Origin: Octopus sinensis
Lineage: Eukaryota
DNA: 58,390 nt
NCBI RefSeq assembly: GCF_006345805.1
Contig: NW_021833620.1
Span: forward strand, 1-58,390
Direction of reading: 5' to 3'
Shown here: positions 1-58,390 of the stretch, in pieces
Layout of the letters: the number at the start of each line of letters is the position of its first letter
How positions within the stretch are numbered: position 1 is the stretch's first letter
Notes under the pieces: model-generated
What the model was told of the DNA's origin: nothing
Seen by the model: the letters and a program-made list of their open reading frames with translations, nothing else
Database searches by the model: none
Program-made: the position numbers and the translations under genes

Positions 1-446
1 AAATTTATGCAGCAAAAGCGAAGATAGAAATCTTCTTTATTTGAACGTGTGTTTGCTCCGAGGGAAAGTAATCAAACGCCCGGTGGCAATTCTAGGCAAC
101 TCACGATAAGAAGGGGAGATAATGTTATGAAACAAGATTTCTGTAAAACTGATCATGTCATTAAGACTTTTTTTTTTACTAGATACGAGAGAACTGCTGT
201 GTGTGTGCGTATGTGTGTGTGTGGGCGCGTCCGTGTGTGCGTCTTTGTATGGCAGTGCACTCCTGTTCACACACACACACACACACACACATACACATAC
301 ACATATACATATATATAAAATGGAATAATTATACAAAATGTATAAATAGACGATGTGTAGAGCACCGACACAGTTTAGCTTACCTGTTGTTACCTGTAAA
401 TTTACTCCAGGAAGATCGCAGTGGAAGTTGGGGTAGCAGTGTTAAA

Positions 447-648
447 GAAATACGAGATGGATTGTGTATTAGACTTTATTAAGTACAGCACATGTTTTGA
501 CCCGTCGTTCTGTGTCTCTTCGAGTACATCAATTAAAGAAGTCGCACTAGGGATCACTTGGGTCAGCTTGCTGACCGCTATATGTCCATATGTCCATCAG
601 CATGTGTTGTACTTAATAAAGTCTAATATACATTCGATCTTCTATTTC
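447..648. repeat. Inverted repeat, ~48 bp arms (447-494 / 601-648) around a ~106 bp spacer
   Basis: gaaatacgagatggattgtgtattagactttattaagtacagcacatg reverse-complements to the 601-648 segment with a few mismatches; the right arm contains AATAAA. Confidence 0.8.
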
Positions 649-939
649 ATTAATACTACACACACACACACAGACACACACACATACTACACACAACACA
701 CACAGACACACACACACACACATACTACACACACACACGCACACGTACACACACACACATATATATATATATATGTATTATGGAGATGTACTTGCATAGC
801 AAGTGACCTGATCTGAGATCGTGTGCTGAAACAAAAACAATTGCACCGTGGAAGGTGCAATTAAGCCACTTAAAAATACACAAAAACGGTTAGATTTAAA
901 TTTAGCTTGTCAAAATATTTTCGTCGCATGTACATCTAT

Positions 940-1003
940 GCATACACACATAACTTACAGGCACACATACATACATACATACATACATACATACATACAT
1001 ACA

Positions 1004-1037
<34 letters not shown>

Positions 1038-1076
1038 AATATACATATATATATATTATTATTATTATTATTATTA

Positions 1077-1140
<64 letters not shown>

Positions 1141-1270
1141 ATGGACCCAGTTATGTAAAACTGTCTACTATACATACCCACATACATACATACATACATA
1201 CATACATACATACATACATACATACATACATACATACATACATACATACATACATACATACGTACATATA
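940..1270. repeat. Compound microsatellite (CATA)n/(ATT)n/(CATA)n
   Basis: Direct reading. Confidence 0.95.
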
Positions 1271-1312
1271 TATCATGAACTAATTGTTACTTTCTCAGAT
1301 GCAGCACGAAAT

Positions 1313-1363
1313 TTTGTCAGGGAACAGATCGCGGTCTCACGGCGACAAAAATATTTTGACAAA
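1313..1363 (+). ncRNA. Hammerhead-shaped three-way junction with a non-canonical core (GGGAACA)
   Basis: Stem I TTTGTCA/TGACAAA, stem II (A)TCGC/GCGA(C), palindromic stem III AATATT; core deviates at positions 3, 4, 8 and 12. Confidence 0.35.
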
Positions 1364-1509
1364 CTAAATTTAAATGTTGAAGTGAATCCAACGGTCTATG
1401 TGCGTTTTAAAGTGGCTTATAAACCTTCTACGCTGTAATTGTGTGTTTGTGTGTTTGTGTGTGTGTGTGTGTGTGCGTGCGTGTGTGTGCGTGTGTGTGC
1501 GTTTGTGTA

Positions 1510-1541
<32 letters not shown>

Positions 1542-1857
1542 TTGTATGAATGTATGTTTGTATGTATGTATTTAATTTTACATATGTCTACAAGGGTTTT
1601 TAATATATGCTCTGTTGACGAAGGCAACACTGAAAGGGATCGTACCTGGGGCCATGTGCTTGAGAATCAAGTCTCTTAACCAGATAACTCTACCTGTGTC
1701 GATAAACATATTACATAATACTTAGAGCTGGTTTCTGCAAGCACATTGAAATGCACATACATATGTAGAATAACATAATGTTTAGTATGTACTAGCGTAT
1801 ACGAATGTCATGTACAGAGAGAGACAGAGAGAGGTGGAGGGGAGAGAGAGAAAGAGT

Positions 1858-1888
<31 letters not shown>

Positions 1889-2669
1889 AAGGAAGGGAGG
1901 GAAAACATAATAGTCAAATTCTGGTGCATTTTAACTGAGAATGACGCCATTTTGTTCAGTAAAGCTTATTATTGAGTTACGATCACAAAGAACTTTACAA
2001 AATGAAAAAAAAGGAAAATAAAAAAAAATAGAAGTAAAAAAGAATACTAAAATAAATGTAAAAAAAAATATCAATAATAGACAAAAGAAAAAAACTACGT
2101 AGTCGGCTTCATATGATGGCCACTATGTGTTGTATAATAGGAGCTATCTGGCAAACAGACTATTTTTCATTCCGGAACACACATAGAATTATAGTCACAT
2201 TTAAATACGTTTCTCAGTCTCTCTCTGTCTCTCTCTCTTTATCTCTCTCACTCTCTCTCTCTCTCCATCGCTCTCTCTCCATCGCTCTCTCTCTTCTTTC
2301 TGTCTTTCACAAACACACACGTTGTATTGATTTCAGTTATATCATTCTTTGTTTCTGTGTATGTACGTCTGTGTTTGTGTGTGTGTATCTACATGCATCT
2401 ATATGTGTGTGTATCTGCGTGTGTATTTGTGAATAGTTATGTGGATGTGTGTGTATACGTATGTATATGTTTTGTCCTTTTTTTTTTTTTCATTTCTGCT
2501 GAGCAGCAACATTTTCCAAAAACGTACATTTTAGTAAATCAATTTGTTTCTATTATCTATGGTTTCCTAGTTTCACAAATTTTCAGGAACCATATTTTTT
2601 GGTTATTTAAACATACCCAGACACACTCATACACACTCACATGTCACTCCTTCTCTTTCTCTCCCTCTC

Positions 2670-2935
<266 letters not shown>

Positions 2936-3320
2936 TAATTGCTATAGCTGCTCTTAAAATTAAAAATACCGAAATCATTACCCAAAGAAATTTCTCAATA
3001 GAAACGTTGTAAAACAAGGAACAAACATAGCTTCGAAGTTTCTCCGAAACTAGCTTGTCGGTTGTAAGAAAAAATATCAAGAAAAAATGGTGAATCAAAA
3101 GAAAAAAGAAGAAAAATGATTTTTCTAAAACTTATTCCATGGAAGTTTTACGTGTTATGCATATGCAACCATATTTGTATGAATATATTCTTCCATTCAA
3201 AATGACGCTGTCTACTTGCGTTAAATGAACTTATTAATGAGTTTGCATCCAATCTGGTACTCGAATATGTTTTCACCTAAGCATTGGTAACATGTTTCTT
3301 GCAATTTACGTAAGGGCTTT

Positions 3321-3888
3321 AAGGCGGCGAGCTGGCAGAAACGTCAGCACGCCGGGCGAAATGCGTAGCCGTATTTCGTCCGCCGTTACGTTCTGAGTTC
3401 AAATTCCGTCGAGGTCGACTTTGCCTTTCATCCTTCCGGGGTCGATTAAATAAGTACCAGTTACGCACTGCAGTCGATGTAATCGACTTAATCCGTTTGT
3501 CTGTCCTTGTTTGCCCCCTCTGTGTTTAGCCCCTTGTGGGCAGTAAAGAAATAGGTATTTCGTCTGCCGCTACGTTCCGAGTTCAAATTCCGCCGAGGTT
3601 GACTTTGCCTTTGATCCTTTTGGGGTCGATAAATTAAGTACCAGTTACGCACTGGAGTCGATGTAATCGACTTAATCCGTTTGTCTGTCCTTGTTTGTCC
3701 TCTCCGTGTTTAGGCCCTTGTGGGTAGTAAAGAAACAGGTATTTTGTCTGCTGTTACGTTCCGAGGTCGACTTCGCCTTTCATCCTTTCGGCATCGATAA
3801 ATTAAGTACCAGTTGCGTACTGGGGCCGATCTAATAGACTGGACCCCTCCCCCAAAATGTTGAGCTTCGTGCTCAGAGTATAAAGAAA
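3321..3888 (+). mobile_element. tRNA-headed SINE type B (Deu/Nin-like central domain), internally trimeric
   Basis: A-box-like GAGCTGGCAGAA, B-box GAGTTCAAATTCC, then GTCGACTTTGCCTTTCATCC..GGGGTCGATAAATTAAGTACCAG repeated three times at ~180 bp spacing. Confidence 0.85.
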
Positions 3889-4304
3889 AAGTTTACATTA
3901 GGGCTTTTGAACACTTCTCAAGCTATTGTTAGAACTAATATTTGCTAATGAAAACCATTTTAGTCCATGCAACGGGAAGATTTTCTACCCATTTTCTATT
4001 CCTTGATAAATAGAAAAAGGAATCATTTCAAAGTAGAGGCTTTACTTTTCATGTAACGTATCTCCCTTTTATCTTTTCTTGTAGCAGGTCTTTGTTAAGG
4101 GATTCCCATTGACTGGAAATGCTAGCGAAAATGATAATATTCATTTGTAAAACTTCTGACTTCCACTCTTTCAACTACTTCGATGATGCCCATTTAATTT
4201 TTCTCATTGTTTTTTTTTTGTTAGTTTTTCACAATTTCATGTCAATTCTCAACACCAAAAAACTACCCAGTCAACAGACAGCAAACTCCGATATTCCTGC
4301 ACAT

Positions 4305-4727
4305 CAGCACAGTGGCTGTGTGGTAAGCATTTTGCCTACCAACCACATGGTTCTGGTTCAGTCCCACTGCATGGCATCTTGGGCAAGTGTCTTCTGCTAA
4401 AGCCTCGGGCCGACCAATGCCTTGTGAGTGGATTTGTGGTAGACGGAAACTGAAAGAAGCCTGTCGTATATATGTATATAATTGTATTTATGTGTATGTA
4501 TATGTTTGTGTGTCTGTGTTTGTCCCTCTAGCATTGCTTGACACCAACCGATGCTGGTGTGTTTCCGTCCCCGTCACTTAGCGGTTCGGCACAAAGAGAA
4601 CCGATAGAATAAGTACTGGGCTTACAAGGAATAAGTCCCGGGGTCGATTTGCTCGACTAAAGGCGGTGCTCCAGCATGCCGCAGTCAAATGACTGAAACA
4701 AGTAAAAGAGTAAAAGAGTAAAGAGTA
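4305..4727 (+). mobile_element. tRNA-headed SINE type A (CORE-like), full length, internal TA/TG microsatellite, (AAAAGAGT)n tail
   Basis: Head TGGCTGTGTGGTAAG...GGTTCAGTCCC, CORE-like GGCATCTTGGGCAAGTGTCTTCT, tail GACTGAAACAAGTAAAAGAGTAAAAGAG; about 13 further copies in the window. Confidence 0.85.
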
Positions 4728-4831
4728 TATGGAGGTGTAAGAATTCTCGTACGAAGATCGCAGTGTCGTGAAACTCCAGTCACAAACTTTACGACTAACA
4801 GTCATAACTCTGCTTAGAATTCTGTCTCTCT

Positions 4832-4963
4832 TTATTCTTTTCTACTCTAGGCACAAGGCCCAACATTTTTGGGGAAAGTGCCAGTTGATTAGATCGACTG
4901 GTACTTAAATGATCGACCTCTAAAGGATGAGAGGCAAAGTCGACCTCGGCGGAATTTGAACTC
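4832..4963 (-). mobile_element. SINE type B, 5'-truncated
   Basis: ggcaaagtcgacctcggcggaatttgaactca is the reverse complement of the type B core. Confidence 0.8.
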
Positions 4964-5337
4964 ATATGCTACAACCAATATTTTTCTCTACTTGGTTTGA
5001 TGGGTTAAAAGCAATTTTGAAAACTAATTTTCGACGAAGTTTTGATATGTTTGGATATTTATGAAGTGATACCTACATCAGTGGAGAACAATAAATTAAA
5101 TTTAGTTTTAAACAGTAAAGATTTACAACATTCTTCACCGTACCTCCCCCCCGCATAGATGTACGCTTAGATATCCTAGTTAACCCGTACACACATACAT
5201 ATACATATATAACACTATATACATACATATAATTATATGTAAATGTATATATATATATATATAATATATATATACATACATATATAACATATATTATATA
5301 TATACATACATATATATATATTATATATATAATGTAT

Positions 5338-5375
<38 letters not shown>

Positions 5376-5387
5376 CCATACATATAT

Positions 5388-5432
<45 letters not shown>

Positions 5433-5722
5433 GCGCATATATATATGTAATATATGTATATACATATATATATATATTAAATAGTATATATACACACAAA
5501 CAACACACACACATACGCACAGATCACACATATATTACAGTATATATATATATATATATATAGGAAGTCTGTAACTGAATTACATAAATATTTATGGTGT
5601 ATACAATATATACAATGAATTTCCGCGTAACGTATTTGAGTACAGTAAAGATATGCGCACATATAACATTACCTCAACCTACACTGTCTGCAAGTATATG
5701 TATATAAACAAGTGTACTCACA

Positions 5723-6728
5723 CAGGCTGCGGTGAATAAATTGTTGTCTAAATTTCGCAAAAATGAAAATAACACTGACATCTCATTTCAACAGATATGT
5801 TCATCAAAATTAAATAAAAATATCTCGAAATACTAAAGTGTAAATTTTTTCAATAAAATCGCTATTCGCTTCAACCACAACTTCCAGACGATTTCAGAAT
5901 CTTCTGCAAATCTTCTGGACAGTCTCCTTGTTTAAGATGGTCAATGCTGCCATAATCCTTGCATTCATTTCATCTTTGGTGTCACAAGGAGTTTGGCTGG
6001 TCTCTCGCTCAGTTGCACCCCGCACCTAATAATCAAGGGGTTGCAGTCTGGGGAGTTAAGTGGCCAGATGTTAGGGGGTGATGTGGTCACAGAAATTGTC
6101 TGACAGCCATGACTGGGTTCTCCTGCTTGTGTGGCAAAGTTCAGAGTCCTGTTGCAAGCAGGGTCTTCCAACATCTACCCTCTTGACCCAGGGCAGCACT
6201 ACCTCTTCCAGGCACTTGATGTAGGCCTCCATATTGAGTCTTGAGGCCGTGTGGGAAGATGAATGGAGGCATAACGTCACCATCACACGTGATCATTCAA
6301 AACACCATGATGTTGACTGGATGTTTGATTTTTATCAATCTCGGTGCATGTCTTCAGATTGCACTGTCCTCAGCTTAACACCCGAACACTGAAATATTAG
6401 TATTGGAGCTTCCGGCATGAATACCAAGCAGTACAGCTTGGTATTTCTGGCATTGGTATTCAACATATTCTCCTCTCAGATTCACACACTTATTGCAGCG
6501 GTGTTTTTCAAGCCCTATGAAAGAACTCGGAAGGCCATTTCTGGTATTTCTGGTATTTCTTGGTATTTCCAAATTTCTGGCAATGAAATGTGTCGTGGTG
6601 CTGTTTTTCTCTCAGACGGTGCCAAACTGACCCTACTATACTGTGTAATCGACAAAATATAAAACAAACAATGCGCATGCGGGAAATTTAAAAATACAAA
6701 ATGGCGACAATTTACCCATTGCAGCCTT
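5723..6728 (-). mobile_element. Decayed, internally deleted Tc1/mariner transposon of DD37D (maT-like) type
   Basis: Minus-strand frameshifted pieces RLNMEAYIKCLEEVVLPWVKRV, QQDSELCHTSRRTQSWLSDNFCDHITPNIWPLNSPDCNPL; 37 residues follow the second catalytic D up to the expected third D. Imperfect ~28 bp TIRs (caggctgcggtgaataaattgtt / ggcgacaatttacccattgcagcct) and TA at the right end. Confidence 0.85.
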
Positions 6729-6879
6729 TATTCATTAGTGTGTATAAATCAACTTACATGTATATAGGTATGAAGACACTAGCACCCCTGGATGAAACAC
6801 ATATATGTTCATACGTTTAATAAGCACAACATCAGACATTTCAAAGCTATTTCTTGGGTGTGATGTGAATTATATTTAC

Positions 6880-7115
6880 TCTGTATTTCTAGAAATTGAT
6901 TTGAAGGACGTTTAGCTGCTGTTTCTAAAAACTAAATATTTAGTCAGGGGTACACTTTGAGGGACATTTACACGCTATTTCTAGAATGGGATTTGAGGAA
7001 AATTTAGTTGCTCTTTCTAAAATGTTATTGTTTAGTCAAGAGTATGTTTCAAGGGCAACTTGATGGCTAATTTTAGTGTGTGATTTTAGAGAGATACGGC
7101 TGCAATTTTAGGGTG
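6880..7115 (+). repeat. Degenerate short-period tandem repeat (gatttgagg..atttagctgct.tttcta motif)
   Basis: The motif recurs several times; related motifs at ~9410, ~16430, ~54500 (minus) and 55265. Confidence 0.5.
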
Positions 7116-7283
7116 CAATTTAAGGGAGAAAGTCCGCAGGACGCATTCTCATTGGGGCCAAAATAACTTTTGTTAAGGCTTATTAACTTCTTTCTCCGAA
7201 ACAGTTTGTGAGCCTGTACCCCATTGCTGCCACGGTGATATGTAGGTATGCAATTTTCAAACCTATATCTAATACATGTGGAA

Positions 7284-7533
7284 GCGCCTGGATTAGTGGT
7301 TAGGGTGTCAGTACCATGATCGTACGATTGTGGTTTCGATTCCTGGACCCGGCGACGCGTTGTGTTCTTGAGCAAAACACTTCATTTCACATTGCTCCAG
7401 TCCACTCAGCCGGCAAAAATGAGTAACGCTGCAATGGACTGGCGTCCCGTCCAGCTTGGGAGAACACATACGCCATAGAAACCGGGAAACCAGGCCCATG
7501 AGCCTGGCGAAGATCTCAAAGGGCGCATTTATT
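7284..7533 (+). mobile_element. tRNA-headed SINE type D
   Basis: TGGATTAGTGG A box, GGTTTCGATTCC B box, body GTGTTCTTGAGCAAAACACTTCATTTCACATTGCTCCAGTCCACTCAGC. Confidence 0.8.
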
Positions 7534-8005
7534 ATTTAAAAAAATATTTAATACATAGTTGAAATGACATGTAACGACTGGGAATCGAAACCGGATCGCA
7601 TAATTAGTATTAGTATATGTTTATATTTACCCTACTGTGCTAGCCAGCAAAATTATCTGCACACATTACGGATGTTTATAACTGATGTAGACATGGAATG
7701 AAAGAATTTACTATTAAATACATGTTTGAAGTGTTGTTATAAACATCCGAAAAAAAGATATATGAGTTTTATAACAACTGGTTTGTAGGGAGGCAGAAAT
7801 GAATGCTGTTTTACACCTATATGTGTGTGTGCGTGCGTATGTACGTATGTGCATGTATATGTGTGCACGTCTGTTTGCGCGTGCGTATAAATAAATAAAT
7901 ACGTATGTATGTATACGTATGTATGTATGTTCCAACTCTATATGGCTGGCTGGCTGGATGGTTAGACGGATGGATGGGTGAATATATGTAAATATACACA
8001 GACGG

Positions 8006-8046
<41 letters not shown>

Positions 8047-8049
<3 letters not shown>

Positions 8050-8385
8050 GGTGGACCAAAATGATCTGACACATTTGGAGGCTTAATAAAAGCACAAAAT
8101 AAGAAAAAATGAAAAGAAAAAATATATTTTCTGAATGTACATACAAAGCCATTTTATTTTATTAAGTTTTAAGAATTAAATCAGCTAAATGTTTCGCATC
8201 ATTGTCAACAGACTGTTAGAGCCGTTCATGAAAGTTATCGATAACTCTATGGATCATTTCTTCTGGAATGGTGAAATGTGATTTCTCCTTGTGGGGATAT
8301 TTAAAATCAAAAGTATTCACTCATCGCCCTCGATCTATTGATGAATTAAAACGTGCAATTTGTGTAGAAATAGCAACCAATCGCA
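8047..8385. mobile_element. Tc1/mariner 3' remnant with an internal inversion
   Basis: TA-CAGGGTGGACCAAAA terminus. Minus strand 8272-8165 gives TIPEEMIHRVIDNFHERL*QSVDNDAKHLADLILKT*; plus strand 8277-8380 gives CDFSLWGYLKSKVFTHRPRSIDELKRAICVEIA. Confidence 0.75.
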
Positions 8386-8619
8386 CTAGAATCCGTTCGA
8401 ACGGACAGCTATGTTGATGTGTCTATGAATATTACTTAAAATCTCAGTACAATTTCATTATTCGTTCCAACTTTATAACAATTACTAAATTAAGAGGATT
8501 TCTCTGTAGCTATGAAGCCATACAATCTGACGAACAGAAGCCATGAGCATAACATAGAAATCCAGTAACAACAGCACAATCCGCCATTTTTATTTAAAGG
8601 AATATCTGAAATGGAAGGA

Positions 8620-8782
8620 GACAAAGGATTTGCAAATAATTGCTTGAAATTTTGGCACAAGGCCAGCAATTTTGAGGAGGGGTAAAATCTTTTACATAGA
8701 AAACCCACCCCAGTACCTGACTTTATTTTATCCACCCCTAAAAGACGAAAAGCAAGGTTGACCTTAGCGGGATTTGAGCTCA
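8620..8782 (-). mobile_element. SINE type B, diverged
   Basis: aaagacgaaaagcaaggttgaccttagcgggatttgagctca. Confidence 0.65.
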
Positions 8783-10387
8783 AAAATGTACAAGTGATAT
8801 TTTCATGATGTAGACCTATTACCTACGATTGTAAGGTGATGAAAATTCGGTATTGTCAATTGATTACAAACAGTGATCATATAGCATATTTTTGGCATAT
8901 CGACTCTGAAGAGATGACAGCAGAATTTGACCCATCTCACATTTGAACCCAGACTGGTAAGTCGCCAAAGTGATTATTCTAAACCAATTTAAACTAAGTT
9001 GTCTCCCCCCACTCACGTTCAAGTTTTTCCCTCTCTCCCACCTGCTCCACCTTAACTAAATTTTAAGACGATAATTACTCCACTGAAATGGAATTTAGCA
9101 TTTGACATTCATCTGTCATTTTGAGCAATTACCTCGGCCAAAATTAATTAGTAATTAATTGTAAATTTTTTTTTTTAATTAAAAATTATTTAACCAAATT
9201 ATGTTGTCTGAAATAACAAGTTTAAATGTTTATCTTTAATAAGCAATAACTATGAAAGGGCATTGAAATTAAAATTCATTTTAATTTACATAGACGCCAT
9301 AAAAATCGTATTTGATATTGCATAAACATTACAATATACCAATAAATCTGTTTATCACAATAAGCCTAAAATGTCAAAGCCAACTAACAAACCTCTGCAT
9401 AGATGCTCGACCTGCTAAAAATAGCAGCAAAAATCTTAGTCGAATCAGAGCCCATTATCTTAAATAGGGAACGAACGTATTAGAAAATATAGTCTTAAAT
9501 CTACCTTTAGAAAGATAGGATTGTGACGATTAGAAATATTTTGAAGGTATGTCTGCAGGTGGAGGGCTTCCCTCCGTCTAAACATCAGCGTAATGACACT
9601 AAATGAAATGGCCCAAGTTGGTCCCCAGCGATGTCATTCTTTTTTTCTTAATAACCGTTTCATTATTGCTGTTGCTGTTGTTGATGATGGTGTTGATGTT
9701 TCAGCTCTTGTTTTGGTTGTTATTGCTGTTGTTTTCGTGGTTGCATATTTTGTCGTTGTCGCTATTATTGTTGCTGCTGTTATTCACGCAGGCACTTTCC
9801 CTCTCCCCGCCACCACCACCGCTGCTGCTGCTGCTGTTGTTGTTGTAGTTGTTGTTTGTTTTATCGGCAGTCGGTCAAACAAAAGTGATCATTGAACGTT
9901 TGTCTACGCTATCTGACACAGATATCTCTCTGCGTGAAAGGCACCGGTTTACGTACGACAATTCGCACGAAATAGTTTCGCATTCTTTTCTTGTTGGAAA
10001 ACGATAATATATGCAGCAACAAGAAAACTAAAAAAAAATAATAATAAAAAAGAATAACAGCATCAATACAAACAACACCAAGAACAGCAATAAAAATGTA
10101 TCTTTCAACCAATCAACAAAAGAACACATTAACAATGGACAATATAACACTGTAATATGAACATGTTCTTTGTTTTCACATGTAACCAAATGCACGGTAA
10201 AATCTATGCTTTGTATGCATGTTATGTAGGTGTGTTATGTTTGTATATGTGTCTCTATATACGCATGCATATATATGGGTAGATGTATTTGTATGTAGTA
10301 CGATCTGTACTCGTCTAACTCTAAATTCTGAAGCGTATTTATTTAGAGTTCTAACAACAGGATATTAGTATTGCTATGGCTAAGCGA

Positions 10388-10428
<41 letters not shown>

Positions 10429-10688
10429 GTATGTATATAACATTAAATTTAGGGTAAAAATTGATATTTATCAATTAGAACTAGTGGTCTAGCATATTAA
10501 AGAAAGAATCCGAAGATTAAAATATTTATATATACCAATTAAGGACTGAACACGAAAAAGTGGACAGTCAACATGCTAGAAATAGACGTCAAATCGTCAT
10601 TCTCCACAAAAAGTCTATGTTCTCAGATCAAACTCAACACAAAACCAAAACAATAAACAAGTGAAAAATATACGAAATAAATATTTAC

Positions 10689-10754
10689 CCATGTAATAAA
10701 TTCAGTTTCGGCTGTTATTTTCCGCAAGGAAAAGTGCAGCCATCATCAGCATGG
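10689..10754 (-). ncRNA. Type I hammerhead ribozyme (antisense arm)
   Basis: The minus strand reads CCATG-CTGATGA-T-GGCTG...CAGCC-GAAACTGAATTTATTA-CATGG, with one substitution (G to T) in stem III. Confidence 0.7.
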
Positions 10755-10789
10755 TCCATATAATTACAGCAAATTACATTTTATAGGGA

Positions 10790-10857
10790 CCATGCTGATG
10801 ATGTGGCTGCACTTTTCCTTGCGGAAAATAACAGCCGAAACTGAATTTAGTACATGG
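10790..10857 (+). ncRNA. Type I hammerhead ribozyme (sense arm)
   Basis: CCATG-CTGATGA-(TGT)-GGCTG[cacttttcc ttgc ggaaaataa]CAGCC-GAA-ACTGA(AT)TTAGT-A-CATGG: stems I, II and III all pair, GUA cleavage triplet ending at 10852; 2 extra nt after the core relative to the other arm. Confidence 0.75.
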
Positions 10858-11045
10858 GTAAATATTTATTTCGTATATTTTTCACTTGTTTATTGTTTTG
10901 GTTTTGGTTGAGTTTGATCTGAGAACATAGACTTTTTGTGGAGAGAATGACGTTTGACGTCTATTTCTAGCATGTTGACTGTCCACTTTTTCGTTGTTCA
11001 GTCCTTAATTGGTATATTAATTAGTATATATATATATAATATATA

Positions 11046-11111
<66 letters not shown>

Positions 11112-11239
11112 ATATATATATATATACATAATATATGTAAAGGTATTTTATAGGCTGCCACATTTCTTGATGGAATTTTTTTCTGTAGAGAAAAAAACTT
11201 CATCCTATATTAGTAGTATATATATACACACACACACAC

Positions 11240-11276
<37 letters not shown>

Positions 11277-11299
11277 GAGATAATGGGGTCATTGACACC

Positions 11300-11860
11300 C
11301 AAAGGTGTCAGGTAATGCTGAATAAGTGCTATAGACAGACCATAGTTAAGTTCCAGATTCGGTAATGTTGCAAATAAAGGGTTCAACGTTGGTTCTATGT
11401 TAGCATGTGTATTTATGAATTTTTTGCGTAATGAGATAAAAAAAAACCAAGGCTGTATAGATATTAGAGCATTTATAGGTAGAAGGTTTTACAGCTGATT
11501 CTAGGATAGTGTGAGAGGAAAAATTAAGTCATAATTAGTTTCGTTGTGATACAAATAGAGAGTGAGGTGGAGGAAAGAAAATAGATGTAAGGTTAATATA
11601 TGTATGGTTATTGAATTCGTAAATCCGTCTTATAGGTATAATGATATATATGTGAAATATTCCAATATCCTTTGAGTAAAATCCAAAAGTTCGACAGTGT
11701 TTAATATGAGTCAATCCAGATATAGAGTTTATAAGCAATGTAAGATTCTCTTAAAGTTGGTCATTCCCAGTAGGGAATTTATATAGTGTGTAGCAGATCC
11801 AAGGTTTGTATTTACTACTACAAACCAATTATGGGCGAAAAGGTCAAACTTACAATATAG
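11300..11860 (-). mobile_element. Possible ancient Penelope-like RT remnant
   Basis: Minus-strand fragment FYLITQKIHK..EPFICNI.SGT resembles the PLE motif FYLLPKIHK...RPIIS; heavily decayed. Confidence 0.3.
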
Positions 11861-11882
11861 CATTATACTTATCATTTGTAGA

Positions 11883-12109
11883 TACTCTTTTACTCTTTTA
11901 CTTGTTTCAGTCATTTGACTACGGCCATGCTGGAGCACCGCCTTTAGTCGAGCAAATCGACCCCAGGACTTATTCTTTGTAAGCCCAGTACTTATTCTAT
12001 CGCTCTCTTTTGCAGAAACGCTAGGTGACGGCGACGTAAACACACCAGCATCGGTTGTCAAGCAATGCTAGGGGAACAAACACAGACACACAAACATAAA
12101 CACACACGC

Positions 12110-12142
<33 letters not shown>

Positions 12143-12251
12143 CACGACGGGCTTCTTTCAGTTTCCATCTACGAAAATTCACTCACAATTCTTTGGTCGA
12201 CCCGAGGCTATAGTAGAAGACACTTGACCAAAGTGCCACGCAATGGGACTA
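11883..12251 (-). mobile_element. SINE type A, head truncated by the adjacent Penelope fragment
   Basis: tactcttttactcttttacttgtttcagtcatttgact tail through gaagacacttgaccaaagtgccacgc. Confidence 0.85.
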
Positions 12252-12254
12252 AAA

Positions 12255-12722
12255 TGTGAGCACATTGAGAAATGCGCAAAGCAACTACTACCACATTTTT
12301 TAATCTTTCCATTTTACCAATGTGCTATCGGATCATAAACACAAATTAGACTAAACAAGGAAGCATTCTTCATTGAAAAGTACAAGCCCAGACTTAACCA
12401 TCCCAACATACTGATACAGAGAAATTCACACCAAGGGAAACGAAAAAAAAATTTAAGCGATTATCTCCCTTACACCGGAAGAAATCACTCATTACCTCCC
12501 CTTATTTAGAACTCTTTTGAACATAAACATGACGATAACTCTATTCAACATAAACATAACGTCGTAAGAAATTTGAAAAGCTAAATGCGAAACCGGTCTT
12601 TCTTCAAAATTATGTCATTATAAGAGAAAAATTTTTTTTAATATTCTTCAGACATATTGACGCAAATATATATTTTTTAACATTTAAGCCTTCTGTAGTT
12701 TTTTCACTTTTCACTATTTTCT
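12255..12722 (+). mobile_element. Penelope-like element 3' fragment (end of GIY-YIG region + 3' UTR), same family as 22580-26312
   Basis: Aligns by eye with 25822-26312 (gtgagcaca..gcgcaaagcaactact...tttttaacatttaagcctt); ends in (TA)n. Confidence 0.85.
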
Positions 12723-13855
12723 ATATATGTATATATATATATATATATATAATATACATACTATATACATACATACCTATATATATATACATATATATGC
12801 GTGTAGATGAGGATAAACATACACGAATACACTTAAAAATGATATGTGTATGTATAAATAATGTTTATCACATTGCGCGTACGAACTTGTATGCAGTACA
12901 GATCTACATATGTTCACACTTAAATACCAACACGCTGGTGTACAACAGAGACTTGATGTTGTTTTAGGGTCTGCACCTGCGTCTACAACTGCATTCAGAT
13001 GTATACACTGTATACACACACGCATAGATAAATACACATCGATATATACATGCATACATACATACATACGTACATACATGCATGCATACATATATATATA
13101 TGTATATATTCATATACATATGCATATATATATGTACAAATGCATATATATATATGTATATACATACATTATATATATATATATTATATATATATATATA
13201 TATATACATGCATTTATATATGTATGTATATATATGTATACGTATATAAATATGTGTGTTTCTCTATATATATTTGTATATATATATGTATATATACATG
13301 CATATAAATATATATGTACACATATATATGAAGACACACGCAGACACACATATGTATATATGTATGTACAGTACATGCGTACATTTACACACCGAGGTAT
13401 ACGTATGAGATTTATATACACGCGCACACACATATTTAGTTCTTTTTTCTATATTGCTACACATGTGAAATAAAATAGCTGTGTCTTGTGTGTGTGTGTG
13501 TGTAGGTGTGTGTGTGTGTGTGTGCGTGTGTATGTGCGTGTTTGTGTGTACTTCTGTGTGTGTGTAGGTGTGTTTGTGTTGTGTGTGTTTGTACAAGAAC
13601 CCGTACACTGACCCAATGTGTACATCGATGCAGCTTTCGTACGTACACATCATATTCTCATCCAAGCGCCTGTTCACACGTACACAACTCGTACCTCAAA
13701 TGGTTACACATACACAAAGACCCAGATAGAGCGAAAGGAAGAGAAAGAGGGAGAAAAAAACAGAGGTGGGAGAATGCTGCAAATACATACATACACTCTC
13801 AGTCATACACACACATATTTGTATATATATGTATATATGAATATATATGTATATA

Positions 13856-13893
<38 letters not shown>

Positions 13894-14065
13894 CTCTCAA
13901 ATATTATATATTATATATATATATATACTCTCAATATATTTATTAATATATTTATTAATTATATATATATATATAATATATATTATATATATATGTGCGT
14001 GTGTGTGTGAGTATATATGTGTATGAATATATATGTATATATATATGTGTGTGTGTAGTTATATA

Positions 14066-14124
<59 letters not shown>

Positions 14125-14210
14125 ATATGTGTGTGTGTGTGTGTGTATATCCATAAACTAATACACACACACACGCACACGCACACACATATATACAGGT
14201 GCACAGGTTT
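12722..14210. repeat. Long compound TA/CA/TG microsatellite field
   Basis: Direct reading. Confidence 0.9.
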
Positions 14211-14539
14211 TCTGATTGATATCTTTATACACATGGTAAGGAAACTATAGAATGAATATGAGTCACCCAGAAAAAAAAAACCTGATGGGAAACGCCATCA
14301 GTTTACTCAACGGAATGGGGTATTTAGATATCTCGAAAAGTTGCAAACTAAGCAGTTTATTCATTGCACCACGAAATATGAGTATATGTTTGATAGAGAT
14401 AATTCAGAGTAGCCATCTGCATAGAAAAATAGCAGCTGGACTTGTGTTAACATATTTAAAGCATGAAACAGAGAAAGGAAAAGAAAAAAAAAATGAAAGA
14501 AGAAAAAACAGCAAGAAGTTGGAGGAATTATATGATTGT

Positions 14540-15372
14540 TTCTACTAAAAGCACAAGGCCTAACATTTTGCGTTAGGGGACGAGTTGATTTCATGGACCC
14601 CAGTGTTTCACTGGTACTTAATTTATCGACCCCGAAAGAATCAAAGGCAAAGTTGACCTCAGCGGAATTTGAACTCGGAACGTAAAGACAGACAAAATAC
14701 CACTAAGCATTTGCTCGGCATGCTAACATTTCTTATTTTTTTATTGCCCACAAGGGGCTAAACACAGAGAGGACAAAAAAGGTCAGACAAAGGGATTAAG
14801 TCGATTACATCAACCCCAGTGTTTCACTGGTACTTAATTTATCGACCCCGAAAGGATGAAAGGCAAAGTAGATCTCGGTGAAATTTGAGCACAGAACGTA
14901 AAGCGAGATGAATTGCCGCTAAGTATTTTTCTCGGCGTGCTAACGATTCTTATTTCTTTATTGCCCTCAAGGGGCTAAACATAGAGGGGACAAACAATGA
15001 TAGACAAAGGGATTAAGTCGATTACATCGAGCACTGTGCGTAACTGGTACTTATTTAATCGACCCCGATTGGATGAAAGGCAAAGTCGACCTCGGCAGAA
15101 TCTGAACTCAGAACGTAGCGGCAGACGAAATACCTATTTCTATTTCTTTACTGCCCACAAGGAGCTAAACACAGAGAGGACAAACAAGGACAGACAAACG
15201 GATTAAGTCGATTATATCGACCCTAGTGAGTAACTGGTACTTATTTAATTGACCCCGAAAGGATGAAAGGCAAAGTCGACCTCGGCGGAATTTGAACTCA
15301 GAACGTAACGGCAAACGAAATACCGCTAAGCATTTCGCCCGGCGTGCAAACGTTTCTGCCAGCTCACCACTT
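14540..15372 (-). mobile_element. SINE type B tandem multimer (four ~180 bp units plus terminal part)
   Basis: gaccccgaaaggatgaaaggcaaagtcgacctcggc recurs near 14628, 14845, 15061 and 15251; one head (ctgccagctcacc) at 15356-15372. Confidence 0.9.
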
Positions 15373-15504
15373 TATTGAGGAATGAAATATATAATGATTT
15401 CTAAGTTATGTACAAACGCAGCAAATTTTGGAGGGAAGGAGCAAATCAATTTCATCGACTCCAGTGCGTAACTGGTACTTTATTTTATCGACCTGAGAAC
15501 TACT

Positions 15505-15618
15505 TTAAGGGTGCACGTGTCTGTGGAGTGCTCAGCCACTTTCACGCTGATCTCACGAGCCGGCTGTTCCGTTGGTCGGATCCACTAAAACCCTCGTCGT
15601 TGTAACCGACGGAGTGTC
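15505..15618 (+). mobile_element. SINE type C 3' half
   Basis: gagaactactttaagggtgcacgtgtctgtggagtgctcagccac...cgtaaccgacggagtg matches 30108-30230. Confidence 0.8.
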
Positions 15619-15889
15619 CATCTAGATAGATTACCGTTTTTCTATTTAGTTACTGCCTGGTCTAACGTGAGATCATATACCGTTAGGTAGCCATTGCCAT
15701 CCATCATTTCGTGTCAGTTTAGTACGGGTTATACACGCGATACCCACATCCGAATTGACAAAATCCAAAGAATTTTCATTGACCCGATATATATATAGAA
15801 GACAACTCTGGTCATTACTATTTTTAAATCTCTCAACGTGAGATATTCAGCAACAGCAGTTTGTAGTAATGATTGTTTGCCAATATAAC

Positions 15890-15995
15890 ATAGCAGTCCT
15901 GGTTTAGGACTAATGTTGCTGTAATTTAGCCAGCTGGAGACGATGTCTCCTGGGGCTAAATTACAGTAAAATTAGTCCTAAACCAGGACTACCAT
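15890..15995. repeat. ~100 bp near-perfect palindrome (hairpin MITE-like)
   Basis: agtcctggtttaggactaatgttgctgtaatttagcc / ggctaaattacagtaaaattagtcctaaaccaggact (2 mismatches); central ggagac-gat-gtctcc stem. Confidence 0.85.
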
Positions 15996-16039
15996 TTTAT
16001 GTTGGCAAACAATCTTTACTACAACTCTCGACATGTTTT

Positions 16040-16280
16040 GGTAATATTCTTACCGAAAGTAGGGCGACGAGCAGGCAGTATCCTTACGCGCCGGGCAAAA
16101 TGCTTAGCGGCATTTTGTGCGTACGTTCTGGGTTCAAATTCCTTCGAGGTCGACTTTGCCTTTCATTTTTTCGAGGTCGATAAAATAATTACCAATCGAA
16201 CACAGAGTTCGATGTAATCAACTTAGACCCTCCACAGAAATTGCTGGCCTTATGCCAAAATTTGAAACCAATATTCTAAC
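16040..16280 (+). mobile_element. SINE type B
   Basis: ggcgacgagcaggcagta head, gggttcaaattcc B box, gtcgactttgcctttca core. Confidence 0.8.
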
Positions 16281-17799
16281 CGGAAGTCAAAATATTTGTC
16301 TTGAAACTCGTTCATCTTTTATTTATTGATCTTTTGATCTTTTGATCTTCCGTACATTAAATATGCTAATATTAATTTATATATAAAACAACTTGGCAGC
16401 CTTTAAACGGTGGCTCTGGTTACTAGAAATAGCAGGCAATCACCTTTAAAATACCCCTTTATCGTCTTATATAGAGGATGGCATGGTGCTCTGATCTGTC
16501 TATACTTAGAATGTTGGCTAAAATCTATAGATATATTCCGCAAGGCAGTGTAGCAATGAAACGAAAACTTGTTTATTCACCATCGATTAATTAAAAGTAG
16601 AAAACTGACATCCAGTGGTTTTGAAATTGATCCTAATGCGCAGTAGCTTCAATGAAAGCCGAGGTTTTGATCAGTACAGTGTTAGTGCTTAAATCAATTG
16701 TTTAGGACCAATTCGAGCCGAACATGGTGATAACTAATAAACAGCCAAGTATAAAGATGTTCGGGAATATGTCGAATAACTTTTCATCAATAAAACTCTA
16801 ATGTTTAAAGTAAAATAGAGAGAAAGAAAATATTACATCTCAGTGAATGGCAAATGGTTAGAGAAAAGCAATTGACTAGATGGTCACTCGGTTGGAAGCA
16901 ATATACATTTGGAAAGTACCTGATGCCCTCTGGAAGCCGTTGTCATCCAAAAGTTCATAAAGATCAAATCAACCATCCTTAAACTTCAAAAAGAAAGAAT
17001 AATGATTCATTCAACTGCTTCACAGATTTCAAAAGAAATATTTCAAAGAGAGACGCTCTCTGAGCTTCTGTTTATTTTCCCGCTAAAACCTCTGCAGCCA
17101 TTTGTTTTACAGTGTCCCAGTAGTGTTTGCAATGGACTTTAATGGCACAAAACTCCAATGTAATATATAGACTCTTTTGCCGACAAGCTAACGATTTTTA
17201 TCCGAATCGACTACTGTACAACGAACCAGAGAACGTGTGTATTTAATGTATTTAATCATATTTGAAGCTGATACAAGGAATAGAATTGATCAAGAGAAAT
17301 GTAGAAACTTAATAGTCAAACGAACGATAATTGAATTCTAAATCGAAAACTGTTCTGTGATATTAAAATTGAAAAGATCCTAACGTCAAATGGTGGCTTC
17401 CACTGAAATAGGGATATTGACAAACGATATTGACTCAAACGATAAGGAGAATGATGTTTAATATGCGACCAATTCAAACATGAGTGCCATGGCATTACTT
17501 GAAGGTACTTGTAAATAACAGCAAGAAAAAGTAAATATATAATTCATTAATAAATTCTTCAAATCGTGGTGGCAGTCATTTCTTACTAGTTGGGAGTAAA
17601 TTACTGAAGAAAAAACTCTTTATATTTGGGGATATAAACCAGAACATTTTGGATTTAACTTCACAAAGTGTTAGTGAGGTGACGGGAAAGTTGCATAAGT
17701 TTAGTTATCGCACAGAGTGAACAATGTAACCGTTCGGATCTTTTCCATTCGTCATAAAAATGATAAAAGAGAAAGGATGTGATGTATTTTAAACTGTTG

Positions 17800-18376
17800 A
17801 CGAATTACTGCTTGCTCGTGAAATTCACGTGCAAATCGCTAAAAACTACACAAAGACGCGTACCTGTAGCGTAATTGTCATGGAGATTCAGCGGGACACA
17901 AAATGTGACAAAGCTGACCCTTTGAATTACAGGTACTACTCGTTTTTTTTTTGCCAGTTGAATGGACTGGAGCATCAGGAAATTAAGTGTCTTGGCTAAA
18001 CACAGAGAGGACAAACAACGACAGACAAACGGATTAAGTCGATTACATCGACCCCAGTGCGTAACTGGTACTTAATTTATTGACCCCGAAAGGATGAAAG
18101 GCAAAGTCGACCTCGGCGGAATTTGAACTCAGAACGTAGCGGCAGACGAAATACCAATTTCTTTAATACCCACAAGGGGCTAAACATAGAGGGGACAAAC
18201 AAGGACAGACAAAGGGATTAGGTCGATTATATCGACCTCAGTGCGTAACTGGTACTTAATTTATCGACCACGATAAAGTCTACCTTGGCAGAATTTGAAC
18301 TCATAACGTAACGGCGGACGAAATACCGCTGCGCATTTCGCCCGGCGTGCTAACGATTCTGCCAGCTCGCCGCCTT
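17800..18376 (-). mobile_element. SINE type B dimer (17995-18376) joined to or inserted in a D/C chimeric SINE body (17800-17995)
   Basis: Two B units, then gccaagacacttaatttcctgatgctccagtccattcaactgg (D body) and gtacctgtaattcaaaggg..gtcacatt (C tail) on the minus strand. Confidence 0.75.
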
Positions 18377-18533
18377 ATCATGAGCGAAATATCGTAACCA
18401 CTAAGTCATGCGCTTTAACACAACCATCTCCATTAAATCCACCGTCAAATACAACCATCGTTTCCCACCCACACAAAAACACATGATGGACAGCTCTTGA
18501 AGGTTCTTTATTCTCTTATATAAGTATTATGTA

Positions 18534-18898
18534 TACTCTTTAATCTTTTACTCTTTTAGTTGTTTCGACCCCAGGACTTATTCTTTGTAAACCTAGTACT
18601 TATTCTATCGGTCTCTTTTTGCCGAACCGCTAAGTTATGGGGACGTAAACACACCAGCATCGGTTGTCAAGCGATGTTGGGGGGACAAACACAGACACAC
18701 AAACACACATACACACACATATATATATATATACATATATACGAGGGACTTCTTTCAGTTTCTGTCTTTTAAATCCACTCACAAGGCTTTTTGTCGGTCC
18801 GAGGCTATAGAAGAAAACACTTGCCCAAGAGGCCACGCGGTGGGGCTGAACCCAGAACCATGTGATTGGTAAGCAAGCTACTTACCACACAGCCACTC
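18534..18898 (-). mobile_element. SINE type A (internal deletion)
   Basis: Type A tail, body and head motifs. Confidence 0.85.
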
Positions 18899-19147
18899 GA
18901 AATAAATGAAAAAAACAACGAACAAAATATCTTCTGAGAAATGATACCGAAATTGTAGCGTTTTTATCCAGATTGTAATCTTACTCCGGTACTTGTTATT
19001 AGTTGAACAAACGCTTAATGTTCTTAAATATGTAAGTAATATGGCAATATACTTGAGACAAACAAATAATTAAGCAATAAAAGCGGTGTTCTAGCATGGC
19101 CGCAATCAAATGACTGAAACAAGTAAAAGAATAAAAGAATATAATAG

Positions 19148-19198
<51 letters not shown>

Positions 19199-19709
19199 CA
19201 TATATATACTGCGTACTTATATTTCCTTGCGCTCATTTCTTATCCAGAAGTTATAATTACGACTATTGAATGTAAACGAATTCTTTGGTTTTGGAATAGG
19301 ATTACGTTAGTAAAAATGGCTGCTGGAATCACAACATGGCTCCTGACACCGCGTATCTCAGCCTTGAAGAACGGAGGATTCTTTTGAATGCGATTTCATT
19401 GCATGATTGTATTAACAATCATATATATATATATATGTCTTTATTGCCCACAATATTAAACTTATAGTTAATTATTTAAAATTGTGTGTGTGTATGTGTA
19501 TGTATACACACACACGTACATGTATATACATATATATGTATGTATATGTGTGTGTGTGTGATTTGGGTGGGTGTGTATGTGTGTGTGTTTATATGTATGT
19601 ATGTATATATACATAGACATATATACATATATAATAGAGAAAAAGAGGATGAGTGGGGAGTGAGATGATTTATTTAATATTTCTTTCAATAGCTATAAAT
19701 TTTGCAAGA

Positions 19710-19881
19710 TATACATGCATAGATTATGAGAGAGAGAGAGAGAAAGAGAGGGAGAGAGAGATTGAGAGGCAGAGAGGGGAGACAGAAAGAGACAGAGACA
19801 GAAAGAAAGATAGACGGAGAATGAAAGAAAGGGAAAGAGAGATGGAAAAAGAGAGATAGACAGACAGAAATTGATAGATAG

Positions 19882-19975
<94 letters not shown>

Positions 19976-20000
19976 GGAGAGAGAGAGAGAGAGAGAGAAC
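19710..20000. repeat. (GA)n/(GATA)n compound microsatellite
   Basis: Direct reading. Confidence 0.95.
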
Positions 20001-20013
20001 GAGAGAGAAGTTT

Positions 20014-20225
20014 CCCAAACCCATGGTTTCGGGTTCAGTCCCACTGTATAGCACCTTGGTCAAACCTTGTTAGTGGATATGGTTGACAGAAACTGTAAGA
20101 AGCCCGTCATATGTATGCATAAATAAATAAATAAATATATATATATATGTAGAAAGAGAGAGAGAGAGAGTGAGAGAGAGAGTGAGAGAGAGAGTGAGAG
20201 AGAGAGATGTTTATATTTATGTATA

Positions 20226-20260
<35 letters not shown>

Positions 20261-20520
20261 TGTGCCCGTCTTTGTATATTTGTCCCCCATCACTGCTTGA
20301 CTGCCGGTGTTGGTATGCTTTCCCTTACCGTAACTTAGCGGTTCGGCGAAAGAAGCCGATAGCACAAGTACCAAGCGTTCAAAAAAAAGTGAAAAAAGTA
20401 AACGAAAAGTAGATAACTCCTGTCGATTTATTCGACTAAAAATTTTTGAGGCGGGACCCCAGCATGGCCGCAGTCTAATGAGTGAAACCCGCAACGAGAG
20501 AAAAAGATAAAAAGGAAAAA
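20014..20520 (+). mobile_element. SINE type A with expanded internal microsatellite
   Basis: gggttcagtcccactg head, internal (GA)/(TG) expansion, gcatggccgcagtc..tgaaac tail. Confidence 0.8.
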
Positions 20521-20809
20521 ACAAAAGACTATGAATCGATAACTTATATGCCATCATACACTTACCGTATATGACGGCATAAAAGACGCAGTGGAACTCT
20601 AGATCCACGCTATTGTCAGCAGAAAATGTTCAGAAAAGAGAGAAAAAAAAGAACTAGTGCTTTAAAGCATATCAAATAGGCCTAACCTCGCATATAGAAT
20701 CCGAGGTGAAACCACGGTATAATGTTTTGGGAAAATAGTGAGTCTACTGTTCTGTTATGTACGGTATATAATGCATCAGATGACTTCCTAGACATAGATA
20801 GATAGATAG

Positions 20810-20965
20810 GGAGAGTTTACGAAAAAAACAAAAGACGAAGACAGGTGGTGTACACAACAAACAAATGTGTTAGTATAACGCTCAGGAAATTGAAAGTCTT
20901 TTACGTTTCGAGCCTTCGCTCTTCTACAGAAACGGACACAGAAAAAAACAAGGAGGGAAAAAAAT
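20810..20965 (-). mobile_element. Penelope-type 3' end with a minimal hammerhead-like motif (20902-20932)
   Basis: Minus strand tttCTGTAGA-A-GAGC(gaag)GCTC-GAAACGTA-aaag: palindromic ACGT stem III, GUA triplet, A6 mutated; T-rich trailer running into (CTAT)n. Confidence 0.65.
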
Positions 20966-21269
20966 ATAGATATATAGACACAGAGATAGATAGATAGATA
21001 GATAGTAGGGGAGAGAGAGAAAGAGAGATTGATGGAGAGATGGAGGGATACATAAGTAGACAGATAGATGGACAAAAAGATGTTTCTATAGAGGGATACA
21101 TAAATAGATAGGTAGATAGAAAGATAATCTTTTGTTGTAACCAAGAAGGAGCTTTCACCAAGACGGGCGGAGTTCGATTTCCGGCAGGGAAAGGTATACA
21201 CTTTTAAGGTGGTGAAGTTGGCTATTCGAGAACACGCAGAAGAAAACTTTTAGGGGCATTCCTTCCAGC

Positions 21270-21440
21270 TTGACTATCTGAGTTCAAATTCCACTGTGGT
21301 CGGATTTGCCTTTCATCTTTTCGTGGTTGGTAAGACATCTACCAATCGAGTACCGGGGGTCGAGGAAAACAACTAACCCCACCCAGGTCCCACTGAGCCC
21401 ACTAAAAAATTTTAGGCATTGCATCTAAAGTAGAAAGGAT
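21270..21440 (+). mobile_element. SINE type B, diverged
   Basis: gagttcaaattcc..ggtcggatttgcctttcatctt. Confidence 0.6.
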
Positions 21441-22340
21441 TATTTCCAGATAACAAACCGCTTGAAAGAAACAAAATTAGAGATAAAAAATGACAAAATA
21501 TTTGAGATACCGTCAGAATTTTAGGCAGAATCTGGTTGACAAATGGTCTTTAAATATGGCGGTAGTGGTGTTGGTGGTGATGGTGGTGGATGCGGTGGAG
21601 ATGGTAGTGGTGGTTTTGATGGTGGTGGTGGTGGTGAAGAGAAAAGTTTCAGCTAGAGTAAGGGATATGTAACAGCTCAGTTCAGGAGAGGAAACTCCGT
21701 TAAAGGGGAAACAGGAGATGAAAAATCCCAAAAAATTTTTGTTAATAACAAAAAGTCCACAGGAATATGAAGACTTGTAGTTTAGTGGTTGCAGCATATT
21801 GGTAAGTAAATCATTCCAAGCAGTCAAAAATGGTCTTCTTTTGTGGTTAAATAAACAAATGAACAGAACGATAAACGTTCGATTGACGGATCGATAAGTG
21901 CGGTTGTATAAGTATCTACTTTACGATCAAGTTCATACACACACATACGTACATACATACATACATACATACATACATACATACATAAATACATATATAT
22001 ACACGCATATATATATATATATAATATATATATATATAATATATATATATATATGCGTGTATATAAGTGCATATGTATATATATACATCTATTTGTATAT
22101 ATTGTATACAAACACACACACATATATACATATATTTGTTCCATCCGCCCTCGTGTTGTTTTTTTTTGTGCTTTCTTTTTTGGATTAACTTTATATATAT
22201 ATATATATAAATACACACACACATGTATATGCATATATATACATATATATATGCATATATATACATATATTACATACGTATAATATTATGTGTGGTGCCT
22301 ATATATATATATATAGATATAGATATACATATATAATATA

Positions 22341-22373
<33 letters not shown>

Positions 22374-22414
22374 CATGCATATATTACAGACACCAAACAG
22401 CTCTATAGTGTATA

Positions 22415-22450
<36 letters not shown>

Positions 22451-22579
22451 CACACACACATATATATGCATATATATACATATATACATACATATAATAT
22501 TATGTGTGGGTGCATATATATATATATAGATATAGATATACATATATATATATTATATATATAATATATATACTATATA

Positions 22580-24469
22580 TATAAGAAAATAGTAAAGTGG
22601 TGAAAAAACGACAGAAGGCTTAAATGTTAAAAAATAATATATTTGTGTCAAAATGTCTGGAGAACTGGAAAATTTTTTTCCTTTCCTTAAAATGACATAA
22701 TTTTAAAATTTTTAAAGAAATTAACCGGTTTCGCGTGTAGCTTTTCAAATTTCTTGTGACGTTATGTTTATATTGTATGGAATTATCGTTGTTTTTATTT
22801 CCAGGAGATTTCTAAATAAGGGGAGGTATGAGTGATTTTTTCCGGTGTAGGGGAGATAATCGCTTAAAAAATTTTTTTCCCATTTCCTTGTTATTTCTCG
22901 TGTGTCAGTATGTTCGGATGGTTGAGTCTGGGTTTGTACTTTTCAATGAAGAATGTTTTCCTTGTTCAGTCTCATTTGTGTTGATGATCCGAAAGCACAT
23001 TGGTAAAATGGGAAGATTAAAAATTGTGGCAGTAGTTGCTTTGCGCATTTCTCGATGTGCTCACTAAAAGGTATCATTCTATATTCTGGGAATGCAATCT
23101 GTTGTCGATGCAGTGTGCACTGCGCCTGAGTGATAGTCCCGTGGAACCCACGTAGTCTTGGTGGCAGCCCGAGCATTTAATAACATAATTATTTTTCAGA
23201 GGCACAAGTAAAGTTGATTTTGATCTTAAATTTCTGTCCCTCTTTAAAGAAGAATTTGATCCTTCCAATAGGTTAGGACATGTTGCACAGTTTCGATCTA
23301 CCACATTTTTAACTTTGCATCCGTAATTTTAGAAGACAATTTTGCCTTTGTGAGAATCTTTAAGTGATTTAGGCTGTTTGTAGCTTTTAATGATTGGTGT
23401 ATGTTTAGAATTTCCTTTAATTTTGGGTTTTTATGAAGTATTGGTAATTCTGGGTGATGATGGTGAAGGCTTCTTTGTTTCTTCTGGGTTGTATGTAGAT
23501 ATGTAAGGTAGTATTTTCGGGGAAGGTGTGTTGTTGTGTTGAACTTTTCTTAAAGTTTCTATGTTGATTTCTGGTTGCACGTCTGATCCCATCCTCTATG
23601 AGTTGAGCTGGTAATGTCTGTCAATTAGGGTGTTTTTGAGTTCTTGCAGTCTAAAGTTCCTGGTATTTTGTTCTGACACTATTGTGCATATCCTTCTTGC
23701 AAGGTTGAAGGGGATGTTTGTTTTAGTGTGTCTTGGGTGGCATGAATTAAAAAGAAGGTATTGTTTGGCGTCTGTGGCTTTGTAAAAAATGTCTGTTTCT
23801 ATTTTATTAAGGTTAATTTTTTTTATTAGTATATCCAAGAACGGGAGCTCCTTTTGGTTGTATTCCATTGTGAACTGTATATTTGGGTTTATGCTGTTCA
23901 ATAGGTTTTTAAATTTTAGGAGTTTATCTATGTTTTCATTCCAGAGAATGAAACAATCGTCTAGGAATCGTTTCCAATTCTCTTTTATGTATTGAGAGAG
24001 GGAGTTTCCAAAGATTGATAGAGATTCCTGGTAAATGATTATTTCCATGTATCCCATTGTTAAGTTCGCAATGACTGGTGCTGCCCTTGTACCCATAGCA
24101 ATTCCGGATTTTTGACGGTAAAATGTATTGTCAAACATGAAGTGGTTATTGTGTAGGATGAATTCAATTGATTTAGTATGAATTCCTTACTGATCCTTTT
24201 TGGTATTTCTTCCGGAAATTGGTCTAACCAGAATTGTATTGCCTCCAGTCCATAATTATGAGGTATACTGGTATACAAGTTGACTACAATCAAATGAAAC
24301 CAGGATTGTTTCTTCCTTGGTTTTTTTTGGAAGGTGTTTTAACATATCTAAGTCATCTCTGATATGGCTATCGATATTTTAAGGAAGGGTTTCAAGAGGA
24401 TGTCCATAAGTAGACTTAGTCTGGTGTTTCACAGGTTGGGCCAGCTACAATGGGTCGTAGTTTTAGGTC
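22580..24469 (-). mobile_element. Penelope-like retroelement (Neptune-like), 5'-truncated, left arm of palindrome: RT core to GIY-YIG to 3' UTR
   Basis: Minus strand KLRPIVAGPTCET, MIVVNLYTSIPH, FYRQKSGIAMGTRAAPVIANLTM, WKRFLDDCFILW, LPFLDI, YLLFNSCHPRHTK, CGRSNCATC linker, YVIKCSGCHQDYVGSTG; frameshifted. Confidence 0.95.
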
Positions 24470-26312
24470 GGCCCAACCTGTGAAACACACAGACTAAGTC
24501 TACTTATGGACACCTCTTTGAAACCCTTCCTTAACATATCGATAGCCATATCAGAGATGACTTAGATATGTTAACCACCTTCCAAAAAAAACCAAGGAAG
24601 AAGACAATCCTGGTTTCATTTGATGTAGTCAACTTGTATACCAGTATACCTCATAATTATGGACTGGAGGCATACAATTCTGGTTAGACCAATTCCGGAG
24701 AAATACCAAAAAGGATCAGTAAGGAATTCATTACTAAATCAATTGAATTCATCCTACACAATAACCACTTCATGTTTGACAATACATTTTAACGTCAAAA
24801 ATCCGGAATTGCTATGGGTACAAGGGCAGCACCAGTCATTGCGAACTTAACATGGATACATGGAAATAATCATTTACCAGGAATCTCTATCAATCTTTGG
24901 AAACTCCCTCTCTCATACATAAAAGAGAATTGGAAACGATTCCTAGACGATTGTTTCATTCTCTGGAATGAAAACATAGATAAACTCCTAAAATTAAAAA
25001 CCTATTGAACAGCATAACCCAAATATACAGTTCACAATGGAATACAACCAAAAGGAGCTCCCGTTCTTGGATATACTAATTAAAAAATAACCTTAAAATA
25101 GAAACAGACATTTTTTACAAAGCCACAGACGCCAAACAATACCTTCTTTTAATTCATGCCACCCAAGACACACTAAAACAAACATCCCCTTCAACCTTGC
25201 AAGAAGGATATGCACAATAGTGTCAGAACAAATACCAGGAACTTTAGACTGCAAGAACTCAAAACACCCTAATTGACACATTACCCAGCTCAACTCATAG
25301 AGGATGGGATCAGACGTGCAACAGAAATCAACATAGAAACTTTAAGAAAAGTTCAACACAACAACACACCTTCCCCGAAAAAATACCTTACATATCTACA
25401 TACAACCCCAGAAACAAAGAAGCCTTCACCATCATCACCCAGAATTTACCAATACTTCATAAAACCCAAAATTAAAGGAAATTCTAAACATACACCAAAT
25501 CATTAAAAGCTACAAACAGCCTAAATCACTTAAAAAGATTCTCACAAAGGCAAAATTGTCTTCTAAAATTACGGATGCAAAAGTTAAAAAATGTGGTAGA
25601 TCGAACTGTGCAACATGCCTAACCTATTGGAAGGATCAGAATTCTTCTTTAAAGAGGGACGAAATTTAAGATCAAATCTAACTTTACTTGTGCCTCTGAA
25701 AACATAATTTATGTTATAAATGCTCGGGCTGCCACCAAGACTACGTGGGTTCCACGGGACTATCACTCAGCGCAGATGCACACTGCATCGACAACAGATT
25801 GCATTCCCAGAATATAGAATGATACCTTTTAGTGAGCACATCGAGAATGCGCAAAGCAACTACTGCCACAATTTTTAATCTTCCCATTTTACCAATGTGC
25901 TTTCGGATCATCAACACAATGAGACTGAACAAGAAACATTCTTCATTGAAAAGTACAAACCCAGACTCAACATCCGAACATACTGACACAGAGAAATTAA
26001 CAAGGAAATGGGAAAAAAATTTTTTAAGCGATTATCTCCCCTACACCGAAAAAATCACTCACTACCTCCCCTTATTTAGAAATCTCCTGGAAATAAAACA
26101 ACGATATTCCATACAATATAAACATAACGTCACAAGAATTTGAAAGCTACACGCGAAACCGGTAATTTCTTTAAAAATTTTAAATTATGTCATTTTCGGA
26201 AAGGAAAAAAATTTTTCCAATATTCTCCAGACATTTTGACACAAATATATATATTTTTTTAACATTTAAGCCTTCCCGTGTCGTTTTTTCACACTTTACT
26301 ATTTTCTTATAT
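24470..26312 (+). mobile_element. Penelope-like retroelement, right arm of palindrome (inverted copy of the left arm)
   Basis: Begins at ggcccaacctgtgaaac, the reverse complement of 24426-24442; same RT/GIY-YIG motifs (MGTRAAPVIANL, WKRFLDDCFILW) with many 1-nt indels. Confidence 0.95.
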
Positions 26313-26329
26313 ATTCACCACGTGCTTTA

Positions 26330-26358
26330 CCAAACAAACTTTCTTATCTATTATATAT

Positions 26359-26391
<33 letters not shown>

Positions 26392-26442
26392 CATACATGC
26401 ATATATTACAGACAACAAACAACTCTATATGTGTATATGTAC

Positions 26443-26477
<35 letters not shown>

Positions 26478-26902
26478 ATATATATATATATAGATATCTG
26501 AATATGAATATGTATATATAGTAGAGAGAGAGAACAAAGGTAGATATATCGATCGATAGACATCAATGCGCGCACACATACGCACACGCAGTCGAGCTAA
26601 CACACACAAAGATATATATTATATATACACATGTAAACATATATACACATGTAAATATATCAATATATAGAAATAAATATGCATATTTATACATATAGAA
26701 ATATATTTACATATGTGTGTATATCTCCATGTTTTTATACACCCATACATATATACATACACTCACAAACATATAATATATATATATGTAAATTTATTTT
26801 TATTTATTAATATATATCTATATCTATTATATTCTACATTCGTATACATTTCTGTATATATTTCCGTGTGTTCGTGTGAATACGTATATGCCACCATATA
26901 TT

Positions 26903-26952
<50 letters not shown>

Positions 26953-26966
26953 TCATTATTTATATA

Positions 26967-27016
<50 letters not shown>

Positions 27017-27096
27017 TTATTATTATTATTATTATTATTATTATCATATTTTATTATTATTTTTATTATTATTATCATCATCATCATTATTATTAC

Positions 27097-27145
<49 letters not shown>

Positions 27146-27173
27146 GTTATCATTATTCTTATTATCATTATTC

Positions 27174-27233
<60 letters not shown>

Positions 27234-27320
27234 CTGTACGTATATCACCACATATACGTACACATATACAAAAGCATAATATATATATTATAGATATATA
27301 TATATATATATACACAACAC
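26330..27320. repeat. TA-rich field including a long (TAT)n array (~26900-27230)
   Basis: Direct reading. Confidence 0.95.
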
Positions 27321-27903
27321 ACGTAGATAGCTAATAAATATTTTGGCTTTCCATGCGTTTGTCCTATTGAATTAAAGTAACATTATATCATCCTTATGTA
27401 TTACATATGTATGTGAGTCATCTCCGACTATTACAAAACATAGAGATAATGGACAAATTCCATTACGTGGTGTTATTTTTCTTTACAAGTCTACGTTAGT
27501 TACTGATCGATTACCTATAGGTTACTTGGCTGACCTATATCCTCTAATTCCGGGATTTCTCCGGTTCTACGGATTTTCTTTCTGACATCGTCCGTTATTT
27601 ATGACAGCAGAATGGATCTGTTATCGCGATGACGCAACACACTCGCTCGTTTTTCATTCAGTTCGTTGCTTCGTTTACATTCTGCTGCATTAAACGTACA
27701 CTCACATACACGGTTTTATACGCACACGCTCACGTATATATATATACACTCACATGTATGCACATATCCTGCACGGAAACGCACACGCATACACACGCAC
27801 TCTCTCTGTTTTTTTCCCAGCCTCATTCTTTCTCTCTCTCTCTCTCTTACTTTCTCTTTCTCACTTCCACATGCTCTTTTCTTTATTCTCCTACATGCTC
27901 CAG

Positions 27904-28198
27904 TCATTAGATCGCGACCATGCTGGAGTACTGCCTTGAAGAAATTTAGTCAAGCGAATCGAAGGCAGTACTTATACATTAGGCTTATAACTCATTCTAT
28001 TGGTACCTGTTGTGGAACCGCTTGGTTACGGGAACATAACAACGGTTGTCAAGCAGCGGTGGGGACATCACACACACCCATACACACACGACAGACTTCT
28101 TTCAGTTTCTTTCTATCTCATTCCTTCACAAGACTTCGGTCAGAGCGCGGCTGTAGTAGAAGACACTTGTCCAATCAGCCATGCAGTGAGAGCTGAAA
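27904..28198 (-). mobile_element. SINE type A, diverged
   Basis: gaccatgctggagtactgcc...gaagacacttgtcc. Confidence 0.75.
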
Positions 28199-28335
28199 AT
28201 ATTATACACAATGAATTTGGCATGACAAAGGTACCTGGCAGGTGGGTTCCATCCACGTCTGCTGCCACCTGTTCAATACATACATACATACATGCATACA
28301 TACATAAATACATACATACATACGTATGCATATAC

Positions 28336-28372
<37 letters not shown>

Positions 28373-28431
28373 TATATATATGTACATATATAGATATATA
28401 TAATGTATACATGCACACACACATGCATATA

Positions 28432-28485
<54 letters not shown>

Positions 28486-28628
28486 TATATATATGTACAT
28501 ATATAGATATATTATATGTATACATGCCACACACATGCATATATATATATCTTATATATATATTTAATATATATATATATATATCATATATATATATGTA
28601 TGTATATATATATATATGTATGTATATC

Positions 28629-28659
<31 letters not shown>

Positions 28660-28768
28660 TATATATATTATATATTATATATTATATATTATGTATGTAT
28701 ATATATATATATTATATATATCTATATATATAATATATATATATATTATATATATATATATATATACA

Positions 28769-28821
<53 letters not shown>

Positions 28822-28844
28822 TATAAAGTGATAATCCTTTGCCC

Positions 28845-28995
28845 TATGGGCACAAGACCTGCAATTTTGGGGAAAGCTACTAATCGATTACATCGACCCC
28901 AGTCGACTTTGGCGGAATTTGAACTCAGAGCGTAATGACGGACGAAATGCCACTAAGCACTTCATCCGGCGTACTAACAGTTCTGCTAGCTCGCT
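28845..28995 (-). mobile_element. SINE type B, internally deleted
   Basis: gggcacaagacctgcaattttggg...gtcgactttggcggaatttgaactcag...ctgctagctcgc. Confidence 0.75.
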
Positions 28996-29851
28996 TCCAC
29001 ATGGATAACATTTAGTGGTGTTAAGTTGATCGCGGAACTAAATCTGGGAGCCAGGTTCGATCCTTCGTTTAGTTCGTTCGTTTACTTTATGACACCAATT
29101 TACATACACTCCTCATTCTACTGAAACCTATCGTTCACAAGTTGCTGAATACTTTTGAATCCGAGTGTAGACTGAATACTTACATCGTTCGTTGTCCTTT
29201 TTTATCTGCCTATTTTATTCATTTTTTCTTTTGTTATCTCACCTAAAAATTCATTGCTGTATATTCAACATAGCAGCGAAATCCTGCCAGGGTGTATTAG
29301 TCTTTCATCCTTCCAATGTCGATAAAATAAGCACCAGCCAGATACAGGTGACAATTTAATCAACTTCCGACAAAGGCGTCATCTGAAGCAATTTTACAGC
29401 ATGCCTTTTTCATTGCCAAACTTTCACAACGTCATTCAACAAATATGGCGTCTTTTCAGGATTTTTTTTTTCTTTTTGCGTAGTCACATAATTTTTCCGT
29501 AACTTAGACCCAAACTCTAGCATCAGTTTTTCTTCTCTTTTACTTTCTTATGTTATTGTGGCGTCTATAAACATCATGTCTTTTATTGTGCTAGAAACTA
29601 TTTTCACAAACAATGCACTGAAAGTTGTATTAACAACAAGAACTAATTTCCCCAACATTTATTAAATTCACGCTTAGAATCACTTTCTGCTTTACTTTTC
29701 TTCATTTTCTATTGCACTGTCAAAGGTAAAGAAAGAGACTTAATTTCCGAGAACCAAACAAACCTGCAAATGTTTACAAAGGCTGAACAAAACACAAATC
29801 TATACCGTAAGGAGTGTCAACTGTTTACTGACTAGCAGGTATATGCGATAG

Positions 29852-30234
29852 GCGAAGGCGCAATGGCCCAGTGGTTAGGGCAGCAGACTCGCGGTCGTAG
29901 GATCGCGGTTTCGATTCCCAAACCGGACGTTGTGAGTGTTTATTGAGCGAAAACACCTAAAAGCTCCACGAGGCTCCGGCAGGGGATGGTGGTGATCCCT
30001 GCTGTACTCTTTCACCACAACTTTCTCTCACTCTTATTTCCTGTTTCTGTTGTACCTGTATTCAAAGGGCGCGGCCTTGTCACTCTCTGTGTCACGCTGA
30101 ATATCCCCGAGAACTACGTTAAGGTACACGTGTCTGTGGAGTGCTCAGCCACTTACACGTTAATTTCACGAGTAGGCTGTTCCGTTGATCGGATCAACCG
30201 GAACCCTCATCGTCGTAACCGACGGAGTGCTTCC
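29852..30234 (+). mobile_element. tRNA-derived SINE type C, full length, 11 bp TSD ATATGCGATAG
   Basis: A box TGGCCCAGTGG, TCG anticodon-like loop, B box GGTTTCGATTCC; ATATGCGATAG at 29841-29851 and 30235-30245. Confidence 0.9.
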
Positions 30235-30380
30235 ATATGCGATAGACAAGCGCTGATTTCGATTTCATGATTAACTTAGTATTAAGCATGAACGATTTAT
30301 ATAACAGGCTTGTGCTGAGCCATTTATATTCATCCAAGAAAATAGCAGTCCAGTTGCCCTCAAATTGGACCATAATAGTC

Positions 30381-30720
30381 TGTGACCCCCTTTGGTCACG
30401 ACACAGACCATGGGATTGCACCTAGAAAGTTACCCTCCCTGGTACAAGTCCAGGCAAGGTGGTATATGGAAGACCAGCACTCGCCCATACATACTGGCCT
30501 CCTTTCTCCACGCCACCGATGTCCTCCAAGGGAAAAGCAAAGGGACCGATACAGTTTGGCACCTGTGACGTCGCAACTCATTTCTACAGCTAAGTGAACT
30601 GGAGCAACGTGAAATAAAGTGTCTTGCTCAAGAACACAACACGCAGCCCGGTCCGGGATTCGAGCTCACAATCTCACGATCGTAAGCTCGATGCTCAAAC
30701 CGCTGAGCCATGCGCCTTCA
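30381..30720 (-). mobile_element. SINE type D, full length with a LINE-like 3' tail
   Basis: Head ggcgcatggctcagcgg at 30718, D body gtgttcttgagcaagacactttatttcacgttgctccag, distinct tail ggagggtaactttctaggtgcaatcccatgg. Confidence 0.8.
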
Positions 30721-30756
30721 CGGATCATACTAACTATATCGTAAAAAAAGAATATA

Positions 30757-30931
30757 CAGTTCTATATTTAAGAGGTGAGGAATTATGTACATTATTTACA
30801 TTATTTACATTTGACGAACCCAGGTTCGAAATTTCCCCAAGACGCTGATGAAGCCTGGAGGGTATATCAGCCGAAAGGTTGCGTTAAGAACAAACAAGAT
30901 GAGGACAAAATCCCTCAAATGTAAATAATGT
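30757..30931 (+). mobile_element. Short fold-back element containing a hammerhead-like motif (30842-30884)
   Basis: Arms acattatttacatttga (30798-30814) / tcaaatgtaaataatgt (30915-30931); CTGATGA-A-GCCTG(gagggtatat)CAGCC-GAAAGGTT with point mutations; same family as 56064-56469. Confidence 0.75.
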
Positions 30932-31242
30932 TAAAAAGAATATGTTTAAATAATACAGTCGTATATTTATTCCAGCTGTACACGTTTTTTCTAGCGCGAT
31001 ACGTTTTGAATTTAAATATACCCGAGGTCAAATTGAACTTCCTGCCTTTCGGAATTCAGAAGATAAAATACAAATTAAGCCTTGGGGTTGATTTAATTAA
31101 CTGCTGAATTGTTTCAACATGCATAGGCTAGTATTGGTTTCTTAGGGTAACCCCAATTTTCCGTGAGGCTCCGATGTGAAGTGAAATGATATTAACTGAA
31201 CCAGAAGACAAAACTTAAAAATGTATTAACACTCATACGTCT

Positions 31243-31616
31243 TGGCACTCCGTCGCTTACGACGACGAGGGTTCCAGTTGATCCTATCAACGGAACAGCT
31301 TGCTCGTGCAATTAACGTGCAAGCGGCTGAGCACTCCACAGACACGTGTACCCTTAACGTAATTCTTGAGGAAATTCAGCGCGACACAGAGTGTGACAAG
31401 GTTGGCCCTTTGAATTACAGGTACAACAGAAACAGGAAGTAAGAGAAAGTTGTGGTGAATGAGTACAGCAGGGATCACCACCATCCCTGCCAGAGCCTCG
31501 TGTAGCTTTAGATATTTTCGCTCAATAATCACTCAAAATGCCTGGTCTGGGGGATCGAAACCGCGAACCTACGACCGCGAGTCCGCAGCCCTAACAAGTG
31601 GGCCATTGCGCCTCCA
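31243..31616 (-). mobile_element. SINE type C, full length, inverted relative to 29852-30234
   Basis: ggccattgcgcc head at 31601-31612; gcactccgtcgcttacgacgacgagggttcc tail. Confidence 0.9.
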
Positions 31617-31843
31617 CACGCACACACAAACACAGACACACAGACATAGACACGAACACACACACACACACACACACAAATATATATATAAGGATGGTTC
31701 GAAACGAAAGTCGTGCTGAATAAAGATTCCTACTAAATCCATTTCTGTTTATGTCATCAATTATATATAAGTACATGTATATATATATACATGCATATGT
31801 ATATACATACGTACATACATATATAATATAGATTAATATATAT

Positions 31844-31874
<31 letters not shown>

Positions 31875-32494
31875 GTATGTGGTGTGGTGTGTGTACTTGT
31901 ATATATATATTTATATATGCACACTCACCCAGAACCACACTAAAGGTTTGGAGTGAAATTTAGGATTTCTCGGTTTTCTGTGAATCGATTTTGATAACAC
32001 TTTTCCCAGCTGGTTTTCACACTATAGCAACACCATTGTTATGTATTCATTATCCTGTATAACTTCCTATCTATTTTATTTCAGATTCTTCAGTTTTGGG
32101 GTGAACCGCGCTAATAGCTTTTGAATGAAAATCGCCCATCTCGACATTTTATTTTCAGAAAATGAAGGGTGATGATACCTATTAAGTATACATTGAGTAT
32201 ATATTTAACAGAAAACCATAATAGTATTATAACATTTATTGACATAATGAATTATTAAACAAGATGTTTATGCCGGTGGACGCCAATTTACGTCGAAAGA
32301 TGTCTAAAGGGCGTCCATCAAAGCTGCAGCAGAGGCAATCCAATTTGCTACTATTAAGAAATTGACAGATTCCATGACTAATAGGGTTTTTCAAGTTATC
32401 CGTTGAAATGGCTCTTTTATTAGTGTGGTTCTTGGTTCTGGGTGTATGTGTGTGTGTATTTGTGTGTATGTGTGTGTATGTGTGTGTGTGTTTT

Positions 32495-32660
32495 CCATCC
32501 CACCACTTGACAACTGGCGCAGGTTTGTTTACATCCCCTTGGAATTTTAGTGAAAGACACTGATAGAATAAGTACCAGACCGAAAATGAGTACTGGGATC
32601 GATCTGTCCGACTAAAAGCCTTCAAGGCGATGCCCCAGTATGGTCTCATTCCAGTTCACT
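32495..32660 (+). mobile_element. SINE type A 3' half, diverged
   Basis: gatagaataagtacc...ctgggatcgatctgtccgactaa..aaggcgatgccccagtatgg. Confidence 0.65.
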
Positions 32661-33129
32661 GAGAGAAACGATTGAATGATAAATGGTTTGAGCAAAACAT
32701 ACGTTCCACTTAGATATCATCGAAGCTGTTACGATCACGTGAAACACGTCTAATATTTCCTCTGCAAATCAAGCCACAAAAATTTCTCAAATGACTCAGA
32801 GAAGAATTATTACATCGTATCCATCTTTCAGTTAATCCGCTTGGCTGGTAGGCGGGAATTTTATCTGATAGCTCGTGGGCTTGGAGTTTGTTTATTGTGA
32901 ATTTTCGCTGAGACAGCAGTATTACATTTTAATACAAAGTAATATCTAAAATCCTTAATGAAAATGTTCGAATTCAAAACGATAATGAAATAAACGCGAC
33001 TGAAGTAGACGAAGCGACGGATTGAAAGAGAAAAATATGAATGGAGGGAGAGAAACAAAAATTTATTTACAGCAGATAACACATTAAGGTGTAGAACATA
33101 AGTACAACACGTGTTTTATACATACATGT

Positions 33130-33326
33130 AACGGCACACATTCTCTTCTCGGATTATTCTTTTCCCTCTCTCTGGACTTTTTCGCCTTTCCCTTTCCTGA
33201 CGAAGAGCTTATGCTCGAAACGTCACTTCTTTCTGTCTTAAACGTTTTCTGAACGTCAGTCTAATATATTCACTGTACGTCCTTTGACTTTTGTGTTTTC
33301 CTGTTTTTGTTTTATGTTTTGATTAG

Positions 33327-33388
<62 letters not shown>

Positions 33389-33390
33389 CG
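33130..33390 (+). mobile_element. Penelope-type 3' end with a minimal hammerhead motif (33196-33224) and (TA)n tail
   Basis: cCTGACGA-A-GAGC(ttat)GCTC-GAAACGTC: intact core, palindromic ACGT stem III, GUC triplet; stem I mismatched. Confidence 0.75.
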
Positions 33391-33651
33391 TGGGGGTGTA
33401 TGTGTGCTTGATTGTGTTTATACACACAAATATAAGCTGATTTTTGCTATGTGCAATTCTGATTCACCTACGTCGGATATAGACATGATACTAGTTACAC
33501 GTTAGCACTTTGATAGATTTCGATAATAGACTGAGGACAAGATTTTTATTGGGTTGACTCAATGCAAGTCACTGAACTTGTCGGAATATATACCATTTTC
33601 CAGAGGGAGCTCTGGTTTCATAAGCTGGAGAAGTCGTTTTATATAGACATC

Positions 33652-33985
33652 GACCCGAGGACTTATTCTTCGTAAGCCTAGTATTTATTCTATCGGTCTC
33701 TATTGCCGAACCGCTAGGTTACGGGGACGTAAACACACCAGCATCGGTTGTCAAGCGATGTTGGGGGACAAACACAGACACACAAACACGCACACACATA
33801 TATGCATATATATACATATATACGACGGGCTTCTTTTCAGTTTCCGTCTACCAAATTCACTCACAAGGCTCTGGTCGCCCCGAGGCTATAGTAGAAGGCA
33901 CTTGCCCAAGGTGCAATGCAGTGGGACTGAACCCGGAACCATATGGTTGGTAAGCGAGCTACTTACCACACAGCCACTCCTGCAC
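33652..33985 (-). mobile_element. SINE type A
   Basis: Type A body and head motifs. Confidence 0.85.
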
Positions 33986-34269
33986 CTATTAATAATTGTG
34001 CTTGTTCTTTTTTTTTGCAAAGAATAAAAATGAATAACGATAATCAAATGATGTTTCTTCTACGATATGTATTATGGTGGACCGCAATCATACAATACAC
34101 GCAAGCACGCACATACACACACGCGTACTTACACGCACACACACACACGGACACACAGACACGCCCACATACTCTGCCACAATTAAAGTAGAATAATCTG
34201 CAGTTATCTGTCTGAAAGACTTTAATTTGTGGAAATTACGGACGATACAATATCTTCGTATTGTTCTTT

Positions 34270-34345
34270 AATGTAAACAGAAACATAACAGAGAACCCTG
34301 TTATGGATCTGTTTCGAGAATGATTGTCCCTCGTCAGACAATCAT
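34270..34345 (-). ncRNA. Candidate type I hammerhead with a long stem III
   Basis: Minus strand gattgt-CTGACGA-GGGA(caatcat)TCTC-GAA-ACAGA-tc-CATAACAG(ggttct)CTGTTATG-tt-TCTGT-T-(t)acat; one extra base at the cleavage site, and a competing 10 bp hairpin exists. Confidence 0.5.
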
Positions 34346-35136
34346 TGGTTATATATACATAATCTCACACTGCCTGGGACACGTCTGTGTGAGTGTACGG
34401 GAGAAGGGAGTACCATGGATGGTGAAGTGTTTGGCATGGTAAAAATTACCGTCGATGGTGTTGTGTTTGGAGTGGCAAAAGGCCAGCTGATCAATTAATT
34501 ATTGTATTAACTAAGAAAATCCTTGTTAATTAAAAGGCGAAGCAACAGCTACACATGTTTAATATCTGTCCAGCCCCGACCCAGAAACAAAACAAAAAAT
34601 AAATAAATAAATAAAATTTAAAAAAACAGACGAACAATGAAAAACTCAGGAGCAAGAGGGTTAGCTTAAAACTTTATCAGTTTTACCAAATTTGGGGGAA
34701 AATGAAGACTGCGACAGTTTATATCGATATTTCATTGAAATTTATCTGGTGAAAGCAACGGACACCTTTTAACCTTCTCCAATCTAATCAATTAGTTGAT
34801 CAGGCTTAAAAAATATATACTATGTGTAATGTATATATTTATGTATATATATGTGTATGTGTGTAGGCATGTGTGGGTGGGTGTATATCATTATTCAATT
34901 TATTTCAAGACTTCTTGCTAATAGAGAAAGAACCGGTTTCTAACATTGATTCAAGGCTCCTTCATTGGGATTTCAACATCAACAACAGAGTATTTTTGTT
35001 TATTTGTATGCCTGTATGTATGTATGTATATATGCATGTATGTATGTATGTATATATGCATGTATGTATGTATGTATATATGCATGTATGTATGTATGTA
35101 TATATGCATGTATGTATGTATGGTTTATCATGTATG

Positions 35137-35277
35137 GAGCATCGCGCTGAAGAACTTCTATTTCAATGGATCGACCCCTCAGTACAATTCAATTTTCTTT
35201 CTTTGAAAGCCTGGTGCTTATACTATTGGTGACATTTGCCGAACTGCTAAGTTAAGAAGACGTAAACACACCAGCAG
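35137..35277 (-). mobile_element. SINE type A fragment
   Basis: gccgaactgctaagttaagaagacgtaaacacaccagca. Confidence 0.6.
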
Positions 35278-35534
35278 AAACACCATTCTAAAAACTATTA
35301 GCAAAAAATCTGATATTCCACAGCAAGGATGATTTAATTGAAATTCTTCAATTGTCTGTATTACGCATAGGAGAGAGGATGGAGATGAAAGAGGTCAGGA
35401 GAGGGAGAGGGAGAGAGAGAAGGAGGGAGGAAGATCTAGATTGCGGTCAGCCGGAGAATCATGACTTGCAGGCAGACAGACACGCAGACGAAATTAAAAT
35501 GAAAGAAAATGAAATGAGGTTTGAAACAGAAAAG

Positions 35535-35700
35535 TTAATTTTGGGGGAGGGGGTCGACCCCAGTACGCAACTGGTACTTAATTTATCGACCCCGAAATAA
35601 TGAAAAGCAAAGTCGACCTCGGCGGAATTTAAACTCAGAGCATAAAGATAGACGAACTACCGCTAAGCGTGTCACGCGGTGTGCTAGCCTTTCTTATTTC
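35535..35700 (-). mobile_element. SINE type B
   Basis: gtcgaccccagtacgcaactggtacttaatttatcgaccccgaaa. Confidence 0.8.
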
Positions 35701-35765
35701 TATGTCTCAATTCTTTAATTCTGATTTTGACTATCTACCTGTCTATCTATCTATCTATCTGTCTG

Positions 35766-35800
<35 letters not shown>

Positions 35801-35890
35801 CTATCTATCATCTATCTATCTATCTATCTATCTATCTGTCTGTCTATGCCTGTCTGTCTATCTATCTTGCTAGTTAGCCGTGTGTCTGTC

Positions 35891-35988
35891 TATTCTTACA
35901 CGTAATGCGCTCTTTAGAATTTGAAAAAAGGAAACCGTATCATAGAGATATAGATAGATCTATGTCTGTTTGTCTATCTGTCAGTCTG

Positions 35989-36026
<38 letters not shown>

Positions 36027-36027
36027 C

Positions 36028-36111
<84 letters not shown>

Positions 36112-36124
36112 GTCAGTCTGTCTG

Positions 36125-36191
<67 letters not shown>

Positions 36192-36212
36192 GTCTGTCTG
36201 TCTGTCTGTCTA

Positions 36213-36263
<51 letters not shown>

Positions 36264-36347
36264 GTCTGTGTGTCGGTCTATCTACATATCTCTATCATAC
36301 GGTTTCCTTTTTTTCAAATTCTAAAGAGAGCATTACGTGTAAGAATA
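35891..36347. repeat. ~68 bp inverted arms enclosing ~320 bp of (TATC)n/(TGTC)n
   Basis: tattcttacacgtaatgcgctctttagaatttgaaaaaaggaaaccgtatcatagagata (35891-35950) reverse-complements to ~36287-36347 with 2-3 mismatches. Confidence 0.85.
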
Positions 36348-36349
36348 CA

Positions 36350-36770
36350 TGAACATACACACACACATACACACACACACAAACGCAAACACATACACAC
36401 ACATACACATATACATACACACACATACACACACACAAACGCAAACACACACAAACACACACACGCACATTCTCACCCAAACATACACAAACACACACAC
36501 ACGCACACATACACACACATACACATATACATACACACACATACACATACACAAACGCAAACACACACAAACACACACACGCACATTCTCACCCAAACAT
36601 ACACAAACACACACACACGCACACATACACACACATACACATATACATACACACACATACACATACACAAACGCAAACACACACAAACACACACACACAC
36701 ATTCTCACCCAAACATACACACACACACATACACGCACACATATCTATATACATCTGCATATGAATACAC
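36350..36770. repeat. CA-derived higher-order tandem repeat, ~118 bp unit, about 3 copies
   Basis: Marker cattctcacccaaacatacac recurs near 36467, 36585 and 36700. Confidence 0.85.
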
Positions 36771-37014
36771 ACACGCATCCATTTTGCTTAGCCTGTACTT
36801 CTTCTCTGTGTAATTAGATCGACGATCAATTAGTATCGATGAAAGGCGACGATCGTGACAGGAAAATTTTGTAAAACTAAAATTTAAAGAAAAAAATAGT
36901 AAATATAATTAGATAAGAAAAAAAAATGTATCAAAGAAAAAATATACAAAAAAATAATAAAGCTGGGATGGAAAGTAAATTTCGCTCTTTGGAAACAATC
37001 ATCTTCTTTGAATT

Positions 37015-37050
37015 TCTTCCTTTCTTTCTCTCTTTCTTTCTTTCATTTTT

Positions 37051-37115
<65 letters not shown>

Positions 37116-37640
37116 TTTCTTCGTTCCTTCCTTCCATCCTTCGTTTGTCTCTTTCTTTCCTTCTTTCGTTCTTTCTTTCTTTCTTTCTTTCCTTCCTTCC
37201 TTCATTCATTCTTCCTTCCTTCCTTCCATCCTTCGTTTGTCACTTTCTTTCCTTCTTCCGTTCTTTCTTTTTCTCTCTTTCTTTCTTTCTTCCTTCCTTC
37301 CTTCCTTCCTTCCTTCCTTCCATCCTTCGTTTGTTTGTTTCTTTCTTCCTTCCTTCCTTCTTCCTTCCTTCCTTCTTCCTTCCTTCCTTCCTTCTTCCTT
37401 CCTTCCTTCCATCCTTCGTTTGTTTGTTTCTTTCTTTTTTTCTTCCTTCCTTCCTTCCTTCCTTCCTTTCATCGTTTCTTTCTTCGTTTCTTTCTTCCTT
37501 TCTTCCTTCCTTTCTTCGTTTGTTTTTTTTCTTTCTTTGTTTCTTCCTTCTCTCTTCGCTTGTTTGTTTGTTTGTTTCTTCCTTCCTTCCTTCCCTTCTT
37601 CCTTCTTTCCTTTCTTTTTCGTTCCCTCTTTCTTTTTCAC
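37015..37640. repeat. Polypyrimidine (TTTC/TTCC)n array with a ~92 bp higher-order period
   Basis: Marker ttccatccttcgtttgt near 37131, 37223, 37318 and 37407. Confidence 0.9.
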
Positions 37641-37879
37641 TTTCTTAGGGGCTTTCATGATTTTTCTCTTTTCAACGTTTTTTTCTTTCTCCAGATTCAG
37701 TCAGATCCGACACTGCCCCAGAATACATTTACTCAAAATGCAACTCTGCACATATTGAACTCGAAACCACGAAGTTGTAACCAAAAGGACTTGTTAACTC
37801 AAGAAACCTACCAACAGAACATCAATGCAGCATGTTGCTCCAACTTATCACAATAGTCATGGAGTAACATCTTTGCCGT

Positions 37880-38049
37880 CACTACCACCATCATTGTCAT
37901 CATCGTCATCATCGTCATCATCAGCATCATCATCATCATCATCATCATCCTCATCGTGATCATCATCATCATCATCATCGTCGTCGTCGTCATCGTCGTC
38001 GTCGTCATCGTCATCGTCGTCATCGTAATCGTCATCGTCATCGTCATCG

Positions 38050-38087
<38 letters not shown>

Positions 38088-38124
38088 GTCATCGTCATCA
38101 TCATCGTCATCATCATCGTCATCG

Positions 38125-38162
<38 letters not shown>

Positions 38163-38294
38163 ATCATCGTCGTCGTCATCATCATCATCATCATTGTCAT
38201 CGTCATCATCATCGTCATCATCATCATCATCGTCATCGTCATCGTCGTCATCATCTTCATCATCGTCATCATCGCCATCGTCATCATCACATCG

Positions 38295-38325
<31 letters not shown>

Positions 38326-38430
38326 CTTACTGTCATCACTGACTAATTTTACCATCACAATCCTCACCACCACCACCATCCACAACAACAACAACAACAC
38401 CCTCATCGTCATTATCATCATTATCATTAG
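37880..38430. repeat. Cryptic (CAT/CGT)n trinucleotide array
   Basis: Direct reading. Confidence 0.95.
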
Positions 38431-38999
38431 CATTAGCATCGTCATTAATCTTCTTCTCCATCCCTAGCTATACCCACATGTGCAACAGCAACAACAACAA
38501 CAACAACAACAACAACAGTTTGCAATGGCTGCAAGAACAGTAATAGAGCGAACACAAATATCAAATTGAAATCCCGAAAGCCAAAATTGTTAAGAAAGTA
38601 TTTAACTTCTTAAACTAGTTCTACAAATATATATATATATATCAGTGCAAGAGGAAGGATAGAAACAGAGCGAAAGAGAGAGCGAGAGTGAGAGGGAGAG
38701 AGGAAGGTAAACAGAGAGAGACAGAGACAGAGATAAGGGATGAGAGATTGGGAAATATTTTAGTTTATTTGATGGGTTGGTGGAATTGACCGAGCCAGAT
38801 GAATTGATGATGTTTGCTAGCATGCGAAAATATAATTTAGACAGAATCAAGCAAACTTTAAGATGTCCGACGCAAATTACAGAGAAGAACTTATCCGAAC
38901 CAGCGGGAGACCCAGCCTATAATTAAGATCTCTAATTTGTTAATTCTAGTCTAGATGGGTCCCTTTCTGAAATCTGCATTGACGTAGCGACTATCTACA

Positions 39000-39784
39000 T
39001 CTATGCGTGTATGTACGCACGCACGTACATACGTACGTATGTATGTATGTATGTATGTATGTATGTATGTATGTATGTATGTATGTATGTATGTATGTAT
39101 GTATGTATATATGTATGTATGTATGAAGTATGTATGTATGTATGTATGTATGTATGTATGTATGTATGTATGTATGTATGTATGTATGTATGTATGAATG
39201 TATGTATGTATGTATGTATGTATGTATGTATGTATGTATGTATGAATGTATGTATGTATGTATGTATGAATGTATGTATGTATGTATGTATGTATGTATG
39301 TATGTATGTATGTATGTATGAATCTATGTATGTATGTATGCATGTATGTATGTACGTATGTATGTATGTATGTATATATGTGTGTATGTATGTATATATG
39401 TGTGTACGTTTGCATGTATGTACGTATGTATGTATGTATATATTTATGTATCTATGTACGTACGTACGTATGCAAGTATGTATGTATGTATGTACGTATA
39501 TATGTTCGTATGCATGCATATATGTTTGTAAGTATGTACGTGCGTATGCATGTATTTATGTATGCATGTATGTATGTATATATGTATATATGTATGTATG
39601 AATGCATGTATGTATGCTTGTACGTATGTACGTATGCATGCATGCAAGTATGTATGTATGCATATATTTAGGTATGTATGTATGATTGTTGTAATGTATG
39701 TATACGTGTTTGAGTGTATACGTGTATGTGAATATAGCGTGTGTGTTTGTGTGTGTGTCCTTGGGTCTGTGTGTATCTGTGTAT

Positions 39785-39827
<43 letters not shown>

Positions 39828-39860
39828 TGTGTGTGTCTGACTGTGTATGCGTGTATGCCA
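39000..39860. repeat. (TATG)n array grading into (TG)n
   Basis: Direct reading. Confidence 0.95.
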
Positions 39861-39904
39861 CACGGTTTAATCATTTATTGAAGAACACGGTATAGCTGTC
39901 CATG

Positions 39905-40545
39905 TGTTTAGCCCCTTGTGGGTAGCAAAGAATCGGTAGCACGCCGGGCGAAATGCGTAGCTGTATTTCATCTGTCTTCATGTTCTGAGTTCAAATTCCG
40001 CCGAGGTCGACTTTAATTTTCATCCTTTCCGGGTCAATAAATTAAGTACCAGTTACGCACTGGAGTCGATGTAATCGACTTAATCCGTTTGTCTGTCGTT
40101 GTTTGTCCTCTCTGTGTTTAGCCTCTTGTGGGTAGTAAAGAAATAGGTATTTCATCTGCCGTCACGTTCTGAGTTAAAATTGCGCCGAGGTCGACTTTGC
40201 CTTTCATCCTTTCAGGGTCGAAAAAATAAGTACCAGTTGCGTACTGCGGTTGATCTAATTGACTCGTCCCCTCCCCCAAAATTTCGGGCCTTGTACCTAG
40301 AGCAGAAATGAATAATACTGTGTAGGAAGGCGGCGAGGTGGCAGAAACGTTAGGACGCCGGGCAAAATGCTCAGCGGTATTACGTGTCTTTACGTTCTGA
40401 GTTCAAATTACGCCGAGATCTACTATGCCTTTCATCCTTTCAGGGTCGATAAATTAAATACCAGTTGCATACTGGGGTGGATGTAATCGACTGGTTCCCT
40501 CCCCCAAAAGTCGGGCCTTGTGCCTAGAGTGGAAAAGGATAATAC
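39905..40545 (+). mobile_element. SINE type B cluster: a multimer (39905-40310) followed by a monomer (40325-40545)
   Basis: Repeated B cores; new head aaggcggcgaggtggcagaaacg at 40327. Confidence 0.85.
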
Positions 40546-40705
40546 TGCGTAGCCTGGCCTTTTATCCAAAACCGAAATTAATACTAATGTGTAGTTACTG
40601 CGTGACAAGGCTGGCCTGTTTGAAATACGCGTTGTGTTCTCGAGCAAAACAGTTAATTTCATGATGCCTCAGTCCACTCAACTGTAGAAATAAGCACCAT
40701 TAGTC

Positions 40706-40935
40706 GAGACGTATCGCTTAGTGGTTAGGGTCTTAGATTCACGACCGTGAGATGTGGTTTCGATCCCTGAACCAGGTGATGCGTTGTGCTATTGAGAAAA
40801 GCAATTCGTCTCACGTTGCCTCAGTCCGCTCAGCTGTAAGTGAGTGATCCTGCAACAGACTTGTATCTTGTTCAGGAATAGTATTGTGAGGTTAGTCACT
40901 TATACGCCATAGATACCGAGTAATCGGCTCTACGA
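40706..40935 (+). mobile_element. SINE type D (preceded by a second D fragment at ~40625-40690)
   Basis: tcgcttagtgg A box, ggtttcgatccc B box, D body. Confidence 0.75.
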
Positions 40936-41964
40936 GTCCTAGAATTTGAAACAGAACTGATGTACTCTATTAGATAGAGTACATCGTCTAGAAATGATAG
41001 TACTCTATAAATAATTCTTTGTTTCTCTGTTGCTCAAATTTATTTACTTCTGCTGTGCAGTAAGAGCTCAGTTACTAATTCTTTCTCAGCACTAATCTGT
41101 TACTTAACTAAGTCTAGTAGCAATCTAGAGCTTTTTCTTTTGGGCAGTACAATGTTGCTACTAAATTATTATTTAGCTATATAACTCGTGCAGTGACGTT
41201 AGTTCATTGTCTTTAGGCTCTGTAGTTTTTGATAAGAGGTCAAAACAAATGATTATGATACATTTCGAACGACGCTTTGCTGTCTACCCAGCTTCGTTCG
41301 CTCCAGCATTATTATTTCGTATATGTTATCATTTAATACTACCTATAGTTATAGAGTATATACAGTGGTATGTGTGTTAACGAAAGAATTTTACTCGCTA
41401 TACAATAAACATAACTAGGTTTAAATACGTTATTCTATATTTATCAATTATAAGCTAGAATAGTCAGCAAAGAAAACAAACACATATTTTCAGATAAGAA
41501 ATACGAGAGAATGGTTGTTTGTTAGGATATTCTTTTCTTTTGAGGTAAGTGCATTCGTAGAATAGTTTTTGACAAAGGAGAAGAGAGCAGACTGTAGTGG
41601 GATTGAGCAAGGCTTGATTATCGTGTGAACAACCTCAATACGAACGATATAACACCAAATTCTTCGTGGTGGAGTAGTGTAAATAAGTGTAAAGATTATA
41701 TATATATATATATATACGTATATTGTGACAGTTGAAACACTCCTGTCACAAACTGTGACCCCTGAAGACTGGTTTAATGCAAGAAAGTATACTAGTCCCT
41801 TAATATTTTATATTCAATATTTCATCTATTCAATAAGACAATCAATACTTCATTTCATTTTACTATATATATATTATTTATATTCTATATTCTATATTCT
41901 ACATTAACATTATAAAGAATATAAATAAAACATAAAAAAGACAGGGCTAGAATTTCTTTGAATA

Positions 41965-41995
<31 letters not shown>

Positions 41996-42259
41996 TGTAT
42001 GTATGTATGTATGTATGTATGTATAAATCTGCAGCCCCTTATATTAATGAATAGACTGTTCTTATTAAGGACTTCTCTCTGAATTTTATCTCTAATGTTT
42101 ACGTTTTGTTTTATCATTCAAACCATGTACCAACTACTCGAAGCCTAAATGCACAATGCAAATATTACCTCGTGAATGTTTACACAGAGAAAAATAGACT
42201 TAAGACACGGCATGCGTTTATATAAATCCACAGGACCTCAGACAGATAATACTTTCCTT

Positions 42260-42570
<311 letters not shown>

Positions 42571-42577
42571 ATTATAA

Positions 42578-42750
42578 CGTAGTAACCTGTTCGGAGCAAT
42601 GCATGACTGAACTTGAGTCCAGTCATAAGAATTATCTCGATACCTGGGACAATAAAAGTCTGCAAGACCTTCTTAAGATTTAAAGGACGATGACGAAAAC
42701 ATGAGGCTTTCCTCCACAACCTTTCTACCTTGCAGGTGGCGGGTCATTGA
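42578..42750 (+). mobile_element. 3' end of a probable RLE-type non-LTR element (paralogue of 50420-50625)
   Basis: IISIPGTIKVCKTFLRF frame; nucleotide similarity to 50525-50625; followed by (CATA)n. Confidence 0.5.
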
Positions 42751-42949
42751 TACATACCTTTACCCACGCATGCACACATACATACATACATACGCACATA
42801 CATACATACATGCATACATACAGCAAAGCATATTATTTCACATTATTCCAATAATCTCAGCTATACAGGGTCCCCGGCCGGTTGCTGTTTCAGCTTTCTC
42901 TCTCCCCGGTTTTACAGAACACACAAACACGTGATTCGCACGCGCGCAC

Positions 42950-42987
<38 letters not shown>

Positions 42988-43650
42988 GGCCAAGCAAACA
43001 AATGCGCACTTACAGATATATCTTAAGATGTTCCTACATACTGGAACAAAAAGATCATTTACTGAAGGTTTTTTGTCTCGGAAAAAAGAAACAAATTTGG
43101 CAGAACTCTGCTTGAAACACCCCATATAAACCCTCATAACATTTTTATGTTTTAAAATTCAAAAACAAAAAAAAATTGCGAATTTGCATTCTACACACGG
43201 GAATTCATACGATTATGCAAAAAATTATGTGATTTCAGGACTATTTAGTTGTTATATTGAGCACATCCCATGACCACCCGATGCCTTACTAATTTGTCAC
43301 TGTGACGTACAGACGTTTTTCAATTTCTTTCTCGCCATAAACACATTTAAAAGTCTACTGCTGAGATTTAAGTAAAATATTCAGACTGTATTTTAATCTG
43401 ATTTTTAAAAAATTCGAAAACTTAAATAAAAATTTAAAAATTCCCAAAACAAGATAACTTTTATTTTATATAGACGTATTCATTTCAGTGTGTAGAAGAT
43501 AAATCCGCCAAAAATTCCAGAAATTTCAAAAAAACCAAAACAGTTATGAAGAGCTATAGTGGAGCATAAAACAAAATTTCGACGAAAATTTTATAGACTT
43601 TGTGCATCACAAAGCATCAAACGGAACTCTAAGTGATGTAAGCGAACCAG

Positions 43651-43687
43651 CAGACACAGCGTTTCGACGTGATTCGCCCTCTCAGTA
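43651..43687 (-). ncRNA. Degenerate minimal hammerhead-like motif
   Basis: Minus strand taCTGA-GA-G-GGCG(aatca)CGTC-GAAAC-gctgt-GTC-tg; core lacks one base. Confidence 0.45.
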
Positions 43688-43799
43688 TCAGACATAGTCT
43701 CGGTAATTTGGAATTATGCCGGGACTTCTGTCCCTATTCACATTAAATAGCAACAATACATATTCACTTGAGGGTAGCGAACTAGAAGAATGCTGAACA

Positions 43800-43985
43800 C
43801 ACAAGCAAAAAAAGCTTAGCAGCATTTCGTCCGTCTTTACGCTCTGAGTTCTAATTCCACCAAGGTCGAGTTTGCTTTATATCTTTTCGAGGGTGGTAAA
43901 ATATGTACTAGCTGATCGATATAAACTGGGATCGATATAAACGACTTAATCCCTTCTTCGAATTTGCTGGCTTTATGCCAGAAGC
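43800..43985 (+). mobile_element. SINE type B, diverged
   Basis: gagttctaattccaccaaggtcgagtttgc. Confidence 0.7.
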
Positions 43986-44435
43986 TGATGTCTATGAATA
44001 TATGCCTGCGTAATGCTGAGGCTTTCTCAAGCTGAATAAATTTTAAAACACAGGCAACGTCAATCATCAAAATAATGAGGGGTGCATGTATTTTTAACAA
44101 TCATCTGTGCACCAAAGCATGAAACGCATTAGCTATGGCAGGTAGGGTGGTAGGTAGGTAGGTAGGTAGGTATGCGTTTAGCCGTCTCACCGTTACCAAT
44201 TATAGTGAAGTGACTGTGTTAAGTTCTGCCGAATTAAGCATAATAAACATATTACTGATACAAGACAATCCCCTCAACGCATCTCACGAGGACTGCATCC
44301 TTCTAATTGTTTGGATTGGTTTCTCGACATAAACAAAGAATTTAAGATTATAGCTGTTAGGTTCAGACGCTAGCTTCGCAAGCATACGGATTCAGGTTCA
44401 ATGAACTGCTGCTGCTGCTACTGTTGCTGCTGCTG

Positions 44436-44486
<51 letters not shown>

Positions 44487-44574
44487 ATAATAATAATAAT
44501 AATATAATAATAATAATAGTAATAATAATAATAATAATGATGATGGTGATAATAATAATAATAATAATGATACT

Positions 44575-44750
44575 TAGTGGCATTTCTTCCGCCTTTATGC
44601 GCTGAGGTCGGCTTTGTTTTTCGCCGAAGTCAACTTTGCCTTTCATCTTGTAGGGAACGACAAAATAATTACCAACTGAGAAATGCCGTCGATGTAACCG
44701 ACTGACATCCATTCGTCAAAATTGCTGCTCTTGTGCTTTCAGTAGAAAAG
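44575..44750 (+). mobile_element. SINE type B, diverged
   Basis: gccgaagtcaactttgcctttcatc. Confidence 0.6.
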
Positions 44751-44916
44751 AATATATATTGCATCAATCAGTTACAAGAAAAAAAATGTAGATAGGAAAA
44801 TTTTCTAAAATACAGCAGAAATGACTTGACACAAGACATAACACCCATCCCAGGGGGAACAGAGGAAGTTAATAGTTACTACACAAACACACACACTTAA
44901 CATACATACATACATG

Positions 44917-44992
<76 letters not shown>

Positions 44993-45016
44993 AATATATA
45001 TATATATAATATATAT

Positions 45017-45047
<31 letters not shown>

Positions 45048-45057
45048 CATTAAATAC

Positions 45058-45088
<31 letters not shown>

Positions 45089-45117
45089 CATATATATACA
45101 TACATATATATTTATAT

Positions 45118-45178
<61 letters not shown>

Positions 45179-45180
<2 letters not shown>

Positions 45181-45340
45181 AGTTAAACGCAGGTGTTATT
45201 CAAATTCTTTTACTTCCGACACATGTTTCGAAGGTATCACTGGTATTATTCCAAAGGAATAAAATGGTGAAATGGTGGAAAACAATGTAATCTTCTTTTC
45301 AGGGAAATGAAGAAAAGAGACTCGTCAATAAGACATTTTA
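45179..45340 (-). mobile_element. Penelope-type 3' end abutting (TA)n, with a hammerhead-like motif (45213-45307) having a long stem II
   Basis: Minus strand tttcc-CTGAAAA-GAAG...CTTC-GAA-ACA(tg)TGT-C-ggaag: stem I 5 bp, GUC triplet, G8 mutated. Confidence 0.55.
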
Positions 45341-45344
45341 AAAG

Positions 45345-46140
45345 GTTACATATTGTCACTGATGAGTTTCAATTTTTAATAACTTCCTTAACTTTACAAA
45401 TAGATGCATGAAATTTTTATACAATATAAAGGATATACTGGTAATTAATATGTCAAATTTTGCAACACGACTACACTACATATGAAAAATGACATCGGTT
45501 AAATGGCAGCCATTTTCGGCTTCGCACGCCCGTGCACTTTCTAAAACTTGCACCATAACACCCTCAAGAGTTTCAGACCCCTTGTCTCTGATTTCTCAAT
45601 TGTTGTTCTCCTTCAGTTACATCCGGATCTCCGGTTTGTTGATGTAAACACTGTCTTTCACGAATCTCCACAAGAAAAATTCGAGCTAGTCAAGTCTTGG
45701 AAGCGTGAAGGCCAGTTGACATTGCCATTCGCGGTTCCTATGTTGATGTATACAAGTAAGGAAATACTTATATAAAATACGCAGCTTCAAACCACGACCA
45801 TTTAAACACAAGCGACAGTCTGGATAACTGAGCAACGTGGGTGACTGGTTGCCGAGACAAATTTCGGTACAATGAGAATCTATGACCGATGCGTGTTATC
45901 ACAGATCAATCCGTGCTAAGAGTGACATGGATCGCAACTGCGGTCGTCATGTCATCCAGCACAAGTGATGAATGTATCAGGTTAGACTTGTAAATCATAA
46001 ATTTCAGAAAAGGAAACAAAAGGAGGTCACGTGATAAAAGCTAACGATTGTCGTCTGTAAAATGAAATATGTCTGTGCATCATGATTTCTGAAATTTTGT
46101 GGGGCTGTGCCTCCTCTATAATGAACAGTTGTAGGTGATA
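45345..46140 (-). mobile_element. Decayed Tc1/mariner transposon
   Basis: Minus-strand NWPSRFQDLT / FFLW.FVKDSVYINKP / ACEAENGCHLTDVIFHM* C-terminal motifs with frameshifts. Confidence 0.65.
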
Positions 46141-46879
46141 TCGGTGCTGCTCTGCTTGTTGATCATGATGTATTGAACACTTTATATATAAAAATGAGAA
46201 AATAAATTACGAATAAAACGAAAGACGGCAAGAAATATATATATAAAAAAAGCACAGAGAATGACAAATATAAACGTATAAAAACAAGTTTAAATGAAAA
46301 ATGGATAAAAAAATAAGATGAAAATAAGATATGTAAACTAAACATGAAATATCGAAAAAAAGATAGAAAAACAAAATTGTGAACGTGATTCTTAATTATA
46401 TGTTATGGAAGTACAGCGTATTTTCTTTCTTTCTTTCTTTCGTTCTTTATTTATTTATTTAGAAAATCAGTAAATTGTTGTCGTGTAAAACTATTGCAGA
46501 TACATTAATGAATGTTAGAATGTATGACAACAGGCAACTGGCTGGAAGCGGTAAGAGACGATGTAAGTAGGTGATAAGTCTATAAAATCAGTAAAATTCG
46601 TAATAAAAGAGGATGGTGTTATTTATGTATCCGTGGCACTGAGAGGGGAAAAAATCTAGGTGAAATGTTATTTTACAATTAGGACATTTACCTGCTGAAA
46701 TATAGTCATATACGCCATAAATGAAGAAAGAAAACGAAGCAATATTATTCGATTTTTACTATTATATTGTTATTATTGTTTATCAGCAAATAGGAAAGGC
46801 AATCCCGGAAGCGTTTCGCCTTTGTTCACACTCATCAGCGAAACGTAGACTTTCGGAAACTTATCGAAGTATAAGAGAG

Positions 46880-47480
46880 AACATTTTCGGTAAATTTATT
46901 AATATAGAGCCATGCTGGCGTGAAGTAAAACAATACAGGCATTTTTGGATGTCTTTCGCTGTATCTTTGAATGCGGTTTTTAGCGTCGAAAAGAAATTAA
47001 GGCACTTGTTCTTTGTTTAAGAATTTACCTCCAAAATTGCATATTTTTTTGAGTTTGGTTCAACAGTGTAGCGCAATTGAGAATGCATCTTCTTCAATAG
47101 CCTCGTATGGAACAAGGTTTTGTGAGAGGAATTTGGTTGTCGGAATCATGGCGAAATATACACGAACAGATGTACGCTCTCTGTATCTCTCTCTTTCACA
47201 AATGCATATAATGGCAACGTATGGCAGAAACTGTGTGATGGTCAGAAATGTCATTTAGTGTTAGTCCTAATGAAACCTAATTTGATTTTTCCTTTCTGCT
47301 TTTCAAGATCAAGAAAATAACCGCTGGATAAAGAAGTAAGATTAACAAAACAGACAAAAAGTCTTTTAAAGTATTTCTCTTCGAAGTATTTTTGGTAGAA
47401 GTGTAAGAGCAACTTCCATGGTGATTTCAGGGTTTCTGTGACCTTTGGAACGAAAAAGGGAAGATTACTGAATCTAATCA
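46880..47480 (+). mobile_element. Possible ancient hAT-type transposase remnant
   Basis: Weak frameshifted motifs (WMSFAVSLNAV; FFNSLVWNKVL.RNLV; FKVFLFEVFL) in the order expected for ZMYM1-like hAT proteins. Confidence 0.25.
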
Positions 47481-48924
47481 ACAAATTGTATTCTCTAAGG
47501 AGGCGCCTAAGGGTCAGATAATGATGTTAAAACGAGCGGCGAATTAAGTCCGCTACTTCAAAACAGGAGCTGTCGTTTGGAGTGGTTTCTGTCAAGTAAT
47601 TCACGAGATTTAGTCAACAGGTAGATAATTCTAAACTACCGGACGGAGGGCGGCATTAAAGCCGAAATAATACAGAAGCAAAGCGGACATCTTAAGCCAA
47701 GACATACCTGTTTCTAAACTTACTGACTGAAATCCTCTAAGGTATAGAAAAGACTCCGTATTTATTACACGAATTTATGAAGAAACTAAACTTTACAGAG
47801 GCAATGTAAAAAATATTAAGAAAATAAAAAATAAAAACTATTCTTCTTTGTAAATGTCTGCCGACAATGATTTTTGACTGATATTGTATTTTTATTTCCT
47901 GCATATGCGAATATGTTTTAGCTATTTTATATTCTAATCATTAAATGTGTTGTCATCGTCAGTAAAAATGGCTGACTGCTGTAAAAATGAACCACGTTAA
48001 ATGTATAAGCTACAGTACGCATCACGAGTCTATTCACGGCGGATATGTTCAGGACAACAATAGTCAGCAGGAACTTTTTTGCTGTAAGAAGAAATTGCTG
48101 TATCTGCTCCACTAAAAATGTTCTGCTTTGTATGAAGATGTTCCACTGATTCCAATGATAATTCTCAGAAGGATTTACCATTTTACAATACCATTAGTTT
48201 CAATAAGATGTTGCTCGGCTACTGCCAACATGCTGACAATGGCAACATTTTTTCTTAAGGACATTTTCATAAAATAAACATTATCGTAGTCCATGCGACC
48301 TATATATAATTCTCCGGTCTGAACACTTTCTTAATGAAACATGCTGACTTGTCAAAATATATTTTGCGCTCTAAAACTATTGCATGAAGCAGAATAAATA
48401 GAAGACACCGAAAAAAAGTTTTAATTCTCACATTAAAATATATTATATAAAATCACTATTATTTGCTATAAAAGTACCTGAAAATGTTTTCTAAACTCTT
48501 TGTGAATCTTCGTAAATTCTTTTTTAGCGTGTTGCTATAAAAAATTGTCTCCTTCATCAGGAGTATCATTTAATGATTAATCAGCGAATATTTAACTACA
48601 GACTGGGAAGTAAGATATAAGTTTATATTAAACGGGATCCGTTAGCTAGTTTCGATTTCAGCAGGAAATCCGTTTGTTTAGATTTCCCTTGGCTCTCTTC
48701 GAAGAAATATTCCCTAATTAATAAAACGGCCAAGGCTGTTTAGTTCCTAATAAGGAAACGGAGTTTCCTTCAGAAAGGTAGATACACTTTAGATTCTCAT
48801 TTACTATTTTTTGGTAACGTAAATTAATAATGCGACATGATGGGACCTTGTCCCTGGATGTATGAATCTGCGGATACGTTTCGAAATCTTTTCGACCTCG
48901 ATATAGTGAGCAACTAGGGCGTCT

Positions 48925-48928
48925 CATC

Positions 48929-49014
<86 letters not shown>

Positions 49015-49081
49015 GCTAGCTAGCTAGCTAGCTAGCTAGCTACCTAGCTTACAATGTGTCTGTCTATCTGTCTATCTGTCA

Positions 49082-49156
<75 letters not shown>

Positions 49157-49190
49157 CATCTATCCATCAATCCATCTATCTATCTACCTG

Positions 49191-49275
<85 letters not shown>

Positions 49276-49292
49276 TTATCTATCTATCTATC
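48925..49292. repeat. (TATC)n/(TAGC)n array
   Basis: Direct reading. Confidence 0.95.
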
Positions 49293-49955
49293 TGTATCTG
49301 GTGGACGCGTCTGAAAGGGTTAGAGACAAACACTTTCCTCTCTGGTCAATCTCTCATCAACTTCTTCAAGTATCACTTGAAGAAAAAAGTGAGAGTAGAG
49401 AGGCAAGTTTTGTCTAGTGAATGTTTTAAAAAAAGATGGGTGAATGTAGCAAGGATGGCACGTATGAATGACGAAGCCACCTTGACTATGATTCTATGAA
49501 CCGTAAAAATTAATACAGAGAGTTGCTTATTTGCAAAAAAAAAAAAAAAAAAAAAAGAATATAACATGTGACTTCAATGACCGAGGTTACCGTGGTCTTT
49601 TCCGTAGGCTTTTCTTTCCACGGGTAAACCTCACCTGTCCCCCCCTTTACACTCATATTGACATTTCTGTGATAACGATCCCTATTGATCAATTTTTTCC
49701 TCTCCCCCCCCTTTTTTTTTAACCCCCCCTTTTTTTTTGTCCTCTTTCTCTCCTTTTACGATCCCTTTTGATCGACCCCCCTTTTTTATTTTATTTTTAT
49801 CTTATTTTCTTTTTTTTCTTTTTTTTTTTTTATTTTTTTTTTTTCTTTTTTTTTTATTTATTTATTTATTTATTTTTTTTTAAACCTTCAAAAGAAAAGC
49901 TCTACCTTGTAATTTGTTCTATCTGTGTGCAGCCCTGTGTGGCTAATAAAGAAAC
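49293..49955 (+). mobile_element. Tx1/L1-clade LINE 3' end, 5'-truncated, inserted in (TATC)n
   Basis: WWTRLKG...[39 protein letters not shown]...* (stop at 49499), T/C-rich 3' UTR, AATAAAGAAAC then (TATC)n. Confidence 0.65.
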
Positions 49956-49993
49956 ATATCTATCTATCCATCTATCTATCTATCTATCTATCT

Positions 49994-50093
49994 TTTTTTC
50001 TTTTGTTTTTTGTTCTCTTCATCCCCCAAAAGAAAAGCTCTACCTTGTAACTTGTCCCATCTGTGTGCAGCCCTGTGTGGCCAATAAAGAAAC
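49994..50093 (+). mobile_element. Second, shorter 3' end of the same LINE family
   Basis: aaagaaaagctctaccttgtaa..tgtgcagccctgtgtgg..aataaagaaac duplicates 49890-49955 with a few substitutions. Confidence 0.8.
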
Positions 50094-50151
50094 TTATCTA
50101 TCTATCTATCTAGCTAGCTTACAATCTGTCTGTCTATCTGTCTATCTGTCA

Positions 50152-50206
<55 letters not shown>

Positions 50207-50419
50207 CATCCATCTATCTATCTACTTGTCTGTCTGTCTATTTATCTATCTGTCTATCTATCTATCTATACATACATACATGCATACATACATACATACA
50301 TACATACATACATACATACATACATACATACATACATACATACATAAATACATACATACCTACATACATACATACATACATACATACATGCATACACTGT
50401 CAGCTTCATTTTTATTATT

Positions 50420-50625
50420 ATTGGAGTAACGGGATGCATGCCAAATCAGTCCGAAGCAAAGAAGTATGGTTGAACTTGGGATGTTGGGGGAGAGAATGCA
50501 AATCCTTAATCCACATGCTACAAATGATCGCGATATCTGGGATTATTCAAATCTGCAAAACCTTCTCTAAGATTTAAAGAATGACGGTTAAAAGAAGACA
50601 CTTTCCTTCACAACCTTGCTACCAC
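50420..50625 (+). mobile_element. 3' end of a probable RLE-type non-LTR element
   Basis: [20 protein letters not shown]-terminus; paralogous to 42578-42750; flanked by (CATA)n. Confidence 0.5.
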
Positions 50626-51178
50626 ATATACATACGTACGCATACATGCGCACATACACTCACACAATCCCACACATATATGCATTGTAAAATATTAATG
50701 GTTTTCTTGTTTTGAAGTTTTCGTTCCTCTTATATAAGAGTCAGAAAGTTTTTCGTGAATGGCGTTTGTGAATTTATATTTTCCCCAATGTTTGTCTTTT
50801 TTTTAATTTCACCGGAAGTCGTCGCGATGTTTATGAGAGTGCGCAGCTTTTCCCGTTAGTATGTTTCATTATAATATTCGGGTCGTTTGCTTTGATCTAA
50901 CAATCAATCTGAGCGAGTATCTTTCAGAGTATCATTACCTTGTTATTGTCACATACGGAGTCTGGTATGTGCTTAGACCACTGATTTTATATTTCTTTCA
51001 TCTTCACGTCGGAGCGTTAGCATATTCCCCCCAATAGACATAGTTACATACGTGGACATGTCTGTGAATATATTTTCTTTCTCAAAAGACAACATTGTCG
51101 CTAGGAAACGATGTGGTCAATTGTTATTTTATGTTTATTGCTTCGTTTCTTTTGTTTCATTATTTTACCTTCATACTC

Positions 51179-51470
51179 GCGTGGCTTAGTGGTTAGGGCA
51201 TTCGGCTTATGATCGTGAGGTCGTGAGTTCAATTCCTGGCAACGCGTTGTGTCCTTAAAGCTGAAACACTTTATTTCACGTTGCTCCAATCCACTCAGCT
51301 GGCAAAAAATGAGTTGCACATGTATTTCAAAGGGCCAGCCTTGTCACATTCCGTGTCACACTGAATCTCTCTGAGAACTGCGTTAAGGGTACACGTGTCT
51401 CTGGAGTGCTCAGCCACTCGCATATTAATTTCACGAACAGACAGCTGGGACCCTCGTCGTCGTAACCAAC
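51179..51470 (+). mobile_element. Chimeric SINE: type D head and body with type C tail
   Basis: gtggcttagtgg...gagttcaattcc, D body, then tatttcaaagggccagccttgtcac...ggagtgctcagccac (C tail). Confidence 0.8.
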
Positions 51471-51928
51471 TCCTTAGCTTATTAGCTTTCATACATTTTG
51501 TGTGTGTGTGGATAGTCTAAGATTTTGCGTTGCTAAAACCAGACCTTACATTCCGTTTTTACTCTAGACATTTAAACTGATGTTTGACCTAATTTATTCT
51601 ATCTCGTAGGCTATTGATCAGCGTGAGGTTATCACCTACTCTCCCACCTCAGTAGTTTAGAACTTCCGATTCAATTTAATATTTTCTTTTTATGTTATTT
51701 CATCTCTTAAGTTTATCTACAGGGTAAACCTCAATGTAATTACATTGGAGTTTCTACTATATTGTGTAGACATATAGTTAATTCTATTATGTAAAGATTT
51801 GTTTTATGGTGTTTTAACAAACAAACTAATCAATCGCCATTTATTACATTCTTCGATACTTTTTATAGACAAATTTTGGTTCCTCTATAGGTTTTGTTTC
51901 TTCTCTGCTTGTATCACCCCACGCGCAC

Positions 51929-51980
<52 letters not shown>

Positions 51981-51983
<3 letters not shown>

Positions 51984-52222
51984 CGCAGGAGTGCGGTGTG
52001 GTAAGTAGCTTGCTTACCAAGAACATGGTTCTAGGTTCAGTCCCACTATGTGGCACCTTGGGTAAATGACTTCTAGTAAGTCGAATGGCCAATGTAGAAG
52101 GTTTCTCTTTGACTCGAAAATTTGGCCTCAGCGGAATTTCAACTCAGAACATTTAGACGCACGAAATGCTGCTAAACGTTTTGTTCGGCGTGCTTATTAT
52201 TCCGCCAATTCGCTGCCTTTCA
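51981..52222. mobile_element. SINE type A head (+, 51981-52075) abutting a SINE type B fragment (-, 52090-52222)
   Basis: ggcgcaggagtgcggtgtggtaag head; gcggaatttcaactcagaac. Confidence 0.75.
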
Positions 52223-52249
52223 TATTACAAGTAGTTTTGTTGAGGAAGT

Positions 52250-52902
52250 TTCTAAGCTGCCGCCTTTTGTAAGAAAGGTGGGTCAACAATTACTCTTTTA
52301 CTTGTTTCAGTCATTTGACTGTCACCATGCTGGAGCACTGCCTTTAGTCGACCCCAGGACTTATTCTTTGTAAGCCTAGTACTTATTCTATCGGTCTCTT
52401 TTGCTGAACCGATAAGTTACGAGGACGTAAACACAGCAGCATCGGTTGTCAAGCGATGTTGTGGGGACAAACACAAACGCACAAACACACACACATATAT
52501 ATATACATATATACGACGGGCTTCTTTCAGTTTCCGTCTACCAAATCCACTCACAAGGCATTGGTTGGCTCGAGCCTATAGCAGAAGACACTTGCCCAAG
52601 GTTCCACGCAGTGGGACTGAACCCGAAACCATGTGGTTGGTAGGCAAACTACTTACCACACAGCCTCTCCTACGCCCTAATCAATTAGTTTACATTAAGT
52701 CGTACATCCATCCTTGTTACTAGAAGATGGAAATGTTTGTCCCGGAGACGGCTTGAGAAAATTTTGAAATTGCTGGTGCTTTTCTGATGGTCTGCAGGAT
52801 GAGAAGATAAGTTACAGACCAGCTGATGACGTATCACCGAAACGCGTTGCTCACATGTTCAAAATGTTGTACTTTCTTACAAATGGCGGCAGCTTAGAAA
52901 AC
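52250..52902. mobile_element. ~33 bp inverted arms enclosing a type A SINE and a hammerhead-like core (52823-52848)
   Basis: tttctaagctgccgccttttgtaagaaag (~52251-52279) vs ctttcttacaaatggcggcagcttagaaa (~52872-52900); CTGATGA-cgtatcacc-GAAACGCGTT with palindromic ACGCGT. Confidence 0.55.
52291..52677 (-). mobile_element. SINE type A, full length
   Basis: Tail to head motifs. Confidence 0.9.
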
Positions 52903-53390
52903 ATTTTCATGTGTAACTTCAGCCGAGACACCGGAACAATGCAGAGGGTGGATGTGATCAAAAGCAGAGAATAACATAATATGACTGAATTCCTAGATAG
53001 GCTCTTAAACCTTCGTCTTGTGTAACACCACCGCCTATACTTGCGGTGAAATTAAGCAGAGTCCATTGTGTTGCAAGCTTTTGTCTCAGTATAAATTTGA
53101 GGACGCCTTCATCTGTCTCTCCTTCCACTAATCTCAAAGGCTCTGGAAAGGATCAGGGGTGCTCCCTTTTCTGCTGACTAAGTGATAGAAATAAAACAGC
53201 GCCAGATATTTGTATTTAAATTAGGCTCTGCTGCCTCAGAATGCTACCAAAATTAAAATGAATTCAAGGCCCCCTTTGAGTTAGTCTATTGCAGTTCTGA
53301 GCAGCCAAAAGTCTGAGATCGTTTTCGTCTTTCCTTCAGTTGGTTTACTGATCATTAATAGTAAGTCTTCAAGGCTATGAGAAAATTGGT

Positions 53391-53394
<4 letters not shown>

Positions 53395-53435
<41 letters not shown>

Positions 53436-53676
53436 GGGAGAGAGAGAGGAGAGAGAGAGGGAGAGAGAGAGAGAGGCAAGAGGAGGGCAAGAGAGAGAGA
53501 AGGAGAGAGAGTGTGTGTTGGAGAGGGAATTTGCAAAATATAATAGTGCAAAGGAAAAAGAGAAACAAGACAGAATTTGCACAAAGATGTGTGTATGTGT
53601 GTATTCACACATACATGTATGTACGTATATTATGTGTATATAATATATATATATATATATACATACACACAACACA

Positions 53677-53707
<31 letters not shown>

Positions 53708-53711
53708 TATA

Positions 53712-53760
<49 letters not shown>
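53395..53760. repeat. (GA)n, (TG)/(CA)n and (TA)n microsatellites
   Basis: Direct reading. Confidence 0.9.
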
Positions 53761-53762
<2 letters not shown>

Positions 53763-54021
53763 TGATGCGTATAATGAACAAGGCACCACATTCTGCAGAT
53801 ATTCATTCATCAGGAGACTCTAGATGGTGTTGTTCAAGATGAGTTATTTAATAACATAAAGTGATTGGCTGGACGCGGAGAAGTTGAAACGGAATGAAAC
53901 ACAGAAAGGATTATGTGGATGGATTGCGGCCGGGTGGGTGAGTGGGGAGAGAGAAGAATGAAATGATTGATTGCAGTAGGGCGATAATGATAATATAATA
54001 ATAATATAATAATAATAGTAA

Positions 54022-54062
<41 letters not shown>

Positions 54063-54682
54063 TATAGAAGTATTATCTGCTTAGGGAACTGTTCTTTCTT
54101 TGAGACGCCTTTTTCTTCCAGTAAAGATATTATTATTTTCCACACAAATGGCCGGACTTTCGTATATTGCTGACAGATCAATACAAGTATTTTCGGCAAA
54201 CAGGATATTGGTCTGTACTTTTCGGGAACCGGTTATATTTTTGTTTTGGGGGGAATGGATATTGTTTTTCTAGTCGAATAATTTATTGAATGCCGCAGTT
54301 ATAGGCTCAAGTTGTTGTTATTATTATTGTCGCTGTTGTTGTTGTTGTTGCTACTGCCTTTTTTATTGGTCAACCAAGGTCATCCCTGACTGAAGAAATC
54401 TATAACCAAAGGCATTCCGCTTTTGGCCATCCCGTCGCTTTAGGAGTGTGTGGGACAAAAGTGTCTGATACGTCCTTTATTAAAGATGTCAGGGTGTTAT
54501 TTAAAGATTTTGCTGTTATTTCTAGCAGTTTCAACGACTGCGTAGGCTCCTCAGCTTCGTGCACATGTATTATGTGACTTCACATAAAATGGTGAACCCT
54601 CTTATTTATGAATCCCCTCAATTCTGTTGAGAAATTACCAGTCTGTTATACTGGACCATGCCTGTAGTGACATCGTAAACTG

Positions 54683-54880
54683 TTTGTCCCCCTAGCATTG
54701 CTTGACAACCGATGCTGGCGTGTTTGCGTCCCCGTCACTTAGCGGTTCGGCAAAAGAGACCGATATAATAAGTACTAGGCTTACAAAGAATAAGTCCCGG
54801 GGTCGAGTTGCTCGATTAAAGGCGGTGCTCCAGCATGGCCGCAGTCAAATGACTGAAACAAATAAAAGAGTAAAAGAGTA
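54683..54880 (+). mobile_element. SINE type A 3' half
   Basis: tttgtccccctagcattgcttgacaaccgatgctgg...taaaagagtaaaagagta. Confidence 0.9.
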
Positions 54881-55287
54881 AACAGTTTGAAACTTCGGAT
54901 ACTGGTTGAATGTGTCACGTTGAACACGGTTTACTCTTAACGTTTTTGACAAAACTTTGTATTTTAGAATTATTTCGTGTTAAAGTCGTCGTATTTGGAT
55001 AATTTCAAACAATCAATGACACGTATTCAGCTGAAGAAAGTTGTTAGCGATAGTAATAGAAGAGCAACAACTTCCGGGTCATCGGGTCATGAAAGAGAGA
55101 GTGAGAGAGAGAGAGAGAGGAGAGAAGTGGGAGAAAAGTATAAAATTAAGGTGAGTGAGAAAAACAGAAATTTCTTTTATAGGGAATATAAGTGTGTGTA
55201 CGTTTGTATTTTTCCATCTTATCCAATGTTTCCTCCCGTTTATATCATATTAGTGTGTGACATTGAGAGAGATTTGGCTGTTATTTC

Positions 55288-55600
55288 CAGCGACTCACTG
55301 GGCCCGCACTTGCGGTCAGCTACAAAACTAAGCTCCGCTGCTCGTCAGGCTGAGAAGAGCAAGCTTTCTCAGTATCGGTTGATCTCCTACAGGTATATGG
55401 TCGACCTTGTACAAGAGACTACCGGTGTTCTTGGTCCCCGGAACACATCGCTGCTAAACCACTATCGGAACAAAGATGGCTGTCCGCAAATGCGGGGTCA
55501 GTAAGTCAGAGTGGCTGTTTCAGCGCATCTCCCTAGTTATCCTCCGAGGCAAACCTTTTCCATTTTGTCTACTTGGGGCCAGGGAGGTAACGTATAGCAA
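55288..55600 (+). mobile_element. CRE-clade-like non-LTR element, restriction-like endonuclease C-terminus
   Basis: SAARQAEKSKLSQY...QETTGVLGP...(frameshift)IGTKM...WLFQRISLVILRG matches the CRE pattern AE..K..KY..ET.G..G..L.QRISL...RGN. Confidence 0.65.
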
Positions 55601-55654
55601 CGCTTAACCTAAGAGTTCATGAAAGAGCTTTGTAGAGTATACAGCAACATATAA

Positions 55655-56062
55655 TACTCTTTTACTCTTTTACTCTTTTACTTGTTTCAGTCATTTGACT
55701 GCGGCCATGCTGGAGCACCGCCTTTCGTCGAGCCCCCGGGACTTATTCTTTGTAAGCCCAGTACTTATTCTATCGGTTTCTTTTGCCGACTCACTAAGTG
55801 ACGGGGACGTAAACACACCAGCATCACCTGTCAAGCAATGCTAGGGGGACAAACACAGACACACAAACACACATACACATATATACATATATATACATAT
55901 ATACGACAGGCTTCTTTAAGTTTCTGTCTACCAAATCCACTCACAAGGCATTGGTCGGCCCGGGGCTATAGCAGAATACACTTGCCCAAGATGCCACACA
56001 GTGGGACTGAACCCGGAACCATGTGGTTGGTTAGCAAGCTACTTACCACACAGCCACTCCTG
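55655..56062 (-). mobile_element. SINE type A, full length
   Basis: Tail to head motifs. Confidence 0.9.
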
Positions 56063-56063
56063 T

Positions 56064-56469
56064 AGTTCTATATTTAAGAGATGAGGAAATTACCACCTGT
56101 ATCATCTCTTGTGAAAGGTAGAAGAGTCCAGTTTGCTGGACATTGTTGTAGAGCTGAAAACGTGATAATTTCTACTCTTCTCTGGAAGCCATCTGCTCGC
56201 GATACCAGAGGGCGCACACTCTCTTACCCTGATGTAATCTCCAGGGATACAGGCATCCAGCAACAGGACCTCCGTAATGCTATGATGGACCGTGAAGTCT
56301 GGCGTAACATAGTAAATACCACTGTCTCGACCACAGTCGAACAATGATGATGAGGAGGAATTATGTACATTATTTACATTATTTACATTTGACGGATATT
56401 TGTCCTCGTCTTGCTAGTTGTTAAGAACAAAGAAGAAGCGGATAAATATCTGTCAAATGTAAATAATGT
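56064..56469. mobile_element. Short fold-back element of the 30757-30931 family, hammerhead segment absent
   Basis: gttctatatttaagagatgagga start; arms 56377-56405 / 56440-56469 (acattatttacatttgacggatatttgtcc / ggataaatatctgtcaaatgtaaataatgt). Confidence 0.75.
56088..56348 (+). mobile_element. RTE-type LINE 3' fragment with (TGA)n tail, inserted into the 56064-56469 element
   Basis: RRVQFAGHCCRAENVIISTLLWKPS...GRTLSYPDVISRDTG...DLRNAMMDREVW; GATGAGGA on both sides (56080-56087, 56349-56356). Confidence 0.75.
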
Positions 56470-56539
56470 AAAAAATGAAATGTATAATAGTTTGGGGTGT
56501 TAATTGTTCTTTTCTCTTGTTTTACTCGCTTCTAGTCAT

Positions 56540-56780
56540 TACGCGTTGGCAGAAATGTTAGCACGCCAGGCAAAATGCTTTGCGGTATTTCGTCTACCGT
56601 TAAGTTCTGAGTTCAAATTCCGCCGAGGTCGACTTTGCCTTTTATCTTTTCGGGGTCGATTAAATAAGCAGCAGTTAAGCTCTGGGGTCGATGTAATCGA
56701 CTTAATCCCCCTGTCTGTCCTTGTGTGTGTGTGTGTCTTTGTTTGTCCCCTTTGTGCCCCCTGTGAGCAATAAAGGAAAT
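56540..56780 (+). mobile_element. SINE type B
   Basis: ttggcagaaatgttagcacgcc head, gagttcaaattccgccgaggtcgactttgcc. Confidence 0.85.
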
Positions 56781-56799
56781 AAATATTGTTGTTAGATTC

Positions 56800-57530
56800 T
56801 AATAGTTTCCTTTTTGCATTTGATACCTTTAACCTTTAGAACTCTTAGTCATATCTTGTTTCCGTTTACTTTGTATAAGTTCTTCGTTTCATATAATTCC
56901 CAACCTATTACGTTGAAACTATGGTTTATAACTGAAATGGCTGCTGTCCAATGATCGGACCACATCTATTATCACAGAAGTTCTAGCATCTTTATCGAGC
57001 ATAACGATATAATCCACATTCTTATTTCTTCTGGGTCTTTACCTCCTATAAAATTAATTTTGACAACTTTCGCATGGTTGTGTTCAGAGCACTTTACCAG
57101 TTCTTCCAAACTCTGCGTCTTATATTAATTCCTGGAGTATAATTGATGCAATCTAGACTCTAACCTTTGTATTGTTTCTACACGAAGGTCTTACACTTTT
57201 ATACAAAGTGTATTACACTCTCTTTACTTTCGTTATTAAGTGACATAGTAGCGATATATATCCTCCTTGTTTATTTCTTCTAATTGCGTTCGTCGTTACA
57301 ACCTGTTCTTGAATTATCATTATATTTCCTTCTGTGGTATTCTTCAGATCTCCTTTCCTTAATTGTCTCTTGTTCAAGTGTTCTTGAATGCAGTATTCCT
57401 GAAAGACTGATTTCTCCTTCACTTCTTCTTTACTGGTTTTTGTGATGTCATCTTTTTCTTTCTTGACGTTTATTGTTCTTCATTTTAACACATCTTTCAA
57501 CATTTCATCGTTACTTTCTGACGCATATTT
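56800..57530 (-). mobile_element. Decayed R4/Dong-like non-LTR element (Zn-knuckle + RLE region)
   Basis: Minus strand QLRKGDLKNTTEGNIMIIQEQVVTTNAI, CH...ESV.HF, DYIVMLDKDARTSVIIDV; stops and frameshifts. Confidence 0.65.
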
Positions 57531-57541
57531 GATATACTCTT

Positions 57542-57941
57542 TTTACTAGTTTCAGTCATTTGACTGCGGCCATGCTGGAGCACCGACTTTAGTCGAGCAA
57601 ATCGACCCCGGGACTTATTCTTTTGTAAGCCCAGTACTTATTCTATCGGTCCCTTTTGCCGAACCGCTAAGTAACGGGGACGTAAACACACCAGCATCGG
57701 TTGTCAAGCAATGCTAGGGGGACAAACACAGATACACAAACATATGCACACACATACATATATATATATGCATATATACGACAGGCTTCTTTCAGTTTCC
57801 GTCTACCAAATACACTCACAAGGCATTGGTCGGCCCGAGGCTATAGCAGAAGACACTTGCCCAAGATGCCACGCAGTGGGACTGAACCCGGAACCATGTG
57901 GTTGGTTAGCAAGCTACTTACCACACAGCCACTCCTGCGCC
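57542..57941 (-). mobile_element. SINE type A, full length
   Basis: Tail to head motifs. Confidence 0.9.
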
Positions 57942-58081
57942 TATATCTGCATATTATACAATTACTGTACAGTTTTCTCAGGTTATCAAACCCCTTTCAC
58001 CATCACTGCGTTTGATATCCAGTCAATATCACACTGGTTATGAAGTGTATATCTCTTTCACAACTTTATAGTATTTCTATA

Positions 58082-58390
58082 AACATAGCGCTGCTTCTTA
58101 ATGCAGGAATCTCACGCCATATCGCGGTTCAGCTATCCCGCATTCAATACATCGCTTTTCACCTATTGCGCACTCAGTACATCGCAGATCTTTCTGGCTA
58201 ATATCTGTAAATTTATATCGCGGAATCCTCAGTACATCGCGGATTTCTGCGGCCGATAAATATTTATATTTTTTTAGATTTTAATTATTTCTGTGGGAGG
58301 TTTTGGAACGTAACACCTGCAATAGTCGAGGGATTATTGATTTCCATTGGTTGAAGCGTACGCTGTATCAAATGGCTTTGATACTAAGTG
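58082..58390. mobile_element. pogo/Tigger-like DNA transposon terminus
   Basis: caggaatctcacgccatatcgcgg start followed by repeated (tac)atcgcgg subterminal motifs. Confidence 0.5.

What the first reader, a model, noticed from the sequence alone, without database searches (positions are those of the whole stretch)
22580..26312. 3.7 kb palindromic Penelope-like element: two 5'-truncated copies fused head-to-head through a 27-nt loop, both 3' ends in (TA)n
Seen: the arms (22580-24442, 24470-26312) mirror each other. The 27-nt spacer is extra PLE coding sequence (KLRPIVA) belonging to the minus copy. Seen: the host DNA is not mirrored. A ~240 bp TA-rich tandem unit (marker catgcatatattacagaca.caaaca at ~22375) is interrupted in its second copy and resumes in direct orientation at ~26395. 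Established: Penelope elements can carry inverted terminal repeats. Inference: a target-primed cDNA folded back on its own 3' end and was recopied almost completely, giving a two-tailed hairpin insertion. Arm differences are mostly 1-nt indels, which may be sequencing error rather than age.
Basis: partly seen in the sequence, partly recalled or inferred. Interest (0 to 1): 0.8.

Follow-up and report, generated by a model that had tools for sequence, protein, structure and literature searches.

The report
Head-to-head Penelope-like retrotransposon palindrome
Two truncated copies of a Penelope-like jumping gene sit back-to-back as a 3.7 kb mirror image inside a TA repeat of what looks like an octopus genome; the structure is there, but this inverted arrangement is already a well-described habit of these elements, so this is a tidy example and not a new kind of thing.

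Summary
Window 22577-26314 is a near-perfect palindrome: 1817 matches, 10 mismatches and 64 small indels. It consists of two 5'-truncated copies of one Penelope-like element (PLE) joined head-to-head: a minus-strand copy (22584-24469) and a plus-strand copy (24470-26307).

The 27-nt centre is real PLE coding sequence that continues the minus copy. Both outer ends are the element's true 3' terminus abutting (TA)n, and the host ~240-bp repeat unit resumes in direct orientation. [quoted passage not shown] No hammerhead ribozyme was found.

Differences between the arms are overwhelmingly 1-nt indels, mostly next to homopolymers, which fits long-read consensus error. Only 3 clean substitutions remain.

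The literature already describes 5'-truncated inverted copies, a one-sided 30-40 bp "tail" (one is present at 26315-26348), (TA)n targeting, and a self-priming explanation. Five of 11 related loci I sampled also carry head-to-head copies.

This locus is the symmetric extreme of that range. It mildly favours snap-back of the nascent cDNA over twin priming but cannot settle the question. An assembly artefact is unlikely but cannot be tested here. It is a new member of a known kind, of modest interest.

The parts
22527..22583 (.). Left target flank: the TA-rich part of the second copy of a ~240-bp host tandem unit. The last 4-7 bases (TATA) could be target or element.
   Evidence: Sequence; empty-site reconstruction against the neighbouring unit.
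22584..24469 (-). PLE copy A, the longer one. It is 5'-truncated just upstream of RT motif 1 (starts DLKLRPIVAGPTCET) and runs to the true 3' terminus ...CTATTTTCT. Its ORF remnant is about 22900-24469 and its 3' UTR about 22584-22899.
   Evidence: Arm alignment; homology to L001 begins exactly at 24469; tblastn of the stitched protein covers 24469-22900 across three frames.
23596..24138 (-). Longest intact ORF piece (180 aa): RT palm motifs including FLDD, plus thumb (HTH_animal region in homologues).
   Evidence: ORF list. 256 homologues at E<=1e-3, best 5.7e-72; the highest-identity named hits are Octopus sinensis and O. bimaculoides at 79-80% identity, with Pfam RVT_1 + PF26215 among the hits.
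23074..23304 (-). Linker Zn-finger-like CxxC and the GIY-YIG core of the endonuclease in copy A (…NCATCP…, YVIKCSGCHQDYVGST).
   Evidence: ORF translation. The stitched protein gives KKCGRSNCATC and a weak Pfam GIY-YIG hit (E=0.041) at residues 428-475. Homologues of the EN region carry PF01541.
24443..24469 (-). 27-nt centre (loop): the extra 5' sequence of copy A, with no filler DNA. 24443-24450 and 24461-24468 can pair at 6 of 8 positions, leaving a 10-nt loop.
   Evidence: Alignment to L001 9832-9858; pairing test p about 0.012 by shuffles, and 40 of 1816 real 27-mers reach it.
24470..26307 (+). PLE copy B, the mirror of copy A minus the 27 nt. It starts at GPTCET and ends at the same 3' terminus. 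Its ORF remnant is about 24470-25991, broken into all three frames.
26315..26348 (+). One-sided 34-nt extension (TCACCACGTGCTTTACCAAACAAACTTTCTTATC). It is not mirrored and is absent from the neighbouring host unit. It sits after 7 nt of TA and resembles the element's own last ~30 nt. It fits the published PLE 'tail' in length and in being one-sided.
   Evidence: Sequence. Similarity to the terminus scores 20 against 8.3 +/- 3.4 in shuffles, with 8 of 2000 reaching it. No match to L001's 5' region or elsewhere. Tail definition from PMC8557442 and PMC3846280.
26349..26414 (.). Right target flank: (TA)n, then the host unit resumes in direct orientation (marker at 26396).
12256..12728 (+). A separate, older 3' fragment of the same PLE family (84% identity to the arms) that also ends in (TA)n. 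It was used to define the element's 3' terminus.
   Evidence: blastn; three-way alignment.

Best explanation
One retrotransposition event of a Neptune/Nematis-type, endonuclease-bearing Penelope-like element into a (TA)n tract produced both arms.

Shown: both outer ends are bona fide element 3' termini next to (TA)n. The two copies meet 5'-to-5' with no host or filler DNA. The longer copy simply continues 27 nt further. The arms are essentially identical once indel noise is discounted.

Inferred: the GIY-YIG endonuclease nicked the + strand in (TA)n, and reverse transcription from that 3'-OH made the + strand of 22584-24469. About 1.9 kb into the RNA, just before RT motif 1, the nascent cDNA's 3' end snapped back on itself (possible 6/8 stem 24443-50/24461-68, 10-nt loop). 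The RT then copied its own cDNA back out to the element's 3' end and a few TA bases. That end was joined to the other side of the break in the self-complementary (TA)n, with a 34-nt tail left at that side only.

The insertion is dead on arrival: it lacks about 1 kb of 5' sequence, including the N-terminal domain.
For: Arm alignment: 1817/1827 identity at aligned bases, only 3 substitutions not adjacent to an indel, and 43 of 64 indels next to homopolymers.

The junction is sharp at 24469|24470, and the spacer is homologous to L001.

A common 3' terminus plus (TA)n occurs in three copies. Host DNA is not mirrored and the empty site can be rebuilt.

RT passes the Pfam cutoff; the linker and GIY-YIG motifs are present.

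The snap-back stem beats chance modestly, p about 0.01-0.02.

The loop here is 27 nt, against 344-2384 nt in the related head-to-head loci. Independent truncation points would coincide to within 27 nt in only about 2% of cases for a roughly 2.9 kb element (inference).

PMC3846280 infers self-priming from palindromes at inverted PLE junctions and notes that head-to-head is the commonest form. PMC8557442 describes inverted 5'-truncated copies, the one-sided 30-40 bp tail and (TA)n targets.
Against: Twin priming gives an identical end product, so the sequence alone cannot discriminate.

This locus was picked because it looks like a palindrome. Among many head-to-head PLE insertions some will be near-symmetric by chance, so ascertainment weakens the 2% argument.

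The related loci have large, unequal arms. In L004 the two copies differ by a 349-nt segment and are not simple mirrors unless a later deletion is assumed. L011 shows no junction microhomology.

The proposed stem has 2 mismatches and a bulged terminal C, in an assembly with about one indel error per 30-60 nt.

The tail is not explained by fold-back.

No read-level evidence exists that the palindrome is physically real.
Confidence: 0.45

Rival explanations
1. Twin target-primed reverse transcription. The endonuclease nicked both strands of the palindromic (TA)n target, and each 3'-OH primed its own cDNA from a PLE RNA. The two cDNAs stalled at nearly the same point and were joined, or the RT jumped from one RNA onto the other cDNA, giving a head-to-head pair.
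For: Both outer ends are true 3' termini in (TA)n, and (TA)n reads the same on both strands.

The related head-to-head loci have arms of very different lengths: 344, 901 and 2384 nt of unique sequence between arms. Independent cDNAs explain this most simply.

In L004 the two copies are not mirrors: one lacks a 349-nt segment and extends 400 nt further.

PMC8557442 attributes the tandem/inverted structures and the tail to the properties of the EN.
Against: It needs two independent cDNAs to stop within 27 nt of each other, about 2% a priori, unless this is a pause site. Imperfect complementarity at the ends of the spacer is not predicted by this model.
Confidence: 0.28
2. Post-insertion DNA-level palindrome. 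An ordinary single PLE insertion was later duplicated in inverted orientation by replication fold-back or template switching, with re-entry mediated by the self-complementary (TA)n flanks.
For: (TA)n flanks on both sides could mediate the second switch. The product would look the same. The window holds a second, unrelated palindrome also bounded by (TA)n (10527-11017).
Against: Head-to-head pairs are characteristic of PLEs in the literature (PMC3846280, PMC8557442) and occur in 5 of 11 sampled PLE loci, which points to the element's own machinery. Both outer boundaries coincide with the element's exact 3' terminus.
Confidence: 0.08
3. Assembly artefact. A fold-back or missed-adapter chimeric long read was built into a noisy long-read assembly, creating an inverted duplicate of a single real copy.
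For: The assembly is visibly indel-noisy: 64 indels against 10 mismatches between arms, and a similar pattern in the second palindrome. Clean assemblies show 4:17 and 2:12. PMC8557442 and PMC3846280 note that PLE repeats cause assembly trouble. No read data are available.
Against: A chimeric read would mirror the host flank too. Here mirroring stops within 3-7 TA bases of the element's end, a non-mirrored 34-nt tail follows, and the host unit then resumes in direct orientation. The structure lies mid-window, not at a contig end. The same architecture is seen in several independent, cleaner assemblies.
Confidence: 0.08
4. Two independent insertions of the same family in opposite orientations at the same (TA)n site, or copying of a pre-existing palindromic master transcript.
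For: The family targets (TA)n, and the window holds three copies, so repeated hits on one microsatellite are conceivable.
Against: There is no host DNA between the copies. The truncation points lie 27 nt apart. The arms differ by at most 0.4% substitutions, whereas the other copy in the window is 16% diverged. A 1.85-kb perfect hairpin RNA would be a poor RT template (inference).
Confidence: 0.04

Closest known systems
Head-to-head inverted-repeat insertions of EN+ Penelope-like elements (Evgen'ev & Arkhipova 2005; Arkhipova 2006; Arkhipova et al. 2013, PMC3846280; Craig et al. 2021, PMC8557442)
   Same: 5' truncation; an inverted 5'-truncated copy joined 5'-to-5'; a palindromic junction; a 30-40 bp tail at one end only; insertion into (TA)n with no discernible target-site duplication; and a self-priming explanation already proposed.
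   Different: The published typical form is a full-length or longer copy with pLTRs plus a shorter inverted copy. Here both copies are truncated at almost the same point, so the whole insertion is a 3.7 kb near-perfect palindrome with a 27-nt loop and no functional copy. In the five related head-to-head loci sampled, 344-2384 nt separate the arms.
Neptune / Nematis clades of C-terminal EN+ PLEs
   Same: [quoted passage not shown]
   Different: No hammerhead ribozyme motif was detected in the 3' region of the arms or in L001. No phylogeny with reference sequences was possible, so Neptune versus Nematis is unresolved.
LINE-1 twin priming / 5' inversion (Ostertag & Kazazian 2001; from my own knowledge, not checked here)
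   Same: A second priming event or template switch during target-primed reverse transcription produces an inverted segment within a 5'-truncated insertion.
   Different: L1 twin priming inverts a segment without duplicating it, so the two parts are different regions of the RNA. Here the same 1.85 kb is present twice, and both outer ends are 3' termini.
Snap-back (hairpin) second-strand synthesis by reverse transcriptases in vitro (classical cDNA cloning; from my own knowledge, not checked here)
   Same: The 3' end of a first-strand cDNA folds back and primes a copy of itself, leaving a short loop.
   Different: That is known as a test-tube property of retroviral RTs. Here it is only inferred for a PLE RT in vivo, from one genomic product.

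Membership tests
Penelope-like elements (EN+) | Reverse transcriptase domain of the PLE/TERT-related type | tested here: met
   The stitched 525-aa translation hits Pfam RVT_1 at 31.4 bits (cutoff 29.6). The 180-aa ORF has 256 homologues, many with RVT_1 + PF26215 (HTH_animal), and GIY-YIG on neighbouring genes. PLE-specific RT phylogeny was not done.
Penelope-like elements (EN+) | GIY-YIG endonuclease fused to the RT (C-terminal in canonical clades) | tested here: met
   The motif YVIKCSGCHQDYVGST lies downstream of the RT on the same strand. The Pfam GIY-YIG hit is weak (E=0.041, below cutoff) but at the right place. Homologues of the EN region carry PF01541.
Penelope-like elements (EN+) | Insertion architecture: 5' truncation, tandem or inverted copies (pLTR-type repeats), optional 30-40 bp one-sided tail | tested here: met
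   Both copies are 5'-truncated and joined head-to-head. A 34-nt one-sided extension lies at 26315-26348. There is no direct pLTR because no full-length copy is present.
Penelope-like elements (EN+) | Hammerhead ribozyme motif in the pLTR or 3' region (typical of canonical clades; absent in Naiad/Chlamys) | tested here: not met
   No Rfam hammerhead hit at E<=10 in 22300-26600 or in L001 8000-12500, and none at E<=0.5 in the whole window. No CTGANGA...GAAA core lies inside the arms. Indel noise could hide it in the window, but L001 comes from a separate public genome assembly (GCA_006345805.1).
Neptune/Nematis-type PLE | CX2-5CxxC Zn-finger-like linker between RT and EN | tested here: met
   KKCGRSNCATC in the stitched protein and KCGRPNCETC in L001. 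The feature definition is from PMC8557442.
Neptune/Nematis-type PLE | CCHH motif with two Cys between GIY and YIG | tested here: inconclusive
   The two cysteines are present (C-SG-C between YVIK and YVGST). Histidines occur downstream (LHRQQI, SEHIEKC), but they were not assigned against a reference alignment.
Hydra clade PLE | No CCHH in the EN; CxCX5C linker; DKT instead of DKG | tested here: not met
   Cysteines are present inside the GIY-YIG core and the linker is CX4CxxC. The longer relative L001 has DKG (IKEADKGSAVVV). The DKG region itself lies upstream of the truncation in the window.
cDNA snap-back (self-primed) product | Arms equal except for a short loop that continues one arm; complementarity at the base of the loop | tested here: inconclusive
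   The loop is 27 nt and continues the minus copy. The 6/8 pairing gives p about 0.012-0.022. Twin priming predicts the same sequence.
Long-read chimera / assembly artefact | Flanking host sequence mirrored together with the insert; no read spanning both flanks | tested here: not met
   Host flanks are in direct orientation, and the marker's reverse complement is absent. Read support cannot be tested with these tools.

The most novel reading that the evidence does not exclude
This locus is a preserved intermediate-like product showing that a PLE reverse transcriptase can snap back on its own nascent cDNA in vivo and recopy it completely. That would make self-templated fold-back the general origin of the inverted repeats that define the PLE class. 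If transcribed, such dead-on-arrival palindromes would also yield long hairpin RNA that could feed small-RNA silencing of the family.
Probability: 0.3. Interest if true: 0.5.

Novelty: new member of a known kind. Interest (0 to 1): 0.3.

Why it matters
How PLEs generate their direct and inverted repeats and their tails is still unresolved, and the literature calls for experiments. A fully symmetric insertion with a 27-nt loop, intact 3' termini on both sides and a rebuildable empty site is about the cleanest natural product one could ask for to frame the snap-back versus twin-priming question.

It also suggests a simple genome-wide test: the distribution of loop sizes in head-to-head pairs.

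In practical terms, long perfect palindromes in TA microsatellites are fragile and hard to assemble. Annotators of cephalopod genomes should expect them and should not read the frameshifts here as age.

It does not reveal a new kind of element or mechanism.

Tried and rejected
Hammerhead ribozymes. Rfam found none at gathering threshold or at permissive thresholds. A core-motif scan found none inside the arms. The 12 core matches elsewhere (2.6 expected) have no covariance-model support.

Hydra clade, suggested by the (TA)n targeting. [quoted passage not shown]

Origin of the 34-nt tail. No significant match to L001's 5' region, L001's 3' end, the arms' interior or the rest of the window. The only resemblance is to the element's own terminus.

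Exact-sequence look-up of the window's 180-aa ORF in public assemblies, tried in the hope of finding the source or a second assembly of the locus. It is not on record.

Search for the missing PLE 5' part elsewhere in the window. No hit.

Pfam on the individual broken ORFs gave only a sub-threshold RT hit; stitching was needed.

The three-way consensus still contained frameshifts, so the protein used is a hand-stitched join of frames and is approximate.

The miRNA-family hits around the flanks are TA-hairpin noise far below gathering scores.
Full report
OBSERVATION

The repeat finder returns a collinear series of inverted-repeat blocks between 22637 and 26248. A gapped alignment of the left arm against the reverse complement of the right arm gives 22577-24450 versus 24461-26314: 1817 matches, 10 mismatches and 64 indel events (56 of 1 nt, 6 of 2 nt, 2 of 3 nt). 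Chance is not an issue for 1.8 kb at over 99% identity at aligned bases.

By comparison with a third copy in the window, the unambiguous element ends are 22584 and 26307 (AGAAAATAG / CTATTTTCT). The next few bases are TA and could be element or target.

Host DNA is not mirrored. The marker CATGCATATATTACAGACA occurs at 22374 and 26396, both on the + strand, and its reverse complement is absent. Left flank plus right flank align to the neighbouring ~240-bp host unit.

WHAT IT IS

The left arm carries, on the minus strand, a 180-aa ORF (23596-24138) with reverse-transcriptase motifs. Further 3' on the same strand lies an ORF with a CxxC and the GIY...YIG core YVIKCSGCHQDYVGST.

The 180-aa ORF has 256 homologues. 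The highest-identity named ones come from Octopus sinensis and O. bimaculoides (79-80%) and Argonauta hians, and many carry Pfam RVT_1 and PF26215 (HTH_animal). The window is therefore most likely cephalopod, probably octopod, DNA; I could not identify the species.

A translation stitched across frames from both arms, guided by an 82%-identical O. sinensis copy (L001), passes the Pfam RVT_1 cutoff (31.4 against 29.6 bits). It gives a weak GIY-YIG hit at the expected place (E = 0.041). Homologues of the linker+EN region carry PF01541.

The order RT, then linker KKCGRSNCATC (CX4CxxC), then C-terminal GIY-YIG with two cysteines inside the core matches the Neptune/Nematis type. It does not match Hydra, the clade best known for (TA)n targeting, which lacks those cysteines and has DKT. 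L001 has DKG (definitions from PMC8557442).

No hammerhead ribozyme was found in the arms, in L001 or anywhere in the window. This differs from typical canonical PLEs.

ANATOMY OF THE INSERTION

The sense strand of the left copy, read through the centre, aligns to L001 starting exactly at window 24469. The 27 nt at 24443-24469 correspond to L001 9832-9858 (DLKFQPIIA in L001, DLKLRPIVA here), which lie immediately upstream of where the right copy begins (GPTCET).

So copy A is 22584-24469 (minus strand) and copy B is 24470-26307 (plus strand). The junction is sharp, with no filler, and both copies lack roughly the first 1 kb of the element. No 5' part is found elsewhere in the window.

Both outer ends, and the end of a third, 84%-identical 3' fragment at 12256-12728, share the terminus ...CACTATTTTC(T) followed directly by (TA)n.

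On the right side only, after 7 nt of TA, there is a 34-nt segment (26315-26348). It is neither mirrored nor present in the neighbouring host unit. It resembles the element's own last ~30 nt (score 20 against 8.3 +/- 3.4 in shuffles; 8 of 2000 reach it) and matches nothing else I could search.

In length and one-sidedness it fits the published PLE "tail". Its origin stays open: a degenerate terminal duplication, a transduced flank of the source copy, or a remnant of an older insertion.

ARE THE ARM DIFFERENCES AGE OR ERROR?

Indels outnumber mismatches 64 to 10, and 43 of the 64 are next to a homopolymer of the same base. Five of the 8 mismatches inside the arms proper touch an indel. The 3 clean ones (23824, 24118, 24378) are all transversions.

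In cleaner assemblies, comparable PLE inverted pairs show the opposite ratio: 17 mismatches to 4 gap positions (L004) and 12 to 2 (L006). A second, unrelated palindrome in this window also differs between its arms mostly by 1-2-nt indels.

The simplest reading is long-read consensus error of roughly 1-2% per strand. On that reading the arms are essentially identical: either very young or homogenised by gene conversion. The many frameshifts in both copies therefore say nothing about age.

HOW IT MOST LIKELY AROSE

What is shown: two copies of one sequence, both ending in the true 3' terminus at a (TA)n target, joined 5'-to-5' without intervening DNA, one 27 nt longer.

This is what results if a target-primed cDNA (the + strand of copy A, primed from a nick at about 22583) stopped after about 1.9 kb, folded back and was recopied to its start. 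The new end would then be captured by the self-complementary (TA)n on the other side of the break.

The ends of the 27-nt spacer can pair at 6 of 8 positions, leaving a 10-nt loop. That is a modest signal (p about 0.012 by shuffling; 40 of 1816 real 27-mers do as well), and it is not robust in a noisy assembly.

The main rival is twin priming on both nicked strands followed by joining, which gives exactly the same final sequence. It needs two cDNAs to stop within 27 nt of each other, about 2% a priori. However, this locus was selected for looking palindromic, so that argument is weakened.

The related loci also show large, unequal arms, which independent cDNAs explain easily. In L004 the two copies are not simple mirrors.

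My estimates: snap-back about 0.45; twin priming about 0.28; later DNA-level fold-back duplication mediated by the (TA)n flanks about 0.08; assembly artefact about 0.08; other origins about 0.04.

The artefact reading is disfavoured for three reasons. Mirroring stops within a few TA bases of the element's end. A non-mirrored tail and the direct continuation of the host unit follow. The same architecture recurs in independent assemblies. Read-level proof is not available here, and the window's ORF is not indexed in the public collection.

COMPARISON WITH WHAT IS KNOWN

Craig et al. 2021 (PMC8557442) describe PLE insertions as follows:
- highly 5'-truncated;
- often with an inverted 5'-truncated copy adjacent, forming inverted repeats;
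- with a 30-40 bp tail at one end only;
- with (TA)n as a preferred target for several clades;
- difficult to assemble.

Arkhipova et al. 2013 (PMC3846280) state that inverted-repeat structures with palindromes at the junction are abundant and that head-to-head is the most frequent form. They say this is best interpreted as self-priming, while leaving the template open.

PLEs are catalogued in octopus genomes; a curated Octopus vulgaris repeat annotation lists 31 Penelope-like families (PMC13282606).

I sampled 11 loci encoding related RTs from several assemblies. Five carry an inverted PLE copy head-to-head:
- L004: 1386-nt arms at 98.5%, 901 nt between them.
- L006: 1254-nt arms at 98.9%, 2384 nt between them.
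- L011: 1496-nt arms at 95.9%, 344 nt between them.
- L008 and L009: shorter inverted segments.

The sample is small and not random, but it shows that the arrangement is common in this group. The present locus is the symmetric extreme: both copies are truncated at almost the same point and no functional copy is present.

VERDICT

The fold-back mechanism is reasonable and already published, but it remains unproven for this instance. The locus is a new member of a known kind. Its value is as a clean example and as a prompt for a loop-size census that could separate snap-back from twin priming. Interest is about 0.3.

Noticed in passing
window 10441-11020 (arms 10527-10763 and 10781-11017): A second, unrelated palindrome: ~237-nt arms with a 17-nt spacer. 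(TA)n directly abuts the right end (from about 11024). An 86-nt unmirrored stretch (10441-10526) separates the left end from another (TA)n (10387-10440). The arms differ mainly by 1-2-nt indels. There is no similarity to the PLE and no other copy in the window or fetched loci. It could be a hairpin MITE with a TA target, or another fold-back retro-insertion with a one-sided extension.
   Followed up: partly
window 12256-12728 (+): A third copy of the same PLE family: only the last ~490 nt, 84% identical to the arms, ending in the same terminus plus (TA)n. It lies immediately downstream of a SINE-like dispersed repeat (11883-12250).
   Followed up: partly
window 8527, 10719, 10795, 30845, 33197, 34312, 41762, 46814, 52823, 54519, 57325: The hammerhead-core pattern CTGANGA-N7-30-GAAA occurs 12 times against 2.6 expected (0 of 100 shuffles reach 12). 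No Rfam hammerhead model scores at E<=0.5 anywhere in the window. Two of the matches are simply the two arms of the 10.5-11.0 kb palindrome. The rest are unexplained and are probably composition or repeat effects.
   Followed up: partly
window 4311-4728, 11883-12250, 54681-54882, 55654-56058, 57535-57933; also 3320-3840, 14951-15365, 17994-18377, 39929-40264: Two dispersed repeat families of about 200-420 bp (85-93% identity, both orientations), probably SINE-like elements. Here mismatches outnumber gaps, as expected for real divergence.
   Followed up: no
whole window: The window has 36% GC, is dominated by microsatellites (TA, TACA, CA, trinucleotide arrays such as 26836-27296 and 37800-38340), and has no convincing host gene. 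The indel-rich differences between repeat copies suggest an under-polished long-read assembly, so frameshifts anywhere in it should not be over-interpreted.
   Followed up: partly
L004 9487-10390 (ENA ERZ25072999 ctg320243): In this independent head-to-head PLE pair, one copy lacks a 349-nt segment. The deletion's 5' breakpoint (RT residues q6/q7, in KLRPK|VAGP) lies about 9 nt from the position homologous to this window's junction (IVA|GPT). The inner ends of the shorter copies in L006, L009 and L011 cluster at residues 75-91 of the stitched protein. There may be preferred stop or turnaround sites near RT motif 1, or this may be coincidence.
   Followed up: no
L008 5013-9579 versus 11591-11930: Several diverged copies of the ~230-345-nt 3'-end segment of a related PLE lie in inverted orientation upstream of the coding copy. 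This resembles arrays of solo pLTR-like or non-autonomous units.
   Followed up: no
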